Positions 1 through 64,000 of a stretch of DNA of 64,000 bases are shown here, piece after piece; within the stretch, counting starts at the first letter, position 1; every line of letters starts with the position of its first letter. The position numbers and the translations under genes are program-made. The DNA comes from a virus. The stretch lies in the IMG/VR virus record IMGVR_UViG_3300021364_000006; one strand, written 5' to 3'. The notes beneath the pieces are model-generated. The model ran no database searches, was not told the origin of the DNA, and saw nothing but the letters and a program-made list of their open reading frames with translations.

Positions 1-2
1 AT

Positions 3-182
3 AGATTCAAGACGATGGCACTTGTAAATATTGGTGTCAATTATACTGGCACAGGGACATATGCAACATATGAAGATGGTTCTCCTGTAGTGTATAACTT
101 ATCAATGGAGTTTCAAGAACTATCACCCGTTTACAATGAAGATTATGCTGGTGAAGAAGGTCTCATTGGAGCAGGATACTGA
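3..182 (+). CDS. gp48: Baseplate tail-tube cap gp48, C-terminal fragment (5'-truncated by window)
   Basis: Open frame RFKTMALVNIGVNYT...YEDGSPVVYNLSMEFQELSPVY..GY*; TGA overlaps the gp53 ATG; gp48-gp53 order is typical of T4-like phages. Confidence 0.7.
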   Translation, partial: RFKTMALVNIGVNYTGTGTYATYEDGSPVVYNLSMEFQELSPVYNEDYAGEEGLIGAGY

Positions 183-823
183 TGTATTTCAAGGAATTGC
201 CCGACGTAAGTTACCCATCACCTCTATCTGATAGAAGATCAGATAGGGAATATATAACTATCAAAAATCTCTTTAGAAGAGTCAAATTAAGAGATGATCT
301 AGTTGATAAAGTAACAGCATTTGAAAGATATGAGGTCCGTCAAGGGGAGAGACCAGATATTGTTGCTGAAGAATATTATGATAATCAAGATTTAGATTGG
401 TTGGTTCTAATCTCAAATAATATTACTAATGTTAGAGATCAATGGCCTCTAAGTGATAATGAATTATATAATTATGCCGTTGAGAAATATGGTGTAGAAG
501 GTCTAAGTCAAGTTGCATATCACGAAACAACTGAAGTAAAAGATGATCTTGGAAGATTAATTTTCCCAGCAGGTATCCGAGTAGACTCTGATTTCACAAT
601 ACCAAATCCAGATATATTTGATACGACTTTGAATCCTGTTAGAGCTATTTCAAACTACGAAGCAGAATCACGTCTCAATGATGAAAAGAGATCAATAGTT
701 TTATTGAGAAAAAACTTTGTCACTCAAGCCATCCTAGATTTAAGGGAGGAATTGACTTACGACAAATCCTCCCAGAAAGTAAATAATAAACTAATTAAAG
801 CAGATAATATTAGACTGAAGTAA
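182..823 (+). CDS. gp53: Baseplate wedge subunit gp53 (LysM-like)
   Basis: MYFKELP..., YEVRQGERPDIVAEEYY...WLVLISNNI..QWPLS; converges on gp32. Confidence 0.85.
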   Translation: MYFKELPDVSYPSPLSDRRSDREYITIKNLFRRVKLRDDLVDKVTAFERYEVRQGERPDIVAEEYYDNQDLDWLVLISNNITNVRDQWPLSDNELYNYAVEKYGVEGLSQVAYHETTEVKDDLGRLIFPAGIRVDSDFTIPNPDIFDTTLNPVRAISNYEAESRLNDEKRSIVLLRKNFVTQAILDLREELTYDKSSQKVNNKLIKADNIRLK

Positions 824-1771
824 TCATCCGTCTGCTAGTCGCTGGAAATAACTTAGAGTGTCATCTTCCTCGTCGGAACTAGGAGTGATGTCAGGTGCGT
901 TGAAGTCACGACCTTCACTCAGTGAATCTAGTTCATTACGCATGGACTGTGGCATAGGTGCTGCCTCACCACGATTCTCACGACGGAACTGTTCTTCTTC
1001 TTCGACAGTCTCTTGATCTTGGAACTTAGGAGTGCCCTTGATACCAAGAACATAGTCAAGACGAGTCTTCAGCTCTTCGTAAGTCTTGAACTGATCAGGA
1101 GCAACTAGTGACTGAAGAGAATACTCTTTCTTCCAGATTGCTTCCATAGCATCGTCATCATCTAGAAGTGCATCTGGACGTGCAAACTCAGAAGAATCAT
1201 AGTTCCAGTAACCTGCAACTTTCTTGATCTTCAGTTTGAAGTTAGCACCTTGCCAGAAGTCGAAGGGATTGATGGGCTCTTCATCTTCAAACTCAGGTTG
1301 CATAGCAGCAGTGATCTTATCAAAGATCTTCTTGCCAAACTTGAAGAGGAAGACTTTACCTTCGTTGTCAGGATTGACAGGATCCTTAACAACATAGATG
1401 TTGCTGTAGTAAGACAGTTTACGCTTTTGCTTACGAGCAACATCCTTATCAGACTCTAGACCACTGTTCCAGAGTTGAGAGTTGTATTCAGATACGGGGT
1501 CCTTTTGTCCGAGAGTGGTGAGAGAGTTCTCAATGAACCAACCACCAGGGCCTTGGAAGGCGTGAGAATACAGTTTTGCCCATGGCAGATCTTCGCCATC
1601 GGGAGCAGGGAGGAAACGAATTACAGCGTAACCGTTGCCAGTCTTGTCAAGTTGTGGTTTCCAGAGACGATCGTCTCCACCACCAGTCTTGGTCATTTTT
1701 TCGACTTCCTTCACCAGTTTGTTAGTGAGGGAACCCAGAGAGGATTTCTTTTTTAGATCGGAAAAGGACAT
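824..1771 (-). CDS. gp32: Single-stranded DNA-binding protein gp32
   Basis: DDRLWKP..DKTGNGYAVIRFLP, HAFQGPGGW, NPFDFWQGANFKLK, acidic C-terminus. Confidence 0.95.
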   Translation of the reverse strand: MSFSDLKKKSSLGSLTNKLVKEVEKMTKTGGGDDRLWKPQLDKTGNGYAVIRFLPAPDGEDLPWAKLYSHAFQGPGGWFIENSLTTLGQKDPVSEYNSQLWNSGLESDKDVARKQKRKLSYYSNIYVVKDPVNPDNEGKVFLFKFGKKIFDKITAAMQPEFEDEEPINPFDFWQGANFKLKIKKVAGYWNYDSSEFARPDALLDDDDAMEAIWKKEYSLQSLVAPDQFKTYEELKTRLDYVLGIKGTPKFQDQETVEEEEQFRRENRGEAAPMPQSMRNELDSLSEGRDFNAPDITPSSDEEDDTLSYFQRLADG

Positions 1772-1818
1772 TGGATTTGGCCTGTGTTGTGAACGTGTTT
1801 ATTATAGGATGGGTTGGG

Positions 1819-2151
1819 TCAGGAGTCAAGGTCTTTTCTCATACCCCGAACAGTTGCTTTCATTTCTTCAAAGACAGATCTCACATCATTTCCTCCAGCG
1901 AATCCCATCATTTCGCAGAATTCTTGGATGTTTTTTCTTCTTTCAATTGCTGCTGGATCATCACTAAGTGACATACGAGCGTACATCAAACTTTGTGTTT
2001 CAATCAGCTCTTCTAGTTTACCCAAATGCTCAATTTTTTCATCATGATTAAGATTTGGGTAATCCATGACTTCTTCAAAGATTTCTTCTTGAAGTCTTTC
2101 AATTTTGTCCAAACCTGCTTGAACAAATTCGGATTCCATAAATTTACTCAT
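1819..2151 (-). CDS. Conserved cyanophage hypothetical protein (DUF1825-like)
   Basis: MSKFMESEFVQ...Q.LMYARMSLSDDP.A; start trimmed to the ATG after a CTAAATA late-type motif. Confidence 0.6.
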   Translation of the reverse strand: MSKFMESEFVQAGLDKIERLQEEIFEEVMDYPNLNHDEKIEHLGKLEELIETQSLMYARMSLSDDPAAIERRKNIQEFCEMMGFAGGNDVRSVFEEMKATVRGMRKDLDS

Positions 2152-2177
2152 GTTTATAATTCTTGACCCTTTGGTAT

Positions 2178-2432
2178 TTAGAGTGGTAATTTTGCCTTGG
2201 AAGTCTTCTTCATAAAGTTCAGACGAATAGCGTCCCACTTTAGTTTTTCTTTTAATGGCTTGGTGATTAGTTTTGAAATTGAATCAACTTCAAGGTTATT
2301 TTGCTCACAGAAAAAGACGATTGCATCAATGTAATTCATCTTCTCTTTGAGAACAATTTGTTCAATCTCCTGACAAAATTTTTCAGATGTGATGAACTTT
2401 TTTTCTAACTCCTTTTTTAATTCATTTTTCAT
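2178..2432 (-). CDS. gp33: Late transcription coactivator gp33
   Basis: FCQEIEQIV..MNYIDAIVFFCEQNNLEVDSI.KLITKPLKEKLK.DA..LNF. Confidence 0.85.
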   Translation of the reverse strand: MKNELKKELEKKFITSEKFCQEIEQIVLKEKMNYIDAIVFFCEQNNLEVDSISKLITKPLKEKLKWDAIRLNFMKKTSKAKLPL

Positions 2433-3078
2433 TGAATCTCCGTAGATATTCACCCAACAAATGGATGTATTTTCCTTTGTCGTACTCTTCATAAACTTCG
2501 CATTCTCCATTTTCGCATGACATGATAATTACAAATTTCTTCACTATTATACCAGTAAGTTCATACAACATGCAAGCATATGCTGCACACTGTACAAAGT
2601 ATCCATCAATCCAATCTCTTGGTTTTGGTTGCTTACTTGTCTTAAAGTCAATGATCGCCAACTCGCCATTGTACTCAGCGATGCAATCTACTGTCCCAGC
2701 GACTTTAAGGTTCATACTATATAGTCTCTTTTCAAGACCGTGAATATTGTCGATATTATTCAGGTATGGTTTCGCAACCTTGAATAACATCTCTGGAAGT
2801 GGTTTTACTTTTGGAAGAGATTCATTCTTTAGATAATGCTCAGTCAGAGTGTGCATGTCAGTGCCACGACTGGACGATTGTCTCAGAGTTCTGTTTGCTA
2901 CTTCATCACCAACTTTTTTTCTCCACTTAGCAAATTTGTCCCGATTAATCCAGCTCAACACTGAAGTAATCGAGACAAATTTTACATCTTGGGTGCCAGG
3001 CACAACATAGTGCCTAACACCTTCGATTTCTTCTCTTTCTAGATCATTAACAAAAGGAATATCAATGTGATTGAACAT
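2422..3078 (-). CDS. PD-(D/E)XK (Cas4/RecB-like) exonuclease
   Basis: SITSVL, RGTDMH, E.RLYS..LKVAGTVDCIAEYNGELAIIDFKTS, Q.AAYA. Confidence 0.85.
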   Translation of the reverse strand: MFNHIDIPFVNDLEREEIEGVRHYVVPGTQDVKFVSITSVLSWINRDKFAKWRKKVGDEVANRTLRQSSSRGTDMHTLTEHYLKNESLPKVKPLPEMLFKVAKPYLNNIDNIHGLEKRLYSMNLKVAGTVDCIAEYNGELAIIDFKTSKQPKPRDWIDGYFVQCAAYACMLYELTGIIVKKFVIIMSCENGECEVYEEYDKGKYIHLLGEYLRRFNEK

Positions 3079-3839
3079 TACAAATTAGAATCGAGTTTAG
3101 CAAGTAAGTATTCTTTAACGATACCAGATCTTACGATATCGTCAACACCAAACTCTACAAGTTCAAATGATGGCATCTTTCTAAGGATGCTCATGAAATC
3201 GACAATTCCATTCTTTTCATTAGTTTTGGTAAGATCAGTTTGAGTGGCATCACCACAGAAAATAATCTTACTATTCTCACCAACACGGGTGATGATAGAG
3301 TCTAGTTCGTGGAAGTTTAGATTCTGGAATTCATCAATGATCAGAATTGCATTATCGAAAGTAGTACCACGAATAAAGGAAGTGCTCCAAAAACTTACAG
3401 TTTCCTGAGCTTTCAGATTGCCATACAGCATTTCAAAGTCTGTATCTGTAGGCATCTCAAACATATACTTTACCATATTCTTATATGGAATCTGGTAAAG
3501 GGAAGACTTGTCCTCATGATCTCCTGGTAGGAAACCAATCTCTCTAGTTGCTACCAAAGAGCGGACAACATATACTTTTTCATACGGTGTGACTTCGTTT
3601 AAGACATCTGCGAGTGCATTATAAAGAGCAATGAACGTTTTACCAGTTCCAGCACATCCATATGCAACCAAATGTTTTCCTTCCTCATATGCATCAAAGA
3701 ATTTCTTTTGATTGTCAGTAAGAGGATTAATGTCAACCATCAAGTCTGAGTTGATTGGTTTCTTACGCTTCATCTGCTTAGCAGTGAGGCCCACACCGAT
3801 GGGTTGCTGGGATGAGTTCTTTCTCTTTTTTGCAGGCAT
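3078..3839 (-). CDS. phoH: PhoH-family ATPase
   Basis: GCAGTGKT Walker A, REIGFLPG, RGTTF, DEFQN, GDATQTD, DIVRSG. Confidence 0.95.
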   Translation of the reverse strand: MPAKKRKNSSQQPIGVGLTAKQMKRKKPINSDLMVDINPLTDNQKKFFDAYEEGKHLVAYGCAGTGKTFIALYNALADVLNEVTPYEKVYVVRSLVATREIGFLPGDHEDKSSLYQIPYKNMVKYMFEMPTDTDFEMLYGNLKAQETVSFWSTSFIRGTTFDNAILIIDEFQNLNFHELDSIITRVGENSKIIFCGDATQTDLTKTNEKNGIVDFMSILRKMPSFELVEFGVDDIVRSGIVKEYLLAKLDSNL

Positions 3840-3852
3840 AGGTTGAGGTTTA

Positions 3853-4101
3853 CTAGATTTTTTTGACGTTTGATCCAGGCATCTTTGCGGCTCTTCCGAG
3901 CACATCATTCCACCCTGGGTTTTTGGCGACTAATTTATTGCGCCACTCACCGACTTCCCCGACACCAGGACAGGTGCTGGGATCTGAATAATCTCTTGAC
4001 CAATCGGGATTATCTTTTTTCCACTGGTCCCATTCATGTACGCTCATTTTCACTTCTTTTGTCTCACCTGTTTTAAGGTGGACAACTGGATATGTTGCCA
4101 T
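3853..4101 (-). CDS. Conserved cyanophage hypothetical protein
   Basis: MATYPVV..KTGE.KEV.MSV.EWDQW..DNPDW; usual position between thyX and phoH. Confidence 0.7.
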   Translation of the reverse strand: MATYPVVHLKTGETKEVKMSVHEWDQWKKDNPDWSRDYSDPSTCPGVGEVGEWRNKLVAKNPGWNDVLGRAAKMPGSNVKKI

Positions 4102-4121
4102 AAGTTAGAATCTCCACATAA

Positions 4122-4772
4122 TTATTTAGTATGGGCAACCCAACCAAGTGCTTCAGCAATCACTGGGAACTGACCAGCAAAGATACACTTACACTCATTG
4201 GCAATGTCCATATGCTCCTTCTGTGTGCCGTTGGCAGAACGCAGTTGGATATAATGGATCCATGATCTTACTGAGCCCGACATGTAGAGTTTTGTGGGCG
4301 TGGCCAAAGGAAGCACAAAACGAGCACATTCCTTTGCAATTCCTTTATCAAGCATTGCCTGATATAGATCCATACCTTCAGCAAAATATCTTTGAATCTG
4401 AATCTCAAACTCTTGCTTAGTAAATTCATCAATATCATCAATAGAGTTTTGACGATTCTTTGTGTCCTGACGACGAAGATCGAACATTGGAATCTTATCA
4501 GCAAGCAGAGATGAATCTGCATATCGCTGGGAAAACTCTTGATATGTGAACGAACGATGACGAAGGATTTGGGCCGCCAGTCCCCTGGTGGTGTTGATCT
4601 CAAGCGTCATGAATGCCATCTCAAAGATACTCCAATGCTGATGATTGATGCAGTATTTGAGAAGACCAGCAATCTTTTCGTTCTCTTGATTGTTGGGGTT
4701 GCTTACGCGAGCACAATATGCAATATTTTTCTCTGCATCAGGAGTGACAGAGATCAGTTTAACATGATTCAT
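4122..4772 (-). CDS. thyX: Flavin-dependent thymidylate synthase
   Basis: RHRSFTYQEFSQRY ThyX motif, HWSIFE, ECARFVLP, AQKEH-like GTQKEH. Confidence 0.95.
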   Translation of the reverse strand: MNHVKLISVTPDAEKNIAYCARVSNPNNQENEKIAGLLKYCINHQHWSIFEMAFMTLEINTTRGLAAQILRHRSFTYQEFSQRYADSSLLADKIPMFDLRRQDTKNRQNSIDDIDEFTKQEFEIQIQRYFAEGMDLYQAMLDKGIAKECARFVLPLATPTKLYMSGSVRSWIHYIQLRSANGTQKEHMDIANECKCIFAGQFPVIAEALGWVAHTK

Positions 4773-4938
4773 TCTTGAAAAGTTTACGACATTTTTTCAC
4801 TGCTTTGAGTTCATCTTTGATCATCTGATAGGCATCCTCAGCATTGATTCTACCACCAAGTTCCATGGCACAGATAACCTCAACTCTTGTACCGAAATGC
4901 TTTAGAGCTTCCTCAAAGCAATTCAATTCCTCATACAT
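4759..4938 (-). CDS. Small hypothetical protein (59 aa, not in ORF track)
   Basis: MYEELNCFEEALKHFGTRVEVICAMELGGRINAEDAYQMIKDELK..., fills the gap between adjacent genes. Confidence 0.7.
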   Translation of the reverse strand: MYEELNCFEEALKHFGTRVEVICAMELGGRINAEDAYQMIKDELKAVKKCRKLFKNESC

Positions 4939-4950
4939 TTTAGCATAACC

Positions 4951-5253
4951 TCAACGTTTTTTCTTTTCCTCCTTGGGTTTGTATCCCCAAAGTTTAGGTT
5001 TGATTGTTCCCTTTGTCCATGAGAACTTCACAAAACCCTTCCCAAACTTATCATAGTACATATCAAAAAGTTTGACTTCTTTTTGAGTTCTGGTGATATC
5101 ATAAAAAGTCTCACCGTCAATTTGATACTCTACTAAGAATGCATCCGTAGGAAGACTTTTATCGTTAGCATCAGATGGACTACAATCTGTCATTAAGATT
5201 GTACATCCGTATCTCTGTTTAGTTAGAGATTTTTCTTCCTCGGTCCAAGTCAT
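4951..5253 (-). CDS. Hypothetical protein
   Basis: ORF; DKSLPTDAFLV.Y...FDMYYD..G..KPKLWGY. Confidence 0.65.
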   Translation of the reverse strand: MTWTEEEKSLTKQRYGCTILMTDCSPSDANDKSLPTDAFLVEYQIDGETFYDITRTQKEVKLFDMYYDKFGKGFVKFSWTKGTIKPKLWGYKPKEEKKKR

Positions 5254-5257
5254 GAAA

Positions 5258-5710
5258 TCAGGTGCGATTTCCCCATACGATGTCCTCGAAGGCTTCGGCA
5301 ACAACGTTTCTTGTGATTCGATATTTTTTTCCAATTTCTTTATCCTTTACTAAACATAGAAGTTCTGCCTCCTCTTTATGCAGAGACTCAAGTAATTCAA
5401 TGAACAAGGCTTCACGTCTGGTACGAGTGAGATCTACGTTTCCACCCTCAACAAAATTATAGAACATTCGTTGTTGACTGACAAGTCTAGAGACTCCATC
5501 ACCAATTGGTTTGTCGCTAGGTGTATATGGCACATCACCTTCTGGGATGGCACTCTTAATAGACTCATCAAAATTCCAAATGAGAAGAGAAACCAAAGCG
5601 GGATTACGATACTCTTTCAGTAAGTTAATCTTAGCCGCTTTAGTTTTTGCGCTGGATACAGCTTGTAAAATTTCAGATTGTAGTGGATTGGGTGGTAATT
5701 TTTTTGCCAT
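5258..5710 (-). CDS. Conserved T4-like hypothetical protein
   Basis: LLIWNFD...PEGDVPY...RRE.LFIELLESLH.EEAELLCLVKDK. Confidence 0.7.
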   Translation of the reverse strand: MAKKLPPNPLQSEILQAVSSAKTKAAKINLLKEYRNPALVSLLIWNFDESIKSAIPEGDVPYTPSDKPIGDGVSRLVSQQRMFYNFVEGGNVDLTRTRREALFIELLESLHKEEAELLCLVKDKEIGKKYRITRNVVAEAFEDIVWGNRT

Positions 5711-5725
5711 AATTAAACTCCAAGT

Positions 5726-5947
5726 TTAGTCATAATCTTCTTCGTCGTCAATAAATCCGTTTTCAAAGCGGAATGCGATTAGTTGGTCAGGAAGGACTCC
5801 TCCATCTTCGTCGTACATTTCTGGGTGCAACCCCTGAGGAACATTGAATGATATTACGTTCTCTCTTACAATCCATCCAACAATAGACCCCGTAAGAAAG
5901 GCACCGATCATAAGGAATGATCCTAAAACAAGTGAGACTGCTAACAT
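5726..5947 (-). CDS. Membrane hypothetical protein
   Basis: N-terminal TM helix, HPEMYDEDG motif, GAGG SD. Confidence 0.65.
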   Translation of the reverse strand: MLAVSLVLGSFLMIGAFLTGSIVGWIVRENVISFNVPQGLHPEMYDEDGGVLPDQLIAFRFENGFIDDEEDYD

Positions 5948-5957
5948 GGTTCCTCTC

Positions 5958-6155
5958 CTAGACTTTCTGTTTTCTTACATCAAAAGAAAACTTGAACTTA
6001 ATCGATAATTCTTTTTTAAAAAATCTGAACTTCTGTGCAAAGTCCAGATCAAGTAACTGCTTTGGTTTTTTGACTCCGTTAAGAATTAGTTCTACGCCTC
6101 TATTTATAGGGATTTCAGAGGATTTTTTGCTCTCTGAGGTATCTGATGGTTTCAC
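5958..6155 (-). CDS. Hypothetical protein
   Basis: ORF with INRGVELIL motif; start uncertain, overlaps glutaredoxin. Confidence 0.45.
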   Translation of the reverse strand: MKPSDTSESKKSSEIPINRGVELILNGVKKPKQLLDLDFAQKFRFFKKELSIKFKFSFDVRKQKV

Positions 6156-6351
6156 TGCAGCCCCCTATTTTTGTTTTTTCTGTGGTCACTTGAGGGAATG
6201 TGCTACCCTCCCCAAATTCGTCATAAAATTGTTCTTTGGTGTAATCTACATCAAGAGTATAGATCACGTAACGTTGTTCTGTCAAGTCAAACAGATCTTT
6301 GACTTTACTGCAATATGGACAATTGTTCTTTGAATAGACGGTAAAAGTCAT
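6115..6351 (-). CDS. nrdC: Glutaredoxin
   Basis: CPYC active site, TFPQV, IGGC. Confidence 0.9.
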   Translation of the reverse strand: MTFTVYSKNNCPYCSKVKDLFDLTEQRYVIYTLDVDYTKEQFYDEFGEGSTFPQVTTEKTKIGGCSETIRYLREQKIL

Positions 6352-6415
6352 TTAGAAAGTTAACCTCTATGAATGATATATAGTAAGAATTACAATTTGA
6401 ATTTTAGCAGGAAAA

Positions 6416-7144
6416 ATGAGCATTATCAAATTTAAAGAGAAAAAGATTCATCATGTTCACATTCCAAGATGTGCTGGTAAATTCGTTGCTAATCTAATGA
6501 TGGCACATGGAATTAAAGTCGAACAATATGAAGTTCAACACTGGCCACCAAATTCAGAATTCACATCTTTTGAACTTGATGATGAAAACTGTCTACAATT
6601 CCAATGGGAAGAACATAATGGTGTTAGAATCAAAACAGCACATAAAGCGATATACCAAGATATGGAGGAATTTGATAATTGCACCCACAGATTTGCTATA
6701 GTTAGAGATCCATATCAAAGATTTATTTCAGCTCTTGGTATAACATGCTGCTTTACTTCAAACTCATACGATTTTCATAAAGTTCTTGAAATGGTTTCAA
6801 CCAAAGAGGGCTTTGACAAGTTCATGCATTTAGCAAGAACCAAATTTGCTTATTGGGGAAATTGGTTAACACCACAACATGAGTTTTTAGTTGGAGATGA
6901 ACTGATCTGGAGATTTGAGGATGGTTTTGATCTTAATTTCGCTGAATGGTTTACAGGAAACTTTGATATTCCCTTAGTTTTAGAATCTAATGGAGAACCT
7001 GTTGTTGATATTTTACAAATTGAAGCAAGTGATATGGGATATCTGCAAAAAGAAGAAGAAATGAAAACTGCTAAAATTCCAGAATCTCTTGAAGGATTTG
7101 TAAGAGAATATTATGCAAAAGACTATGAACTTCTAGGTTATTGA
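6416..7144 (+). CDS. Sulfotransferase family 2 protein
   Basis: 5'-PSB-like HVHIPRCAGK, 3'-PB-like FAIVRDPYQRFISA, C-terminal YAKDYELLGY. Confidence 0.75.
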   Translation: MSIIKFKEKKIHHVHIPRCAGKFVANLMMAHGIKVEQYEVQHWPPNSEFTSFELDDENCLQFQWEEHNGVRIKTAHKAIYQDMEEFDNCTHRFAIVRDPYQRFISALGITCCFTSNSYDFHKVLEMVSTKEGFDKFMHLARTKFAYWGNWLTPQHEFLVGDELIWRFEDGFDLNFAEWFTGNFDIPLVLESNGEPVVDILQIEASDMGYLQKEEEMKTAKIPESLEGFVREYYAKDYELLGY

Positions 7145-7491
7145 AGATCTAAAGGTTTTTGATTACTGTGGGGTAGGGATTGCTGAATTGGCAATTCTTG
7201 CCCCTCTATTTTTATGGTAGCTGGTTCTAGTTCCCTCTCTTCCCACGAACCACCAACACCACCGTCCATGTTCACAACAATTTCATTAGTTGGAAGTGCT
7301 GGTTGTGGAGTAACATCAACGGTCTGACCATAGAGATAATGATCATTACGAACATAAGTTAGAAGATGTGGTCGGTTGGAGACGATCCTTTGTGCATCCA
7401 TTTCCCATCCACAGTCGCAGTATTTTTTTCCAGTATCTTTCCAGATTACTGAATACCAGACTCTATCAACATAAGCGTTTCCATTAGACAT
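7138..7491 (-). CDS. Hypothetical protein
   Basis: 117-aa ORF with KYCDCGWEMDA motif. Confidence 0.6.
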   Translation of the reverse strand: MSNGNAYVDRVWYSVIWKDTGKKYCDCGWEMDAQRIVSNRPHLLTYVRNDHYLYGQTVDVTPQPALPTNEIVVNMDGGVGGSWEERELEPATIKIEGQELPIQQSLPHSNQKPLDLQ

Positions 7492-7496
7492 AATCG

Positions 7497-9035
7497 TTAT
7501 TTGTAAATAATGTTGTTTCCATATACCAATGAATCCATATTGGTATTAAAGAAGAGATCGTATGCGTCTCCCTTTCTAGATGCAATTGGTTTTCCACCCT
7601 TGTTCAAAGACGTATTCAATAGCATTGGAATTCCAGTAATTTTTTGGAACTCTTTTATTAATTTATAATATGCACCATTTGATTCATTTACAGTTTGTGC
7701 TCTACATGTATTATCGTAGTGGCAAATAGCAGGATACTTTTCTGGTTCCCTCAACTCCATAACAAACAGCATATATTCTGATGGGCCCTGCCAATGAAAA
7801 TAATCTGATACTTCTTCTTCTAACACTGATGCACCAAATGGTCTATACCATTCTCGATTCTTGACTCTTTCATTAATCCAGTCTTTTCCATCAGGATGAC
7901 AAGGATTCATCAAAATACTTCTATGTCCTAATGCTCTAGGTCCAATTTCACCATGACCCTGATACCAACCAACAATATTATTGTTTGCTAAATCTTCAGC
8001 GACTTCTCTAATAGTTTCATCAGTTGGTTCATTTGGTGGAGCCTCATCATCTTGCCAGAAAGGAAATCCAGTATTATCAAATGGTTCCTGATCATATTGT
8101 TGTCTCAAGAGTTCAACACAACCCAGACTAATTCCAGTATCGTTAGTATGTGGTGGGATTATTAAATTAGGAATTTTTTTCTTAATTTTGGAGTTGATAA
8201 CAGTATTCAGAGCAACTCCACCACTATATCCAATACAGTCTTGATCTTTAAATCTACGTTTACATACAGTAGAAAAATAATTTGCAAATATATTTTCAGT
8301 CGCTTGGTGAGAAACAGAAACAGCGTCCACTGCGTCTTCAAAATCTAGTTTACTAAAGCATCCAGTTCCCCAAACATTATCAAGATCACGTATTGTAAGT
8401 TGTGATAAAGCATCAATAATTCTTTTTTGTTTTTCTATACCGTAATGATTAGTTATACCTCTCAAGGCCATTAGTTTGCCTGGCAGATCGTCCATGATCC
8501 CAGAAATATTCATCGACATGGCAACTTCTGCCATGATAACACCCAAACTTACCAGTTCAGTTTTATGATATGATACATCTTTTTGATAAGAATATCCGTG
8601 TTTTGTTTCGGTAATAGTATATCTAGAATGAGTTACATAATCATCACCAAACCCATCAAAAACAAAATGATGTTTAATATCTTTATTCAGAGGCCATAAA
8701 CTAAGAGCATGTGCCAGATGATGTTCTATTCTCCAAATTGGACATTTAAATCCACACTCAATCAATACTGGTATCTCCATCACCTCAGCTAACATTTCAT
8801 AATTTGGTTCAAGTTCTGGATGAACTTGTGGATCAAATGAAATGCAGACAGCATCAATATCCTCAGGATTTACCCCCCATCTGTCTAGAAGGTACATCCA
8901 GGATGTCATGTCATTATGATATCCAAAGTGCTTTATTTGCAAATCTCTTGCAATTTCACAATATTTGATCTTAGGACCATCTGTGTATGTTACATTAGCA
9001 CCATGTGCATCTAATCGTAATCCAATGAATTTCAT
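7497..9035 (-). CDS. O-carbamoyltransferase (NodU/CmcH family)
   Basis: EHHLAHA, DGFGD, GKLMAL, SGGVALN, EIGPRALGHRSIL, KNREWYRPFG, LLNTSLN. Confidence 0.9.
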   Translation of the reverse strand: MKFIGLRLDAHGANVTYTDGPKIKYCEIARDLQIKHFGYHNDMTSWMYLLDRWGVNPEDIDAVCISFDPQVHPELEPNYEMLAEVMEIPVLIECGFKCPIWRIEHHLAHALSLWPLNKDIKHHFVFDGFGDDYVTHSRYTITETKHGYSYQKDVSYHKTELVSLGVIMAEVAMSMNISGIMDDLPGKLMALRGITNHYGIEKQKRIIDALSQLTIRDLDNVWGTGCFSKLDFEDAVDAVSVSHQATENIFANYFSTVCKRRFKDQDCIGYSGGVALNTVINSKIKKKIPNLIIPPHTNDTGISLGCVELLRQQYDQEPFDNTGFPFWQDDEAPPNEPTDETIREVAEDLANNNIVGWYQGHGEIGPRALGHRSILMNPCHPDGKDWINERVKNREWYRPFGASVLEEEVSDYFHWQGPSEYMLFVMELREPEKYPAICHYDNTCRAQTVNESNGAYYKLIKEFQKITGIPMLLNTSLNKGGKPIASRKGDAYDLFFNTNMDSLVYGNNIIYK

Positions 9036-9208
9036 TTTTCACTGTCTTTCAGAATTTTTACTCTATCAAAAAATTGTGGAAATATGACCAGTCTGGGACT
9101 AGATCTGCCTTCTTTTCCTGGCAACTTTATTGTGATATATTGAGTATGTATAAAGTCAACCGTACCGTAATCACCGTCATACTCAACCTCCATTCCCTCA
9201 CTGAACAT
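9032..9208 (-). CDS. Small hypothetical protein
   Basis: MFSEGMEVEY..; stop overlaps the next ATG. Confidence 0.55.
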   Translation of the reverse strand: MFSEGMEVEYDGDYGTVDFIHTQYITIKLPGKEGRSSPRLVIFPQFFDRVKILKDSEK

Positions 9209-9383
9209 TGGTAAGATCATTGATAAACGCCCACTCTTCTGGTTCAGCACCATTCACAACAAACTCTTTGAAGAAACTATCAGCATCTTTGGGACGCTCA
9301 TCATCAAATAAATCTGTGATGCGCTCACAGAAATACTCTTCAACATTAGTGATGAGTTGTTCACGAAGTTGATCAGATGTCAT
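9198..9383 (-). CDS. Small hypothetical protein
   Basis: Acidic ORF in an overlapping chain. Confidence 0.55.
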   Translation of the reverse strand: MTSDQLREQLITNVEEYFCERITDLFDDERPKDADSFFKEFVVNGAEPEEWAFINDLTNVQ

Positions 9384-9654
9384 AACCACGGCCCTCTAGG
9401 TAGATTTTGAGAATTGAAATTTCTTGCTTGTACTTTGTGATTTCCTCCTCTAGATGCTTGATGCGATCCAAGTGGAATTGAAGTTCTGGAGAAACTTCTT
9501 TCTCCTCTGTGATTCCCCATGTGCCGTTCGCCTCTGGACTGTACCAGAAGTCTTTCCAGTCTTCGGGTGTTGCTTCAGTGATGTTGGGAGAAGTTTTCTT
9601 GACCCATCGAAGGAGGGCTTCGTACCTCTCCCGCCAGATTTCAGAGTGATTCAT
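9373..9654 (-). CDS. Hypothetical protein (C-terminal coiled coil)
   Basis: GAGGTG SD, downstream of TATAAT. Confidence 0.55.
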   Translation of the reverse strand: MNHSEIWRERYEALLRWVKKTSPNITEATPEDWKDFWYSPEANGTWGITEEKEVSPELQFHLDRIKHLEEEITKYKQEISILKIYLEGRGYDI

Positions 9655-9675
9655 GCCACCTCTGTGTACCCCCAT

Positions 9676-9713
9676 ATTATAGCACGAAAAAAAGCGGGTG
9701 CCAGACCCGCTTT
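9676..9713 (-). terminator. Intrinsic terminator overlapping a promoter (CTGGCA-N17-TATAAT)
   Basis: AAAGCGGGT-CTGGC-ACCCGCTTTTTTT hairpin plus U-tract. Confidence 0.7.
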
Positions 9714-9733
9714 AGAATTTATTCATTTTTTTC

Positions 9734-9826
9734 TCATCTGTACAAAAATTTCATTTCGCCGTAGATGAGAGAAAGGAATGCTACTGAACCAAGGGATACG
9801 ATCCCAGCGATTTGTAGTGCTTCCAT
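9734..9826 (-). CDS. 30-aa single-TM peptide (not in ORF track)
   Basis: MEALQIAGIVSLGSVAFLSLIYGEMKFLYR*, immediately after the DUF4278-type gene. Confidence 0.55.
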   Translation of the reverse strand: MEALQIAGIVSLGSVAFLSLIYGEMKFLYR

Positions 9827-9831
9827 GACGA

Positions 9832-9996
9832 TCACTTAGCGTAAGAGTGACCGCGATAGCAGAAAGTTCCATGAACTTCTTCACCACCTTGCTGACACTC
9901 ATACTTGACACCACGATAGGTGGTCATAGCAATCTGAGCATCGTGTAGTGCAGCTGCTTTCTGGATCTGCTTCTTGATGATAGTAAGTGTGTTCAT
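9832..9996 (-). CDS. DUF4278-type (YRG-motif) small protein (not in ORF track)
   Basis: MNTLTIIKKQIQKAAALHDAQIAMTTYRGVKYECQQGGEEVHGTFCYRGHSYAK*; two YRG motifs; AGGAG SD. Confidence 0.8.
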   Translation of the reverse strand: MNTLTIIKKQIQKAAALHDAQIAMTTYRGVKYECQQGGEEVHGTFCYRGHSYAK

Positions 9997-10054
9997 TAGT
10001 TTACTCCTAAAAGAATGGAAAATTAACCTTCTCTCGTTTCCGAGGATCCGTTTT

Positions 10055-10234
10055 CCGTTCCTTCAGTCGTTTGCGTCCCATTGACATTCGGGTACAGATT
10101 CCCTTACGGTTTCTACAAGTTCTACAACCACTGCTGGTGGTAGATTCTTATTTTTGCTGATCCTTAACATTAAGGATTCAGCATCCTGACATGTCAACGT
10201 TGAATACAGAAGTAATTCAAACATGGGATGAACG
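10055..10234 (-). ncRNA. Glutamine-II (Downstream-peptide)-like riboswitch aptamer 2, P2 loop replaced by an ORF
   Basis: CGUUCAUCCCAU...AUGGGACGCAAACGACUGAAGGAACGG; P1 CGUUC/GAACG, P2 UCCCAU/AUGGGA; upstream of a DUF4278-type gene. Confidence 0.7.
10063..10224 (-). CDS. 53-aa two-Cys protein nested in riboswitch aptamer 2 (not in ORF track)
   Basis: MFELLLYSTLTCQDAESLMLRISKNKNLPPAVVVELVETVRESVPECQWDAND*; GGAG 10 nt upstream. Confidence 0.7.
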   Translation of the reverse strand: MFELLLYSTLTCQDAESLMLRISKNKNLPPAVVVELVETVRESVPECQWDAND

Positions 10235-10236
10235 CT

Positions 10237-10468
10237 CCGTTCCGCGACTTACTTGCGTCCTCAGGTAAATGTACCATTGCATTCCCCTTCAACTTTTGAT
10301 TTGAAATACTGGATGAGATTCCATTTCGATCGTTGATCGATGTCGTCCCTCATCTGTGTCTCAACTCTGAGTTGTAGAAACCTTTCACAAGACATATGCC
10401 ACCCATAGGGTGACGGATCGTGATGGGCTAAGGTGAAAGCCAATAGTAGAGATACCATTGGATGAACG
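10237..10468 (-). ncRNA. Glutamine-II (Downstream-peptide)-like riboswitch aptamer 1, P2 loop replaced by an ORF
   Basis: CGUUCAUCC...GGACGCAAGUAAGUCGCGGAACGG; begins about 7 nt after the -10 box. Confidence 0.7.
10261..10458 (-). CDS. 65-aa two-Cys protein nested in riboswitch aptamer 1
   Basis: ATG lies 1 nt after CGTTCATCC; TGA directly abuts GGACGCA; hydrophobic N-terminus. Confidence 0.7.
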   Translation of the reverse strand: MVSLLLAFTLAHHDPSPYGWHMSCERFLQLRVETQMRDDIDQRSKWNLIQYFKSKVEGECNGTFT

Positions 10469-10475
10469 TATGGTC

Positions 10476-10504
10476 ATTATAGACCGCATCACATATTTAG
10501 TCAA
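10476..10504 (-). promoter_or_regulatory. Sigma70-type promoter (embedded CTAAATA late-type motif)
   Basis: TTGACT-N17-TATAAT. Confidence 0.8.
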
Positions 10505-10511
10505 GTACTTT

Positions 10512-10527
10512 TGTATCTTGTGATACA
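10512..10527. promoter_or_regulatory. NtcA-binding box
   Basis: TGTA-N8-TACA (tGTAtcttgtgaTACa), just upstream of the -35 box. Confidence 0.65.
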
Positions 10528-10529
10528 GT

Positions 10530-10715
10530 TTACTCAAAATCTTTAGATTCTTCTTCCAATTCATCAATGATAGTTTTTTTACCACTCAACTTCTGAATTG
10601 TGTGAAGTGTTGATTTGCGATATTTCTTCAATTTTTTGTATTTTTTGAGAAGACGAGTCATATCTTCAATTGGGAGTTCTACGTCTACTCCGTCAATATC
10701 AAATCCTTTTGTCAT
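10530..10715 (-). CDS. Hypothetical protein
   Basis: Lys-rich 61-aa ORF starting MTKGF. Confidence 0.55.
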   Translation of the reverse strand: MTKGFDIDGVDVELPIEDMTRLLKKYKKLKKYRKSTLHTIQKLSGKKTIIDELEEESKDFE

Positions 10716-10782
10716 TTTTGAAAAACCCTACAGAGCGAAAAAAAGCCAGGGATTTTTTTCCCCGACTTTTTGGAATTAAAAG

Positions 10783-11433
10783 TCAATTTTGGTTTTGGAC
10801 CGCTTTCCAATCATTGTCGAAGATCTCTAGACCTTTGTCAGTTAGAATATGATCATACATCTGATCAAATACTTTTGGTGGCATCGTACAGATGTCAGCT
10901 CCATTATACCACGAACGAACAGCACGTTGAACGCTACGAATAGAAGCGGAAAGAACCTGAGTTCTCACACCATGAATACGATAGAGTTCAGAGATAGAAC
11001 GAACAACCTCTAGGCCTGCCACAGATTGGTCGTCAAGGCGTCCTACGAAGGGTGAGACATATGTTGCACCAGCCTTTGCTGCTAGGATCGCCTGAGCGGC
11101 GCTGAAGATCAATGTGACGTTAACTTTGATATTCTGATCGGAGAGTGACTTACAGACTGCTAGTCCTTCACGGGTGCATGGAACCTTTACAGTGCATACA
11201 TCACCAAATTTTTCATAAAGACGCTTGCCTTCACGATACATTTGACCTTCATCACCAACAACTTCCATGCTGATGTCACGAACACCAAGATCTTTGATTT
11301 CCTGATAGACTTCTTCTGGGTCTCGACCACTTTTCATGATCAAAGTTGGATTAGTGGTCACACCATCAACCAAACCAGTTTTGAAGTATTCGTTGATGAT
11401 ATTAGTGTCAGCTGTATCTAGAAAAATCTTCAT
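10783..11433 (-). CDS. talC: Transaldolase (TalC/MipB family)
   Basis: MKIFLDTAD, GVTTNPTL, VKVP, VNVTLIFS, YVSPFVGRLDD, HILTDKG. Confidence 0.95.
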   Translation of the reverse strand: MKIFLDTADTNIINEYFKTGLVDGVTTNPTLIMKSGRDPEEVYQEIKDLGVRDISMEVVGDEGQMYREGKRLYEKFGDVCTVKVPCTREGLAVCKSLSDQNIKVNVTLIFSAAQAILAAKAGATYVSPFVGRLDDQSVAGLEVVRSISELYRIHGVRTQVLSASIRSVQRAVRSWYNGADICTMPPKVFDQMYDHILTDKGLEIFDNDWKAVQNQN

Positions 11434-11470
11434 ATAATTGTGAGTGTATTTCATTTCAGGGATTTTAACA

Positions 11471-11635
11471 TTAGTTACTGAATTCGTCAATGATGTCAAG
11501 CACATCATTTAAAGCTCTGTGAGCACCATCATGCCAGTCACCACTTTTATCATGATGCTGACCATTATACAATGCGGTTTTCAGTTTATAGACTCTTGAA
11601 AGGATATCTACTTTAGACAGTCGCGATCTAGGCAT
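11471..11635 (-). CDS. Small hypothetical protein (not in ORF track)
   Basis: MPRSRLSKVDILSRVYKLKTALY...WHDGAHRALNDVLDIIDEFSN*. Confidence 0.6.
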   Translation of the reverse strand: MPRSRLSKVDILSRVYKLKTALYNGQHHDKSGDWHDGAHRALNDVLDIIDEFSN

Positions 11636-11640
11636 TGGCA

Positions 11641-11769
11641 TTACTCTTCATCATAGTTAAGGACTTGTACAATCACATAACCAACTCCAATAAGGAGAAT
11701 GATTATGGAAATAATTACACTCCATACAGGATCATTTGGATTCTCTAGTGGGCGGAGGAGGAGATTCAT
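11641..11769 (-). CDS. 42-aa single-TM protein (not in ORF track)
   Basis: MNLLLRPLENPNDPVWSVIISIIILLIGVGYVIVQVLNYDEE*. Confidence 0.6.
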   Translation of the reverse strand: MNLLLRPLENPNDPVWSVIISIIILLIGVGYVIVQVLNYDEE

Positions 11770-11935
11770 GTGATATATTCATTCTTATCCCCTGGTATCT
11801 AGGATTGTTCTTTACTTCTTCTGCACACATTATGCTGAATTCGTCACAACATTTACACCAGTCTTTCCTAGCATCTTGCGCCCCTAGAGCTTTTTTCTCC
11901 ACAATCGCTCCCATACATGCCATAACTTGGCACAT
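11732..11935 (-). CDS. Cys-rich hypothetical protein
   Basis: ORF with WCKCCDEF; start may lie further upstream. Confidence 0.4.
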   Translation of the reverse strand: MCQVMACMGAIVEKKALGAQDARKDWCKCCDEFSIMCAEEVKNNPRYQGIRMNISHESPPPPTRESK

Positions 11936-11938
11936 TCA

Positions 11939-12124
11939 TCACTCTTCTTCTGCAGGTGTTCCTCTCGATACATGATTCTTTCCGAAAGGTTCCCAATGCT
12001 CCCATCCATATTTATGGACAAGGTGCATTCCTAAGATGGGAACAAATACTAATAGTATACCCATGACGCCTAAGCACCAGGGGGTTTGCATGATGTGTCT
12101 AACCAGGAGCTGAACGTGATTCAT
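11939..12124 (-). CDS. Small membrane protein
   Basis: TM helix followed by VHKYGWEHWEPF. Confidence 0.6.
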   Translation of the reverse strand: MNHVQLLVRHIMQTPWCLGVMGILLVFVPILGMHLVHKYGWEHWEPFGKNHVSRGTPAEEE

Positions 12125-12341
12125 TTTGGAAATACTCGGGTAAAGGACATCCTTTGAACTTTTCTATCTCGTTAATAGACAACACAAACATAGTCACAAA
12201 TCCAAGGCAAAAAGCAAACAACATCTGAGGAAAATTATAATTCCCCATGTAAGCAGTAGGATCAGGTTCATCATCATGTGGATGAAGATGTTTACTGATC
12301 TGTTCTATTCGTTTTTTCTTTTCCTTTTCTTTGTCATCCAT
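12099..12341 (-). CDS. Membrane hypothetical protein
   Basis: YNFPQMLFAFCLGFVTMFVL, GCPLPEYF. Confidence 0.6.
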   Translation of the reverse strand: MDDKEKEKKKRIEQISKHLHPHDDEPDPTAYMGNYNFPQMLFAFCLGFVTMFVLSINEIEKFKGCPLPEYFQNESRSAPG

Positions 12342-12342
12342 T

Positions 12343-12426
12343 TTACCCTCGGTATCTACCTGGCCATGTTAACTGCATTCCAGCAATTAGCAATAGAATG
12401 AAAGGAAATACAAACAATACGGTCAT
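12343..12426 (-). CDS. 27-aa TM peptide (not in ORF track)
   Basis: MTVLFVFPFILLLIAGMQLTWPGRYRG*; ATGA overlap with the zwf stop. Confidence 0.5.
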   Translation of the reverse strand: MTVLFVFPFILLLIAGMQLTWPGRYRG

Positions 12427-13790
12427 GCTGGATAATCCCATTTAGTAATTGATTCTACTTGCTTCCAAGGTCCCCACGTAGAAGGCATATAGACGTAAGG
12501 AACAGTGCGAATCTGACATTGATCACCCTCACACAAAAGATCATCAACAATTCGCCAGGACTCCATCACTTCTTCTGAGTGGACAAAGTGGGACTGGTCT
12601 CCGTTGATTGCATCGTAGAGTAGTTTTTCATATCCGTCGATTGCTCTATCTTCTGGATAGGCGTGTGTGAGGGTAGCACGCTCAAGATTATCAGCAAGAC
12701 CAGGGGACTTAATATCCATCCTAATATCCAGATGAGGATGAGGCTGAAGACGGATGACGATACGATCATTGATTTCGCCCTCATAGAGTCTTAGCGGTGG
12801 TGCTTTTAGTTTGATAACAACCTCTACACATCCATAAGGCATGTGCTTTCCAGTCATGACGTTAAAAGGAACTCCTTCCCAACGCCAGTTGTCAACGAAA
12901 AGAGTACCAGCGAAATAGGTAGGAGTACCACTGTTAGGATCAACGCCCTCTTCATCACGGTAGCCATGGTATTGTCCAAGAATAACTGTTGGTGATAGTC
13001 TAGTCGCTGCCAACACTTTTGTCTTCTCTCTTCTGACTTCAGTTGCTGACATTCGGCATGGAGGTTCCATGGCAATCAATGCAAGAACCTGCAGAACATG
13101 ATTTTGTAACATGTCTCTAACAGCACCAGCAGTTTCATAATATTGAGCTCTACCTTCACAACCAATAGTTTCAGTTGCAAAGATCTGAACTTCTTCTATG
13201 TACTGCCTGTTCCAAAGTGGTTCCAGTAAAATATTGCTAAAACGGGTGGCAAGGATGTTATTAACAGTATCTTTGCCAAGATAATGGTCAATGCGATAAA
13301 CCTGTTTCTCGCGTAGATGTCTAGCAACCAAAGTTGATAGATGATCAGCAGATTTAAAATCGTGCCCAAAGGGTTTTTCGATAACCACCCTAGTTTTTTC
13401 TGGGTCATCTAAACATCCTGCCTCCTTTAGATTAGCAATTGCATCAGCATATCTTTCTGGTGGAACAGAAAGAAAGTAAGTCAGATCGTCAATGTAATCT
13501 GGCAAATGTCTAAGTGTATCCACCATAGACAAATCAGCACATTGATAATCTAAATGATTTAGAAAATCTTCAGGATAATCACCCAAAGATTCCTTCCACA
13601 TTTCTGCTGTTGGTTCTCTTCTAGCAGAACCCATAATTAAAAAATTGTCTGGTAGAAGTTCTTTCTGCCAGAGTTTATAAAGTGCTGGAATAAGTTTTCT
13701 CTTGCATAGATCTCCAGTCGCACCGAAGATAACTATGCCTTTAGTGAGCGGTTCCGTTTCCATCGTAGTCGTCTGAGTCGTAGTAGTCAT
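12423..13790 (-). CDS. zwf: Glucose-6-phosphate 1-dehydrogenase
   Basis: GATGDL, EKPFG, RIDHYLGK, RDMLQNH, RWEGVPF; start either 13790 or 13763. Confidence 0.95.
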   Translation of the reverse strand: MTTTTQTTTMETEPLTKGIVIFGATGDLCKRKLIPALYKLWQKELLPDNFLIMGSARREPTAEMWKESLGDYPEDFLNHLDYQCADLSMVDTLRHLPDYIDDLTYFLSVPPERYADAIANLKEAGCLDDPEKTRVVIEKPFGHDFKSADHLSTLVARHLREKQVYRIDHYLGKDTVNNILATRFSNILLEPLWNRQYIEEVQIFATETIGCEGRAQYYETAGAVRDMLQNHVLQVLALIAMEPPCRMSATEVRREKTKVLAATRLSPTVILGQYHGYRDEEGVDPNSGTPTYFAGTLFVDNWRWEGVPFNVMTGKHMPYGCVEVVIKLKAPPLRLYEGEINDRIVIRLQPHPHLDIRMDIKSPGLADNLERATLTHAYPEDRAIDGYEKLLYDAINGDQSHFVHSEEVMESWRIVDDLLCEGDQCQIRTVPYVYMPSTWGPWKQVESITKWDYPA

Positions 13791-13872
13791 TTTCACCTTT
13801 TCGTATCCCGAAATATATCGTGGCCAGTACAAACGGTATTGAAATCCATGTGAGTGCATCAGAGAAGATCAT
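13741..13872 (-). CDS. ndhP: NDH-1 complex small subunit NdhP homolog (not in ORF track)
   Basis: MIFSDALTWISIPFVLATIYFGIRKGENDYYDSDDYDGNGTAH*: single TM, FG, and the YD.D.Y.GNG[ST]AH C-terminus typical of NdhP. Confidence 0.75.
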   Translation of the reverse strand: MIFSDALTWISIPFVLATIYFGIRKGENDYYDSDDYDGNGTAH

Positions 13873-14089
13873 TTCTTTCGTTCAGTCCGTGTTCTTTTAA
13901 ATAATCAATCCACCATTGTAATTTTTGTTTTCTCCAAACAGGAACTGGTAATCCCTGTTCAGAGTAGTATTCAAACAGAGCACTATCGATAGTCTGTGAG
14001 ATCTCCATATTCCTCTTCATCTTTGTCAACGTCCTCATATGGGTTTGCCACGTAGGGTCCTCTTTTTCGTAAAGGTTCTTTTCTGACAT
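13859..14089 (-). CDS. Hypothetical protein (start uncertain)
   Basis: ISQTIDSALFEYYSEQGLPVPVW...WW..YL. Confidence 0.5.
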   Translation of the reverse strand: MSEKNLYEKEDPTWQTHMRTLTKMKRNMEISQTIDSALFEYYSEQGLPVPVWRKQKLQWWIDYLKEHGLNERNDLL

Positions 14090-14195
14090 AATCCGATTCG
14101 GTATTAATTGCAGATAACCAAACTGCCAATTTCATTACTATGTAGACTACTACTAGTGGTGTGAAGCATAACAGAAGGGTTATTTGATACTTCAT
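13983..14195 (-). CDS. Membrane hypothetical protein
   Basis: N-terminal TM helix, RKRGPY, acidic tail. Confidence 0.6.
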   Translation of the reverse strand: MKYQITLLLCFTPLVVVYIVMKLAVWLSAINTESDYVRKEPLRKRGPYVANPYEDVDKDEEEYGDLTDYR

Positions 14196-15211
14196 CTTAC
14201 GTCATGTCCTCCAAACATTGCTCGCATACCGTTCAATACTTTGAACGCGAAAGCCCCCAAACGACGAGATTCAAAACGCTCAAACAACGCCGTAGAAATG
14301 ACAGGAGTGGGAACACCCAAATCGACAGCGGCATGAACAGTCCAGCGACCTTCACCGCTATCGGAAACCCCTCCATCGAACTTATCAAGCTCTGTATTGC
14401 CCCGAAGTACATCCGCAGTAAGATCCAATAACCAACTGCCGACCACGCTACCACGACGCCATAACTCAGCCACCTCAGCACAGTCAATATCGTAGCAGTA
14501 ATCTTGTGGATTCTCCATCGGAGCCACCTCAGCATCACCTGCTTTGACGTACTTGCTCCCAGCATTAGCTTCATGCAGGATATTAAATCCTTCTGCGTAT
14601 GCTTGCATGATTCCATACTCAACACCATTATGAACCATTTTTACAAAGTGACCAGCGCCTGGTGGTCCACAATGTAACCAACCATACTCGGCAGATGTTG
14701 CTCTAGAGAGTGGGTCAGTTCTATCAGCTGCTCCGATGCCTGGTGCAAGTGCCCTAAAGATAGGAGAGCAGACGGATACTGCAGTATCTGTACCACCAAC
14801 CATAAGACAGTATCCACGCTCCAGACCATAAACTCCACCAGAAGTACCGCAGTCAAGATATTGGATGCCCAACTTAGATAACCTTTCTGCTCTCCTGCGA
14901 GAGTCCTTAAAATTACTATTGCCGTGATCAATAATAATATCTCCTTCACCACAAAACTGTAGTAACTCATTAAGTGTATCCTCCACGGTTTCTGCTGGAA
15001 CTACCATCATAAAGATGCCAGGACCTTTTGATCTAACTTCGCTACAAAGATATTCTATAGATGTACAAACACCTGAGACATAACCTTTCTCAAATGCCTC
15101 TTCAGCCTTGGCATAGTTTCTTCGATATCCCCAGACTTCAATGTCTGCTTTCATCATACGGCGAGACATACCCTCACCCATTCTTCCAAGACCAATCAAT
15201 CCAACTTTCAT
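14192..15211 (-). CDS. gnd: 6-phosphogluconate dehydrogenase (short decarboxylating type)
   Basis: GLIGLGRMG, DHGNS, GTSGG, GHFVKMVHNGVEYG, DSGEGRW, MFGGH. Confidence 0.95.
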   Translation of the reverse strand: MKVGLIGLGRMGEGMSRRMMKADIEVWGYRRNYAKAEEAFEKGYVSGVCTSIEYLCSEVRSKGPGIFMMVVPAETVEDTLNELLQFCGEGDIIIDHGNSNFKDSRRRAERLSKLGIQYLDCGTSGGVYGLERGYCLMVGGTDTAVSVCSPIFRALAPGIGAADRTDPLSRATSAEYGWLHCGPPGAGHFVKMVHNGVEYGIMQAYAEGFNILHEANAGSKYVKAGDAEVAPMENPQDYCYDIDCAEVAELWRRGSVVGSWLLDLTADVLRGNTELDKFDGGVSDSGEGRWTVHAAVDLGVPTPVISTALFERFESRRLGAFAFKVLNGMRAMFGGHDVR

Positions 15212-15711
15212 TTAATCATCTCCATTGCTTTGAGTAATTCATTACTATGTGTTAGTTCATCATTTAAGATCTCAAGGATCTTATCATCGTGACCATTGAG
15301 TGCTAAGTATTTGGCATATGTGGTGGCAGCATGGACTTCTACTTCGTAGGAGAGATGGTAAGCAGACCTAGGAGCCAACCAGTAATAAACCACGTTGACC
15401 CAATAGTAGATAAGTACAAGGTGTCTGGCCACAAAGCGATCCACAAGATAAGTGTTACCGCCCCTACTCTCCATATACTCAAGATGTTCTGTTTCGTTAA
15501 GTGTTTGAGCAAAATGTTCCTCCATCAGATAGATGTGTTCTGGACCACGTAACCCCATAGATTCTCTAAAATGTAGCACACTCAAGAATGCAAAATAGGG
15601 TGCCCGAGCAATCTCTTCAAGCACCCAAAACCGTTGATAATCTCTTCCCTTATAAAGGAAGTCCAGAATTGCTACTGTGATATCTAAAACAAGTTCATTG
15701 AGTTTCTTCAT
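15208..15711 (-). CDS. ptox: Plastoquinol terminal oxidase
   Basis: RFWVLEEIARAPYFAF, NETEHL, EVEVHA..TY, DELTH di-iron motifs. Confidence 0.9.
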   Translation of the reverse strand: MKKLNELVLDITVAILDFLYKGRDYQRFWVLEEIARAPYFAFLSVLHFRESMGLRGPEHIYLMEEHFAQTLNETEHLEYMESRGGNTYLVDRFVARHLVLIYYWVNVVYYWLAPRSAYHLSYEVEVHAATTYAKYLALNGHDDKILEILNDELTHSNELLKAMEMIK

Positions 15712-15871
15712 CTTCTTCATAGTCGTAAGTTAAGCGACAGTCCCAATAGTGGTCTTCTTCCCACTCTGGTTCATAAAGAGGACAAGGTTCCTCAAAGAGA
15801 TGTTGCATCCTTAGTTGATTGATACGCTCTCTGAGGGACTTATAAAACTCTCTCTTTTGTTCTGAATTCAT
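15695..15871 (-). CDS. Small hypothetical protein (not in ORF track)
   Basis: MNSEQKREFYKSLRERINQLRMQHLFEEPCPLYE... Confidence 0.6.
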   Translation of the reverse strand: MNSEQKREFYKSLRERINQLRMQHLFEEPCPLYEPEWEEDHYWDCRLTYDYEEDEETQ

Positions 15872-16191
15872 TCTACATGAACAGTGCCAATCATACCTGC
15901 ACCTTTATGGGGACCACACCAATAAGTATAGTCACCAGCTTCGGGAAATGCAACATCAAACTCTTCGCCTGGTAACATTGCCAGGGCTTCGTGACCTAAT
16001 TCTGGATGATCCTCAATAATTACATTATGAGGAGGAAGCATATTATTAACAAAATGAACAGACTCCCCAGCACTGATCGTTACCTCTGCAGGATCGAAAA
16101 CTAAATTGCCATTAGAACCCATTTGAACATCAACAGCCCAGGCAGGGACTGCAAAAAACAGGGATGCTAGAAACGCGAAAAAGAACTTCAT
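15868..16191 (-). CDS. petE: Plastocyanin
   Basis: Signal peptide, LVFDP, PHNV, YWCGPHKGAGM copper ligands. Confidence 0.95.
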   Translation of the reverse strand: MKFFFAFLASLFFAVPAWAVDVQMGSNGNLVFDPAEVTISAGESVHFVNNMLPPHNVIIEDHPELGHEALAMLPGEEFDVAFPEAGDYTYWCGPHKGAGMIGTVHVE

Positions 16192-16197
16192 GTTCTG

Positions 16198-16401
16198 TTA
16201 CTCGACTACACTATCTAGGTATTTCCGCTCTTCTTTATACAAAAAATCAAGATTTCTATCTAGATATATTTCGATTCCCTGACGTAAATCTGGTAGCAAC
16301 CATTCATCAATACGATAGCAATATTGCCAGTTGGCTGGTTGAATGCAATTCATTACAACAACAGTCCAAAATGCCGTTAAGTGATTAGTAATAGTAAGCA
16401 T
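16198..16401 (-). CDS. Hypothetical protein
   Basis: FW.VVVMNCIQPANWQYC..IDEWLLPDL. Confidence 0.6.
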   Translation of the reverse strand: MLTITNHLTAFWTVVVMNCIQPANWQYCYRIDEWLLPDLRQGIEIYLDRNLDFLYKEERKYLDSVVE

Positions 16402-16402
16402 T

Positions 16403-16426
16403 AAAAAAGGACCCGTAGGTCCTTTT
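16403..16426 (-). terminator. Intrinsic terminator
   Basis: AAAAGGACC-TACG-GGTCCTTTTTT. Confidence 0.65.
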
Positions 16427-16451
16427 ATTGTATCATAGGTTCGATTTTAAT

Positions 16452-16649
16452 TCAACCAACAGGGTGATCTCTTAGTACCTCCCGACATACTTTTTTACAC
16501 GTTGCTTGACTATCATCACACTCAATCAAACAATCATAGTAATCGTTAATTACATCGGCTTCCTCCATTGATCGATCCAGAGATTTGTTTAGACGACGGA
16601 ATGATTCTTTCCATCCAGCAAGTTGATTATGCGAGAGTAAATTGTGCAT
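16452..16649 (-). CDS. Small Cys-rich protein (C-x3-C-x6-C-x3-C)
   Basis: MHNLLSHNQLAGW...YYDCLIECDDSQATCKKVCREVL; GGAG SD. Confidence 0.7.
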   Translation of the reverse strand: MHNLLSHNQLAGWKESFRRLNKSLDRSMEEADVINDYYDCLIECDDSQATCKKVCREVLRDHPVG

Positions 16650-16718
16650 AATGTTCTCCACTATTTACATTCATGATCAGAAATTGAAGGGGGGTTTCAC
16701 TTCATTCGTGAGTTCCTA

Positions 16719-16761
16719 ATTCTATATTCTATGTATACAAGTTTGTGTTAATTAACTAACA
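16719..16761 (-). promoter_or_regulatory. NtcA/CRP-like class II promoter
   Basis: TGTT-N8-AACA followed by exactly 22 nt, then TAGAAT. Confidence 0.45.
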
Positions 16762-16785
16762 TTTGTTAAAAGAACATAAAAGTAC

Positions 16786-16815
16786 AAAAAAAGAGAGGTT
16801 GTGAAACCTCTCTTT
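16786..16815. terminator. Bidirectional-type intrinsic terminator
   Basis: aaaaaagagaggtt-gtga-aacctctctttt. Confidence 0.7.
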
Positions 16816-16821
16816 TAAGTT

Positions 16822-17031
16822 TTATTTGTCTTCGTATAATTTTTCTAGTTTCTCTCTAGAAAGATCTACATACATTACTTCATCACCAGGAGCAGGAGCT
16901 TCTGGATGGCGTGGTTTGGGTTTATTCATTTCCACATTAATGGATTGAATATTAGACCACATCATCGCAAACGAAGCACCTGCAATAATACCAAAGCAAA
17001 GAAAGTAAAAGAAAATTTCAAAGTTGTTCAT
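16822..17031 (-). CDS. DUF2973-like membrane protein
   Basis: N-terminal TM helix, RHPEAP..G.EVMYV. Confidence 0.55.
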   Translation of the reverse strand: MNNFEIFFYFLCFGIIAGASFAMMWSNIQSINVEMNKPKPRHPEAPAPGDEVMYVDLSREKLEKLYEDK

Positions 17032-17034
17032 AGT

Positions 17035-17157
17035 TTAATTTCCTTGATAGGTTGGAATCATCATGCCACCTCCCATATCATCATCGTCATCAGGATTCTG
17101 AGTGACGAAATATAAGATCATGAGTATAACAGTTCCAACCAAATATTCAAAGTGCAT
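17035..17157 (-). CDS. Small TM protein
   Basis: [31 protein letters not shown]. Confidence 0.5.
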
Positions 17158-18202
17158 TTCCACGGGGGAGAACTTCCTCAGGGAAGATGAAGTTTTCATG
17201 TGGTTGATCAACTTGAGCCATCCAGTTACGGAGACCTTCATTTAGAAGGATGTTCTTGGTGTAGAACGTTTCAAACTCTGGGTCTTCTGCTGCACGAATT
17301 TCTTGAGAGACAAAATCATAAGCGCGAAGATTGAGAGCAAGTCCGATAATACCAATAGAAGCAGTCCAAAGACCCATAACGGGAACAAAAAGCATAAAGA
17401 AATGAAGCCAACGCTTATTAGAGAAAGCAATGCCAAAGATCTGCGACCAGAATCTATTTGCCGTGACCATTGAATACGTCTCTTCTTCTTGAGTCGAATC
17501 AAAAGCCTTAAAAGTGTTTGCTTGTTCGCCATCTTGATACAGGGTATTTTCTACAGTCACTCCATGAATTGCAGAAAGGAGTGCTCCTCCAAGTATACCA
17601 GCAACTCCCATCATATGGAAGGGATTAAGCGTCCAATTGTGGAATCCCTGAAGGAATAGGAGAAAGCGGAAGATCGCTGCAACACCAAATGACGGCGCAA
17701 AGAACCAGCTGGATTGTCCAAGAGGATAGATGAGAAATACACTAACAAATACGGCAATAGGACCCGAAAAAGCAATTGCATTGTACGGTCTAATCCCTAC
17801 GAGACGACTAATTTCAAACTGCCGAAGCATGAAACCTATGAGAGCAAAGGCTCCGTGGAGCGCCACAAAATTCCAGAGTCCCCCAAGTTGGACCCAGCGG
17901 ACGAAATCTCCCTGAGACTCAGGACCCCAAAGTAGAAGAAGAGAATGACCCATAGCGTCAGCAGGAGTTGACACAGCTGCCGTGAGGAAATTAGCACCTT
18001 CAAGATAGGAAGACGCCAATCCGTGGGTATACCAGCTTGTAACAAACGTCGTGCCAGTAAGCCAGCCACCAATTGCCATATAAGCAGTGGGAAAAAGTAG
18101 TAGTCCAGACCAGCCCACAAATACAAAGCGGTCTCGTTTAAGCCAGTCATCCAGGACATCGAACCATCCTCTCTGTGGTGGTGAAAGTGTTGATGCTACC
18201 AT
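17147..18202 (-). CDS. psbD: Photosystem II D2 protein
   Basis: [21 protein letters not shown]...[10 protein letters not shown]. Confidence 0.99.
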
Positions 18203-18204
18203 TA

Positions 18205-18435
18205 CTATTTAAAACCTCCATTAGATTTTTTTGTTTTATTGTTTTCTTTATCTAACACTTCAACGTGTGAGATAAATTGTGGTGGATTTTGAAACCATAA
18301 CATCTGAACAGTATCCCAATTGTCAGTAACAATTGTTTTGCCATTTGTCATGAAGACTTTGTAATCATGTCTGTCATATGGCTCTTCAGAAGTTAATTCA
18401 AAATACTGTGGATCACTTTTTTGAATTAGATTCAT
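18205..18435 (-). CDS. Hypothetical protein
   Basis: [25 protein letters not shown]. Confidence 0.6.
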
Positions 18436-18757
18436 GAGGATGTGCTGGTTTGAATTCACCTTCTGGAAATGGTTGAGATTTACTCAAATCTCTACGAGAC
18501 TGGTTCTTAATAATAATGAAAGCATCTTTATTATACTTTCGAGTACCTAAAGGTGATTGCCACTTTTTGTTGTACTCCTCACCAACATCAATACCAGAAA
18601 CTGAAGTACCACCAATCTCTATGTCAATCTCATCGGTTGATTCCCACCCGAGAGTTTTAATTGTTGCTTGTACCGTGTCCATGATACCGCCTTCTTTCCA
18701 GGCAAAGTATTCAGGATCTTCCATAACGTGTTCCTCTGGATCAAGTTTACCAATCAT
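18413..18757 (-). CDS. Hypothetical protein
   Basis: EIGGTSVSGI..KKW..P.GTRKYNKDAFIIIKN. Confidence 0.65.
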   Translation of the reverse strand: MIGKLDPEEHVMEDPEYFAWKEGGIMDTVQATIKTLGWESTDEIDIEIGGTSVSGIDVGEEYNKKWQSPLGTRKYNKDAFIIIKNQSRRDLSKSQPFPEGEFKPAHPHESNSKK

Positions 18758-18804
18758 AATAGTATCACACAAAGTAAAGGGACAACAACAGTTGAAATAC
18801 CTAT

Positions 18805-18835
18805 AAAAAACCCCGCCAGATATTCTCTGACGGGG
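18805..18835 (-). terminator. psbA intrinsic terminator
   Basis: CCCCGTCAGA-GAATA-TCTGGCGGGG-TTTTTT. Confidence 0.8.
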
Positions 18836-18856
18836 ATGGGACTACCATCAGTCATA

Positions 18857-19936
18857 TCAACCGATGGAAGGAGCAGTTAGAGCCACAGGAGTGGATTCAG
18901 CAGCAGCAAGGTCAAGAGGGAAGTTGTGAGCGTTACGCTCATGCATGACTTCCATGCCTAGACCAGCGCGGTTGAGTACGTCTGCCCAGGTGTTCAGAAC
19001 ACGACCTTGACCATCTTGGATGGACTGGTTGAAGTTGAAACCATTGAGGTTGAATGCCATGGTGCTAACACCAAGTGCAGTGAACCAGATTCCTACGACA
19101 GGCCATGCTGCGAGGAAGAAGTGTAGTGAACGGGAGTTGTTGAAAGACGCATATTGGAAGATGAGACGACCAAAGTAACCGTGAGCGGCGACGATGTTGT
19201 AGGTCTCTTCTTCTTGACCGAACTTATAACCATAGTTCTGGGACTCGGTTTCAGTGGTTTCACGAACCAGTGAAGAGGTAACTAGTGAACCATGCATTGC
19301 GGAGAACAGTGAACCACCGAAGACACCAGCCACACCTAGCATGTGGAAGGGGTGCATTAGGATGTTGTGCTCTGCTTGGAAGACAAGCATGTAGTTGAAA
19401 GTACCAGAGATGCCAAGAGGCATACCATCAGAGAAAGAACCTTGACCGAAAGGATAGACCAGGAACACTGCACTCGCTGCAGCAACAGGTGCCGAGTATG
19501 CAACACAGATCCAGGGACGCATACCTAGACGGTAGGAAAGTTCCCACTCACGACCCATATAGCAGAAGACGCCAATGAGGAAATGGAATACTACAAGTTG
19601 GTAAGGACCACCGTTATACAGCCACTCGTCAAGCGATGCGGCTTCCCAGATGGGATAGAAGTGAAGACCAATTGCGTTGGAAGAGGGAACAACTGCACCA
19701 GAGATGATGTTGTTTCCGTACATGAGTGAACCAGCGACGGGTTCACGGATGCCGTCGATGTCCACAGGGGGAGCAGCGACGAAGGCGGTGATGAAGCAGA
19801 TTGTGGCTGCCAACAGAGTTGGGATCATCAGCACACCGAACCAACCGACATAGAGGCGGTTATTGGTAGAAGTTACCCACTCGCAGAAATTCTCCCAAGT
19901 GGATGCGCCTTGCTGGCGCGAAAGAGTTGAAGCCAT
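18857..19936 (-). CDS. psbA: Photosystem II D1 protein
   Basis: [14 protein letters not shown]...[13 protein letters not shown]; uninterrupted, no intron. Confidence 0.99.
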
Positions 19937-19949
19937 TGTTTTAAACAAA

Positions 19950-20060
19950 AAAGTAAGACCATCAGGGAAATGGTGGAGTTACTATTTCCTCGCACCCTTA
20001 GCGAGGATATGAAAGACGTTTTTATACTCCCTAGAGGTCTTGGTTTACGGGGAGTTGAAC
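19950..20060 (-). ncRNA. Structured psbA 5' leader (PhotoRC-II-like RNA motif)
   Basis: CUCCC...GACCUCUAGGGAG...GUCUUUCAUAUCCUCGC-UAAGGGU-GCGAGGA hairpins directly upstream of phage psbA. Confidence 0.55.
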
Positions 20061-20097
20061 AAAAAATTAAGAACGTTACGTTTCTTAACCTGTTGAC

Positions 20098-20132
20098 TTA
20101 TTTAGTATAACAGATCCTAGGGGGCCCGTCAA
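20098..20132 (-). promoter_or_regulatory. psbA promoter: sigma70 plus overlapping late motif
   Basis: TTGACG-N17-TATACT running into CTAAATA. Confidence 0.75.
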
Positions 20133-20168
20133 GAGGATTGGTCAGGATAAATAGAAGCAGCTAACCTA

Positions 20169-20669
20169 ATGGGTCAATTCATGAAAAAAGTATTTTTGAC
20201 TTTGGGAATGCTTTTGATGGCCGCCCCTGCTTACGCAGACATTACAACTAAAATGTCCTCTAGCGTTCAGTTGACCGTAGACGCTGCCGCCTCACAAGCA
20301 ACCCGAATTGGATCTTCATACTCTGTAAGTGGATCTAACGTTTCGATTACCACGGAGGGTGGTCTTGGAGCACTTACTGCTGGTAGCGCAGTTGGTTATA
20401 CAGCAACCGACTACTCTGCCCCCTCCGATGGAACCGCCTACAGCTTCAGTGAAGCGTTCACAGAAGGAGACGCAACCCCATCAAACACAACCATTACTAG
20501 CGGTGTGGCTCCATCCCTCCCCGCGTTTGGAAGTGTCACGACCACTGCTGGTGGGGTGGCTGGCGACCTCGCTGGGAGTATCGATAGCTCTGGCACGCTC
20601 TCACTGACCGCTGGCGGAGCTGGTACTTCAGCCACTGGCCAATTCGTAACCGAAATCACCGTCAAATAA
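20169..20669 (+). CDS. Secreted/virion Ser-Gly-Thr-rich protein
   Basis: Signal peptide MKKVFLTLGMLLMAAPAYA; ATAAATA late motif at 20147-20153. Confidence 0.7.
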   Translation: MGQFMKKVFLTLGMLLMAAPAYADITTKMSSSVQLTVDAAASQATRIGSSYSVSGSNVSITTEGGLGALTAGSAVGYTATDYSAPSDGTAYSFSEAFTEGDATPSNTTITSGVAPSLPAFGSVTTTAGGVAGDLAGSIDSSGTLSLTAGGAGTSATGQFVTEITVK

Positions 20670-21113
20670 ATGACTAGATTACAAGAAGCAATCAGTCTAG
20701 GATTGGTTCTTGGTGTGATTCATGGTTTGGTTCAACCTGCATATTCAGTGCCTGTTGTACCAAACTTCACACAGGGCTCAATGACGAGCCACACCGAAAC
20801 CACATCCAAGGTAACTGAGACCATCAATTCGATGGACTATAACACTGGATATCAATATTCAGCAACTGGATCTGGTATTACAGCAAATGGAAATTTATCC
20901 CCAGGTACGGGATCTATAAATGTAACTATTGATGGAGTGACATCATCATGGACAGGGGTAACAAGCAAACCAACGTTCCAACAAACAACACCAGGTGCAG
21001 CGTTTCAGTTCACGGAAACGTACATGGGACCAGGGCTAAGCAACCACACGATTATTCAGAGAGAAACGGAAGTAACAAGCGTCACAGACACTACAAGTAT
21101 CTTCCAGCAGTAA
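20670..21113 (+). CDS. Secreted hypothetical protein
   Basis: Signal peptide, VPVVPNFTQGSM, GAAFQFTETY.GPG. Confidence 0.7.
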   Translation: MTRLQEAISLGLVLGVIHGLVQPAYSVPVVPNFTQGSMTSHTETTSKVTETINSMDYNTGYQYSATGSGITANGNLSPGTGSINVTIDGVTSSWTGVTSKPTFQQTTPGAAFQFTETYMGPGLSNHTIIQRETEVTSVTDTTSIFQQ

Positions 21114-21931
21114 TCGCATTGCTATTTGCATCTCCAGTAAATGCAGAAACTGTTGGTGGTGTTAGTGCAACTGCTGCTCCTGTAGCAAACTCATCAGGAT
21201 CAGTGACCAATCAGGCCATCCAGGTATTACAAGGCCCATATATCACTAACACGTATGGTGGAGGAATCCAGTGTCAAGGGCCCACTCTAAATATCACCCC
21301 ATTCATAACAGGTTCTGCATCTGCACAAAAACCTTTTGAGGATTTTTATGATACTCCAGTTTATGATATGCGTGATCTAGATGAAGATGGAGCACCCGAT
21401 AATCCAGGCTCGATTCTTTGGTATCAACCAACAAGAACTGGACAGAAAGACAATTACAATCTGTCACTAGGTGTCAGTGCAACGTGGTCAATTCCACAAG
21501 ATAAAAAATTACAAGATCAATGTAAGCAAGCAGCAAATGCAAACATCGATCTTATGCGTCAACAACATGCCAATAAAAGGCTCGACTTTGAGATAGCTCG
21601 TCTCAAGAATTGTGGCGAATTAATGCAAAAAGGAATCATGTTTCACCCAAAGAGCCCATACTATTCTGTGTGTGCAGATGTGGTGGTGATGAATAAAAAT
21701 CAAATTGCACCACATCGCCATACTATCCCCGCCCCTTCAAGGTCCGAATCGCCTTATTCCTCAGACGCTGCTGCCCTCGGCGCTCCTTTAACGACTCCAC
21801 CTGGGTCTTCTTACCCCTTATCGCGGCAATCTTCTTTATCACCTTCTTCACAGTCGGTTTCACCACTCTTAACAAAAGATCAGCAAGAGGTTTTGCGAGC
21901 AGTGCAGAAGTCGTCGCAACAACGGCAATAG
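20948..21931 (+). CDS. Secreted hypothetical protein (start uncertain)
   Basis: PVANSSGSVTNQAIQV, YGGGIQCQGPT, LDFEIARLKNCGEL, CADVVV. Confidence 0.65.
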   Translation: MDRGNKQTNVPTNNTRCSVSVHGNVHGTRAKQPHDYSERNGSNKRHRHYKYLPAVIALLFASPVNAETVGGVSATAAPVANSSGSVTNQAIQVLQGPYITNTYGGGIQCQGPTLNITPFITGSASAQKPFEDFYDTPVYDMRDLDEDGAPDNPGSILWYQPTRTGQKDNYNLSLGVSATWSIPQDKKLQDQCKQAANANIDLMRQQHANKRLDFEIARLKNCGELMQKGIMFHPKSPYYSVCADVVVMNKNQIAPHRHTIPAPSRSESPYSSDAAALGAPLTTPPGSSYPLSRQSSLSPSSQSVSPLLTKDQQEVLRAVQKSSQQRQ

Positions 21932-22484
21932 ATGCAGTGGTGGTGATTGCACCCGCTGATGGTATTGCCTGAACAATCTGATCTGGGATCTTGATATCTT
22001 CTTTAACTGGTATACATTCTTTTCCGACCAGTCTATATTCAACAATTTTTTTAGTCCCACCATCTACTAGTGTACCGATAGGTTCCTTGAGTTCTTGTGC
22101 TTCTGTTGGACAGTTTACAGTGACAGCTCGATCGACTGGAATTTCAGGCGTTTCTGGTACTGCTGGTGGGGCTTTATATGGTGGAACTGGTGCCTTAGGT
22201 GTTTGTATGTGATCTTCAGCATTAAAGTTAATTGGATTAAATGCTGGAATACTACCATCACAAAAAACCCTGGCACCATTTTCATCATCATCTGATAGTT
22301 CACCATTTCTTCCCCTGTCTTGTGGGTGTGCAACAACACACCCAGGGATGTCAACAACTGGAACTCCAATGTTCTGTGTGACAGGAACAGTTGGTGGTAA
22401 TGATTGTGGTGGTGTACGTACCCAAGTATTGATCTCTGGAATATCAAGAGATCGGATTCCAATATCACGAATTTCCATCAGCAA
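21723..22484 (-). CDS. Pro/Cys-rich membrane-anchored hypothetical protein
   Basis: PVVDIPGCV.AH, CDG.IPAFNP, TM segment TTASIAVVATTSALLAKP, basic tail. Confidence 0.7.
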   Translation of the reverse strand: MLMEIRDIGIRSLDIPEINTWVRTPPQSLPPTVPVTQNIGVPVVDIPGCVVAHPQDRGRNGELSDDDENGARVFCDGSIPAFNPINFNAEDHIQTPKAPVPPYKAPPAVPETPEIPVDRAVTVNCPTEAQELKEPIGTLVDGGTKKIVEYRLVGKECIPVKEDIKIPDQIVQAIPSAGAITTTASIAVVATTSALLAKPLADLLLRVVKPTVKKVIKKIAAIRGKKTQVESLKERRGQQRLRNKAIRTLKGRG

Positions 22485-23050
22485 TCATTAAACGCACTAC
22501 CAATTTCAGATCCAATTTCAGATCCTGCTTTTTGACCCAACATCAATGCCCAACCACCAGCTAACCATCCAACATAAGGAATACTAGAAACAGCAGGAAC
22601 TGCAACACCAGCAGCGATAGCACTACCCGCCATTGCACCTTGTGACCGTGCTCCAGCGTCCGCCACGATGCACTCTACTTCTTTTGCAGACTTTCCCTCA
22701 CCGTCCAGCGTTGTGGCACCTCCCATGTTTCTAACACCGTCCATGGTAAATTGATCAGTGCGGTATTCTCTCCGCTTCTCAACTCCTCCACCAAAGAGCC
22801 CTTTCTTGTCACGATCAACTTCTAGTGACTTATTGGACTCTAAGATAGCAGGATCATTCGCTTTAAATTTTATTTTATACCCATCTTTATTTGCTTCTAC
22901 TTCATATGAGGAGTAGTCACCAGATGGGAAATTTATCATTGGATAGTCTGGTTTGGTTTCCTGCATAAGATAACCAAGCAAACCTACATGAGCAACAGCA
23001 AAAAGACCGCCAACAACAATGCCAACAGTCTTGAAAGTAAATGGTTTCAT
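22478..23050 (-). CDS. Membrane protein with glycine-zipper-like C-terminus
   Basis: ECIVADAGARSQGAMAG..IPYVGWLAGGW..GSEIG. Confidence 0.7.
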   Translation of the reverse strand: MKPFTFKTVGIVVGGLFAVAHVGLLGYLMQETKPDYPMINFPSGDYSSYEVEANKDGYKIKFKANDPAILESNKSLEVDRDKKGLFGGGVEKRREYRTDQFTMDGVRNMGGATTLDGEGKSAKEVECIVADAGARSQGAMAGSAIAAGVAVPAVSSIPYVGWLAGGWALMLGQKAGSEIGSEIGSAFNDC

Positions 23051-23052
23051 TT

Positions 23053-23310
23053 TTAGAAAGGCATCACGCCACCAGTAGCACTAGGAACTTCGGGAACAAC
23101 ATTGCCAGTTACTTCTGGTAACTCAGGCATTGCTCCATCCAACATACCAGGGAGTGCTGAAGTAATTGCTTCAGTGGCATGTTTTGTTACTTGTTCTTTA
23201 ACGCCATCAATAATAGCGTCTCTTTGTAGATACAAATAAGTTCCACCACCGACGATGCCTGCAACACCGACGAATGATAGAACTGATAGAACATTAATTA
23301 ACTTTTGCAT
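23053..23310 (-). CDS. Membrane hypothetical protein
   Basis: MQKLINVLSVLSF..GG.YLY; Pro-rich tail. Confidence 0.65.
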   Translation of the reverse strand: MQKLINVLSVLSFVGVAGIVGGGTYLYLQRDAIIDGVKEQVTKHATEAITSALPGMLDGAMPELPEVTGNVVPEVPSATGGVMPF

Positions 23311-23593
23311 TTTCTTCCTCCTTTTTACCAATAGGTGGTGCTTTCTTAGGAGCAGTACCACCATTTTTGGCAGGACTCAAACCAAATGCAGCTAAAGAGC
23401 CAGAAAACACTGATGCAATGAAGGTAGGGTCAAAATCAAGAATTTTTTGACCGTTTGGAAGTCTGACGTAGCTAAACGTGAGAAGAGATGCGGACCATAT
23501 AAGTACGACAACTTTCACCAGATTACCAAGAACTTCACTCTTATCTTCATCATGGTCCTTCTCTTCTACATCTGCTTTGGATTTTCCAAGCAT
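23294..23593 (-). CDS. Two-TM membrane protein
   Basis: LVKVVVLIWSASLLTFSY, FDPTFIASVFSGSLAAFG. Confidence 0.65.
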   Translation of the reverse strand: MLGKSKADVEEKDHDEDKSEVLGNLVKVVVLIWSASLLTFSYVRLPNGQKILDFDPTFIASVFSGSLAAFGLSPAKNGGTAPKKAPPIGKKEEENAKVN

Positions 23594-23623
23594 TAGTAGA
23601 GAGCAAGGCCCTGGTATTTAGCA

Positions 23624-24508
23624 TCAGTGGAAGTGAAATTTAGATCTAGAATGTCTTGAACTCCTACCATGATGTCGATGACCTTCACCATGAGAATGTT
23701 TATGACTATGAATCATATCTTTCCTCCAATGATAATGAACATGCTTATGACGCTGATAATTGTGATGATGGTGACGATGATATCCCCTTGGATAGAAATA
23801 AAAATCATACTCAATATGAGGAAGATAATTATTTTCCTGCAACCATTCACGGGTCATAGGAGTGGGCTCATAATCAGACCACATCGTTCCAGCAGCACAG
23901 GACTCAAGTGCCTTTTGAGTCATACCCTCAGTCTTTCCTGCCCATGATGCTTCCGCTTCCCAAGGCACTGCTGCCGAAGGGTATGTACTTTCTACCATTT
24001 TACGCCATACTGATGGCACCGAATCTTCAGGAAGAATAATGGCAACCAATGAATTATCGATTGTTCCAGCCATACAATCCTGTGCAGCGTGCCAACCTTC
24101 ATGACGCATTACACTCATCAATACATGCGGGCGATGCATGAATGCTTTGTTTAGAAAAAAGTTGTTACTAACAGTGTGGTAAACGCCACGATGTCCAATA
24201 GGAAAATATTTGGAATCTGCTAGAAACACCTCAACTCCGATCTGTTTAAGAGAAAAGAGCATTGAGTTGAACTCGTTAGCAACAAAATCAAAATCAGTAT
24301 CGGGATACTCGTCAGCAATACGAGCGATACTTTCGACTTTATCGACTCCATTTGTACATTCGCGAAGGAGCATACAACCCATGGCATCCATGGTATTGTA
24401 CCCTTTAGTTATCTTATCTTCATTCGCTAGTGTTGGACTCGTCCCGAACAGGCAAGTACCAATTAGGATTGAGTTCAAGGCATTTTTCAAGTTGATAAAC
24501 TTGTTCAC
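23624..24508 (-). CDS. Putative zincin metallopeptidase with His-rich C-terminal tail
   Basis: Signal-like N-terminus (GTG start), RGVY, VMRHEGWHAAQDC (HExxH), WEAEA. Confidence 0.65.
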   Translation of the reverse strand: MNKFINLKNALNSILIGTCLFGTSPTLANEDKITKGYNTMDAMGCMLLRECTNGVDKVESIARIADEYPDTDFDFVANEFNSMLFSLKQIGVEVFLADSKYFPIGHRGVYHTVSNNFFLNKAFMHRPHVLMSVMRHEGWHAAQDCMAGTIDNSLVAIILPEDSVPSVWRKMVESTYPSAAVPWEAEASWAGKTEGMTQKALESCAAGTMWSDYEPTPMTREWLQENNYLPHIEYDFYFYPRGYHRHHHHNYQRHKHVHYHWRKDMIHSHKHSHGEGHRHHGRSSRHSRSKFHFH

Positions 24509-24707
24509 GATGAGTGTTCTCCAAATAATTTTCAAAATGATATTCGATATGGTCAATACCTGTGTTGCCTTGACTTACCCAGTCGTGACAAAATTCATAT
24601 ACAGCACGACAGTGTTCATTCAAATGATGACTTAGGGCGCGAAAAACAGCCGCACGTAGTTGCATCCTGTCGTCTGCATACCTCCAGTCTTTTGGAAATT
24701 CAGACAT
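24420..24707 (-). CDS. Hypothetical protein
   Basis: DWRYADDRMQLR...VYEFCHDWV. Confidence 0.55.
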   Translation of the reverse strand: MSEFPKDWRYADDRMQLRAAVFRALSHHLNEHCRAVYEFCHDWVSQGNTGIDHIEYHFENYLENTHREQVYQLEKCLELNPNWYLPVRDESNTSE

Positions 24708-24712
24708 GATAA

Positions 24713-24778
24713 TAAAAAAGGACTACGGTATATATCATACCATAGTCCTAGTATAGTGCAACGTCAGTAAAGTGTCAA
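24713..24778 (-). terminator. pstS terminator interleaved with promoter TTGACA-N17-TATACT
   Basis: AGGACTATGGTAT-GAT-ATATACCGTAGTCCT-TTTTT hairpin right after the -10 box. Confidence 0.7.
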
Positions 24779-25770
24779 CGAAGAGTTTCAACAGCAGCAA
24801 GAGCCTTTTGTCGAAGATCCTCTGGGAGAGGTACATAACCCAGAGCATCAGACTTTGCTTGTGATTTTTCACTCAACATATAACGAAGGGTTTCCTTGAC
24901 GCCAGGAGCAGACTCTGGGTAGGCAAGGATCCAAGTAAGGGAGACAATTGGATATGCATTAGCACCAGCAGGATTTGCATCAGCACCACGGAGTTGATCG
25001 TCAAGAACAATCTTAGACAGACCAGCAGCAGAAGTTTCGCTGTTAGCAGTTACAAAGTTACCCGCTCTGTTTTGTAAGGCAACCTGTTGGAACTTTCCAC
25101 CATTTACATAACCATAATTTAGATAACCAATAGAACCAGGTTGATTCTTGATAGTAGCAGCAACACCAGAGTTACCTTTACCACCAACACCAACTGGCCA
25201 TCGAACTGATTTACCAGTTCCTACAGTCTTCTTAAACTCGGGAGAGAAGGCAGACAGAGAATTGGTAAAACCTTTGGTAGTGCCAGAACCATCAGAACGC
25301 CATACAGTAACGATCTGCTTGTCAGCACAACCGAAAGCAGACCAGTTGGTGATCTTACCAAGGAAGACATCAGCCAGTTCAGTCTGAGTCATCTTGGCAT
25401 CACAACCAGGATAGTTGTAAGCAGGAACGATGGCACCACCAGTCATGGGAACATGAACCATGGGCAGTTTCTGCTTAGCATCTGACACAGCACCATCAGA
25501 GGCACCGAAGTCAACAGTCTTTGCAGTATATTGACGGACACCAGCACCACTACCAACTGCTTGATAGTTCACTTTGTTTCCAGTTTCTTCGGCAAAAGAT
25601 TGGAACCAGGAGTTATACAAAGGAGCAGGGAAGGTCGCACCTGCCCCGTTGAGTTTGAAGACAGCAGGGGCGTCTGCCTTCTTGTCCCCACCCCACCAGA
25701 AAGCCTGTGCAGCTGCGGGAATACTGATAGCAGCAGTGATACCTGCCGCAAGGAGAAGTGAACGTTTCAT
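24775..25770 (-). CDS. pstS: Phosphate ABC transporter substrate-binding protein
   Basis: LNGAGATFPAPLY, YQAVGSGAG, DFGASD, RSDGSGTT, YPIVSLTW. Confidence 0.97.
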   Translation of the reverse strand: MKRSLLLAAGITAAISIPAAAQAFWWGGDKKADAPAVFKLNGAGATFPAPLYNSWFQSFAEETGNKVNYQAVGSGAGVRQYTAKTVDFGASDGAVSDAKQKLPMVHVPMTGGAIVPAYNYPGCDAKMTQTELADVFLGKITNWSAFGCADKQIVTVWRSDGSGTTKGFTNSLSAFSPEFKKTVGTGKSVRWPVGVGGKGNSGVAATIKNQPGSIGYLNYGYVNGGKFQQVALQNRAGNFVTANSETSAAGLSKIVLDDQLRGADANPAGANAYPIVSLTWILAYPESAPGVKETLRYMLSEKSQAKSDALGYVPLPEDLRQKALAAVETLR

Positions 25771-25781
25771 TAGTCAATTCC

Positions 25782-26141
25782 TCAGAACTTGTACTTAGTG
25801 CCGACTTCTACTTTCCAGTCACGAGTGTCATCATCTTGGAAGAGATTCTCAAACTTACCATAAGCAGAGAACTGATCAGTAACTTTGATCTTAGTTCCAA
25901 CTTCCAGAACAGTGAAGGTTGTGCTCTCACCACTATCAGGATAAGAGATACCAGCACCACCTTCGATGTAAGGCTTCAGAGCACCCCACTTAGTTTCATA
26001 ACCAACACGTCCCTGATGAACAGTCTTGGAGTAATCATTATCTGTGCCTTTTAATTCGTGCTTGGACTCTACATAGGGTCCTGCAAGGGCAGGTGTCGCC
26101 AGTGCAGATGCTGCCAGTGCGGCAAGTGCGATTGCTTTCAT
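25782..26141 (-). CDS. Small outer-membrane beta-barrel/porin-like protein (paralog 1)
   Basis: Signal peptide, AGPYVE, VGYE, YIEGG, C-terminal GTKYKF (terminal Phe). Confidence 0.7.
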   Translation of the reverse strand: MKAIALAALAASALATPALAGPYVESKHELKGTDNDYSKTVHQGRVGYETKWGALKPYIEGGAGISYPDSGESTTFTVLEVGTKIKVTDQFSAYGKFENLFQDDDTRDWKVEVGTKYKF

Positions 26142-26189
26142 TTGTAATTCCTTTGCAATGTTTTAGATTTGTCCTTTGAAGACTTGAAT

Positions 26190-26243
26190 ATTATAACAGT
26201 GTCTTCAAATTTTGTCGTTAATATCAAGTTAAATTGATTTAAC
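26190..26243 (-). promoter_or_regulatory. Pho-box-type promoter for the porin-like gene and pstS
   Basis: Three TTAA-core direct repeats at 10-11-bp spacing (26218, 26229, 26239) upstream of TATAAT (26190-26195). Confidence 0.6.
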
Positions 26244-26291
26244 GTTAGACAAACCTCGGTATATATGACAACTTAACTTATTTTTTACCAT

Positions 26292-26318
26292 AAAAAAACC
26301 TCCCCTTAGTGGGGAGGT
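26292..26318 (-). terminator. Intrinsic terminator
   Basis: ACCTCCCC-ACTAA-GGGGAGGT-TTTTTT. Confidence 0.75.
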
Positions 26319-26338
26319 GTGAAATCACTGACTAATGA

Positions 26339-26713
26339 TCAGAAAGCAAACTTGACGCCAAGCTTACCACCTACACCTAGATCATCGAAGTCTTGATCGG
26401 CAGTCATGGCAGAGAGCTCACCATAGACACCTAGACTTTCGGTCACAGCAACGCTAGCACCGATCTTGGCAGAGAACTCAGTCTCAGACTCGGCACCGTC
26501 AGGACTTACGATAGCAGGGCCACCTTGAACATACCAAGCAGCGGACTCACCGATAGGACCTTCGTAGCCAACGTGAAGATCGGTAACGGCTCCAACGTAG
26601 TCATCGCCAGCCCAACCAGCATTGGTTTCTACATTAACATAGGGGCCAGCAACGGCAGCGCCAGCAGAAGCAACGGACAGTGCAGCGGTTGCTGCGAATA
26701 CAGATTTGAACAT
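26339..26713 (-). CDS. Small outer-membrane beta-barrel/porin-like protein (paralog 2)
   Basis: Signal peptide, AGPYVNVE, LHVGYEG, WYVQGGP, GKLGVKFAF. Confidence 0.75.
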   Translation of the reverse strand: MFKSVFAATAALSVASAGAAVAGPYVNVETNAGWAGDDYVGAVTDLHVGYEGPIGESAAWYVQGGPAIVSPDGAESETEFSAKIGASVAVTESLGVYGELSAMTADQDFDDLGVGGKLGVKFAF

Positions 26714-26790
26714 TTGTTTGTACCTTTTTTTTACTTGCGGAGTGGATACCCGCAGATGATGGATCGGTTCGACTTCCGATCGCTTGAGTA

Positions 26791-26819
26791 ATTGTACTAC
26801 CAGACGGTAGTTTTGTCAA
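26791..26819 (-). promoter_or_regulatory. Sigma70 promoter
   Basis: TTGACA-N17-TACAAT. Confidence 0.75.
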
Positions 26820-26888
26820 CAATCTATAGGGTGAGTAGTTGAGACCTTTTCCAGATTGTTACAGTTCATGAAGCGCCTCATGAACATT

Positions 26889-26923
26889 TATTTAGTATAG
26901 CAACGAACTTATTGTTTTGTCAA
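26889..26923 (-). promoter_or_regulatory. Sigma70 promoter with overlapping late motif
   Basis: TTGACA-N18-TATACT/CTAAATA. Confidence 0.65.
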
Positions 26924-26933
26924 ACAGTTCGGT

Positions 26934-27041
26934 TCACCATACTCCAGGAATGATTTGACCAGTGAGGGCATATGCTCCCATAGCAGCAATTACACCGATC
27001 ATGGCAGCCCAACCATTAATACGCTCAGCTCTTTCGTTCAT
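26934..27041 (-). CDS. hli: High-light-inducible protein (35 aa, not in ORF track)
   Basis: MNERAERINGWAAMIGVIAAMGAYALTGQIIPGVW*. Confidence 0.95.
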   Translation of the reverse strand: MNERAERINGWAAMIGVIAAMGAYALTGQIIPGVW

Positions 27042-27187
27042 TGTTTGTTCTCCAAGGATTTGTTAGTAATGATGATCTTCTGACCATCATGAGTGAATTG
27101 TAACTCATCGTCGGGATGCCACAGTAACTCTTCATACAAATCGTCGAGTTTCTGAATATCCTCCCAGAGTTGATTTGGATTTGGCAT
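27038..27187 (-). CDS. Small hypothetical protein (not in ORF track)
   Basis: MPNPNQLWEDIQKLDDLYEELLWHPDDELQF... Confidence 0.6.
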   Translation of the reverse strand: MPNPNQLWEDIQKLDDLYEELLWHPDDELQFTHDGQKIIITNKSLENKQ

Positions 27188-27214
27188 TAGGTGACTCTGT
27201 TTACCTCATATATA

Positions 27215-27433
27215 TCAACTGGAAAGTTCAAGAAAAAACTTAGTGTTATCTCCAGTAGTATTTTCGTAGATAGAACTATCACCATAAATTTTATGGTCTT
27301 TGTATCCTACCATACGACCCTTCGTATTTTGAAGGGCTGGCATAAATGCGATGATGAAGAATACTGCAGGTGCTCCGATCAAAAGAGCACCACCAATAAC
27401 ATAATAAGTAAGAAGTTCAATCAAGTCAGGCAT
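27215..27433 (-). CDS. Membrane hypothetical protein
   Basis: TM helix then FMPALQNTKGRMVGYK. Confidence 0.6.
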   Translation of the reverse strand: MPDLIELLTYYVIGGALLIGAPAVFFIIAFMPALQNTKGRMVGYKDHKIYGDSSIYENTTGDNTKFFLELSS

Positions 27434-27726
27434 CAGTAAAGGCTCTCTTCTTGTTCAGTTAGAATTGTACAATCGCTCTCTGGATATGCAACACAAGTGA
27501 GTACAAATCCAGCGTCCATTTGATCATCATCAAGGAAAGATTGATCGGACTGATCAACAGTTCCAGAAACAATCTTACCAGCACATGAAGAACATGCACC
27601 AGCACGACATGAGTAGTTCAAGTCAAGACCCGCCTCTTCAGCTGCGTCGAGAAGATATTGATCTCCCTCACAGGGGACAACGGTTTCATCTCCTGCAGGA
27701 GTGCGGAAGGTGATATTAAATGCCAT
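27433..27726 (-). CDS. petF: Plant-type [2Fe-2S] ferredoxin
   Basis: [13 protein letters not shown]...[19 protein letters not shown]. Confidence 0.97.
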
Positions 27727-27812
27727 TAGTAAGTTTCAGCAAGTTGTTCAACAGTATAACCCAGAAGACAGAAGAATGCAACAGTCGTCAGGGTAAAAAT
27801 AATTTCAGTCAT
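27726..27812 (-). CDS. 28-aa TM peptide (not in ORF track)
   Basis: [28 protein letters not shown]; translationally coupled on both sides. Confidence 0.5.
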
Positions 27813-28030
27813 CAGAACCCGAGAATTCCAAAGAAAAATACACTGCCAGTAGTAGCATAGCTGATGAGAGCAGCAGCAAATCCAAGCATAGCAGTGCGTC
27901 CATTTAGTTTCTCCGCACGTTCTGCATAAGTCTCGTATCCATAACGCTCCGCATCAGTCTGAGACACATACATGCGTGGTTCTCTAGCGAACAAATTCTG
28001 TTGTCCACGTTCGTTAGTGGTTACAGTCAT
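27812..28030 (-). CDS. hli: High-light-inducible protein
   Basis: TTNERGQQNLFAREP, AEKLNGRTAMLGF. Confidence 0.9.
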   Translation of the reverse strand: MTVTTNERGQQNLFAREPRMYVSQTDAERYGYETYAERAEKLNGRTAMLGFAAALISYATTGSVFFFGILGF

Positions 28031-28081
28031 TTTCTTTTGTAACGATTTACAACATAATTATATATGATTTGTAAACTTTTG

Positions 28082-28870
28082 TCAAGAATTCGATTCGGGT
28101 GGCAGAGTGCCGTAGAACGGATCGTAATCGAAGTATGGTGTCCAGTCCTCTATCTTAGGTGCAGACCCCTTCCAGAACTCCCATAGACCATTGTAGCTGC
28201 CTTTGTGGAATACATCAATATGAATGTCATGAATATCTGATCCAAGATCAATCTTATACAAGAATAGTGGGATAGCAAACGTATTTCCAGAATTGTAAAT
28301 CAAGTCATCCGCTACAGCTCGTGGTTTGACTCCTTGATCCAATTTGAACTTGTCCCCACGACAATGTAGTCGAACAAGTTTCTCGGCATGGTGCCTGGTG
28401 ATTATGTAACAAGCAGTAGAAAAATCATTGACAAACCTACGATGAATCCTGACACTAACTTGCTGTGGATTAATGATTGCAAGTTGTACAACATCAAAAT
28501 CATATGGGAGTTGTGACTGGAATTGCTTCCAAGTAAATCCCCAATGTTTAACTGTGCTGATGTCGCAGTCATCTTCCATCATCACAAGATACTCGTCATC
28601 ACTATTTTCTAACCAGTGCTTCAGAGCCTTCAAGTGTGAAGTGGTACATCCAATCTCACCAGAAGTCATGTTTTCTGGATATCGACCAGTCAGGATAGAA
28701 CTCAAATCATCATCACGACCATCACAAGCTGATATCCTTGTATAGTTTTCGATGTCCCAATATTCAAACTGCTCCTCCATATACTTGCGACGATCAACCT
28801 TATCATCAAGATTGATATAGTAAACCTGAGGAATGCCCTTCAGTTTAAATGTTGCTTTATTTTTTTCCAT
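28082..28870 (-). CDS. Glycosyltransferase family 25
   Basis: YYINLD...RR, GEIGC..SHL.A, MEDD, STACYII. Confidence 0.8.
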   Translation of the reverse strand: MEKNKATFKLKGIPQVYYINLDDKVDRRKYMEEQFEYWDIENYTRISACDGRDDDLSSILTGRYPENMTSGEIGCTTSHLKALKHWLENSDDEYLVMMEDDCDISTVKHWGFTWKQFQSQLPYDFDVVQLAIINPQQVSVRIHRRFVNDFSTACYIITRHHAEKLVRLHCRGDKFKLDQGVKPRAVADDLIYNSGNTFAIPLFLYKIDLGSDIHDIHIDVFHKGSYNGLWEFWKGSAPKIEDWTPYFDYDPFYGTLPPESNS

Positions 28871-28871
28871 A

Positions 28872-29672
28872 TCATTCAGAATCAAGCAGTGTCCACCTTT
28901 CAGGAATCAGATCCCGTGTAGATTTCTTTTCATTTTGTGGACCAAACCACTTCTTAGGAGCGATAACATCATCAGAGCCAGACAACCATGCACCCCACCA
29001 AGAGAATGAAGAGTTTGCAATAATGTGAGACTTACACATTGACATCAAACAAAGGTCATATCGATTGTCTCCTGTCTCAGAAACACAGAAGCGATCACCT
29101 TCAAATAACTTTTGCTCAACACACCATGCTGGATCATCAGAGAAGACAAGAATAGTTCTCCCTTCATAGTTCTCAAGAGCCTTTTCATAATAATCAAGAC
29201 CAAGATTATAATGATTGGCACTATTCTGAAGATAATCAGTTCTTCTTACATGAAGTGATACAGGATTATCCCAGGTTTTGAAAACCTCCTCACATGCACT
29301 GAGAATATTAAACTTGAATGTAAAATCTTGACGAATGCTATCAGCAATATGTGCAAAGTATTTTTCAGACTGAAAGAATCCCCATAGAGAAACATCGTTG
29401 GGACACTGATCAAACAACCTTTGATCAAATTCAAACTGAACTTCTTTTGCGAGTGGAGCATGTCCTTGATCCAACATTCGCACATTTTTTATATCCAAAT
29501 GTGGAAGATCAAAAGTTTCAAACAACTGATGTTCATCCCATTCATTTTTGAAATCAGATGGAGGGATACCAAAGTCATAGCCACGACGTGCCGCTATGCC
29601 CCTCAGAGCGGCGTATTGAAACATTTGATTACCCAGTCTACCTAATAGACCAAGATGGTTATACGCTAGCAT
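28872..29672 (-). CDS. GT11 alpha-1,2-fucosyltransferase-like
   Basis: GRLGNQMFQYA, FQSEKYF, HVRRTDY, FSDD, IANSSFSWWGAWL. Confidence 0.9.
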   Translation of the reverse strand: MLAYNHLGLLGRLGNQMFQYAALRGIAARRGYDFGIPPSDFKNEWDEHQLFETFDLPHLDIKNVRMLDQGHAPLAKEVQFEFDQRLFDQCPNDVSLWGFFQSEKYFAHIADSIRQDFTFKFNILSACEEVFKTWDNPVSLHVRRTDYLQNSANHYNLGLDYYEKALENYEGRTILVFSDDPAWCVEQKLFEGDRFCVSETGDNRYDLCLMSMCKSHIIANSSFSWWGAWLSGSDDVIAPKKWFGPQNEKKSTRDLIPERWTLLDSE

Positions 29673-30471
29673 TTTGAGACCTCACTTTCAGATATGGGAC
29701 ATTTTGATAATATTCGATTAATTTTTCTCTAGGAGTTTCTCGGAGAGTTTGCCACAGATTGTGGTTCTGCATAAACTTAGGATTGTTGTAATGAGAATTA
29801 TGAGTTCGACCGTGCTCAAAGTGCCAAATTGGGCCTTCAATTCTGCCTACTTTATATCCCAGTGCATTAAATCTGTAATAGAATTCACAATCTTCTGCAC
29901 CCCAAGAAATAAATTCCTCATTCCATAGACCACCTTTGACTACAGCATCTCTATGATAGAACTGAGTCCATCCAATTGTAGATGACTCTGTACGACAATT
30001 TGGTTCCAAAGAATTCAAGTCATGTCCAGACTGAATAAAGTTTTGGAAGACATCCATCGGATAGTCAACTTGATATTGCCATACACCACATCCATATGGA
30101 TATACAACATCCATATTGCCACTGAGAATAGACTCATAGGCAAGCAAGTGGGACCTGATTGGATAGACAACATCAACATCATGACTACAGATCACACTCG
30201 TATCTGTCATCATGATAAGATCATTTAGGATTCTGGTCTTGTGAAACAAGTTATCAGAATTTTCCTCAAAGACATGTGTAAGTTTGTCTGTAGAAACAAT
30301 CTTTTTGATTTCTGGTAAGGCTCTGAACTTAAAGGTTGACTTAGTATCAACTTCCTTTACAAGAACCTTTGCATCTGGAAAACTTTTTAGTAGATAAGAT
30401 ACCGAAGTAATAACATTTTTTAGCCTGTCTTCAGATTCAATCCGACAGGGCATGATATAAGTTAAGTCCAT
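29659..30471 (-). CDS. GT2/GT7-like glycosyltransferase
   Basis: HDVD, GLWNEEF.SWGAEDCE, HFEH. Confidence 0.75.
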   Translation of the reverse strand: MDLTYIMPCRIESEDRLKNVITSVSYLLKSFPDAKVLVKEVDTKSTFKFRALPEIKKIVSTDKLTHVFEENSDNLFHKTRILNDLIMMTDTSVICSHDVDVVYPIRSHLLAYESILSGNMDVVYPYGCGVWQYQVDYPMDVFQNFIQSGHDLNSLEPNCRTESSTIGWTQFYHRDAVVKGGLWNEEFISWGAEDCEFYYRFNALGYKVGRIEGPIWHFEHGRTHNSHYNNPKFMQNHNLWQTLRETPREKLIEYYQNVPYLKVRSQNASV

Positions 30472-31316
30472 TATACCTCCATTTCAATCCAGGACTCGGG
30501 AAGAAGATCACTCATGTCATAATTTTTGTAGTTAGAACCAAACCAAGGCTTGGGTGCAACAACTTTGCCGCGTCCATCTTGTAACCATGCACCCCACCAA
30601 CTCATAGAACTGTTGGCGATGATAGCACCAGAACACAGACTCATCATACACAAATCATAGTATGGCACAAATGATTGCACTCGTCCATCGTTTGTATCTG
30701 CTGTATGCGAATATTTTACATTCTCAGTTGGAAGAACAAATCTATCATCGGTGAATTGTTCGCGACACCAATCAAGATCGTCAGAGAATACAAAGACAGG
30801 AACATCATCAGGAAATTCTTTCAAAGCCTTTTCGTAATATGAAATAGGACAAACAGGATGATTGTCTGGTTGATTTACATAATCACCACGACGAACATGA
30901 ATGAAGATTGGATTATCAAATTGATCCACAACTTCTTTACATGGATCTAGAATTTCTTTTTGAAATCTGTAGTCTTCACGAATAATCTTTTCAGCATTCT
31001 TGAAATACTTTTCGGTTTGAAAGTAATCATGAAGATTTACATTGTCAGGACATCCTCTGAAGAATTGCTCATTGAAATGAAAGCAACCAGTTGCAATATT
31101 CTGATCAGTGGAAAGATATCCAAAGTTCTGAAGTGTAACTGTACTCATTTCAAAACAGTCAAAAAGACCATAGTTTGAATCACCATAGTCATCTGGTGGT
31201 GGGATCAACCAAGAATATCCATGTTGTTTTGCAATGCCACGGAGACCTGCATACTGAAACATTTGATTTCCAAGCCGACCATTTGAACCAAGTCGGTTAT
31301 AACTAATTGCCATCAA
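30471..31316 (-). CDS. GT11 alpha-1,2-fucosyltransferase-like (paralog)
   Basis: GRLGNQMFQYA, HVRRGDY, IANSSMSWWGAWL. Confidence 0.9.
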   Translation of the reverse strand: MMAISYNRLGSNGRLGNQMFQYAGLRGIAKQHGYSWLIPPPDDYGDSNYGLFDCFEMSTVTLQNFGYLSTDQNIATGCFHFNEQFFRGCPDNVNLHDYFQTEKYFKNAEKIIREDYRFQKEILDPCKEVVDQFDNPIFIHVRRGDYVNQPDNHPVCPISYYEKALKEFPDDVPVFVFSDDLDWCREQFTDDRFVLPTENVKYSHTADTNDGRVQSFVPYYDLCMMSLCSGAIIANSSMSWWGAWLQDGRGKVVAPKPWFGSNYKNYDMSDLLPESWIEMEV

Positions 31317-31684
31317 TCTCCTTTTTCAATACGAACACTATCTTCATCAAAATGCTCAGTCGAAAACTCAAACATTACAGTATCTTCTAATGCTCTCATT
31401 CTGTGCCTCATGCCAGTAGGAACATGAAACTTTTCTCCAGCATTTAATTCTTTGACGTATGCCATTTCAAAGTCGTCAAAGTTACTGTAGTATACCATGA
31501 GTTTTCCACTTTGTACATAGAAAACTTCATCCTTTTTGTTATGATAATGCCAAGAACATTGTTTGCCTTTGCAGAACCATAGAATTTTGCCACAATAAAG
31601 TGGACCGTTTGTGATCCACTTTTCGTAGCCCCATCCTTTAGGGACGAATTTGATCGGGGCGTTTTGTGAAGAAGTCATTGTCAT
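31313..31684 (-). CDS. Cupin sugar isomerase (mannose-6-P/D-lyxose isomerase-like)
   Basis: VPKGWGYE, YCGK, SWHYH..KDE.FYV..G, H.M.A, EFST. Confidence 0.75.
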   Translation of the reverse strand: MTMTSSQNAPIKFVPKGWGYEKWITNGPLYCGKILWFCKGKQCSWHYHNKKDEVFYVQSGKLMVYYSNFDDFEMAYVKELNAGEKFHVPTGMRHRMRALEDTVMFEFSTEHFDEDSVRIEKGD

Positions 31685-31988
31685 TCATTCCTTTGTCGTC
31701 GATGTAGTAGTCACCAGAAGGTTTACCAAGATGAAGTTCATGGTACTTACACCCCCAAGACTTCAGTTGAGACTCAGTGAAGTTGTAGAATTCTTTCTCC
31801 GCTAACTCGCGGGAGTTATCAAATCTACCCATACCTCTAGCAGTCAAATAGACAACATGGTTGCCTTCATCGTACAATTTATTTATTTCCTGAATTCTAT
31901 CCCATCTGGGGACAGCATGACTGTATCGACCTTCACCAGCACCAGGAAAACAAATGGTGCCATCAATATCAATTACATAACGCATCAT
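31638..31988 (-). CDS. HAD-family phosphatase (capsule biosynthesis type)
   Basis: DIDGTIC, TARG, GKPSGDYYIDDK. Confidence 0.8.
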   Translation of the reverse strand: MMRYVIDIDGTICFPGAGEGRYSHAVPRWDRIQEINKLYDEGNHVVYLTARGMGRFDNSRELAEKEFYNFTESQLKSWGCKYHELHLGKPSGDYYIDDKGMNDNDFFTKRPDQIRP

Positions 31989-32893
31989 TTGAAACATCTC
32001 CGATATGCCTCATAAAATTCAATAGTTTCTTCTGGAACATATGACTTCCAGTGATTTAGATCGTATAGTAAACTTTGAGTATAACGGTATCCGATGATTT
32101 CTTTCTCTAGATTGGTCACAAGATCTTGCACATTACGATCCTGATATACAGATGCCTTGTTATATACAACACTCTGGGGGAACTTAAGTTGTGCAACATA
32201 TCCACCCCAGATATCATCCATACGTCCAACATGAGGAAGGACTGCATAGTATGGAATTACTTCACGAGCCAGAAAAGTGTTCTGACTGTTGAATGGAGAG
32301 ATACAATATGAACCATATGGTTTATCAACATTGAACTTGACACATGGTTTCATTGATAGACGTGCCATTGCATCAATATCTGGATCACCATCCCACAGAT
32401 CAGCCTGGATCAGAACTTTACGCTCATCCTTTCCAACATAACGTGTTTCAGAACGATGTGGAACTTGCTGAATTGGGAATCCACGATGCCATAGTTCGGG
32501 GTGATTAGTAACTGACAGTGGATCAAATACTTCGGTAGGAGATTCATATAGATCATACTCAATTGTCTTACCAATTAGAAGATCTTGTCCCCAGTTTTCA
32601 TATGGAATGTTGTCATCATCAACAGTAGCAATTACGTCAGCACCTTGCTCATATGCATAAACAAAACCAATGTTCCTACGCTGAATACTATTCCAACCAA
32701 TCGTATCAGATAGTTCTTTCCAACCATGCTCCTGCATATCTGGAGACAGATAGATGCAGTCCAGTTCTTTATAGAGGTGATGTGGTGTTTTCTTATCTCC
32801 AACAACCACCAAAGTCCACCCAGGCATGGCAGAGAAGTTCATGGTAGCCCTAGTGGGCTTATTGATTGTAGTGGTTACGATAAACTTTTTCAT
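31985..32893 (-). CDS. STELLO/DUF288-like glycosyltransferase
   Basis: IVTTTIN, VVGDKKTP, RRNIGF, DDDN, W.RGFP, DPDIDA, PFNSQNT, RMDDIW. Confidence 0.75.
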   Translation of the reverse strand: MKKFIVTTTINKPTRATMNFSAMPGWTLVVVGDKKTPHHLYKELDCIYLSPDMQEHGWKELSDTIGWNSIQRRNIGFVYAYEQGADVIATVDDDNIPYENWGQDLLIGKTIEYDLYESPTEVFDPLSVTNHPELWHRGFPIQQVPHRSETRYVGKDERKVLIQADLWDGDPDIDAMARLSMKPCVKFNVDKPYGSYCISPFNSQNTFLAREVIPYYAVLPHVGRMDDIWGGYVAQLKFPQSVVYNKASVYQDRNVQDLVTNLEKEIIGYRYTQSLLYDLNHWKSYVPEETIEFYEAYRRCFK

Positions 32894-33768
32894 TTCAGAA
32901 ACTTCTCAACAAAGTGCTTGGTCGTGTAGTTATTCACCGCTTTATTATAAGCGTTTTCTCTCATCTGGTCAAATTCATCATAGTTATTGACCACATGATT
33001 TAATATTTTCTTAAGATCCTCTTCGTCTTCAAAATACAGAAAATCTTTTTCTGGTTCAAAGAATTTTTCAATCGGATTCCAGGGATCCTTCTGACATAGA
33101 ATCACACAACGTGCAAATGCTGCTTCAAACATTCTGGATTTGATTTGTGGTGCCCACCCTTTATCGAGTTGGCTGAATGCAGCATTTAAATCACCCTGTG
33201 GGAAGTTGTAATATCTTTGTGCGGTGTCTGGATTAATATTACAAAGACCATGAACAACAGCAACTTTGGTTGCCGCATACATCATCATCTTATCGGCGTA
33301 AGAACACCTGGGAACATTTCCCATACTGTAGTGTCCAAATCTAAAATTATATTTGGTGAAGACATTTTTAATGTAACTTTCCCAAGGAACAGCCTTGGGC
33401 ATACTACCAAAGTAAGAGACATCAATTATCTTTTCTGATGCTGGAGGAATCCAATCTTCACTGAAAGGGAAGAATACAAATTCTCTATTCTCAAATACTT
33501 CTGCAGTATATGGACAGATTGTAAGAATCTTATCTGCCACCTCATGCAGTCTCACTTTGTCACCAGGTGCAACACAAAAGTTTGGTTCTTCTAATGTAAG
33601 AACTACTTTCTCTTTATCATCATAACGACCCGAATACAGATCCTTATAGAAATCAGCCATGAAAAGATAGCAATCTCTTGCAACCTTCTCATACTTTTCA
33701 AAGTTCATGTAATAAAGAGGATCTTCCGTGAGACCATTCTCAGGTCTCAAGAAATTCAAAACTTTCAT
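32890..33768 (-). CDS. Glycosyltransferase (CgeB/GT1_2-like)
   Basis: KSRMFEAA, FFEPEKDFLYF, RENAY....NYT. Confidence 0.65.
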   Translation of the reverse strand: MKVLNFLRPENGLTEDPLYYMNFEKYEKVARDCYLFMADFYKDLYSGRYDDKEKVVLTLEEPNFCVAPGDKVRLHEVADKILTICPYTAEVFENREFVFFPFSEDWIPPASEKIIDVSYFGSMPKAVPWESYIKNVFTKYNFRFGHYSMGNVPRCSYADKMMMYAATKVAVVHGLCNINPDTAQRYYNFPQGDLNAAFSQLDKGWAPQIKSRMFEAAFARCVILCQKDPWNPIEKFFEPEKDFLYFEDEEDLKKILNHVVNNYDEFDQMRENAYNKAVNNYTTKHFVEKFLK

Positions 33769-34565
33769 AATACTTCTGCAATGTCTTCCTTAGTTAATTT
33801 ATACGTTCCAAAATGCTGCACTGAGCGAGATGCCATCAACACAGATTTTTGAACAGCGTAATCAAGATCACCTGTAGTTGCGGTAACAGCTAGAGTTGCT
33901 AAGAATACATCTCCAGCACCAGATACATCATACACATCCACCTTTGGTGCTGGATAAGTTCTACCAAGCCACTTTGCTCCATCCTTTCCAAGAGTTACAA
34001 TGAAAGAACAACTTTCTGGATATGCCAATGCGTCTTTCTCTTCAAATTCATTGATCTTGATATAAGCATTGTGATAGCAAGATAGATCTTTTTTCTTTGA
34101 ATCTACAAAAATTTTTCCCTTATAATGCTCACAAATATAATTTGCAGCTGACCAAGGAATCAAACCTTTATCATAATCTGAAAAGATGATGACATCATAG
34201 TCATCTAGACATTTTAATTTTTGTAGATTCAATGGATCAACACAAGTTCCTTCATCAACACGAAGAAGTTGTTGTTTTGATCTAGCATCAACAAAACGTG
34301 TCTTGCGAAGATCCTCAGGATCATTCGTAATAAAATCCACCTGACACCCAAAAGACTCTAAGTTCTGAAGAACATTAGATGCCATACCAGGATGTAAGGT
34401 GGTTTTAGTATAATCCAAAACAGGAACGGGTGCCTCAGGACTTAGCCTGCGACACTCGCCATAGTGATATTCATCAATACAAGACTCACCGATGAGTAAT
34501 ACTTTTAATGATGTTGGTTGTTGAGTAGTCTCCGACTCTATCGAAAAACCGAACTTCTTTTGCAT
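33765..34565 (-). CDS. RfaE/HldE-type PfkB sugar kinase domain
   Basis: LLIGESCIDEY, RLSPEAPVPV, SDYDKG, VDSK, KINE.E, DVSGAGDVF; start uncertain. Confidence 0.85.
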   Translation of the reverse strand: MQKKFGFSIESETTQQPTSLKVLLIGESCIDEYHYGECRRLSPEAPVPVLDYTKTTLHPGMASNVLQNLESFGCQVDFITNDPEDLRKTRFVDARSKQQLLRVDEGTCVDPLNLQKLKCLDDYDVIIFSDYDKGLIPWSAANYICEHYKGKIFVDSKKKDLSCYHNAYIKINEFEEKDALAYPESCSFIVTLGKDGAKWLGRTYPAPKVDVYDVSGAGDVFLATLAVTATTGDLDYAVQKSVLMASRSVQHFGTYKLTKEDIAEVL

Positions 34566-34896
34566 AATCAGAACCTACGACTTCTTTACCTTTCCAGTCA
34601 GAACCAACCATTAGTATATCAGGTTTGAGTTCTTTTACAAGGGCTGTCAATTCTTCTTTTGTATTGAAGATAACAACAGCATCAATATACCTTATAGACT
34701 CAAGTATAATTTTTCTTGAGTCTTGGTTATTGATGGGCCTACTATAACCCTTCATCTCCTTTACCTTTGAATCAGAATCAATGGCAACAATTAACTGATT
34801 ACCAAGACTCTTTGCTGTTTCAAATAGTTTGATATGACCAGGATGAAGAATGTCAAAGCAACCATTCACAAAGACAAGTTTATCTCTTAGTTTCAT
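34486..34896 (-). CDS. RfaE/HldE-type nucleotidyltransferase domain
   Basis: NGCFDILHPGH, RPIN, VGSDW, YSTT. Confidence 0.85.
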   Translation of the reverse strand: MKLRDKLVFVNGCFDILHPGHIKLFETAKSLGNQLIVAIDSDSKVKEMKGYSRPINNQDSRKIILESIRYIDAVVIFNTKEELTALVKELKPDILMVGSDWKGKEVVGSDYAKEVRFFDRVGDYSTTNIIKSITHR

Positions 34897-35387
34897 TTCT
34901 CACCCATTACCATGAATGCATTGTTTAGATCCACTCCAGATACAAATACGTTCTTGTATCCACGGTCAAACATGTAGGCCTCAATGATTTCAGGAGTGAA
35001 TACATGCTTATGCTTATAGTTGTTCCAGGGTCTCCAGTATCTTTGACTGAAGTCTGGGAGATACAAGAAGAGAGTTCCTCCTTTACGAAGTTTCTCATAC
35101 CAGTAATCCATCGTAGCAACCCAGTCAGGAACATGCTCTAGACAATGACTAGAAAAGATGTAATCTGGTTCAACGTTTGGTGGAAGATTATTTGCTTCCC
35201 ATTCATTATCAAATGATAGATCAATAGGAACTGAATTGGGGAAAGCCCATTCCTTCTTCATACATCCAATATCATATCCATATCCTTTACAAACATGCTG
35301 TGCAAAGGGGATGGCAAATTGAGATGCATTACCCTCAGTCTGAAACTTAGGATACCACTTCTTTTGAAATTCAATAGTTTCGATCAT
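34893..35387 (-). CDS. SAM-dependent methyltransferase
   Basis: GYDIGC, DYIFSSHCLEHV, LRKGG.LFLYLP. Confidence 0.75.
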   Translation of the reverse strand: MIETIEFQKKWYPKFQTEGNASQFAIPFAQHVCKGYGYDIGCMKKEWAFPNSVPIDLSFDNEWEANNLPPNVEPDYIFSSHCLEHVPDWVATMDYWYEKLRKGGTLFLYLPDFSQRYWRPWNNYKHKHVFTPEIIEAYMFDRGYKNVFVSGVDLNNAFMVMGEK

Positions 35388-36145
35388 TGATAATTCCAGG
35401 GTAATTTAAAAAGATATTTGACTTGTGACCAGTCACCCCATCTATGCCAGAGGTATAATGGTTTCTTTGACATTGTATCAAAGAGTTGTGGAGACTCAAG
35501 GAGATAGTTGATTGCAGTTTCAATCATGAAGACCGCAGAGGCTCTTTCAAAAACCATACACCAATCAAACAGAGAATATCCAGGAATGATTTGGTTCTCT
35601 ACAACTTTATAACCACCATAACTCTTGGAGTCAGCAGGAATATGGGGGAAGAACTCTAGTTTTGGTCGAGTACACCACAAACGATTGACGTAGACAAACT
35701 CATCATCATCTTTTAGTCCAAGGACATTATAATACAATTCCTTCTCTTTTTCAATATTTCTATTGAAATCGATATAATCTCTCCAGTCTTTCCAATCAAG
35801 TCCGAGGTTATCATATTTCCCCTTCATTATTGGTTGGTAATCACCAAATCCCTGAAAGAAAAATAAATCAGACTCCATTTTAGTTGGAGCCCCATGAATA
35901 TATCTTTCTTTGTATGGGAATTGACAGGATTCGGGAATAGGTTCCGTACTGCCATTTACTGGATTCTCATCATCACCCCAAGATACAAACTCAAAGTGGG
36001 GAATGTATTCTTTTAACCACTTGAATTCATGAATTACAGGCCAGTAAACCTTATACCCAAGTTCATTTTGAATATAGTGTGCTCCCTTTTGGAGAAAAAG
36101 AATATCTCCAAGACCACATGGTTGATAAATTAATCCTGTTTTCAT
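35384..36145 (-). CDS. Putative glycosyltransferase-like protein
   Basis: QPCGLGDILF, IMKGKY, RNIEKE, SLFDWC..FE.A; paralog of the next gene. Confidence 0.55.
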   Translation of the reverse strand: MKTGLIYQPCGLGDILFLQKGAHYIQNELGYKVYWPVIHEFKWLKEYIPHFEFVSWGDDENPVNGSTEPIPESCQFPYKERYIHGAPTKMESDLFFFQGFGDYQPIMKGKYDNLGLDWKDWRDYIDFNRNIEKEKELYYNVLGLKDDDEFVYVNRLWCTRPKLEFFPHIPADSKSYGGYKVVENQIIPGYSLFDWCMVFERASAVFMIETAINYLLESPQLFDTMSKKPLYLWHRWGDWSQVKYLFKLPWNYQ

Positions 36146-36864
36146 TCTAACTCCTGAGGAACTTTTTCACGCCAGAGCCATCTCTCATAATCTACCCATT
36201 GCCAAGGTGCATTGAACAACTTTCCAACACATTCCTCTGTGTTTTTATAATGTCTAGGATGGCAGATCAAAGTGTCTGCCTTGATGTTAAGAGTGTCTAC
36301 AATATAATTTAGGCAAGTGTCAACGATGTGAATTTGCTCTGCATTTTCCAAAATCCAACACCAATCAAACACACTTGGAGTTAGATCTGTATCCATCCAG
36401 ATCACTTTGCCATCATAATCTTCTGGAATACTTAGTTCGACACCTTCATGTGGTTTGCGAAAACTATACCACTTGTTTGCAAAGATAAATGGTTCTCCGT
36501 CTTGGATTCCCAAAGTCTCTTTCAGTTTACCCTCACGTTCATAGTTACGTTTGTATGTGAAATAATCTCTCCAATCATGCCAACTAACACCAGATGATGC
36601 ATATTTTGAAGTCATGATGTCTGCAGAACCATTTGGTTGTGGTTGATTAGAACAATCATAAAGCATCACATTCTCTCTAGGGAGATCAAGATTTGGACCA
36701 CAGATAACATCTCCAGTGATTAGTTGAGATGCACCAGCATTCCACATTTCAGGTGTGACTGGATGGTATACATTGTAATTTCTAGAAAGATTCTTACAAA
36801 GTTTCTGAACAAAAAAGATGTCCCCCAAGCCACCCTGCTGGAGGACAATAACATTAGATCTCAT
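36142..36864 (-). CDS. Putative glycosyltransferase-like protein (paralog)
   Basis: QQGGLGDIFF, IMTSKY, RNYERE, SVFDWC.ILENA. Confidence 0.55.
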   Translation of the reverse strand: MRSNVIVLQQGGLGDIFFVQKLCKNLSRNYNVYHPVTPEMWNAGASQLITGDVICGPNLDLPRENVMLYDCSNQPQPNGSADIMTSKYASSGVSWHDWRDYFTYKRNYEREGKLKETLGIQDGEPFIFANKWYSFRKPHEGVELSIPEDYDGKVIWMDTDLTPSVFDWCWILENAEQIHIVDTCLNYIVDTLNIKADTLICHPRHYKNTEECVGKLFNAPWQWVDYERWLWREKVPQELE

Positions 36865-37495
36865 TAATCACCCCTCGGATTTTATCTTCTGGAGTATCCA
36901 CAGGGAATGCCAATAGATAACCCTGATCGCCGTGATGTTCGATTAGGATATGAGTGTCACCAATAAGTTGTTCCACAAAGTCATATCCATCAGCACCGTA
37001 TAGTTTTCTTTGTGGCCATGAACCAGCAACAAAATCACGATCAACATAGATACGAAGATCATCCATGAAGATAATATCGTTGGAAAGATCTCTATTTTGA
37101 ACCATGATTTTGAGTTCTTTTTCCATAGGAAGACGCTTGTCAATGTCTTCTTCTGCACCATATCCAGCATCACCATAGTCTGCACCAGGAAAGTGTGCAT
37201 CAAGCCACCAAAGTGTTGGAGATCCATCCAATTTAGAAAGAACCTCATCGAAACGATCTTCAGTGTATCCTTTATACAGGTGAACGTAGTCTAGTCCTTT
37301 ATACTTCTTCTCAAGATTTGCATAGAGTTCATCATCTAATTCAACACCATATGAATTGTCTACGACTTCTGTGAGAAGAACTTTGTCCATACTGGATCCA
37401 TCGCCAGTTCCACTTTCAACAAAGTTTGAGATTTGAAATTCTTGAAGCATTTGCTTCAACTTGACTGGATGATTAATTTGTCCCATGATTAGCAA
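36854..37495 (-). CDS. Methyltransferase-like protein
   Basis: FVESGT.DG, GVELD, WLDAH, P.EKEL, IFMDDLR. Confidence 0.6.
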   Translation of the reverse strand: MLIMGQINHPVKLKQMLQEFQISNFVESGTGDGSSMDKVLLTEVVDNSYGVELDDELYANLEKKYKGLDYVHLYKGYTEDRFDEVLSKLDGSPTLWWLDAHFPGADYGDAGYGAEEDIDKRLPMEKELKIMVQNRDLSNDIIFMDDLRIYVDRDFVAGSWPQRKLYGADGYDFVEQLIGDTHILIEHHGDQGYLLAFPVDTPEDKIRGVINEI

Positions 37496-38292
37496 AAATA
37501 AGTGAGGTAGATAAAGTCTTCAAGAACTTCCATTTTTTTAGCAATCTCAAGATTGTCTTTGATTGCTTCCATTTTACTGTAATAGAGTTCGTCAGAAATA
37601 TAGAACTCATCAGTTAGATCAATTATACCATCTTTGTTGAAGTATTCTCCAATGTCAGGAGCTCCAAGATAAACAGGAATAGTTCCTGTGGCAAAACAAT
37701 CTAGAAGTTTTTCAGTGAAGTAGGTTTCATATTGTCCATTCTCAATCGCAACTGAGAACATGTAATCACAAAGACCTTCTTCTTTAGTTAGGATCTCATT
37801 GAATCCACGGCCGTAGAGATCAACTTGATCTCTCAGTCTTTCAACCCATTCAAGACGAGTTTCGTGCCCCTTACACATTCGTTTGTTTGAAGCGATCATG
37901 GAAATCATTTTTGATTTCTCATAAATCTTGGGTTCTTTGATCCAGAATCCTTGTGCAGGACACCATTTGAACTTAGGATCAATGGCAAGTAATTCTTGGT
38001 TGTGAGTAAAGATTGCATCAAATGCATCCAAGTATTGCTTTGGATTGATTTTTACTGCATCCACAATCTGTGGTGTGATATATCGTGACTCTAGCAACCA
38101 AGCATATTTTGGACCTGGTTTTGGATCGATCCATGCCCAGGGAAGAGTGCTATCAATATAGAATGTAGCCTCTCCACCATCTTTTACCCATTCAATGTAT
38201 TTGGATTCTTTACCGTGAACCGAATATCCTTTGTTTCCATTTGTAAGGTGTGTAAAAGTATCACCTACAAGATTAAACTTGACGCGCTGCAT
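37489..38292 (-). CDS. GT10 fucosyltransferase-like
   Basis: YMFSVAIEN...YFTEKLLDCFATGTIPVYLG. Confidence 0.8.
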   Translation of the reverse strand: MQRVKFNLVGDTFTHLTNGNKGYSVHGKESKYIEWVKDGGEATFYIDSTLPWAWIDPKPGPKYAWLLESRYITPQIVDAVKINPKQYLDAFDAIFTHNQELLAIDPKFKWCPAQGFWIKEPKIYEKSKMISMIASNKRMCKGHETRLEWVERLRDQVDLYGRGFNEILTKEEGLCDYMFSVAIENGQYETYFTEKLLDCFATGTIPVYLGAPDIGEYFNKDGIIDLTDEFYISDELYYSKMEAIKDNLEIAKKMEVLEDFIYLTYFC

Positions 38293-39373
38293 TGATTTGC
38301 TCCTGAATCCAAGTGTATGTCCTACGGATACCTTCTTCTAGAGTTTGACTATAATCCCACCCTAGTTTTTCACGGATAAGATCGTTGTTGGAGTTGCGTC
38401 CACGAACACCAGTGGGTGCATCCATCTTGTGAATCTTCTGAACAACCTTACCAGATACCCTTGCGGCAGTTGCAACTAGTTCATTGATAGAAACCATCTC
38501 TTCAGAACCAATGTTCACTGGTCCCATGAAGTCAGAATCCATCAATCGTCGAGTTGCTTCAATACATTCGTCAATGAACAGGAAGGAGCGAGTTTGTAGG
38601 CCATCTCCCCACACCTCGATAGCTCCACCCGTCTCTGGGAGGTGAGCGACTTTACGGCAGATTGCAGCTGGTGCCTTCTCTCTTCCACCGTCCCAGGTGC
38701 CTTCGGGACCGAAGATATTGTGATACCTAGCAACACGAACAGGGATCCCGTGATTACGGTTGTAAGCAAAGAAGAGCCTTTCGGAGAAGAGTTTTTCCCA
38801 TCCGTATTCTGAGTCTGGATCGGCTGGGTACGCAGAAGTCTCACGGCAATCAGGGTTATCAGGATCAAGTTGATTGTGCTCTGGATACATGCAAGCAGAT
38901 CCAGAATAGAAGATCTTAGTTGGTTGATCCAACTTAGGACGATTGCAAACAGTATATTCTTTCTCTACACCATCAAAGGTCTCATTGAGTTGACGAACAC
39001 CTTCAAGTACATTTAGGTTAATAGTACAGGAATTATGCATAATCTCTGCATCGTTCTCGCCAGTGAAAACGAATCCAGCTCCACCCATATCAGCAGCAAA
39101 CTGATAGATCTCATCAAAGGGAAGAATATGCTGGTAAGGAACAGAGCAATAGTAGTTTCCTTGATATCCTTTAAATTCAAGAATAGAATTTACAAATCCA
39201 GGAGAACGAAGATCTCCAATGATGAATTCATTGGCTTCGGTATCACCATACTCAGGATACTTTAGATCAACGCCACGGACCCAATACCCCTCGGACCTCA
39301 AACGTTTCACCATATGACTACCAATAAATCCACCAGCGCCAAGCACTAGCGCCGTCTTCTTATAATCAGACAT
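38273..39373 (-). CDS. NAD-dependent epimerase, GDP-mannose 3,5-epimerase-like
   Basis: GAGGFIG, AADMGGAGF, SACMYP, YGWEK, GGREKAPAAICRK, GVRGRNS. Confidence 0.85.
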   Translation of the reverse strand: MSDYKKTALVLGAGGFIGSHMVKRLRSEGYWVRGVDLKYPEYGDTEANEFIIGDLRSPGFVNSILEFKGYQGNYYCSVPYQHILPFDEIYQFAADMGGAGFVFTGENDAEIMHNSCTINLNVLEGVRQLNETFDGVEKEYTVCNRPKLDQPTKIFYSGSACMYPEHNQLDPDNPDCRETSAYPADPDSEYGWEKLFSERLFFAYNRNHGIPVRVARYHNIFGPEGTWDGGREKAPAAICRKVAHLPETGGAIEVWGDGLQTRSFLFIDECIEATRRLMDSDFMGPVNIGSEEMVSINELVATAARVSGKVVQKIHKMDAPTGVRGRNSNNDLIREKLGWDYSQTLEEGIRRTYTWIQEQINAARQV

Positions 39374-39400
39374 TTTTAAGTTCAAATTCCATCCTATGTA

Positions 39401-39438
39401 TAATACTAAAAAAGACCCCTGTTGTCAAGGGTCTTTTT
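39401..39438 (-). terminator. Terminator hairpin with TTGACA in its loop (promoter for the glycan island)
   Basis: AAAAAGACCC-TTGACAACAG-GGGTCTTTTT followed by TATTAT. Confidence 0.65.
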
Positions 39439-39486
39439 GGGTTCAGGCTCGCCAGTTGGCATGTTTTCTGACCCTTACCAACGGGG

Positions 39487-40254
39487 TCAATCCTTCCAAA
39501 GAAAACTAAACGGACATTTAGATTCTTTTTCTTTTTGTCCAAACATGAACTGTGATGACAAATTCGGACTTAAATTTTTTAAGGATACGTTTCTTTTCAC
39601 CTTTATCTTTAAATCTTTTGGTGGTGCCTTCTTGACTAGTTTGAATTTATCATTCTGATCTTTTGAATGAAAACAAACTTGATAGATTGGATCACCTCTT
39701 TTTATATTGACAGGTCTATCAACATCAAAGACATTATATGCGAATGATATATGTCTGGGCCATGCAGATACATTGAACCAACCACCAACTAGCACAATAT
39801 TATTCCTTGCAGATGCTTCTGGATGAGATCTTTGCTCAATCCAAATATCTTTTTCTTTAGTCCAGAATAAAATCCTAGGAACTGTCAGTTGCATAGTGAG
39901 TCTATTTGGATTCCTAAGAAACCAATTAGGATTGCTAAACGTTGGTTCCGTTAGAGCATCGTATGAATCACCACTGAGATGTGGATTGTTAATGAAAACT
40001 TCACCAGTTGAATTTAATTTTGAAAAATCAAAAGTAAATTTGATATCGATAGGTGACTTGATAGTAAAAGTTCTCTTTGCTTTATGAGACCAAGCTGGAC
40101 ATTCAAAGAATGCAAAATTCTTATCAGTCTCTGATATTTGTGTCTCTGGGGCAAAAGAAAACCGATCATCCGCAAGAACAGATTCCTCTGGATGCATTAC
40201 TTGATCATTATTTCCAAATCCCTCTTCTGAAGGATAGTAATAAATTGTTTTCAT
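39487..40254 (-). CDS. Hypothetical protein
   Basis: ECPAW, IKSPID, GWFN..WPR, IKRGDP.Y, SKCPF; dUTPase/beta-clip-like appearance. Confidence 0.6.
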   Translation of the reverse strand: MKTIYYYPSEEGFGNNDQVMHPEESVLADDRFSFAPETQISETDKNFAFFECPAWSHKAKRTFTIKSPIDIKFTFDFSKLNSTGEVFINNPHLSGDSYDALTEPTFSNPNWFLRNPNRLTMQLTVPRILFWTKEKDIWIEQRSHPEASARNNIVLVGGWFNVSAWPRHISFAYNVFDVDRPVNIKRGDPIYQVCFHSKDQNDKFKLVKKAPPKDLKIKVKRNVSLKNLSPNLSSQFMFGQKEKESKCPFSFLWKD

Positions 40255-40907
40255 TTTAGATTTAAATAACTTATTCCATCAATATACTCACCTTTGACAA
40301 AGTAATTGAAAGATAGACTATATCTTAATTCTTCACTGTAAGACTTGTCAACATAGTGTTTCAAAAATGATGGGAATAATAAAAGTTTTTGTTGTTCGGG
40401 CAAAAAAGATACTGAAGATGAATTTATTTTATTTGTGTAATGAAGATTATACGCAAGACCAGGATATGTCCAGGTATTTTGTTCATTAATAAAATGAATT
40501 TTTCCAGATTCTTTAGGAGTTTTTAGATAGACAACACCACTGTAATGAGAGTTTGAATGTAGGTGTGTACTTATGTAGTCTCCAAATCTTTGCTTGTTTG
40601 CCCAAGAAGTTGTTCGCTCAATAAAATGAGCATGAGGATCAATACCAATGTCGTTGAACACAAAGTTTGACATCTCAAGATCAATGCGTGTGGCCAAACC
40701 TTTCAATGTATCAAGCGACAGGATATCTTCTTTGTAATCAATTTTTGTTGTGTAACCATGTGGATTTCCCCATGGATCAAAGTCTTCACACCAGTTCTGT
40801 TGTTCAACAAAATCAAGATAGGTTTTAAACTGGTCAGGATCAATGCCCAAATCCACTTCACGAATTGGGGTGGGGAAAACATGGTGAAGCATTATGCTTT
40901 TACACAA
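40251..40907 (-). CDS. 2OG-Fe(II) oxygenase (TIGR02466-like)
   Basis: FPTPI, SWAN, HLHSNSHYSGVVYL, LFPSFLKHYV, RYSLSFN. Confidence 0.8.
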   Translation of the reverse strand: MCKSIMLHHVFPTPIREVDLGIDPDQFKTYLDFVEQQNWCEDFDPWGNPHGYTTKIDYKEDILSLDTLKGLATRIDLEMSNFVFNDIGIDPHAHFIERTTSWANKQRFGDYISTHLHSNSHYSGVVYLKTPKESGKIHFINEQNTWTYPGLAYNLHYTNKINSSSVSFLPEQQKLLLFPSFLKHYVDKSYSEELRYSLSFNYFVKGEYIDGISYLNLK

Positions 40908-41146
40908 TCTTTGCGATATGCAGGAACGTTATCAGGATCAAGCCAACAAGTATAATCATGATCTTCCATAGCAGTCATCAACTGCATTTGGTTATCACAA
41001 AGATACATGTCTCGATAACGACCAGTATACGAATCTACTTTTTGAATTCGACAGTCTGGCATACCATTGATTTCTAGTGTGCCACATTGTACATATCGGT
41101 ATGGAAAACGCTCAAGAAGTACTTCTGGTTTTTGCACAACTTTCAT
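40892..41146 (-). CDS. Conserved cyanophage hypothetical protein
   Basis: LERFPYRYVQCG..NGMPDCRIQK..MYLCDNQMQ..WLDP. Confidence 0.7.
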   Translation of the reverse strand: MKVVQKPEVLLERFPYRYVQCGTLEINGMPDCRIQKVDSYTGRYRDMYLCDNQMQLMTAMEDHDYTCWLDPDNVPAYRKDCVKA

Positions 41147-41760
41147 AGTTTAGAAGCGATGTTGTAAGAAACAGTAATTCGACTATTTGGTGAAGGATTC
41201 ACACAATGCATTAGATGGGATGGAAAAATAAAGACAGTTCCTTCTTCAATTGGGTTATTGTCTGCTGGATTGTAACTAATACTTTTCCATGGATCCATTC
41301 CAGTATGAGGGCCGCGAGAATAAAAAACAGTTGAGTTTTTTTCTTCTTCTAGTCTTAGTAGATAGATTGCAGAGTATGAAGTAAAGTAATTACCACCATC
41401 ACCAAATCGATCTGAAAGGTGATGATGCATTTCTTGATGATCTACAGGATTATCATACACACTATACCATCCATCTTCAAGCATAGATTGTTCTGCTATC
41501 GGAATGATATCACCTAGTTGGCTGTACATGTTATCCATTGGATTCCAGATGAGTTCTTTAATAATTTCTTCTTGAAAAAGAAATCTATTGAACTCCGTAT
41601 CTTGACCAAAACTGGTATTGACTTTACACTGCCATCCACCTGGTGTTACTTCCGTCTCTTTTTGTTTCTCTAGGATAGTGGGCAACAATTGTTCTTTAAT
41701 TTTTTCATGATTGGCCACTTTTTCCCAGTAAATAAAATTAGCTGGAAAAATAAAATGCAT
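41143..41760 (-). CDS. 2OG-Fe(II) oxygenase
   Basis: QEMHHH, SAIYLL, EEG.VFIFPSHLMHCV, RITVSYN. Confidence 0.75.
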   Translation of the reverse strand: MHFIFPANFIYWEKVANHEKIKEQLLPTILEKQKETEVTPGGWQCKVNTSFGQDTEFNRFLFQEEIIKELIWNPMDNMYSQLGDIIPIAEQSMLEDGWYSVYDNPVDHQEMHHHLSDRFGDGGNYFTSYSAIYLLRLEEEKNSTVFYSRGPHTGMDPWKSISYNPADNNPIEEGTVFIFPSHLMHCVNPSPNSRITVSYNIASKL

Positions 41761-41975
41761 CAGGCAACCTCTACAGATTCAAGATCAGAATAAATTTGAT
41801 CCATGAGAATCTCATAATCGTCTAGAGGATCTCCCGAAAAAACTACACCGTTGGTCTCATAGAACTTACGAACTTTTTTGAAGAGTTTAGGGTTCTTAAC
41901 GTCAAGAAGAAAATCACCATTCGCTGCCCCAGTCAGGGTTTGAATGTCTTTCTTGAATTTTGCAGTCAGTGCCAT
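41760..41975 (-). CDS. Conserved cyanophage hypothetical protein
   Basis: LDVKNPKLFKKVRKFYE..GVVFSGDPLDDYE. Confidence 0.7.
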   Translation of the reverse strand: MALTAKFKKDIQTLTGAANGDFLLDVKNPKLFKKVRKFYETNGVVFSGDPLDDYEILMDQIYSDLESVEVA

Positions 41976-42023
41976 CTCTTTGTGTTGATTACTCGATTAT
42001 TATAGTGGAATGTGACTGAGGTG

Positions 42024-42302
42024 TCAATCCTTTTCGTACTCGTCAGTCATTTTTTTGTGAAGGTCTGCAAAGTCATTTGTCAGATCTACAAAGCGGTCAG
42101 CCCAGGTGTCTCCACCTTCCTGACCTTTAAGTGGGTTGATGCACGTTGCATCGCCGTGGTTATTGCAAACAAGTCCTGCAAGATCTATTTCAGACCCTTT
42201 AGCACCTGTTCTCCACATGTGTTGACCATTTATCCAGACAGCCCCACACTTGGGGCATTCCTTACGTTCCAAGCTAAGCTCGGACAAGTTTCGGTCGTTC
42301 AT
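42024..42302 (-). CDS. Cys-rich hypothetical protein
   Basis: CPKCGAVWINGQH.W, DLAGLVCN, CINP..G..GGDTW. Confidence 0.7.
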   Translation of the reverse strand: MNDRNLSELSLERKECPKCGAVWINGQHMWRTGAKGSEIDLAGLVCNNHGDATCINPLKGQEGGDTWADRFVDLTNDFADLHKKMTDEYEKD

Positions 42303-42307
42303 TTTTT

Positions 42308-42478
42308 TTAGGTTATGGATGGGGGTGGACCTATCTTCTCCAAAACCTCTTGCTGTTTGAGGTATAGGAGAGCATATTGCAATAACACTTTCTTCACCTC
42401 ATCTATGTCGTCGCATTCAGCGACTTTTCTAGATAACATTTCGTAAGTGAATTGCTTTTCCGACGATTGCAAGTCCAT
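42308..42478 (-). CDS. 56-aa two-helix protein, NblA-like appearance (not in ORF track)
   Basis: MDLQSSEKQFTYEMLSRKVAECDDIDEVKKVLLQYALLYLKQQEVLEKIG.. Confidence 0.55.
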   Translation of the reverse strand: MDLQSSEKQFTYEMLSRKVAECDDIDEVKKVLLQYALLYLKQQEVLEKIGPPPSIT

Positions 42479-42482
42479 GGTA

Positions 42483-42683
42483 CTATTTAACCTTTTCTAA
42501 ACGAGTGCATTTCTCGTCAAGATCATAATACAATTTGTAACAATTTGTCAATACATAGTACCCAGTGATCTCGGAACTATTACAGGTATACCCGTAAGCC
42601 CTGACCTTTTCACAACGCCCATCGATATTAAAACATTTGTCTGTGTGTAGATATGAGTGGTAACGTTCGTCCAAGTTGATCAT
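42483..42683 (-). CDS. Hypothetical protein
   Basis: MINLDERYHSYL..F.IDG..E.V..YG. Confidence 0.6.
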   Translation of the reverse strand: MINLDERYHSYLHTDKCFNIDGRCEKVRAYGYTCNSSEITGYYVLTNCYKLYYDLDEKCTRLEKVK

Positions 42684-42928
42684 CTGATTTCAAAATTGAG
42701 TTTGCGAACTTTGCGTTTGCGTCGGTTCTCCTGATATTCTAAGTCCTTTTCGGTAAAAGCAGTGTGACTCTTAATACTCTTATCGGTTTTTGTCAGGACT
42801 ACCAGATCAAGATCGACGGCTGTAATTTTATCGTCAATTAGTGTCATCATATTCGGACACCCACAACTCTGTGGTTTGTTCGTACTGGTCAATTCTACAT
42901 TGCAGTTTTTGCATCTGGCAGATAACAT
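42680..42928 (-). CDS. Zn-ribbon hypothetical protein
   Basis: CKNC..CGCPN, RRKRKVRKLNFEIR. Confidence 0.65.
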   Translation of the reverse strand: MLSARCKNCNVELTSTNKPQSCGCPNMMTLIDDKITAVDLDLVVLTKTDKSIKSHTAFTEKDLEYQENRRKRKVRKLNFEIR

Positions 42929-43028
42929 GATTTAATTTCTCCTTGATATCGTCCAACTCTTTACTAATAAGTTTATTTTCACGTTTTAGTGGACGCTGAA
43001 TTAGTTTCTTTAATTTTTTTGTCTTCAT
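42834..43028 (-). CDS. Hypothetical protein
   Basis: MKTKKLKKLIQRPL; overlaps the next gene. Confidence 0.4.
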   Translation of the reverse strand: MKTKKLKKLIQRPLKRENKLISKELDDIKEKLNHVICQMQKLQCRIDQYEQTTELWVSEYDDTN

Positions 43029-43612
43029 ATAAACTTCTTCGGGTGTCTACTATCATATGTATAAGAATATTCATGATCATTTACAAGATCATCAACTTTA
43101 TCAGTGACACAATAACAAAAAGCGAGAGTCGTTCTCAACTCATCGGTAAAATTATTTGGAGATGCTCCATAATGTTTCCAATGAGATGGTATTAAAACAC
43201 CACAGTTTGGTAGATATGGTGTGTAATAATATTGACCAGTCTCTGGATCTACACAAACAAATTCACCACCCCACTGAATATCCCAATTATCATTAGTGAA
43301 CAAAACAAAAGTCCAAACATATTCTTGTGAGAAGTCATGATGGAACCCACCTTTTTGTAAGGCAGTTTGACCATTAGCATGTATTTTAACTAGATGTAAT
43401 TTTTCCTTTATATGTTTTAGAATTTTTAACTTTATATATGAGGCGACATTGAAAAAAAGTAATTTGTCATGAATATGCTTCAATCCCCAAGATCGCTCTA
43501 GTCCCATTTCTGATGCATTATTCAGACCCCAAATATCCGCATCAAGCTCATCGACAACTGCCTCAAACAAGTCATCACTTAAAACATCGTAGAATTCAAT
43601 AGGAAATGTCAT
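43025..43612 (-). CDS. 2OG-Fe(II) oxygenase
   Basis: FHHD, TFVLF..W.IQWGGE, PSHWKH.G, RTTLAF. Confidence 0.8.
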   Translation of the reverse strand: MTFPIEFYDVLSDDLFEAVVDELDADIWGLNNASEMGLERSWGLKHIHDKLLFFNVASYIKLKILKHIKEKLHLVKIHANGQTALQKGGFHHDFSQEYVWTFVLFTNDNWDIQWGGEFVCVDPETGQYYYTPYLPNCGVLIPSHWKHYGASPNNFTDELRTTLAFCYCVTDKVDDLVNDHEYSYTYDSRHPKKFI

Positions 43613-44190
43613 GCGAAAAGAGATAACTTCATTTGTGGATAGCGTTTATCAATTACTTCAAAGTCATCACGATCACAATACATAAAAGCAACTGATTTTC
43701 TCATTCCCGCTTTAGGTGTATTGGGTGCAAAACCATTATGTTGCCAATGACTTGGAATAACTACACCACCATTTGGTATATATGGAACATAATTATACTG
43801 GTTAGTAGAAGGATCTCTAGCAACAAATTCACCTCCCCAAGTTGTATCCCACTCTTCACTGAGGAATAATACAAAAGTAAAACAATTATCCACTTCTTCA
43901 AAGTCTACGTGAAACTCAGGACATTCACCAAAAAGTTTTCCATTAACTTGAATTTTTGCAATTCTCAGATCTCTCTGAATATGTTTTTTAAGTTTGAGTA
44001 AGATATGAGTTCCGACATTGTAATATATCATTCGATCATGTTTAGACAACTGACCAAAAAATTTACTATCTGAATTTTTATTTGCTACGTAAGTTCCATT
44101 ACCAAAAAACCACTCCGTCAATTCTGCATTCATTGATTCAAACAATGAGATGGGAAGAACGTTTTCAAATATAATCGGATATCTATTCAT
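43609..44190 (-). CDS. 2OG-Fe(II) oxygenase
   Basis: FHVD, TFVLF..WD.TWGGE, PSHWQH.G, RKSVAF. Confidence 0.8.
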   Translation of the reverse strand: MNRYPIIFENVLPISLFESMNAELTEWFFGNGTYVANKNSDSKFFGQLSKHDRMIYYNVGTHILLKLKKHIQRDLRIAKIQVNGKLFGECPEFHVDFEEVDNCFTFVLFLSEEWDTTWGGEFVARDPSTNQYNYVPYIPNGGVVIPSHWQHNGFAPNTPKAGMRKSVAFMYCDRDDFEVIDKRYPQMKLSLFA

Positions 44191-44193
44191 TAA

Positions 44194-44265
44194 AGCCCCC
44201 AGTCGGATTTGAACCAACGACCTACGCTTTACAAAAGCGTTGCTCTACCGCTGAGCTATAGAGGC
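44194..44265 (-). tRNA. tRNA-Thr(TGT)
   Basis: GCCTCTATAGCTCAGCGGTAGAGC..ACGCT-TTTGTAA-AGCGT..GGTTCAAATCC. Confidence 0.9.
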
Positions 44266-44272
44266 GATGGCA

Positions 44273-44344
44273 CTCCCAAGGCTGGATTTGAACCAGCGAC
44301 CAGCCGATTAACAGTCGGCGGCTCTGCCACTGAGCTACTTGGGA
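44273..44344 (-). tRNA. tRNA-Asn(GTT)
   Basis: TCCCAAG acceptor, GCCGA-CTGTTAA-TCGGC, GGTTCAAATCC. Confidence 0.9.
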
Positions 44345-44365
44345 ATAAGTGTTCCCCGAAGGGAA

Positions 44366-44437
44366 AGCGGAGTATCGGAATCGAACCGACGACATCTAAC
44401 TTGGAAGGATAGCGTTCTACCGCTGAACTAACTCCGC
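44366..44437 (-). tRNA. tRNA-Gly(TCC)
   Basis: GCGGAGT acceptor, CTATC-CTTCCAA-GTTAG, GGTTCGATTCC. Confidence 0.9.
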
Positions 44438-44441
44438 GAGG

Positions 44442-44513
44442 CAGGCCCACCAGGAATCGAACCTGGGACAACCGCTTAGAAGGCGGGGGTTATATCCGCT
44501 TAACTATGGGCCC
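44442..44513 (-). tRNA. tRNA-Arg(TCT)
   Basis: GGGCCCA acceptor, CCGC-CTTCTAA-GCGG, GGTTCGATTCC. Confidence 0.9.
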
Positions 44514-44701
44514 TTGTCCTCTTTTTTTAGTTTGAAGTAGAGTTTATAGTATCTCTTCTTCATTTCATCGATAGTTTCCATATCTTCTTGGAAACCCATG
44601 TACTTGAGGAGTTGGGATGACCCCTCAAGTTCACTCAGTAATCTTAACACGTTGATTGGATTTCTGTCAAGACCACCGAAAGACCATTCATCTAGGCCCA
44701 T
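44504..44701 (-). CDS. Hypothetical protein
   Basis: FGGLDR..INVLRLLSELEGSSQLLKYMGF; stop codon lies inside tRNA-Arg. Confidence 0.6.
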   Translation of the reverse strand: MGLDEWSFGGLDRNPINVLRLLSELEGSSQLLKYMGFQEDMETIDEMKKRYYKLYFKLKKEDKGP

Positions 44702-45233
44702 ACTAATTTAGCATGATAATCATGGGCATAAATTTCACGATTACCCTTGATGCCCCAACCTAACCAGTAATATGAAGGAACCATGTATTGAGAGATAGTT
44801 TTACCACGACCTTCAAACTCTGGAAGATAACGTTGGAAGACACTTTCGTTAATCATATAACGAACTTGACCATCTAGACTACTTGGATCACATCCAAAGT
44901 TATCACAGAACTTACCAAGATTGTTATAGCGACCTACTGAGGTCCACTGAATAAGACCATAACCACCGCGATGGCAATCCCCGTAAGAAACTCTAGCCCC
45001 TCCCTCGCATATGTTGGGAATAAACTTGCTTTCCTGTTGGATATTTCCCATGATCGTTGCAAGAGCTTTACGATCACTAATTCGGGTGTGTTCTTGGAGT
45101 TCTGCGAGACATACTGTTCATTGGGTGTGCAATCAGGGCACTTCCATTCCTTCTCTACGACTGGAATAGGAACAGCAGCAGGTGCCTCCAATTGTTTAGG
45201 TGTAAATAAAAATGCAAGTGCCTCAAAAATCAT
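44692..45233 (-). pseudogene. Phage tail-lysozyme-like cell wall hydrolase, split by a 1-nt frameshift near 45108
   Basis: N-part ..WKCPDCTPNEQYV; second frame continues LAELQEHTRISDRKALATIMGNIQQES..GGYGLIQWT (catalytic ES and GLxQW). Confidence 0.7.
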
Positions 45234-45663
45234 GGGGGAAATAATCCTTCCTGTAATAACGACCGAGAATATTGCTATTATAATAGGCAGGCGTGCCATC
45301 GTCAAGAGCCTCCGTCAAAACACCGTGTATGAAGAGTTGACGGGTCTCTTCAAAGTTGACTTTTCCCTTAGTAGCGTGGAGGGATAAGATTTCCCTCTTG
45401 AAAAAGGTGTTATTTCCAAGTTCACGACGCTCCCGATTAAGTTCGTCAGAGCTTCCGTAGTATTTTTTCCAGTTGCTTTCACTTTTAACTCGCCTACCTC
45501 CACCTCTAGGTTTTCGTAGTTGGTGAAAGTACTTCCTTCCGATGTAGGCCTTACCACTGCATAAGTTTGTAATCCGATAGACAAAACCGAAATTGTCGTT
45601 AATGTCCTCAGATAGAAAAGGGTGTCCGTTAAAAATCCAGGGATTCTCATAATCTATATCCAC
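45223..45663 (-). CDS. GIY-YIG endonuclease-like protein
   Basis: FGFVYRITN...YIGRK, ESNWKKYYGSS, FKREIL, YYNSNI. Confidence 0.7.
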   Translation of the reverse strand: MDIDYENPWIFNGHPFLSEDINDNFGFVYRITNLCSGKAYIGRKYFHQLRKPRGGGRRVKSESNWKKYYGSSDELNRERRELGNNTFFKREILSLHATKGKVNFEETRQLFIHGVLTEALDDGTPAYYNSNILGRYYRKDYFPHDF

Positions 45664-45697
45664 AGTAAATATTCTTACTGTCGATATTTAGCAAGAC

Positions 45698-45895
45698 TTA
45701 TTTTTTCTTTTTATCTTCTTTTCTAGAATCACCAGTCAACATACTTCTAATTGCTGCAGCACCACCAAACATTGCTGCTTTTCTAAGTAATGCAGGAGCA
45801 AGAGCTTTAAGCATGGCACCACCACCAACAGCAATTGCAGGTGCTATCTCATCAACTCTTTGTGTTTGAGATGTAAATTCCTTAAAGGTTTTCAT
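45698..45895 (-). CDS. Small late protein, putative internal head protein
   Basis: MKTFKEF N-terminus, VDE followed by an amphipathic peptide; CTAAATA upstream. Confidence 0.6.
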   Translation of the reverse strand: MKTFKEFTSQTQRVDEIAPAIAVGGGAMLKALAPALLRKAAMFGGAAAIRSMLTGDSRKEDKKKK

Positions 45896-45917
45896 TACTG
45901 CTGAACTTTTTAGTTAT

Positions 45918-46100
45918 TTAGTCTGGATAACCGTCATCGTCATCAAATAACTCATCGTAATCACCATAATACTGTGGAGGATCGTCAAAATTCTCCCTCT
46001 TATCTACATAAGATTTCGGATCAGAATAAATTTCAGATTCAAGTTCTTCAACAATTTCTTTTAGAGCCATTACTAAGACTTTAAGTTTAGCTTTATTCAT
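45918..46100 (-). CDS. Acidic hypothetical protein
   Basis: KLKVLV..LK.IV.ELESEIYSD..DDDDGYPD. Confidence 0.65.
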   Translation of the reverse strand: MNKAKLKVLVMALKEIVEELESEIYSDPKSYVDKRENFDDPPQYYGDYDELFDDDDGYPD

Positions 46101-46121
46101 CTCTTTATCCCTAACAAGGCA

Positions 46122-46160
46122 ATTGTACATAAAAAAAGGGAACCTGTCAAGGCCCCCTTA
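46122..46160 (-). terminator. Terminator hairpin whose loop is a -35 box
   Basis: AGGGGGCC-TTGACA-GGTTCCCT-TTTTTT; TTGACA-N17-TACAAT. Confidence 0.75.
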
Positions 46161-46179
46161 TAGTTAACTAAGATAAAAT

Positions 46180-47838
46180 TTATTTTGCGGGACGCATTCC
46201 TACGGAACGAGTTACAGTTTTTCTCTTTCCAACATTTGTACCATCATTCATACCTTCTCTACCGTAGGTTCCTACTGGTCCAATTCCACTAACTCTGGTA
46301 TCACCTTTTTTAGTGGGTCCACCAACTCTAATGTATCCACCAGATCCACCGACAAGTTCTTTTTTGCCTGTGACTCTATCTTTGATATCCTTTCCAACTT
46401 TAGAACCAAACTTGTATGCACCTTTAGCTGTATCTTTAACCCCTTTGTAAAGTTTATCAAGAACTTCAGTAAGTTCCTCACTTTCCATGACGCTTTGAAC
46501 AAGTAATTCAATATTCTCGTCATCCATCTCAGAGATGATGTAGTTTGCTTCCTCTAGTGATTCAGCCTCACCGTTGTTAATTAGGAAATCAATGATAGCA
46601 GAACCAATATGCATCTGCTCAAGGATGTTAATGATAAATCCTTCACTCATACCCTCAAGCATAACTAGAGCGCCATCTGCGGACTCTGCAATGCCCTCAG
46701 AGACGAGGTGTTGTACCACTAGTTCAAACTCATTCTCTTCAAATCTTGAACCACGACGCTGGGGTCCTCTGGTTTTGTTCTCTGCTGACTGAGCCATGGA
46801 CTTTGCCTTGGCATCTGCTCTCAACTTAGCAAGTTCTGCTGTACGTGCAGGAGACTTTGTGAGACCTTTCATCAAAGGATTTGGAGTCTTGGGTTTATTA
46901 GACATTGAGTTGGCCTTACCAAACTTCTCAGCTGCCCTTAAATCCTTAGAACTTCCTTCAACTCTACCAGTTGTTGGGTTCTTCTTCCTTAGACGATCAT
47001 ACTCTACGTTGATAGGATTCTTGGATTTAGTGGTTGCTGTAGATGAACCACTGCCGCTACCGCTACCAGAACCACCAGAGCGGCCACCACCTGAAGAACC
47101 TGATCCACCAGAGCGGCCACCACCTGAAGAACCTGATCCACCAGAGCTACCACTGCCACCACCTGAAGAACCACCACCACGTAGTGGTGGATTAGAAGGC
47201 ATTCCTTTACCAGACGTACCAGTACCGAATCCACCGTCTCTACCAGTACCATAGTTTGCCTGGGGATTCTTGGATCCAGGACCAGCTGTTATCTTAGGTT
47301 CAGTTTCAGTTTTCTTAGGTTTAGGAAGAACTGGACCACCACCAGGTGCAGTGTAAGAACCACCAGCACGGACTACAGGATCAGCAGCTGCTGAACTTCC
47401 ACGAGATGGTGCAAGATATTCTCCTACCTTGTTGGCTGCTTTTGTTAAACCACCAAATAGTTGTCCAACACTAATACCACCTTTCGCCCCCGATCCACGA
47501 CGGTTGCGTCTTCCACCTTGCTCATCAAGACGTGCATGGATTGCACCCTCTACATATCTTAGTTTGGTATCAAAAGTACCATCTTCGGTGATATAGGCAG
47601 TTACAGATTCATTCTGAAGTGCTTCTTTAAACTTAGCAAGAATTTTTCCTTCTGAAGATTCAGATACAAACTCCAATACATCGTCCTCAGTGTATCCCTC
47701 GGATACCATTTGAACACCAATTGCATTTACAAGGGTTTTTTCATTCTTTTTGTTCTCATGATAATCAGTAGTTCCTACTTTACCATAAGATTCAACTAGT
47801 CCTTTTAATTGATTAGAGGGCTGCATTTCTTTAGACAA
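46180..47838 (-). CDS. Large Gly/Lys-rich late protein, putative internal head protein
   Basis: TATAAATA at 47854-47861; repeated HL.SEG.AES..A..M..M modules; GS-rich linker. Confidence 0.65.
   Translation of the reverse strand: MSKEMQPSNQLKGLVESYGKVGTTDYHENKKNEKTLVNAIGVQMVSEGYTEDDVLEFVSESSEGKILAKFKEALQNESVTAYITEDGTFDTKLRYVEGAIHARLDEQGGRRNRRGSGAKGGISVGQLFGGLTKAANKVGEYLAPSRGSSAAADPVVRAGGSYTAPGGGPVLPKPKKTETEPKITAGPGSKNPQANYGTGRDGGFGTGTSGKGMPSNPPLRGGGSSGGGSGSSGGSGSSGGGRSGGSGSSGGGRSGGSGSGSGSGSSTATTKSKNPINVEYDRLRKKNPTTGRVEGSSKDLRAAEKFGKANSMSNKPKTPNPLMKGLTKSPARTAELAKLRADAKAKSMAQSAENKTRGPQRRGSRFEENEFELVVQHLVSEGIAESADGALVMLEGMSEGFIINILEQMHIGSAIIDFLINNGEAESLEEANYIISEMDDENIELLVQSVMESEELTEVLDKLYKGVKDTAKGAYKFGSKVGKDIKDRVTGKKELVGGSGGYIRVGGPTKKGDTRVSGIGPVGTYGREGMNDGTNVGKRKTVTRSVGMRPAK
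47072..47172. repeat. 33-bp tandem repeat encoding a GS-rich linker
   Basis: ccaccagagcggccaccacctgaagaacctgat x2 plus a degenerate third copy. Confidence 0.8.
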
Positions 47839-47853
47839 CTTTTTTCCTGACTT

Positions 47854-47888
47854 TATTTATAAAAAAAGAGGAGCACTACTGCTCCTCT
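47854..47888 (-). promoter_or_regulatory. nrdB terminator followed by T4-type late promoter
   Basis: AGAGGAGCA-GTAG-TGCTCCTCT-TTTTTT-ATAAATA. Confidence 0.75.
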
Positions 47889-47954
47889 GCCTTAGATATA
47901 ATGGGAGTCAATGGTTCAGTTTGATCCATCTCTTCCCATATTTTTTTGAAATCG

Positions 47955-49142
47955 TCAAAGTTTGAATCCTGCGAAGGAGTCTTTCTTGACATCTTGTTTA
48001 ATTCCACCGACAACATAACTTTCTACCTCAGTCTCTTGTGGGGCAACTTGGAGTCCTTTAGAAGAAATCCAATGTTCGGTCCAAGGAAGTGGATTATTTT
48101 TCGCAGCAATATCGAAAATTGGCTTGATGCCAATCGCTTTCATGCGACGATTTGCAATCCACTCAACATAGTTCTTGAGAAGTTTGTCATTAAGACCAAT
48201 CATACTACCATCTTTGAACAGATATTCCGCCCAAAGTTTTTCTTGATTCACTGCAGTTTCAAACGTCTTACTCACCCATTGCTCCTCTTCCTTGGCAATC
48301 TGCTTCATATCAGGATCATCACCATCTTTCCACTTATTCAGAATGTTTTGGGTGATGACCAAGTGCTGATTTTCGTCCCTGGCGATAAGAGAAATGATTT
48401 TTGCCGATCCTTCCATAAGCTTAAGTTCGCCAAATGCGAACGAACATGCGAAGGAGACATAGAACCTAATTCCTTCCAGGATGTTGACGTTAGCGACTGC
48501 TCGGTAGAGTTTTCTTTTGAGTTCATAGAGAGTTGAAGCGGCTACAGGAACCTCATCCAAGACATGTTGCCACATATTACCACTGGCATATTCAGCGGCA
48601 TGTGTAATAAAATCATCATAAGATTCAGTGACAGCAGTTGCTCTCTCTAGAATCTTTGGATCTTGGAGTATGGTATCGAAAACCTCTGAAGGATTTGCAT
48701 ACACATTTTTAATGATGTAAGTATAGGAGCGACTATGGATCATTTCCATAAACTCCCAGACCTTCATACAGGCTTCGAGTTCGGGAAGAGAACAGTAGGG
48801 CGCGAACGCCATACCAGGCCCTCTTCCCTGAACAGAGTCTAGCATAACTTGGTACTTCAAGTTAGAAGTAAAGATATGCTTCTGTTCTGGACGTAGGGTT
48901 TGATAATCTGCACGATCCTTTTGGAGGGAAACCTCCTCAGGACGCCAGAAATACCCTAGTTGTTGAGTGGTCAGTTTGTCGAAAACAGGATATTTGTAAG
49001 AGTCATATCTTTGTACCCCCAAAGGAGCTCCAAAAAACATTGGTTGCTTTTTGGTGTCTACTTGATCAGCGTTGAAAACAGTAAATGATTCAACCATTTT
49101 GTTGTTTGGGGTATCGTTTGTTTTAAATCTTACAAGACTCAC
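47955..49142 (-). CDS. nrdB: Ribonucleotide reductase class Ia beta subunit
   Basis: FWRPEEV, LDSVQG, EMIHSRSY, LEGIRFYVSF, RDENQH, VAPQETE. Confidence 0.97.
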   Translation of the reverse strand: MSLVRFKTNDTPNNKMVESFTVFNADQVDTKKQPMFFGAPLGVQRYDSYKYPVFDKLTTQQLGYFWRPEEVSLQKDRADYQTLRPEQKHIFTSNLKYQVMLDSVQGRGPGMAFAPYCSLPELEACMKVWEFMEMIHSRSYTYIIKNVYANPSEVFDTILQDPKILERATAVTESYDDFITHAAEYASGNMWQHVLDEVPVAASTLYELKRKLYRAVANVNILEGIRFYVSFACSFAFGELKLMEGSAKIISLIARDENQHLVITQNILNKWKDGDDPDMKQIAKEEEQWVSKTFETAVNQEKLWAEYLFKDGSMIGLNDKLLKNYVEWIANRRMKAIGIKPIFDIAAKNNPLPWTEHWISSKGLQVAPQETEVESYVVGGIKQDVKKDSFAGFKL

Positions 49143-51411
49143 AGTCTTCCTCCTGTTCTAGTTCTGAGATTAGTGAATTTAATTGATCAATTTTATCATC
49201 AATTTCGTCAGATTTCAAGTCATTTGTATTTTGGTAATAAGACGTTTTCCACCCATACTTATATGTAGTTAGAAAGTCATTTGCCATGACCGATACGGGA
49301 ACTTCATTATCTGGATAGTTCTCTGGGTTGTATGACCAGTTTCCACTGATGGCCTGGTCGAAGAACTTCTGCATGGTAGCAACAATCTTGATATAACCTT
49401 CATTGGATTCCATGTCCCAAAGAAGAGTATAGTTGTTCTTCAGCGATCCGTACCCAGGAACAATCTGCTTAAGAGGCCCTTTCTTTGATTTTTTAACGGA
49501 CAGATACCCTCTAGGTGGTTCGATTCCATTTGTTGCGTTTGACACAACGGAACTGCTCTCCGATGGCATCTGAGCAGACAATGTTGAGTGCCGTAGTCCC
49601 GATTCCAAGATAGATGCTCTAAGAGATTCCCAATCATGCTGATACTCGATAGATGTAATTTCGTCTACGTCTGATTTATAAGTATCAATGGGGAGAATAC
49701 CATCGGCATACTTGGTGCGATCAAAGTAAGTGCATGGTCCCTTCTCCCTTGCAATCTGATTTGATGACTTCAGGAGATAATATTGGAAAGATTCAGATAG
49801 TCCATGAACAGCATCCCATGCCTCTTGAGAGTCGTATTTGAACCCTAGTTTGGCAAGATAGTGAGCAAGACCGATAAAACCTACTCCAAGGGATCTACGT
49901 GCCTTTGTGGCTACTTCTGCAGCAATGATCGGATACTTCTGATAATCAATCAGTTCTTCTAGACCACGGACAGAAAGATCGCAGAGTTCTTCCAGTTCAT
50001 GATCCGAATGAACTTTACCTACATTGACGGCAGACAGAATGCAGAGGGCAATCTCACCTTCACCATCAATGTGTTGAAGAGGTTTCGTTGGAAGCGTGAT
50101 TTCCTGACATAGATTACTCATCTCAACCTTATCTTTGAAGGAAGAGTGAGAGTTACAGTGGTCGATATTCATGAGATACAAACGACCAGTCTCTGCACGT
50201 TCTTTTAGAATATCCAGGATCAGTGTCTGTGCCTTAATAGTCTTTCTTGGAATAGACTCATCTCGTTCATAGCCCACATAGAGATCGTCAAATGAATCAG
50301 TACCAAAAGCGTCATAGAGACCTGGTACGTCATGCGGTGAGAACAGGCTAATTTCTCCATCCGTAATGAAACGTTCGTAGAAAAGTTTTGAAGTTTGGAT
50401 GGAATAGTCAAGTTTTCTTACCCTGTTGTCTTCGGTTCCTTTGTTGTTCTTCAGGACGATGATGTCTTCGATTTCTTGGTGCCAGATTGGGAAGTGTACC
50501 GTAGCTGATCCACCTCGGATGCCATTTTGAGTACAGCATCGGACAGTCGATTCAAACTTTTTGAGAAACGGAACAACACCAGTGTGCTGGACTTCTCCAC
50601 CTCTGATTTTACTGTTGATGCCACGGATTCTGCCCGCGTTGATACCGATTCCCGCCCTTTGTGCAACGTATCTGCCAATAGCCATATCAGAGCTAAAGAT
50701 AGAATCGAGGGTGTCATCAACATCAACAAGAACACAGCTAGCAAATTGTCGAAGTGGAGTTCGCACTCCCGCCATGATAGGTGTGGGAATGTTGAGTTTG
50801 TGCTTGCTGATTGCGTCGTAGTATCTTCTGACATACGATAATCTCTTCTCTTTTGGATACTCTGCAAAGATTGTCATTGCAATGAGTGCGTACATGAACT
50901 GTGGAGTTTCAAATACGCTACCATTGCTTCGATCTTGAACTAGGTATTTATCCACAACTTGCCGAAGGCCAGCATATGTGAATAGAAAATCACGATGGTG
51001 ATCTACCCAGGATTCGATTTTTTTGATTTCACTTTCAGTATAGTTGTCTAAGACAGCAGCATCATATACACCCTGATCAACACACTTTGTAATATGAGCG
51101 TACAGATCTGGAAGATCTCGCATCTTTCCATACACCTGCTTGCGTACAGAGAACAATAGAAGACGAGCAGCAACAAACTGATAGTTTGGATGCTCCAGGT
51201 CGATTAGATCAGAAGCAGAACGAATCAGGATCTCCTGAATTTCTGCCGTAGTAACTCCATCATAAAACTGAATACCAGACTGAATCTCTACTTGAGATGC
51301 AGAAACACCCGCCAAACCCTTACATGCCTCATCAACCATGACATGCATTTTTTCTAGGTTGATGGCTTCAATAGTACCATTCCTCTTCTTAACCTTGATG
51401 CCGTTACTCAT
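49123..51411 (-). CDS. nrdA: Ribonucleotide reductase class Ia alpha subunit
   Basis: ATP cone, PTPIMAG, QFASC, SNLCQEI, MPSESSS, KTSYY, CESCKI. Confidence 0.97.
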   Translation of the reverse strand: MSNGIKVKKRNGTIEAINLEKMHVMVDEACKGLAGVSASQVEIQSGIQFYDGVTTAEIQEILIRSASDLIDLEHPNYQFVAARLLLFSVRKQVYGKMRDLPDLYAHITKCVDQGVYDAAVLDNYTESEIKKIESWVDHHRDFLFTYAGLRQVVDKYLVQDRSNGSVFETPQFMYALIAMTIFAEYPKEKRLSYVRRYYDAISKHKLNIPTPIMAGVRTPLRQFASCVLVDVDDTLDSIFSSDMAIGRYVAQRAGIGINAGRIRGINSKIRGGEVQHTGVVPFLKKFESTVRCCTQNGIRGGSATVHFPIWHQEIEDIIVLKNNKGTEDNRVRKLDYSIQTSKLFYERFITDGEISLFSPHDVPGLYDAFGTDSFDDLYVGYERDESIPRKTIKAQTLILDILKERAETGRLYLMNIDHCNSHSSFKDKVEMSNLCQEITLPTKPLQHIDGEGEIALCILSAVNVGKVHSDHELEELCDLSVRGLEELIDYQKYPIIAAEVATKARRSLGVGFIGLAHYLAKLGFKYDSQEAWDAVHGLSESFQYYLLKSSNQIAREKGPCTYFDRTKYADGILPIDTYKSDVDEITSIEYQHDWESLRASILESGLRHSTLSAQMPSESSSVVSNATNGIEPPRGYLSVKKSKKGPLKQIVPGYGSLKNNYTLLWDMESNEGYIKIVATMQKFFDQAISGNWSYNPENYPDNEVPVSVMANDFLTTYKYGWKTSYYQNTNDLKSDEIDDKIDQLNSLISELEQEEDCESCKI

Positions 51412-52376
51412 ATCTTTTTCCAAGTGTTGAATTTAAGTTTTGCTTCTAAACCAGAGCAGGTGTTTGATTTTACCAGATCTTGAACATCATGTCCAGCAAG
51501 GACCATATCATTTATGTCCTTTTCTTCGATGGAAACTGGCCAAATAACTACCCTTCCACCGTTGTTGATTGTACGCTCGATTCTGGATACAATCTCTCTA
51601 TTGCGTGGTTCGTTGTCATAGATCCAAACAGGATTGCTAATCCCCCAACGACTAACATCAGCGTCAGCTCCACACATAGCAATCGCATTGCGAATAAACG
51701 TGCTGTCGAATGGTCCTTCAGTAATGTAGACTCTAGAGTTTCTTTCGATGTTATCAAGTCCATATATTTTTGGTGCTCCCTCCTCAAGCATGATGGTTAT
51801 GTATTTAACAGATCCAGGACTTAGAGCTCGTCCTTGGAATCCGATGAGATTTTTTTTGTAATAAAGTGGAATGATGATTCTAGACTCTTTACGTAAGTCT
51901 TTGTAATCCACACCTTTGAACGATCGCACAAATTCACCAAAGTCTTCCGCATAATAAAAGTCTTTGGGATTGAGTCTACGGTTGCGTAGATAGGTTGCAG
52001 CACTTTCCACCTGATCACATAAAGGAAGAATGATCTTCTGTGTAAAAGTAGGTTTTTCAAAAACGAATTCAGGTTCATTGGTCGGGAAATTCTTTCCAGT
52101 AAAACCACTCTTGAACTTTTCTAACGTATACTGCTTATGAAGTTGTGGATCTTGATCCTTAAGAAAATTATTGAATGACAAACTAGAACCACAGTTGTGG
52201 CACTTGAAGTTTGTATTATTCTTCATAGCATAGATGTATGCTCTAGCCTTGTTCTTATTCTTCTTCGAGTCTCCACAAATGGGACAACGAAAATTATATA
52301 GGTTTGGTTTGACTCTCTTAAATTTAGATAGTCTTGTGGAAATCAGACCAATGAATTTGGTGTCGATCAGATCCAT
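51408..52376 (-). CDS. gp61: DNA primase gp61
   Basis: FRCPICGDS, CHNC, GFQGR, TEGPFDS, YDNEPRN, KDINDM. Confidence 0.95.
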   Translation of the reverse strand: MDLIDTKFIGLISTRLSKFKRVKPNLYNFRCPICGDSKKNKNKARAYIYAMKNNTNFKCHNCGSSLSFNNFLKDQDPQLHKQYTLEKFKSGFTGKNFPTNEPEFVFEKPTFTQKIILPLCDQVESAATYLRNRRLNPKDFYYAEDFGEFVRSFKGVDYKDLRKESRIIIPLYYKKNLIGFQGRALSPGSVKYITIMLEEGAPKIYGLDNIERNSRVYITEGPFDSTFIRNAIAMCGADADVSRWGISNPVWIYDNEPRNREIVSRIERTINNGGRVVIWPVSIEEKDINDMVLAGHDVQDLVKSNTCSGLEAKLKFNTWKKI

Positions 52377-52794
52377 TGGCAACTAAAGCGTCTTCGGACA
52401 TCATACTCGCTTTTTTTACAGGTGTCAATGATCTATAGATTGGAAATGCGATCTGTGCCACCAGTCCCAATGTTGCCAAAACAGCACCTGCACCAATCAC
52501 AAATCTCTGATTGGCATCTACTTTCTTTTGAATACGATCAATTCTTTCATGAAGGATTCTATGATTCTTCTCTTCCTGATCCTTCATCTCTTCGATCATT
52601 TTAATGATTAATTGATTGGATTTATCACCCTCATCCAATCTACTTTCATGCCTTTCCAAAACTACAGCCACTCTATTACTATTTTCAGAAATAGTAGTTA
52701 CGGCACGTTCTAATTTATCCAACATTTCCTTGGACAAATCCTCGTAAATGTCTAATTTTGATTCAAGAACCTGAAGTTTTCCTAGACCGAACAT
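52324..52794 (-). CDS. Coiled-coil protein with C-terminal TM helix
   Basis: LESKLDIYEDLSKEMLDKLE; TM FVIGAGAVLATLGLVA. Confidence 0.65.
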   Translation of the reverse strand: MFGLGKLQVLESKLDIYEDLSKEMLDKLERAVTTISENSNRVAVVLERHESRLDEGDKSNQLIIKMIEEMKDQEEKNHRILHERIDRIQKKVDANQRFVIGAGAVLATLGLVAQIAFPIYRSLTPVKKASMMSEDALVANGSDRHQIHWSDFHKTI

Positions 52795-53005
52795 CTTTTT
52801 TTAGCGCCCTAGTAGCGTCTTGATAAAATTTACTTAGTCTCTTATATTTTTTCTTTCTACCATCAAATCCAAGAACAGGATCATAACCAGCAGTGGGAGA
52901 TCCACTATCAGTTTTGTCACTGCCTTTATAACCAGCTCCACCACCAGCGCCGAGAGACATCTCTTCGCGAACACTTTGAATGAATTTATCTACATATTTA
53001 TTCAT
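52763..53005 (-). CDS. Hypothetical protein
   Basis: VREEM..G-rich..P.AGYDPVL. Confidence 0.6.
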   Translation of the reverse strand: MNKYVDKFIQSVREEMSLGAGGGAGYKGSDKTDSGSPTAGYDPVLGFDGRKKKYKRLSKFYQDATRALKKDVRSRKTSGS

Positions 53006-53621
53006 AATCGTCCTCGTCCTCTGGTAGATAATTAATCATATTTGGATAATCAGAGTAATAATCTTTTATTTCATCCAAATGAAAAACATAAAATTTGAAT
53101 GATGTATATCCTTCGGCAATCATTTTTTGAATTCTATGTTTGCCATCCATACTACGGTATCTTCTACCAGAGTATGTTGTGGATCCATCAAGTAAGAGCC
53201 CTGGTCGATTTAAATCAGCACCATGAAATCTCTTACCTTCACAACAAATACAATTTTCACCAGTCAATCTATCTGGGAGATCAAATCCCATCCACTGAAT
53301 ATTATTTAGTTCGACTTCCTTTATTCTGTCCTCAGTCAATAGTGGTGTAAGTCTCCTCATTCTTAGACCACAATATTTTTCTGGAAGTTCTGGAATGGTC
53401 CAATCTCCATAAAATTCTTCCCAATGACACATATCAAAATCATCTAAAGAATTTTCATCGTACACAAAAAATTGACTCTTATCATATAAAGTATTCTCAT
53501 ACTTCAATACATAATGATTTTTTAATTCTCTATGCATCTCATACAGTTCACCAGGAATTAAATCTGGATAAACATGAGGCATCCCAACATAACAAAGTTT
53601 TTTTGTTGTCACATTTTTCAT
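52998..53621 (-). CDS. Hypothetical protein with ParB/Srx-like motif
   Basis: YRSMDGKHRIQK. Confidence 0.5.
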   Translation of the reverse strand: MKNVTTKKLCYVGMPHVYPDLIPGELYEMHRELKNHYVLKYENTLYDKSQFFVYDENSLDDFDMCHWEEFYGDWTIPELPEKYCGLRMRRLTPLLTEDRIKEVELNNIQWMGFDLPDRLTGENCICCEGKRFHGADLNRPGLLLDGSTTYSGRRYRSMDGKHRIQKMIAEGYTSFKFYVFHLDEIKDYYSDYPNMINYLPEDEDDYE

Positions 53622-53992
53622 TATACTTGATTCAATAATTCAAGACAAATTTCATCGATCTCGATATCCGTCAAAGTTGACCTTGGATAATCGTGAAATC
53701 GATTTAGAAAGACTAAGAATGTTTTGGCACAAGGCCACAATTCCTGTTCCAACTTATAGAACAACAGAGGAACTGTTGCTTCGCCAAATACGTTAAAAAG
53801 AATTATGAGATGATTTAGTATGAGATTAGTTTTTAATATACCAGTAGACTCGTATCTCTTAAAAAGTCTTTTGACATATTTAAAACGCTTTAAATCGTCA
53901 TAAAAATCGTCCTCAGTTACTGCCTGAGGACTGTCATAATATTTAATAGCGAAGAGTAGATAATTTTTATCATTCAACTCAGAAAAATTCAT
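53621..53992 (-). CDS. Conserved T4-like hypothetical protein
   Basis: LFAIKYY.SP, F.DDLKRFKYVKRL, LILNHLI.LFNVFG. Confidence 0.75.
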   Translation of the reverse strand: MNFSELNDKNYLLFAIKYYDSPQAVTEDDFYDDLKRFKYVKRLFKRYESTGILKTNLILNHLIILFNVFGEATVPLLFYKLEQELWPCAKTFLVFLNRFHDYPRSTLTDIEIDEICLELLNQV

Positions 53993-53995
53993 TTA

Positions 53996-54571
53996 TCATG
54001 TAATGGGATATGCTCTGTTACCTGTGGTGATTCCAGACATTGCGACTAGAGTTTCTGTCTTAATGCGAAGTTCGCCGTGGTTATCGGTATAGGTGGTGAC
54101 TCCTACCCATCCTCCATGCGAAACGGCATCAAGATAATCGCTTCTACCCCCAGGCTCTCCAAGAATTCCCTCAGTGACAGCAAAGATTTTGGAATTGTAT
54201 CCACGCTGATCATCAGCGGAGGAAGGTGCATATGCGGGATCTTCGTCAACACTCACAGGCTGAGTGCTGAACTTCATGTATCTAGTTGTGTAATCGTTGT
54301 CAGCACCAAAGTCTCTGTCATCTACGGCAGAAGTTGTGATGCTCATGCTGGTGCTGCTGGCGATTGAAGTGATAACTCCAAAACCAGAGGTTTGACCAGC
54401 ACCTAGTAGGATAGTGTTGCCAACCTCAAGGTTGGTGAAAGTACAAACACCAATGCCACCAGTTACAGCACCAGCGGAAGTGACGGTCACAATACCGAGA
54501 CCGCTTCCTACGTTGGCAAGTGCATTAATTGAACTTACACCGATGTTGTCGTTATTACTCCAAAGAGCCAT
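53996..54571 (-). CDS. Putative virion structural protein
   Basis: MALW start, HGGWVGVTTY.D.HG.LR.K.ETLVAMSGI; TATAAATA at 54606-54613. Confidence 0.65.
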   Translation of the reverse strand: MALWSNNDNIGVSSINALANVGSGLGIVTVTSAGAVTGGIGVCTFTNLEVGNTILLGAGQTSGFGVITSIASSTSMSITTSAVDDRDFGADNDYTTRYMKFSTQPVSVDEDPAYAPSSADDQRGYNSKIFAVTEGILGEPGGRSDYLDAVSHGGWVGVTTYTDNHGELRIKTETLVAMSGITTGNRAYPIT

Positions 54572-54605
54572 GTGTCTTGCCCTGCGTTAAACTTTATTAT
54601 AATGA

Positions 54606-54643
54606 TATTTATAAAAACAGGAGACCTCTGAATGAGGTCTCCT
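54606..54643 (-). promoter_or_regulatory. Terminator followed by T4-type late promoter
   Basis: AGGAGACCTC-ATTCA-GAGGTCTCCT-GTTTT-TATAAATA. Confidence 0.7.
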
Positions 54644-54649
54644 TTATAA

Positions 54650-54856
54650 TCACTCTTCGTCTTGGCGAGTCCTAATTGCTTGGATTACAGTAAGCAATAG
54701 TTTATCATCCATGTCAGTCTTGGTCAGCTTGACAGCCTTCTCAAGAATGACAATGCAAATGTCAATTAGTTTCTCACCTAGTTCTTCATTATCAGGAATT
54801 TTAGCAACAGCATCAGTGATGATTTTTGATGCTAGTGGTAGTAAAAAAGAAAGCAT
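54650..54856 (-). CDS. Hypothetical protein
   Basis: FLLPLASKII.DAV.KIP.NEELGE..AVKLTKTDMDD. Confidence 0.65.
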   Translation of the reverse strand: MLSFLLPLASKIITDAVAKIPDNEELGEKLIDICIVILEKAVKLTKTDMDDKLLLTVIQAIRTRQDEE

Positions 54857-54902
54857 GATCTTTTGTCAAAGGACTATCAATATATATTCAACTTATCTTC
54901 TC

Positions 54903-56189
54903 TTAAGATTGACCGCCTTGCTTAGGATTAATAATCACTTTATTCTTCCCCTTCATACCAGTAACTTTCTTCTCAGTATCAGCGTCCATCTCATCACCCA
55001 TTTCATGGATGAACTCCTCTCTCCAGTTATTAAACTGGGTGGATTCTTTGCGAGTAAACTCTTCATTACTCTGCTTATTCTGACGCATGGTCTCTTTAGT
55101 TTGAGTGGATGGACGAGCAGTTCCACGACCACTACCTTTTGCAGGAGATACAAGTGCTCTAGCAACCTTTGCTACTGGATGATCTGATTTTCTTAAAAAT
55201 TCTACTGGACCTTCTTCTAGTTCTTGACCTTCAGTCTCAACTGATTCCAATCCCATTCTCTGCTTTCTTAAATCACCACCAAAAGCATTTCCCTTTAGTG
55301 TTGCTCCTTTACGTGCTTTATCTAAAGCTTTATCCGCTTTTGGTTTAAAGACCTTTTTGATAATAGCTGGTGCGGCAGCTAGACCAGCAAGAGCAGCACC
55401 AGCTGCTAGAGGTGCAATTTCATCGACTTGCTCTAATTCTTCATTGCGACTTGCCATGGCTTTACCAATAGCAGAACGACGCTTTAGAAGATACTTATCA
55501 GACTTGTCCTTATCACCATCATTATCAACATCACCATCCTCTTTACCGACAGGATCTAAACCTTTTCCAGATGTTGTGGCAGCAGTCTGTTCACCTTTCT
55601 TAGCCTCACCTTCATAAGGTGATCCATATTCTGTCATCTCGACAGATTTGATATTGGGGTTGGCGCGAAGTGAATTGATTTTCTCTCTAGTTGCAAAGCG
55701 AACATAAGTTCTGCCACTTGCTTTATCAGTTACACGAATCTTGAACTTCTTATTAGGACCTTCACCCTTAGTTTCTTCTTCTAATTCCTCACCTACGGGC
55801 TCACCATGCTTATTTTTATCGTGATGAGGACCCTCAAAAGTTCCCTTTATCTTTCTAATTGTTTCTTCCTTATTGGCAATAATCTGCTTTTGAATTGGGC
55901 TGTATGCCTCACCAAATAGTTTTTGCTTAACTGCATCCTTCTCAGGACCAGTCATAGTGGTGTTACCCATGTACTGACTATATGCCGCTTTTAGATCCAC
56001 ACCCTCTCTACGGGCACGATATCTAATGTCATATACAGCTTGACGAACCTTTTTCGCGGACTTTTCTTCAGTGTTTCCGCCCTCAGATGAGGCAGCATCA
56101 CTCTTAGCAGCGGGTTTATCACCACCAGAGGATACAACAGGTCCACCTACTTTTCTTGCTGGGAGTTCTTCAAAAAAAGTTCTATTCAT
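54903..56189 (-). CDS. Late low-complexity protein, putative internal head protein
   Basis: RQAVYDIRYRARRE, KYKVRV-like R..TREKI..LRANPNI, EDGDVDNDGD, multiple xxE sites; ATAAATA upstream. Confidence 0.65.
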   Translation of the reverse strand: MNRTFFEELPARKVGGPVVSSGGDKPAAKSDAASSEGGNTEEKSAKKVRQAVYDIRYRARREGVDLKAAYSQYMGNTTMTGPEKDAVKQKLFGEAYSPIQKQIIANKEETIRKIKGTFEGPHHDKNKHGEPVGEELEEETKGEGPNKKFKIRVTDKASGRTYVRFATREKINSLRANPNIKSVEMTEYGSPYEGEAKKGEQTAATTSGKGLDPVGKEDGDVDNDGDKDKSDKYLLKRRSAIGKAMASRNEELEQVDEIAPLAAGAALAGLAAAPAIIKKVFKPKADKALDKARKGATLKGNAFGGDLRKQRMGLESVETEGQELEEGPVEFLRKSDHPVAKVARALVSPAKGSGRGTARPSTQTKETMRQNKQSNEEFTRKESTQFNNWREEFIHEMGDEMDADTEKKVTGMKGKNKVIINPKQGGQS

Positions 56190-56194
56190 CGTCT

Positions 56195-57307
56195 TTAACT
56201 ACGGGTACGCTTTTTCCTGCTTTTATTTATGAATGACCGAACCTTCTCTCTTGGAGTCATGCGCTGAACATACTCTCTGTAGGAATCTGTTCCAATTTCA
56301 TGCACCTCATTTAGGTCTTTAATCCAAGATTTGAACAAATATCCCTCTCTAGTAACAGAAATGATGTGATTTGCACCTCTTCTAATTACCTTTCCAATGA
56401 ATCCAGTGGTTAAACTTTCAACAAAAGATCCAACTTTGAATAGATTTCCTGAAATAAAATTCTCTCTAAGACCTTTCCAATCGTACTTGGGTGCAATATT
56501 CCAGAGTTCATACCCCTCTTCAATACCCATTCTTTGACGAACAGTCAAAAACATTGTCTCTGCATCTTTGGGTTTGATTGTCCCAGGAAGTCCAGATGCA
56601 AAGGTCTCAAAGTCACCTTCGGCAGCTGCTTTTCTCATTTTGGATGCAGACATTCCCTCCACACCCTCAGAATCTGGGTCACGATCACCCGCAGAAATCA
56701 CATTGATCTTCTCAAATGAATACAGAGAACCATTATACTTATTAGCTAAGTTCTCAAATTCTGCTTGGCGATCCGCACCAACAACGATATTTACCTCACT
56801 GTGACCATCCTCATGCGCTCTCTTGAGAACATCAAAGATAGTTCTCATCTTAGTGTCATGCACAATATTATTTGCATGATCAGGGAACATGGTCTTCATG
56901 AATTCAACTTTGGTTAGTGAATCCAATGGATTTTTCTTAGGATCTTCACTGTGGGATGGGTAAATTTTGTATTCACCAGTACCAGCAGTGGTTTTGATGT
57001 GATTGATTAGTTTTTCATGACCAGTTGTGGGTGGATTGAAGCGACCAAATCCCACGGTAAGAGTCCCCTTTGTCTTCTCGATGGGGGGAGCCATGTCTGG
57101 TTCTTGTTGCGTTTGCTGCTGTTGTGGATCCTGCTGAGGACTTTTGACCGTCTTGGAGAAGATCTTGAGTTGACCGCGCACAGTTTTAGCGACAAGGTTT
57201 CCTTCACGGTCATAATAGTCCCCATGACCGTCTCCTGTCAAGCCCATCGCCTTTGCTTGGGCGGCGGCTCTCGATGCTTCTGTGATGAACGCTAGAAATC
57301 TTTTCAT
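56195..57307 (-). CDS. Cytidyltransferase-like protein
   Basis: FGRFNPPTTGH, KNPL, VVGADR, SAGDRDPD, MSASKMR. Confidence 0.85.
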   Translation of the reverse strand: MKRFLAFITEASRAAAQAKAMGLTGDGHGDYYDREGNLVAKTVRGQLKIFSKTVKSPQQDPQQQQTQQEPDMAPPIEKTKGTLTVGFGRFNPPTTGHEKLINHIKTTAGTGEYKIYPSHSEDPKKNPLDSLTKVEFMKTMFPDHANNIVHDTKMRTIFDVLKRAHEDGHSEVNIVVGADRQAEFENLANKYNGSLYSFEKINVISAGDRDPDSEGVEGMSASKMRKAAAEGDFETFASGLPGTIKPKDAETMFLTVRQRMGIEEGYELWNIAPKYDWKGLRENFISGNLFKVGSFVESLTTGFIGKVIRRGANHIISVTREGYLFKSWIKDLNEVHEIGTDSYREYVQRMTPREKVRSFINKSRKKRTRS

Positions 57308-57328
57308 ATTATTATTTATTGGTTCAGT

Positions 57329-58213
57329 TCAATTAGACGGATTGAGAGGGGAATTCCTCTGACGAGTTAAAGGAGATGGAGCATTTATACAATCAACACC
57401 ATCCCAATGAATCCTATCCTCATCTTCTCTATTATCCAAATCAAATCCAGACACTCTAGGGAATTTATCCATCAACAAAGCAGTAGAAAATCTATAAGTT
57501 CCCTGAGATGCGGATCCTTTTGTTCTTATTCTTAATCTCATACTTGCACCAGAATTCAAAAATTTAGTTGCTCCTAGATGCCTAAGTCCATTTGGATCTC
57601 TATTCAAATAATACAATCCATATCCACCAATTTGTATATAATTTACTCCTTTTGAACTGTAATATGTTGAAAAAGCTCTAGCAAATCCATCACCTGTAAT
57701 ATAGGAACTTTTATATTTTTCAAGATCCGCTTTTTTTTCTTCCTCAGAAACTTGTTTACTATTTGAATAATTAAATAAATTTGGTTTTCCAGGCCAAACT
57801 CTATTAATCTGAGATACTACATTCATACTATTAAGAAGTCTTCTCATCTCCATAGCTTCAGGAGTATTCTTTCCACTAAGACTCCAAGATGATCCATTGT
57901 GAGTTAAACTTGCTTGCCCATAGTCTGCATTTGGATTCAATTTAACTTCAATCTTTAATTTTGCACCTTGTTTTGGTTGCCTTACAGTTGCACTATTATA
58001 TTTTGGAACCCATAGTTCAAGATCTGCAGCAGTTGAATCCGCGCCAGCTGGAGAAAATCCTACAGGAATCATTCCTATATCCCTATATTGATTATATAAT
58101 TTACCCTCATAAGCAAATCCCAGATTTAAATTTTTACCTGATCCAGATGATGCCCAGTCTTCATAATCTGGATCTGCACCATATAGTCCAGATGGATCTT
58201 CGTAAACTGCCAT
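57329..58213 (-). CDS. Hypothetical protein, possible PD-(D/E)xK endonuclease
   Basis: G.AYE, ADLEL, IEVKL, DYGQ, YIQIGGYGLYY. Confidence 0.45.
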   Translation of the reverse strand: MAVYEDPSGLYGADPDYEDWASSGSGKNLNLGFAYEGKLYNQYRDIGMIPVGFSPAGADSTAADLELWVPKYNSATVRQPKQGAKLKIEVKLNPNADYGQASLTHNGSSWSLSGKNTPEAMEMRRLLNSMNVVSQINRVWPGKPNLFNYSNSKQVSEEEKKADLEKYKSSYITGDGFARAFSTYYSSKGVNYIQIGGYGLYYLNRDPNGLRHLGATKFLNSGASMRLRIRTKGSASQGTYRFSTALLMDKFPRVSGFDLDNREDEDRIHWDGVDCINAPSPLTRQRNSPLNPSN

Positions 58214-58243
58214 AAAAAAAAGAGGCCTTTGCCTCTATTTATT

Positions 58244-58462
58244 TTATTCAGTTGTATCTTGCTCGTCCTCTTTTTTATTAAATCCAAATGGACCTTCTTT
58301 TTCGTCAAGTGCAAGTTTTAGTGCAATACCACCGACTGCTTCCATAACTTTTAAAACTTGTTCAGGTTTTACATCTTCACCAAGTTCTTTGGCAACATAC
58401 CAATACTTTGGCCAGAATGTTTCTCCTGCTTTTTGGTAATCTTCAAGTGTTAGTAGTTTCAT
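58244..58462 (-). CDS. Conserved hypothetical protein
   Basis: LTLEDYQKAGETFWPKYWYVAKELGE. Confidence 0.65.
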   Translation of the reverse strand: MKLLTLEDYQKAGETFWPKYWYVAKELGEDVKPEQVLKVMEAVGGIALKLALDEKEGPFGFNKKEDEQDTTE

Positions 58463-58605
58463 GTAAAATTAGTTAGAGAATGATAAACTGCTTCAATATG
58501 CATATTGCCATGAATATAACCAGCAATGATTATACCAATAGCGAATAAAAAACATGCTACCAGTGATAGCACTAATGGTACTGTTGGATTACTTCCCGAC
58601 GCCAT
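58459..58605 (-). CDS. Small TM protein (not in ORF track)
   Basis: MASGSNPTVPLVLSLVACFLFAIGIIIAGYIHGNMHI.. Confidence 0.5.
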   Translation of the reverse strand: MASGSNPTVPLVLSLVACFLFAIGIIIAGYIHGNMHIEAVYHSLTNFT

Positions 58606-58735
58606 AATCAGGTGCGTTTTTCTTTTCCAGTTCTCGAATGTTTTGATGTAGTCGTTCTAATGCTTCACGCATTTCGGGTGTTTCTTCCCACTCCCAAGTA
58701 TCCCCCTTTGAGTTCTTCTTTGACTTTTTACTCAT
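58589..58735 (-). CDS. Small hypothetical protein (not in ORF track)
   Basis: MSKKSKKNSKGDTWEWEETPEMREALERLH.. Confidence 0.5.
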   Translation of the reverse strand: MSKKSKKNSKGDTWEWEETPEMREALERLHQNIRELEKKNAPDYGVGK

Positions 58736-58971
58736 TTCCAGCCTCCTTTTAGAACCCACTCATCGTGGTATTGGTTTTTCCATGAACTGCTGATTCCGTA
58801 GGATGGTTGAATCACTTGCTCAATGTACCTACGGTTTTCTCTGGCAATATTTAGACTCTCTGCTTCGAGAGTCTTAACTCGTCCGTCTATTTGTGAGGAC
58901 CACCAGACAGCACCCGAAGCTTGAACCAGCAGGAAAGATACGATAGCAAAGGGGATTTTGAGATCATTCAC
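58732..58971 (-). CDS. Hypothetical protein
   Basis: KIPFAIVSFLLVQ..GAVWWSS.IDGRV. Confidence 0.6.
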   Translation of the reverse strand: MNDLKIPFAIVSFLLVQASGAVWWSSQIDGRVKTLEAESLNIARENRRYIEQVIQPSYGISSSWKNQYHDEWVLKGGWK

Positions 58972-59372
58972 AGATCACCTTCCTTACGATTTTCGGAATA
59001 GTGGACATCAAAGTTGCCACCAGGATAACGGGCAACCAGTTTCTCAACATTCATCTCCATGATTTCATCGAGAGAAGTGCCAAGACCCATACATGCTTGA
59101 GCAACATACCACATGATGTCACCCAGCTCACGCTTTAGATGGAACATGTTCTCTTCATTGACAGGTTTGCCTTGGAAGATAATCTTCTTAACAACTTCAG
59201 TAAACTCACCTGCTTCAGCACACATTCCTACAGCAGCAGTAAGCAGTCGCTCGGAGTGAAAACCTTGACCTTCAATTTCTTGGAGACGATAGATAAACGC
59301 TTCGTGGTCTTTTGACGGTTGCGACGTGACCGCATCGACAAATTCAACATACTTCTTAGTGTCAACGCTCAT
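58968..59372 (-). CDS. mazG: MazG-family nucleotide pyrophosphohydrolase
   Basis: AEAGEFTEVVKK, ELGDIMWY, MNVEKL..RYP. Confidence 0.9.
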   Translation of the reverse strand: MSVDTKKYVEFVDAVTSQPSKDHEAFIYRLQEIEGQGFHSERLLTAAVGMCAEAGEFTEVVKKIIFQGKPVNEENMFHLKRELGDIMWYVAQACMGLGTSLDEIMEMNVEKLVARYPGGNFDVHYSENRKEGDL

Positions 59373-59397
59373 AGGTTTAATTGAATACCTCTTTATT

Positions 59398-59928
59398 TTA
59401 CACGATATCGTACAAAAATGCAATACTTACTCTAGGCTCATCTGTGTGTGAGAGTGGAGATGCGCCATAGTGTTCCCACTCTGATGGAAAACAAGCACCG
59501 TAATTGGGAATAAAAGTAGTGTAGCAATATTCCTCAAGATGTGGATTATAAACTACATTTTCACCACCCCATTGAACATTCCAGTTACTATTTGCAAATA
59601 AAACGAAAGTTAATCTTCCAGGATTAAAATCGTCAGTGTGAAAAACACTACCTTTTTGTCCAGATGTGGCAAGATTTGTATGGATGCGAAATGAATTTAA
59701 TGGTCTACGAAGAACTTTCATCAACTTATATTTGATGATTGTCTGAGCTTCCCTAAAGACAATATTAGTGTTCTTATAGTTCCGACACTGTGTCCAAAAT
59801 ATTGGATCATTATCACAATAAGATTGATTCGTCAATCTCCAATCAATCAATTCATCCTGAATAGATTCAAACAATCTATCAGGAAGAACATTTGACATTT
59901 TTATTGGATAATTGCGCTCATCAAACAT
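59398..59928 (-). CDS. 2OG-Fe(II) oxygenase
   Basis: FHTD, TFVLF..WN.QWGGE, PSEWEH.G, RVSIAF. Confidence 0.8.
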   Translation of the reverse strand: MFDERNYPIKMSNVLPDRLFESIQDELIDWRLTNQSYCDNDPIFWTQCRNYKNTNIVFREAQTIIKYKLMKVLRRPLNSFRIHTNLATSGQKGSVFHTDDFNPGRLTFVLFANSNWNVQWGGENVVYNPHLEEYCYTTFIPNYGACFPSEWEHYGASPLSHTDEPRVSIAFLYDIV

Positions 59929-61298
59929 TAGAAACTCAGTTTTGCAAATTTATCTTTCGGTGAAAACTGATTCTCTTCTTCATCCAAACCACCATCAATA
60001 ATGTTTTGCTGACTCTGCTCACAATCATAGAGTCGCATCTTTGCGCGATCAATGCCAAGGATGAATCGTTTGTAAACTGAAATATCATTATATCGATTTT
60101 TCAGTTGCTTTACCATAATTTGTCCGAGTTCCTGAAGCTCATCTGTAGAAATAAGGGCAAACATAAGATCAGCAGTAGCAGGGAGACCAAAGGACTCTGA
60201 AGTGTCAGTAAGGTCAATATCAGAGCTAGCATAACCAGAACGAGTGGTCTGCGTGGCAGAAACGATAGGGACGTTTGCTTCAACAGCCAACCCTCTAAGT
60301 TCTTCTGCAATAGACTTAATATACGAATATGAATTGACATTGCCGTTTCCGCGATAACGGGAGGAAGCACATATATTAAGGTAATCAATGAAAATAATAT
60401 CAGGTCTAAATGACTTCTTAAGTGCAAGTTCATTAAGCAGTGCCTTAAAGTGTCCACTGTGGGCGCTCGCGGTGGGATACTCTTTGATGATCAAGTTGCC
60501 CTGAGTCTTCTTTGCAAGGTTTGATACCTTACTCTCAAACATAGGACGAGGAAGATCTGTAATCTCTTGTATATTTACATTCAAAAGATTCGCGTCAATT
60601 CTCTCAGCAATTTTTTCTTCTGCCATCTCCATAGTGATATACAGAACATTGTACCCCGATAAGAGCGAGGACGAAGCCATATGGCACATAAAAAGAGACT
60701 TTCCGACACCTGTGCCAGCAAGAGCGATATTAAGAGTCTTGTTAGGTAGGCCGCCTTTCGTAATTTTGTTAAAGTAATCGAGATCAAACGGAATGCGATC
60801 TTCTTTACGGTGGTAAGACTCAAATCTTTCTTCAAAGTCCTGTAGATAGTCATGACCAATGTGGTTGTCAAAAGAAACTGCTAAGGCATTACTTAGAATA
60901 CTAGGGATGGCATCACGATTTTTCTTCTCATCGTTACCATCTGCAATATGAATGGACTCCATGAGTGCTAGGTAAATAGCACGATCACGACACCACTTCT
61001 CAGTAGAATCTGTCAACCACTTCTGGTCAACATCTTTCACTTCCAAAGATTCAATACACTTCTTTGCTTCTTGAATATCGTCTCCACTCAAATCAGATCG
61101 ATTTGAAATCTCAATCTGGAGAGCTTCAAGTGAGATGAGGGAGTCATACTTGACAATGAACTCTGAAGTCTCAAGAAAGATAGTTTTTTTGATACGATCT
61201 TCAAAATATTCGGGTTGCAGGAAGGGGATGACCTTCCTGGCATAGTCCTCATTGTGAATTAGATTTCTTAGAATTGTGACTTCAATTTGTTCCATCAA
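59928..61298 (-). CDS. gp41: Replicative DNA helicase gp41
   Basis: AGTGVGKS, EMAEE, IKEYPT, IDYLNI, SESFGLP, KQLKNRY. Confidence 0.97.
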   Translation of the reverse strand: MMEQIEVTILRNLIHNEDYARKVIPFLQPEYFEDRIKKTIFLETSEFIVKYDSLISLEALQIEISNRSDLSGDDIQEAKKCIESLEVKDVDQKWLTDSTEKWCRDRAIYLALMESIHIADGNDEKKNRDAIPSILSNALAVSFDNHIGHDYLQDFEERFESYHRKEDRIPFDLDYFNKITKGGLPNKTLNIALAGTGVGKSLFMCHMASSSLLSGYNVLYITMEMAEEKIAERIDANLLNVNIQEITDLPRPMFESKVSNLAKKTQGNLIIKEYPTASAHSGHFKALLNELALKKSFRPDIIFIDYLNICASSRYRGNGNVNSYSYIKSIAEELRGLAVEANVPIVSATQTTRSGYASSDIDLTDTSESFGLPATADLMFALISTDELQELGQIMVKQLKNRYNDISVYKRFILGIDRAKMRLYDCEQSQQNIIDGGLDEEENQFSPKDKFAKLSF

Positions 61299-62299
61299 GA
61301 CCCATAACTAAATTGTTCTTTTGCAATTGCATCCAACTTCTCCATCACCTCTGGGGTGAAGTATGATTCAGGATCTTTGTAGATTGCTTTGGCATAAACT
61401 TTCTTACCGTCTATCTCATAACGACCTGCCACATTTTTCCAGAGACCACCGAGTTCTCCCAACTCAAGAAGGCCATAGTAACGATCAAGACCGCGCTCAT
61501 CGTAATAAAGACGCACCGTAACATCTTGGTTCTCCTTGCTTAGACGCGACTTAGCAGTCTTTGCCTTGATAAGGTTTCCAATGATTTCTGTTCCATCCTT
61601 TTCCTTCTTCTTAGATAGATGAATAATCGTGGACGCCGCATACTTAAGACCACTGCCGCCACCCATCTCTTTAGTTGGAACGTATGCGCCGATGACATCG
61701 TAGGTGTGATTCGTAACGATCATTGGAATGTTTGCTTGGCCCAGTTTGAGAGTGAGCATACGGAACGCACCTTTGATAAGTTGGGATTTGGTCATGTCCC
61801 GAACTTGTTTGTCGTTGAGTGCGTCGTTAATCTCCTTCTCGGTGGAAAGCATCCCCAGAGAGTCTAGCACAAACATGCAGGGTTTGCGCTCATCTTCTGG
61901 TTTCTTTTGGTATATATCTACTGCTTTAAGTGCCTTGCTGCGGAACTCTTCTACAGTAACAACATTGACAACTACGAGTCGATTCAGGTCGATGCCCCGA
62001 CTTGCGATAAGAGACTTGTTAATAGCGGCTTCAGTGTCAAAATATAAGCAATACCCATCAGGATTAGAATCAAGGAAGTTCTTGACAACTGCAAGGCTGA
62101 AAAAAGTTTTTCCAGTGCTAGACTCGCCAGCAATGGCAGTAATCTTATTCCCAGATACACCGCCAAATATAGACCCTGAAACAAGTCCGTTAAAAATGTA
62201 CGAACCTGTATCAACATATGTTTCTGTTTCATCGATGTCTGATGCTAGTTTGGTGAAGTCATCTCCAATCTCTTTTACAATGTCTTTCAAAAAATCCAT
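61295..62299 (-). CDS. uvsX: RecA-like recombinase UvsX
   Basis: AGESSTGKT, YFDTE, LDSLG, NHTY, MGGGSG. Confidence 0.95.
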   Translation of the reverse strand: MDFLKDIVKEIGDDFTKLASDIDETETYVDTGSYIFNGLVSGSIFGGVSGNKITAIAGESSTGKTFFSLAVVKNFLDSNPDGYCLYFDTEAAINKSLIASRGIDLNRLVVVNVVTVEEFRSKALKAVDIYQKKPEDERKPCMFVLDSLGMLSTEKEINDALNDKQVRDMTKSQLIKGAFRMLTLKLGQANIPMIVTNHTYDVIGAYVPTKEMGGGSGLKYAASTIIHLSKKKEKDGTEIIGNLIKAKTAKSRLSKENQDVTVRLYYDERGLDRYYGLLELGELGGLWKNVAGRYEIDGKKVYAKAIYKDPESYFTPEVMEKLDAIAKEQFSYGS

Positions 62300-62302
62300 G
62301 AA

Positions 62303-62500
62303 TTAATCCCAACGCTTGGTTTTCAAATATTCTAGCACATTATCACGAACATCCATCAGTTCATGATAACATTTTTGGTTATGAGCACATTGTCTTAGTG
62401 CATGATCTGGTTTTAGAACACTCTCAACAAAGAGGTCCAATCCACGATTCCACTTATCTTGTTTTGTCTCATTATCAGGAATTGTATACTGATCTTTCAT
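62303..62500 (-). CDS. Hypothetical protein
   Basis: W.RGLDLFVESV.KPD..LRQCAHNQKCY.ELM. Confidence 0.65.
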   Translation of the reverse strand: MKDQYTIPDNETKQDKWNRGLDLFVESVLKPDHALRQCAHNQKCYHELMDVRDNVLEYLKTKRWD

Positions 62501-64000
62501 GAGAAGAAGTCCTCCAGGCTTACTGTTTTTTCGACTGACCAACCAATAGCATCTAGGATCGCTTTCAAAGGATCCACAAATGATTTACTAAATTGCAATT
62601 CATAATCAACGTATCTGTTTAAATTTAATTCTTTTGGAAAGTCTTGAATAAAAGATAGTACATTTTCATGTATCGTATTCGGCACTTTCAGATAACAGAA
62701 CTTGATTTTCTCACCATTCTGAATAAGTGAGTACTTGTTTGTAAGTTTACTCTCCTTTATGTAGTGGTTGAAAAGGAGAGCACCACGAACATGAATTGGA
62801 GTGCCTTTTCTGTAAATGTTGGAACGATCTTGAAACTTATCAACATCACTTACAGATCTCGGAAATGAAATATCCTCAGGATTAAGTGACTTGAATTCAG
62901 TTCTTGACTTTTCAATAAAATCAATTACTTCATCTTCTGTTCCAGTCATGACAAGTTTGAGTGCATCCTTAATCATCTTCCTACATGGTGCAGGAGTGGA
63001 TGATTTCACGGCTTCAATGCCCATGATTTTTAGTTTGGGCTCTTCATACCGAACACCTTCACTGTCCCATACATTCAGAATATAACGCTTCTTAGCAGTC
63101 CAAATACCGCGATCTGCGATATTCTCACGCTTCATTTGCATCTTTTGATCGTATGCCGAAACGTATGTCGCCAGTTCCTGATAAGACTTATCAATAAACG
63201 GTTCCAATTTGTCTTGGCAGATCTGGTCAAGTATTGAAACAATTGCTGCTTTGTCGCCAGACTTAGCAGCAAAAAATTTATCCACAAGAGGTCCAAGATT
63301 AAGATAGATTGAGTCAGTGTCAGATGCGATGACATAATCTACTTCTTTGGTTTGCAAAAGTGTATTTAGATACCGATTCATCTTATTCTCAATCCAACGA
63401 ATCGAGACCTGACCAGACAGGGTGATTGCTTCTGCGTTTGCTAGTTTGTAATACCTGAAGTATTGATTACCAATAGCACCATAAGCAGAGTTAAGAGAAA
63501 TCTTTTTCGCCATCTGAACATTGTTGCATCTAGCGATCTCTTTTTCAAGTGCCTTAGTAGGCGTCTTCTCATACTGCTGCTTGGCAGCGAGCATTTTCTT
63601 TTTGAAGACGACCCTCTCCTGGTACATTCTATCCATGAGCTCTGGGAGGAAACCACGGACATCCTTTCTATACATGGCACCATTTGCACACACTGCATTG
63701 TCCTTGTACATTTCAAAGGTTACTTCCTCATTAAGTATCTTATCAACTGTGGCTGTGGGATGCCTTGTCTCTCTGAGGGTTTCTGGCGAAATATTGTACT
63801 GCATAATAAGGTGAGGGTAGAGACTATTGAGGTCAAAAGAAACAACCCAATCATACTTTCCAGGAATCGGTTCCTTGACGTATGCTCCTGCGTACTTGTC
63901 ATTTTTATCAGAACGTTCTTTTGGTGGAATTACAATGTCCCTCTTTTTGAGGTGATTGTAGATGATCGCATCCCACATGCGTACCTGAAAAAACACATCA
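62497..64000 (-). CDS. gp43: Family B DNA polymerase gp43 (C-terminal part; 5' end outside window)
   Basis: SFDLNSLYP, KISLNSAYG, SDTDS, KKRY, MGIE. Confidence 0.97.
   Translation of the reverse strand, partial: DVFFQVRMWDAIIYNHLKKRDIVIPPKERSDKNDKYAGAYVKEPIPGKYDWVVSFDLNSLYPHLIMQYNISPETLRETRHPTATVDKILNEEVTFEMYKDNAVCANGAMYRKDVRGFLPELMDRMYQERVVFKKKMLAAKQQYEKTPTKALEKEIARCNNVQMAKKISLNSAYGAIGNQYFRYYKLANAEAITLSGQVSIRWIENKMNRYLNTLLQTKEVDYVIASDTDSIYLNLGPLVDKFFAAKSGDKAAIVSILDQICQDKLEPFIDKSYQELATYVSAYDQKMQMKRENIADRGIWTAKKRYILNVWDSEGVRYEEPKLKIMGIEAVKSSTPAPCRKMIKDALKLVMTGTEDEVIDFIEKSRTEFKSLNPEDISFPRSVSDVDKFQDRSNIYRKGTPIHVRGALLFNHYIKESKLTNKYSLIQNGEKIKFCYLKVPNTIHENVLSFIQDFPKELNLNRYVDYELQFSKSFVDPLKAILDAIGWSVEKTVSLEDFFS

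What the first reader, a model, noticed from the sequence alone, without database searches (positions are those of the whole stretch)
9832..10527. Tandem glutamine-II-like riboswitch aptamers, each with an entire protein gene inside its P2 loop
Seen on the minus strand: promoter, then AUA-CGUUCAUCC-A-[AUG, 65 codons, UGA]-GGACGCAAGUAAGUCGCGGAACG-GAG-CGUUCAUCCC-[AUG...]-GGGACGCAAACGACUGAAGGAACG, a hairpin leader, AGGAG and a YRG-motif gene. Established: glutamine-II/Downstream-peptide aptamers follow the pattern CGUUCAyCC-short loop-GGrCGCA...GGAACG and precede DUF4278 genes in marine cyanobacteria. Here the normally tiny P2 loop is replaced by about 200 nt and about 140 nt of coding sequence, and the flanking pairing is kept. 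In aptamer 2, UCCCAU/AUGGGA buries the nested start codon. In aptamer 1, UCC/GGA plus GGUA/UACC bracket the start and stop codons. The last codons of ORF2 (W-D-A-N-D-stop = UGG GAC GCA AAC GAC UGA) are the aptamer core itself. Inference: ligand-dependent folding would circularise and sequester each nested ORF, while ribosomes translating them would unfold the aptamers. This is a gene-within-a-riboswitch circuit coupling nitrogen status to three or four small proteins. Covariance-model scans would probably miss it because of the long inserts.
Basis: partly seen in the sequence, partly recalled or inferred. Interest (0 to 1): 0.93.

Follow-up and report, generated by a model that had tools for sequence, protein, structure and literature searches.

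The report
Genes inside a nested glutamine riboswitch
A marine cyanophage starts a small operon with two glutamine-sensor RNA cores folded one inside the other, and each core has a real small protein gene in a hairpin loop, so sensing the host's nitrogen state and translating these genes must compete on the same RNA.

Summary
Both aptamer-like halves, both nested ORFs and the YRG gene lie where stated. The stems enclosing the ORFs covary across 140-230 nt inserts in 309 phage elements, gene-free alleles exist, and both ORFs are under purifying selection (dN/dS 0.11 and 0.19). The topology is not tandem glutamine-II. Compensatory alleles show nested pairing: the first CGUUC pairs with the last GAACG, the middle halves form a permuted inner core, and a shared helix with an E-loop joins the two. 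The outer core is glutamine-I (glnA) type: a gene-free allele whose core differs from the window's by one base scores 43.6 bits on RF01739 (cut-off 35), in that register. A covarying helix hides the YRG gene's ribosome-binding site when the aptamer is unfolded, which suggests a glutamine ON switch; a conserved NtcA box precedes the promoter. Ligand binding and repression of the nested genes are inferred, not shown. Weinberg 2010 aligned such elements as serial glnA pairs; I found no description of nesting or of enclosed genes, but could not read Ames and Breaker 2011. This scan found the same architecture earlier in other cyanophage genomes.

The parts
10513..10526 (-). NtcA-type box GTA-N8-TAC, centred about 50 nt upstream of the predicted start
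   Evidence: Strict match in 217 of 291 distinct upstream regions, mostly 51-53 nt before C1; shuffles give a mean of 7 and a maximum of 15
10476..10504 (-). Sigma-70 type promoter; transcript predicted to start 1-2 nt before the first aptamer base
   Evidence: 11 of 12 consensus matches; -10 box in 250 of 281 homologs and -35 box in 184
10464..10468 (-). Outer P1, 5' strand (CGUUC); pairs with 10060-10056
   Evidence: Compensatory allele L390 (CGUUU with AAACG) and S-CREM1 G19:C41 long-range pair; RF01739 alignment of gene-free alleles
10460..10462 (-). Outer P2, 5' strand (UCC); pairs with GGA at 10260-10258 across ORF1
   Evidence: In gene-carrying alleles stem position 3 is paired in 63 of 65 distinct stems (CG 49, UA 12; shuffle mean 52)
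10261..10458 (-). ORF1, 65 aa, phrog_6471; hydrophobic N-terminus and a two-cysteine helical hairpin; lies in the outer P2 loop
   Evidence: dN/dS 0.11, pN below pS in all 72 homologs
10250..10260 (-). Outer P2 3' strand, CGCA ligand-contact strand and AGUA half of the E-loop
   Evidence: Matches the conserved positions of PMC6698751 and the RF01739 consensus
10245..10249 (-). Shared P3, 5' strand (AGUCG); pairs with CGACU at 10069-10065
   Evidence: 75 of 75 cells paired over 15 distinct linker combinations, with changes on both sides at three of five pairs
10230..10242 (-). Inner, circularly permuted P1 hairpin GAACG-GAG-CGUUC; the loop supplies a GGAG before ORF2
   Evidence: 8 alleles carry CAACG with CGUUG here; GGAG in 153 of 161 short-linker alleles with ORF2 and 0 of 19 without
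10223..10228 (-). Inner P2, 5' strand (UCCCAU), including the first two bases of the ORF2 start codon; pairs with 10081-10076
   Evidence: Positions 3-5 paired in 109, 106 and 100 of 109 distinct stems, shuffle means 99.6, 80.5 and 69.0
10063..10224 (-). ORF2, 53 aa, phrog_504; distant paralog of ORF1; lies in the inner P2 loop, its last codons run through the inner core and its stop codon lies in the P3/E-loop strand
   Evidence: dN/dS 0.19; hhalign against the ORF1 family 97.2%, E 3e-11; stop codon at the same structural position in 226 of 239 alleles
10055..10081 (-). Inner P2 3' strand, CGCA, P3 3' strand, GAA half of the E-loop, outer P1 3' strand and G41
10004..10018 (-). Anti-aptamer strand and SD of the YRG gene; pairs with 10066-10055 in the ligand-free fold
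   Evidence: 11 of 12 pairs, probability about 1.0 in the window's ensemble; CUAAA pairs with UUUAG in 32 alleles and never with UUCAG
10033..10044 (-). Optional GAAA-capped hairpin inside the loop of the SD-hiding helix
   Evidence: Present in some alleles with changing stems, absent in others
9832..9996 (-). ORF3, 54 aa, two YRG motifs, phrog_545, weak DUF4278 match; main output gene
   Evidence: PF14105 E 0.0018, 19.1 bits, below the cut-off of 25.3; YRG in 214 of the 223 distinct downstream regions with a called GGAG and start
9734..9826 (-). ORF4, 30-aa hydrophobic peptide directly after ORF3
   Evidence: Read from the sequence; conservation not tested
9691..9713 (-). Intrinsic terminator closing the operon
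   Evidence: 9-bp stem with a U tail

Best explanation
This is one interlocked double glutamine riboswitch, not two in series. SHOWN by covariation: an outer three-way junction of glutamine-I type (P1 from the first CGUUC and the last GAACG, P2 around ORF1, E-loop AGUA/GAA, P3), whose P3 leads into a second, circularly permuted core (P1 hairpin GAACG-GAG-CGUUC, P2 around ORF2, no E-loop). SHOWN by selection: both enclosed ORFs code for protein. INFERRED (about 75%): the outer core, and probably the inner one, binds L-glutamine, because the ligand-contacting bases of the solved structures are present. INFERRED (about 65%): it is a co-transcriptional ON switch for the YRG/DUF4278-like gene; without ligand the P3/E-loop/P1 3' strand pairs over that gene's SD, and with ligand it stays in the aptamer. 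INFERRED (about 45%): the bound fold ties up the start regions of ORF1 and ORF2, so these are read when glutamine is low and the YRG gene when it is high. Ribosomes on either nested ORF would melt the aptamer, and ribosomes stopping at the ORF2 UGA would also melt the SD-hiding helix. An NtcA box adds transcriptional nitrogen control of unknown sign.
For: Nested register: all 8 alleles with CAACG in the first 3' half have CGUUG in the second 5' half; they fall in about five ORF2 groups, most closer to non-variant alleles than to the other variants. L390 compensates outer and inner P1 at once, and S-CREM1 has G19 in the first core with C41 after the last. RF01739 aligns gene-free alleles in this register at 41.1 and 43.6 bits; the L184 core differs from the spliced window by one base. 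RNAalifold and constrained folding prefer the nested P1 pairing (51 of 51 gene-free alleles, median 2.6 kcal/mol). P2 covariation across the inserts, P3 covariation, dN/dS. On transcripts ending just after the aptamer the nested fold is within 0.0-0.3 kcal/mol (class medians) of the minimum, 1.2 for the window; with the SD region present the SD-hiding helix is in the minimum fold of 39 of 46 gene-carrying alleles. Host glutamine riboswitches are ON switches for gifB and DUF4278 genes by freeing the RBS (PMC6212724).
Against: No binding, probing or translation data. The inner core lacks the E-loop. On the full-length window transcript the nested fold costs 15 kcal/mol against the SD-hiding fold in the nearest-neighbour model, so switching must be kinetic or ribosome-assisted. 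The outer P2 of the window has only 3 contiguous pairs. ORF1 has a leader of about 11 nt and no SD. Long-linker alleles with ORF2 mostly lack GGAG in the loop (3 of 78). Counts are of sequences, not independent events, and my pattern search required the core bases and the first two P2 pairs.
Confidence: 0.62

Rival explanations
1. The nested riboswitch is real and controls only the downstream YRG gene. The P2 loops are tolerant insertion sites in which genes ride on a strong promoter without regulatory coupling.
For: 51 of 309 elements carry no gene and all four empty/full combinations occur. A 190-aa gene, annotated as a homing endonuclease in phage Sf-CH5, sits in a third loop in some alleles. 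Distant members of the ORF2 family occur in ordinary operons without the RNA.
Against: Starts and stops are fixed to the stems (ORF2 start 9-11 nt from C1 in 237 of 239 alleles; stop in the P3/E-loop strand in 226), a GGAG is kept in the inner loop only when ORF2 is present in short-linker alleles, and one paralogous family fills both loops.
Confidence: 0.2
2. The fold is as described, but only one core binds glutamine, or the RNA senses another ligand; the inner core is a scaffold.
For: The inner core has AA in place of AGUA and a 2-nt junction instead of GAAG; no such permuted core has been tested to my knowledge.
Against: Both cores keep C1, G2, G18, C39, G40 and the C19:G41 pair (partly forced by the search pattern, but also seen in protein-selected loci). 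The glutamine-II site binds without an E-loop and as two separate strands (PMC6698751).
Confidence: 0.13
3. Two independent aptamers in series, each with its own P1.
For: The two cores are nearly identical, so the serial pairing is possible in 299 of 309 elements; for the full window transcript the two constrained folds differ by only 2.5 kcal/mol.
Against: All 8 informative P1 alleles would have two mismatched pairs in series and none when nested; S-CREM1 would lose both long-range pairs; P3 covaries between the two linkers.
Confidence: 0.05

Closest known systems
Glutamine-I riboswitch (glnA RNA, Rfam RF01739), e.g. the Synechocystis gifB leader (PMC6212724), and the 'tandem glnA' entries of Weinberg 2010 (PMC2864571)
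   Same: Three-way junction with P1 CGUUC/GAACG, P2, E-loop and P3; ligand-contact bases; an alternative helix over the RBS of a DUF4278-like gene; an NtcA site at the promoter. Weinberg's glnA alignment already holds gene-free alleles of this element, and the published 99-nt glnA hit in phage S-CREM1 spans the whole double element.
   Different: P3 leads into a second, permuted core; both P2 loops can hold whole genes; the long-range pair is usually C19:G41 as in type II; published alignments treat the two cores as serial units.
Glutamine-II riboswitch (Downstream-peptide, RF01704; structure in PMC6698751)
   Same: CGUUCAUCC...GGACGCA and GGAACGG core identical to the Prochlorococcus RS01 example; C19:G41; YRG/DUF4278-type output gene; strand exchange between two units was seen in the crystal.
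   Different: No local helix between the linker and the bases after GGAACG; scores stay under the cut-off; a helix shared between the two units takes its place.
Group I introns with homing endonuclease ORFs in peripheral loops (from my own knowledge, a lead only)
   Same: A structured RNA whose conserved core folds across a whole gene, with the ORF ending in core sequence.
   Different: No splicing elements were seen; this is a ligand-sensor core, and the usual passengers are small two-cysteine proteins.

Membership tests
Glutamine-I (RF01739) | Covariance score above the gathering cut-off | tested here: met
   By proxy only: gene-free alleles L184 and L282 score 43.6 and 41.1 bits against 35 in the nested register; the L184 core differs from the window's by one base. 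The native window gives no hit; S-CREM1 gave 33.5 and 20.4 bits in serial alignments.
Glutamine-I (RF01739) | Three-way junction P1-P2-P3 with E-loop AGUA/GAA (outer core) | tested here: met
   P1, P2 and P3 covariation; the second linker ends in GAA in 262 and AAA in 47 of 309 elements
Glutamine-I (RF01739) | E-loop in the inner core | tested here: not met
   Inner junction has CGCA-AA and a 2-nt return strand
Glutamine-I (RF01739) | Long-range Watson-Crick pair (G23-C60 type) | tested here: met
   Present as C19:G41, flipped relative to type I; G:C in S-CREM1
Glutamine-I (RF01739) | Selective binding of L-glutamine | not testable with these tools
   Needs in-line probing or ITC
Glutamine-I (RF01739) | ON control of a downstream gifB/DUF4278-type gene by freeing its RBS | tested here: inconclusive
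   SD-hiding helix predicted and covarying at one pair; DUF4278 match below cut-off; no expression test
Glutamine-II (RF01704) | Local helix between the linker and the strand after GGAACG (pseudoknot architecture) | tested here: not met
   Broken in the cmscan alignments; the linkers pair with each other instead
Glutamine-II (RF01704) | Covariance score above the gathering cut-off of 33 | tested here: not met
   15-32.1 bits for gene-free alleles
Glutamine-II (RF01704) | Ligand-contact bases C1, G2, G18, C39, G40 and the C19:G41 pair | tested here: met
   All present in both cores of the window
Tandem riboswitch (independent aptamers in series) | Each aptamer pairs within itself | tested here: not met
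   All informative alleles are nested

The most novel reading that the evidence does not exclude
A two-site, possibly cooperative glutamine sensor with pseudo-twofold symmetry that switches reciprocally between genes inside its own loops (read at low glutamine) and genes behind it (read at high glutamine), with ribosomes on the inner genes feeding back on the sensor, in hundreds of cyanophages.
Probability: 0.35. Interest if true: 0.92.

Novelty: new variant of a known kind. Interest (0 to 1): 0.78.

Why it matters
It would revise a published riboswitch arrangement: elements filed as tandem glnA aptamers look like one interlocked structure with a natural circularly permuted core. It shows that a riboswitch can fold across whole translated genes, which hides it from covariance scans and suggests other families are under-counted. 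It also gives a direct handle on how cyanophages read host nitrogen status: the NtcA box, the sensor and a DUF4278-like gene sit in one short operon of cultured phages such as Syn9, S-SM1 and ACG-2014f (Syn9 and ACG-2014f lack a strict box), with natural gene-free and gene-carrying alleles as controls.

Tried and rejected
Rfam on the native locus: no glutamine hit. A spliced sequence could not be given to cmscan, so natural gene-free alleles stood in; nhmmer with a profile of 51 such alleles scored the spliced window at 62 bits against 31 and 14 for native fragments. My own nested covariance model found only the middle junction in the window (21 bits). Serial pairing and glutamine-II membership were rejected. 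A first hhalign with shallow alignments missed the ORF1/ORF2 relation; deeper ones found it. Fold searches and the protein atlas gave no function for either nested protein. The idea that this protein family occurs only inside the riboswitch was rejected: three of four distant members looked up lie in ordinary operons. In 185,579 prokaryote genomes the element-like hits lie on phage-like contigs in bins (L659 gave no protein match and was not resolved). RNA-seq: contigs of relatives from four studies cover the operon, but contigs show neither strand nor level, so this is not counted as evidence. Ames and Breaker 2011 and Ren 2015 were not held, so I cannot exclude that they tested or described such a construct. 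The window's own assembly is not held. One folding script timed out.

Full report
Setting. The window comes from a T4-like marine cyanophage: talC lies just upstream, a PhotoRC-II RNA and four tRNAs are elsewhere in it, and the region matches 423 phage records, nearly all Synechococcus or Prochlorococcus phages. The finding is a short minus-strand operon: promoter at 10504-10476, ORF1, ORF2, a YRG gene, a 30-codon ORF and a terminator at 9713-9691.

Observation. Each half-motif occurs twice in the window, both times here. Rfam finds no glutamine aptamer at the native locus. In loci fetched by protein similarity alone, the RNA halves flank 78 of 78 ORF2 homologs and 78 of 78 ORF1 homologs, so the link between gene and RNA is not a product of my motif search.

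Genes in the loops. I parsed 309 distinct complete elements: 124 carry a long insert in both loops, 115 only in the second, 19 only in the first and 51 in neither. In gene-carrying alleles the stems still pair. My parser required the first two pairs, so only later positions count: outer stem position 3 is paired in 63 of 65 distinct stems (CG 49, UA 12; shuffle mean 52), and inner stem positions 3-5 in 109, 106 and 100 of 109 (shuffle means 99.6, 80.5 and 69.0). These are counts of sequences, not of independent events. Both ORFs are under purifying selection, with median dN/dS 0.11 and 0.19 and third codon positions most variable. The ORF2 start lies 9-11 nt after C1 in 237 of 239 alleles, and its stop codon falls in the P3/E-loop strand in 226. 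The two families share two invariant cysteines about 35 residues apart, a hydrophobic N-terminus and a predicted helical hairpin, and are distant paralogs (hhalign 97.2%, E 3e-11). No function could be assigned. A membrane-anchored or exported disulfide-bonded protein is my guess from the anatomy.

Topology. The two cores are nearly identical, so most alleles allow either serial or nested pairing. The variants decide. Eight alleles have CAACG in the first 3' half, and all eight have CGUUG in the second 5' half, while the first 5' half and last 3' half match each other. One of them (L390) also changes the outer pair to U-A. S-CREM1 has G19 in the first core and C41 after the last. The eight fall into about five ORF2 groups, most closer to non-variant alleles than to the other variants. 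The two linkers pair with each other: 75 of 75 cells in the short type, with two-sided changes, and a longer type that swaps U-A for A-U. AGUA from the first linker and GAA from the second form the E-loop of glutamine-I. Rfam's own RF01739 model aligns gene-free alleles this way, with the inner core as a 38-41 nt insert in P3, at 41.1 and 43.6 bits against a cut-off of 35; the L184 core differs from the spliced window by one loop base. RNAalifold predicts the nested P1 pairings on 15 gene-free alleles, though it does not recover P3, and constrained folding prefers nested in 51 of 51. RF01704 is not reached and its defining local helix is broken. I reached the nested reading (notes, test) before consulting earlier findings.

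Expression platform. In the window, 10066-10055 pairs with 10007-10018 in 11 of 12 positions and covers the start of AGGAG, with probability near 1 without ligand. Across alleles the first six pairs are kept in 60-67 of 67, and one pair covaries: CUAAA goes with UUUAG in 32 alleles and never with UUCAG, whereas CUGAA takes either. In S-CREM1 the bases from C41 on are complementary to the SD region (read), as proposed for gifB (PMC6212724). On transcripts cut just after the aptamer, the nested fold is at or near the minimum (class medians 0.0-0.3 kcal/mol; 1.2 for the window). Once the SD region is added the gap is 4-8 kcal/mol, and 15 for the window. This fits a decision taken during transcription. 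The model does not score tertiary contacts, ligand or ribosomes.

Nested genes and the switch. In the bound fold the ORF2 start codon lies in the inner P2, and the G after GGAACG, which begins its GGAG, pairs with C19. That GGAG is present in 153 of 161 short-linker alleles with ORF2 and 0 of 19 without, but in only 3 of 78 long-linker alleles with ORF2. ORF1 starts about 11 nt from the predicted 5' end, next to a 3-bp stem. So ligand should lower translation of the nested genes, and their translation should prevent folding. Ribosomes ending at the ORF2 stop would also melt the SD-hiding helix and could couple ORF3 to ORF2. All of this is inference.

Promoter. Following note e1-5659826 I tested the NtcA box at 10526-10513. 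A strict GTA-N8-TAC is present in 217 of 291 upstream regions, mostly 51-53 nt before C1, against 7 in shuffles. It lies upstream of the -35 box rather than over the -10, where PMC6212724 places repression, so activation at low nitrogen is my weak guess. NtcA sites in cyanophage genomes were noted in general by PMC3037559.

Prior knowledge. [quoted passage not shown] Glutamine riboswitch hits in phages have been reported (PMC9964418, PMC9004378). Searches found no paper on nested cores or enclosed genes, but Ames and Breaker 2011 and Ren 2015 were not available. This scan's earlier reports describe the same architecture in other genomes; they are unchecked notes and I count them as leads only.

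Verdict. The structure is well supported (about 0.9). It works like a glutamine-I ON switch; the outer core meets the testable membership features of RF01739 by proxy, the inner core does not, and it is not a glutamine-II member. It is a new variant of a known kind. Interest 0.78.

Noticed in passing
L013:490-1062; L014; L283:1270-1842 (phage Sf-CH5): A 190-aa gene, annotated as a homing endonuclease in Sf-CH5, sits in the loop of the inner P1 hairpin, so a third loop can hold a gene. No Pfam hit passed.
   Followed up: partly
L007:1053-1467: The outer P2 loop holds a 408-nt insert with no forward ORF of the usual family; it may carry a reverse-strand gene.
   Followed up: no
L370:1709-1802 and elsewhere in L370: One contig carries two separate complete double-aptamer elements.
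   Followed up: no
L420, after the last GAACG: The 3' end is partly duplicated and followed by another CGUUCAUCCC and a different gene instead of the YRG gene.
   Followed up: no
L697:701-856, L702:701-874, L699:518-679: Distant members of the ORF2 family lie in ordinary small-gene operons without the RNA, a possible source of the nested genes.
   Followed up: partly
L661 (Nonlabens xiamenensis assembly, 188 kb contig) and L617 (Synechococcus bin, 194 kb contig): These contigs carry the junction motif and genes matching the window's phage genes, so they look like cyanophage genomes inside bacterial assemblies.
   Followed up: partly
   Followed up: no
window 19974-20069 (-) and 44194-44513 (-): PhotoRC-II RNA (75 bits) and a cluster of four tRNAs.
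   Followed up: no

Follow-up and report, generated by a model that had tools for sequence, protein, structure and literature searches.

Comparative evidence for nested glutamine riboswitch cores that share one helix in the leader of a T4-like cyanophage operon

The locus and its distribution

The stretch of DNA analysed here (the window) comprises 64,000 nucleotides of the IMG/VR virus record IMGVR_UViG_3300021364_000006. It is T4-like cyanomyovirus DNA, and the feature of interest lies on its minus strand, where it serves as leader to a small early phage operon. Read along that strand, the elements follow one another in the order promoter, CGUUC(a), ORF1, AGUCG, GGAACGG(1), CGUUC(b), ORF2, CGACU, GGAACGG(2), hairpin, Shine-Dalgarno sequence and ORF3, where the bracketed letters and numbers tell apart the two copies of each motif (Table 1). 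The TTGACT and TATAAT of the promoter are likewise found directly 5′ of CGUUC(a) in relatives, and transcription is predicted to start at about position 10469, one base ahead of the riboswitch.

Table 1. Features of the leader and of the genes that it encloses and precedes; positions are those of the window
Feature	Position	Strand	Description
Sigma-70-like promoter	10476-10504	-	TTGACT 10504-10499, 17-nt spacer, TATAAT 10481-10476; read from sequence
CGUUC(a), outer P1 5′ strand	10464-10468	-	Last base co-varies with G36 of the 3′ GGAACGG
P2a	10258-10462	-	UCC 10462-10460 : GGA 10260-10258; A-UCC directly after CGUUC(a)
ORF1 (phrog_6471)	10458-10261	-	65 codons; inside P2a
Linker C-GCA(1) and loop-E 5′ half	10250-10257	-	C-GCA 10257-10254, AAGUA 10254-10250; matches RF01739 aCGGAAGUA
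P3 5′ strand	10245-10249	-	AGUCG; covariation with CGACU
Inner P1 hairpin	10230-10243	-	GGAACGG(1) 10243-10237, loop AG, CGUUC(b) 10234-10230
P2b	10076-10228	-	UCCCAU 10228-10223 : AUGGGA 10081-10076; encloses ORF2
ORF2 (phrog_504)	10224-10063	-	53 codons; inside P2b
Linker C-GCA(2) and AA connector	10070-10075	-	C-GCA 10075-10072, AA 10071-10070; inner core, from sequence
P3 3′ strand	10065-10069	-	CGACU; covariation with AGUCG; last U opens the ORF2 stop UGA (10065-10063)
Loop-E 3′ half and GGAACGG(2), outer P1 3′ strand	10055-10064	-	GAA 10064-10062, GGAACGG 10061-10055; consensus, crystal construct, covariation
Variable hairpin and Shine-Dalgarno sequence	10004-10056	-	Hairpin 10056-10017, AGGAG 10008-10004; candidate expression platform
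ORF3 (phrog_545)	9832-9996	-	54 codons; two YRG motifs; weakly DUF4278-like (IF17-like)

The element is widespread in marine cyanomyoviruses, with 415 phage (cyanophage) records matching the riboswitch region. Among the contigs of 185,579 species genomes the exact motif has 10 matches, nine of them in metagenome-assembled genomes and the sole remaining one in Nonlabens xiamenensis strain 1Q3. Most of the matches in metagenome-assembled genomes fall in non-cyanobacterial bins, with labels such as Syntrophaceae, Verrucomicrobiales, Parcubacteria and Euryarchaeota; a 194-kb contig of a Synechococcus bin is also among them. These contigs are most likely cyanophage contigs that were binned into the wrong genomes, and the exact nested motif is essentially phage-borne.

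The surroundings of the operon are less constant. A transaldolase-like gene (talC; 10783-11508, minus strand) lies upstream of it in the window, and in several published cyanophages talC is downstream and nrdB upstream, so that the gene order around the operon differs. In Synechococcus phage Sf-CH5 (PV340852.1, 156891-157978) the homologous region is found as two pieces over about 1.1 kb, and a homing endonuclease is annotated under the match, an arrangement suggestive of a mobile insertion in or next to the operon. Elsewhere in the window are a PhotoRC-II RNA (19974-20069, minus strand), which at 75 bits scores far over its Rfam gathering score, and a cluster of four tRNA genes (44194-44513, minus strand).

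Genes of the operon

In published genomes the genes of the operon are annotated as T4-GC 429, 430 and 660. We found ORF1 in 39 loci, with 65-67 codons. ORF2 is open in frame from AUG to stop in 153 of 157 distinct loci, with 51-64 codons, and the other two frames at its position are closed in 205 of 205 cases. Its AUG begins four bases after CGUUS-A, and its stop codon, UGA or UAA, coincides with the final P3 base and the first two loop-E bases. Judged by these frames, both ORFs are real small genes, their conserved coding sequences fitted between fixed RNA motifs.

ORF3 is presumed to be the regulated gene. Its similarity to DUF4278 is slight (E = 0.0018; 19.1 bits, under the Pfam cut-off of 25.3 bits), and glutamine riboswitches are usually linked to downstream DUF4278 genes (PMC6212724); the DUF4278-like gene downstream is one of several likenesses to glutamine-I riboswitches. 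Ahead of ORF3, the hairpin stem that follows the outer P1 co-varies between loci (GGG...CCC, GGGUU...AACUC, GGAAAA...UUUUCC). We looked for a sequence that would mask the Shine-Dalgarno sequence of ORF3 and found nothing convincing. The hairpin of the window carries an inserted module, which consists of ACGGAUCC, a small hairpin (UCG-GAAA-CGA) and GAGAAGGUUAA. Such a module is present in ten related loci, where its inner hairpin co-varies (AGC-GAAA-GCU, UGC-UACG-GCA), and in relatives that lack it the hairpin is of the plain GGG...CCC type.

Two 5-mers pair with each other across ORF2

A first-pass annotation of the window had pointed out that AGUCG and CGACU, on either side of 53-codon ORF2, are exact reverse complements, and the minus-strand sequence confirms this. 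The first stands in the context GAC-GCA-AGUA-AGUCG-C-GGAACGG, and the second, about 180 nt further 3′, in the context GAC-GCA-AA-CGACU-GAA-GGAACGG. For any two given 5-mers the odds of a chance match are about one in 1000, and the window alone is only suggestive of pairing. We therefore rely on relatives, in line with the check that the annotation had itself proposed, namely covariation of the 5-mers across homologs. In pattern scans of IMG/VR the surrounding motif was fixed and change was forced in the 5′ strand only, while the partner was left free. Across 165 related loci we found eight fully Watson-Crick combinations: AGUCG:CGACU (78), AGUCA:UGACU (37), AAUCG:CGAUU (14), GAUCG:CGAUU (7), AGACU:AGUCU (5), AUUCG:CGAAU (4, the carriers including Prochlorococcus phage P-RSM4), AAUCU:AGAUU (3) and AGUCU:AGACU (3). 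The imperfect cases amount to three single G-U wobbles and two single A-C mismatches. In a MAFFT alignment of 101 distinct relatives (alignment A1), pairing in the helix reaches 99.8%, and at three of the five base pairs both sides change. A minor exception comes from two GOS scaffolds in Weinberg's glnA alignment, which have AGCCG opposite CGACU and thus a C-A mismatch. The 80 loci nearest ORF3 give no covariation signal, the 5-mers being almost invariant there.

Because the partner strand changes to match in relatives, we accept from the compared sequences that the two 5-mers do pair with each other across the ORF. One could suppose instead that their complementarity is incidental, CGACU being kept for the C-terminus and stop of ORF2 and AGUCG for unrelated reasons; CGACU-GA does overlap the last codons and the stop, and the near-invariance of both 5-mers in the closest loci would fit. 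That explanation has next to no chance of being right, since the strands change together through all eight combinations, also in compact forms that lack ORF2. Neither unit has a local partner for the segment that follows its GCA. Together with the mutual pairing, this means that the two sensor cores depend on one shared helix.

The shared helix corresponds to P3 of a glutamine-I junction

We next considered what kind of helix this is. It is flanked 5′ by AAGUA and 3′ by GAA, which are the two halves of a loop E. The Rfam consensus of the glutamine-I riboswitch (RF01739) reads CGUUCA-P2-aCGGAAGUA-(insert)-GAAGGAACGC, and the construct used for its crystal structure reads ...CGG-AAGUA-AGGCCC...GGGCCU-GAAG-CAACG, in which loop E is formed by 23-GAAGUAA-29 and 50-UGAAGC-55 (PMC5393176). 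Because the AAGUA and GAA flanks match both the consensus and the construct, the phage helix can be regarded as the homologue of the type-I junction P3. By this comparison it is the P3 of a glutamine-I-type three-way junction, down to the first pair, which is A:U as in the crystal construct. The first-pass annotation had each aptamer's segment after GCAA pairing with the other aptamer in the manner of a glutamine-II loop-loop or pseudoknot contact. The exchange of partners is borne out by the covariation, but the loop-E flanks speak against a contact of the glutamine-II kind.

The remaining parts of the outer core agree with this assignment. A P1 formed by a 5′ CGUUC and a 3′ GAACG is present, as are a P2 after CGUUC-A followed by a C-G-N linker, the loop-E sequences at the base of P3, and a P3 that closes the junction, though as a long-range helix and not as a hairpin. 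The order of elements, CGUUC, A, P2, ACG-N, AAGUA, P3, GAA and GGAACG, is that of glutamine-I RNAs such as the Synechocystis gifB leader (PMC6212724). The first linker and AAGUA are invariant in the 101 relatives, and in 101 of 101 the C of this linker could form a pair, which never varies, with the final G of the 3′ GGAACGG. The first base of GAA is G or A in relatives (C in one), tracking the use of UGA or UAA as the ORF2 stop.

P2a takes different forms. In the 39 relatives with ORF1 it surrounds the 65-67-codon frame and co-varies (UCUCAUG:CAUGAGA, UCUUAUG:CAUAAGA, UCUCAC:GUGAGA), and the ORF1 start lies within or beside its 5′ strand, facing bases beside the stop codon. In other relatives P2a is a short, co-varying hairpin. 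The helix of the window likewise encloses ORF1, whose start codon adjoins it between UCC and GGUA and whose stop UGA (10263-10261) adjoins GGA; GGUA (10456-10453) possibly pairs with UACC and so extends P2a.

Despite these features, the outer core falls under the Rfam score thresholds. A scan of the whole window at the gathering threshold returned no glutamine family, and neither did a permissive scan of positions 9800-10500 at E values up to 10. With RF01739 the best score among short-P2a relatives is 27.5 bits, against a threshold of 35, and it comes only from the serial alignment; with RF01704, the glutamine-II family, relatives reach at most 28.6 bits against a threshold of 33. On the compared sequences, then, the outer core is built like glutamine-I yet scores below what Rfam demands.

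Covariation of partners favors nested over serial cores

Two models can be drawn for the P1 helices. In the nested model CGUUC(a) pairs with GGAACGG(2) and GGAACGG(1) with CGUUC(b); the serial model joins (a) to (1) and (b) to (2). The other helices are common to both. All four P1 elements are consensus in the window and either pairing could form there, so the choice of the nested model rests on relatives. We scanned for variants at G36 of either GGAACGG, with the partner left free. The elements (a)/(1)/(b)/(2) read CGUUC/GCAACGG/CGUUG/GGAACGG in 70 loci, CGUUU/GCAACGG/CGUUG/GAAACGG in 10 and CGUUU/GGAACGG/CGUUC/GAAACGG in one, and all are consensus in 85. CGUUG as element (a) in seven rows seemed to contradict this but proved to be a detection artefact, the CGUUGA picked up lying inside P2a or ORF1.

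In alignment A1, the pair between C5 of (a) and G36 of (2) is C:G in 92 sequences and U:A in nine, and that between G36 of (1) and C5 of (b) is C:G in 52 and G:C in 49; the G:C and U:A variants are shared by many sequences and may reflect few evolutionary events. Pairing under the nested model amounts to 99.2%, and at these diagnostic pairs every sequence is paired. Under the serial model 52 and 53 of the 101 sequences are unpaired at the diagnostic pairs, each of which is the terminal pair of a 5-bp helix, so that a transient 4-bp serial pairing is compatible with the counts.

Compact natural relatives that lack the ORFs exist, for instance in phages ACG-2014f and Bellamy, and the minimum-energy fold is the nested one in 16 of 19 such relatives. 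For the window, the minimum-energy fold of 485 nt (-149.5 kcal/mol) contains the inner P1 hairpin and omits the long-range helices, which cost about 15 kcal/mol to force. We treated this fold as uninformative given the coding inserts and tertiary motifs, the energy model ignoring loop E, base triples and other tertiary contacts, and the ligand.

These data make it very likely that the leader is a double glutamine riboswitch with nested cores, a type-I outer core and a circularly permuted inner core sharing one P3. The first-pass annotation had instead proposed two glutamine-II-like aptamers side by side, with their post-GCA segments exchanged as a shared P2. Such a domain-swapped serial tandem is compatible with the sequence of the window. 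It agrees with the Rfam models, which align relatives from (a) to (1) at 23-29 bits, and with the 2010 glnA.sto alignment of Weinberg, in which rows of the nested type are likewise aligned as one aptamer from (a) to (1) and the rest is left as 3′ flank (PMC2864571). There is also a structural precedent, glutamine-II RNA being a strand-exchanged dimer in its crystal (PMC6698751). We nevertheless consider it highly improbable. About half of the relatives would have a C-C or G-G mismatch at its diagnostic pairs and none do under the nested model, a linker of 2-3 nt would need to span both ends of the shared helix, and the exact AAGUA and GAA flanks would be a coincidence. Partner covariation thus replaces side-by-side aptamers as the folding units with nested cores: the first GGAACGG pairs with the CGUUC three bases 3′ of it, and the second with the CGUUC at 10468-10464, an element that the annotation had not listed.

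A further reading would accommodate both pairings in time, with a serial or partial (a):(1) helix forming first during transcription and giving way to the nested fold once the 3′ half, or glutamine, arrives. GGAACGG(1) is made about 180 nt before GGAACGG(2), while (a) is free; all four elements are consensus in the window and in many relatives; and alternative structures have been invoked for the glutamine-II mechanism (PMC6698751). Yet in roughly half of the relatives sampled a terminal mismatch weakens (a):(1), and nothing points to selection against it. CGUUC(b), moreover, emerges only 2-3 nt after GGAACGG(1) and forms a favorable hairpin with it locally. We regard such a conformational switch as unlikely, if somewhat less so than the serial tandem, and we retain the nested model in what follows.

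The inner core as a probable circular permutation of the same design

In the nested model the inner core lies in the loop of P3. In relatives, GGAACGG(1) and CGUUC(b) are invariably separated by 2-3 nt, as befits a hairpin loop. P2b, which follows, is 100% paired in alignment A1, with three of four tested pairs changing on both sides, and the A and U of the ORF2 start codon sit in this helix. A pair between the C of the second linker and the final G of GGAACGG(1) is possible in 101 of 101 relatives, here again without variation. In place of loop E, the inner core is connected to P3 by a C and by AA. Its junction runs from the inner P1 through A to P2b, from P2b through the linker to P3, and from P3 back to the inner P1, which equals the connectivity of the type-I junction. 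From the sequences we therefore infer that the inner core repeats this design in circularly permuted form and uses P3 from its other end. The obligate dimeric sensor of the first-pass annotation survives in part: the inner core does need P3, but the cores are nested and not arranged as a side-by-side dimer.

Relation to known glutamine riboswitches

The phage RNA combines traits of both glutamine riboswitch classes. It departs from glutamine-I in that P3, 5 bp in length, is a long-range helix with an entire second core plus a gene in its "loop", in that P2 encloses a gene, and in that the putative long-range pair is C:G, as in type II, and not G:C. With glutamine-II (the Downstream-peptide motif, RF01704; PMC6698751) it shares the core nucleotides, the CGC...GGAACGG form of the putative long-range pair and a marine picocyanobacterial setting. 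Unlike glutamine-II, it lacks an H-type pseudoknot and a local P2 hairpin around GGAACGG: we found no local partner 3′ of either copy, and the nested fold contains no pseudoknot apart from single long-range pairs. The post-GCA segment, moreover, pairs with the other unit and is flanked by loop E, which type II does not have. A further likeness to glutamine-II lies in its crystal form, where two RNAs exchange strands to give hybrid binding sites (PMC6698751).

Tandem glutamine riboswitches have been catalogued before. Sherlock and colleagues in 2022 counted 157 doublets and four triplets, which they treated as pseudo-cooperative independent units (PMC9481103), and the RNAs catalogued as tandems (PMC2864571, PMC9481103) are in part probably the same as those described here. 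Both works treat tandems as independent serial units; the covariation found here points to one interdependent nested fold with a shared P3. The glnA.sto alignment also holds a singlet form, in which an ordinary P3 hairpin stands ahead of an ORF with the YRG motif (PMC2864571). A literature search for a nested or permuted glutamine riboswitch found none; Ames and Breaker (2011) and Ren (2015) lay outside its scope. Another parallel is the tandem glycine riboswitch, which likewise has two homologous aptamers for one ligand, mutual dependence and possible cooperativity. Its aptamers are serial and joined by tertiary contacts, whereas one phage core lies inside a helix of the other and the two share a Watson-Crick helix.

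Possible mechanism and significance

The pocket nucleotides of the glutamine-II structure (C1:G40, G2:C39 with the linker G, and the long-range C:G pair; PMC6698751) are kept in both phage cores. Since the long-range C:G pair can in addition form in 101 of 101 relatives in each core, two binding sites are expected, one glutamine per core, by analogy with the solved type I and type II structures. P3 is needed for the inner junction to form and also draws the strands of the outer P1 together, which should couple glutamine binding at one site to binding at the other. Folding would also bury or abut the start codons of ORF1 and ORF2 and place the ORF2 stop in P3 and loop E, and a ribosome finishing ORF2 would cover P3 and the outer P1. 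Glutamine sensing and translation of ORF1 and ORF2 should for these reasons exclude each other. By analogy with cellular glutamine ON switches, the bound fold may favor translation of the IF17-like ORF3. Altogether, a steep cooperative response from thermodynamic coupling of the sites through P3, combined with the mutual exclusion of ribosome and ligand, could let the RNA toggle between the enclosed genes and the IF17-like gene according to host glutamine, a scheme that we put forward tentatively and think rather less probable than not.

Glutamine riboswitches have been catalogued as single or tandem, and the comparative data presented here describe one interdependent fold: the P3 of a type-I aptamer contains a second, circularly permuted version of that aptamer, and many phages also carry entire genes within the P2 helices. 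Since standard covariance models miss or misalign the nested form, it may be necessary to revise both the numbers and the models of tandem glutamine riboswitches. Provided that its two sites are coupled, the leader would be a case of natural cooperativity built by nesting and not by tertiary contacts, and also of natural circular permutation of a riboswitch core. Should the toggle hold, coding sequences would be serving as structural inserts in a permuted aptamer nested in another. The position of the element ahead of an IF17-like gene would tie early gene expression of the phage to the nitrogen status of its host.
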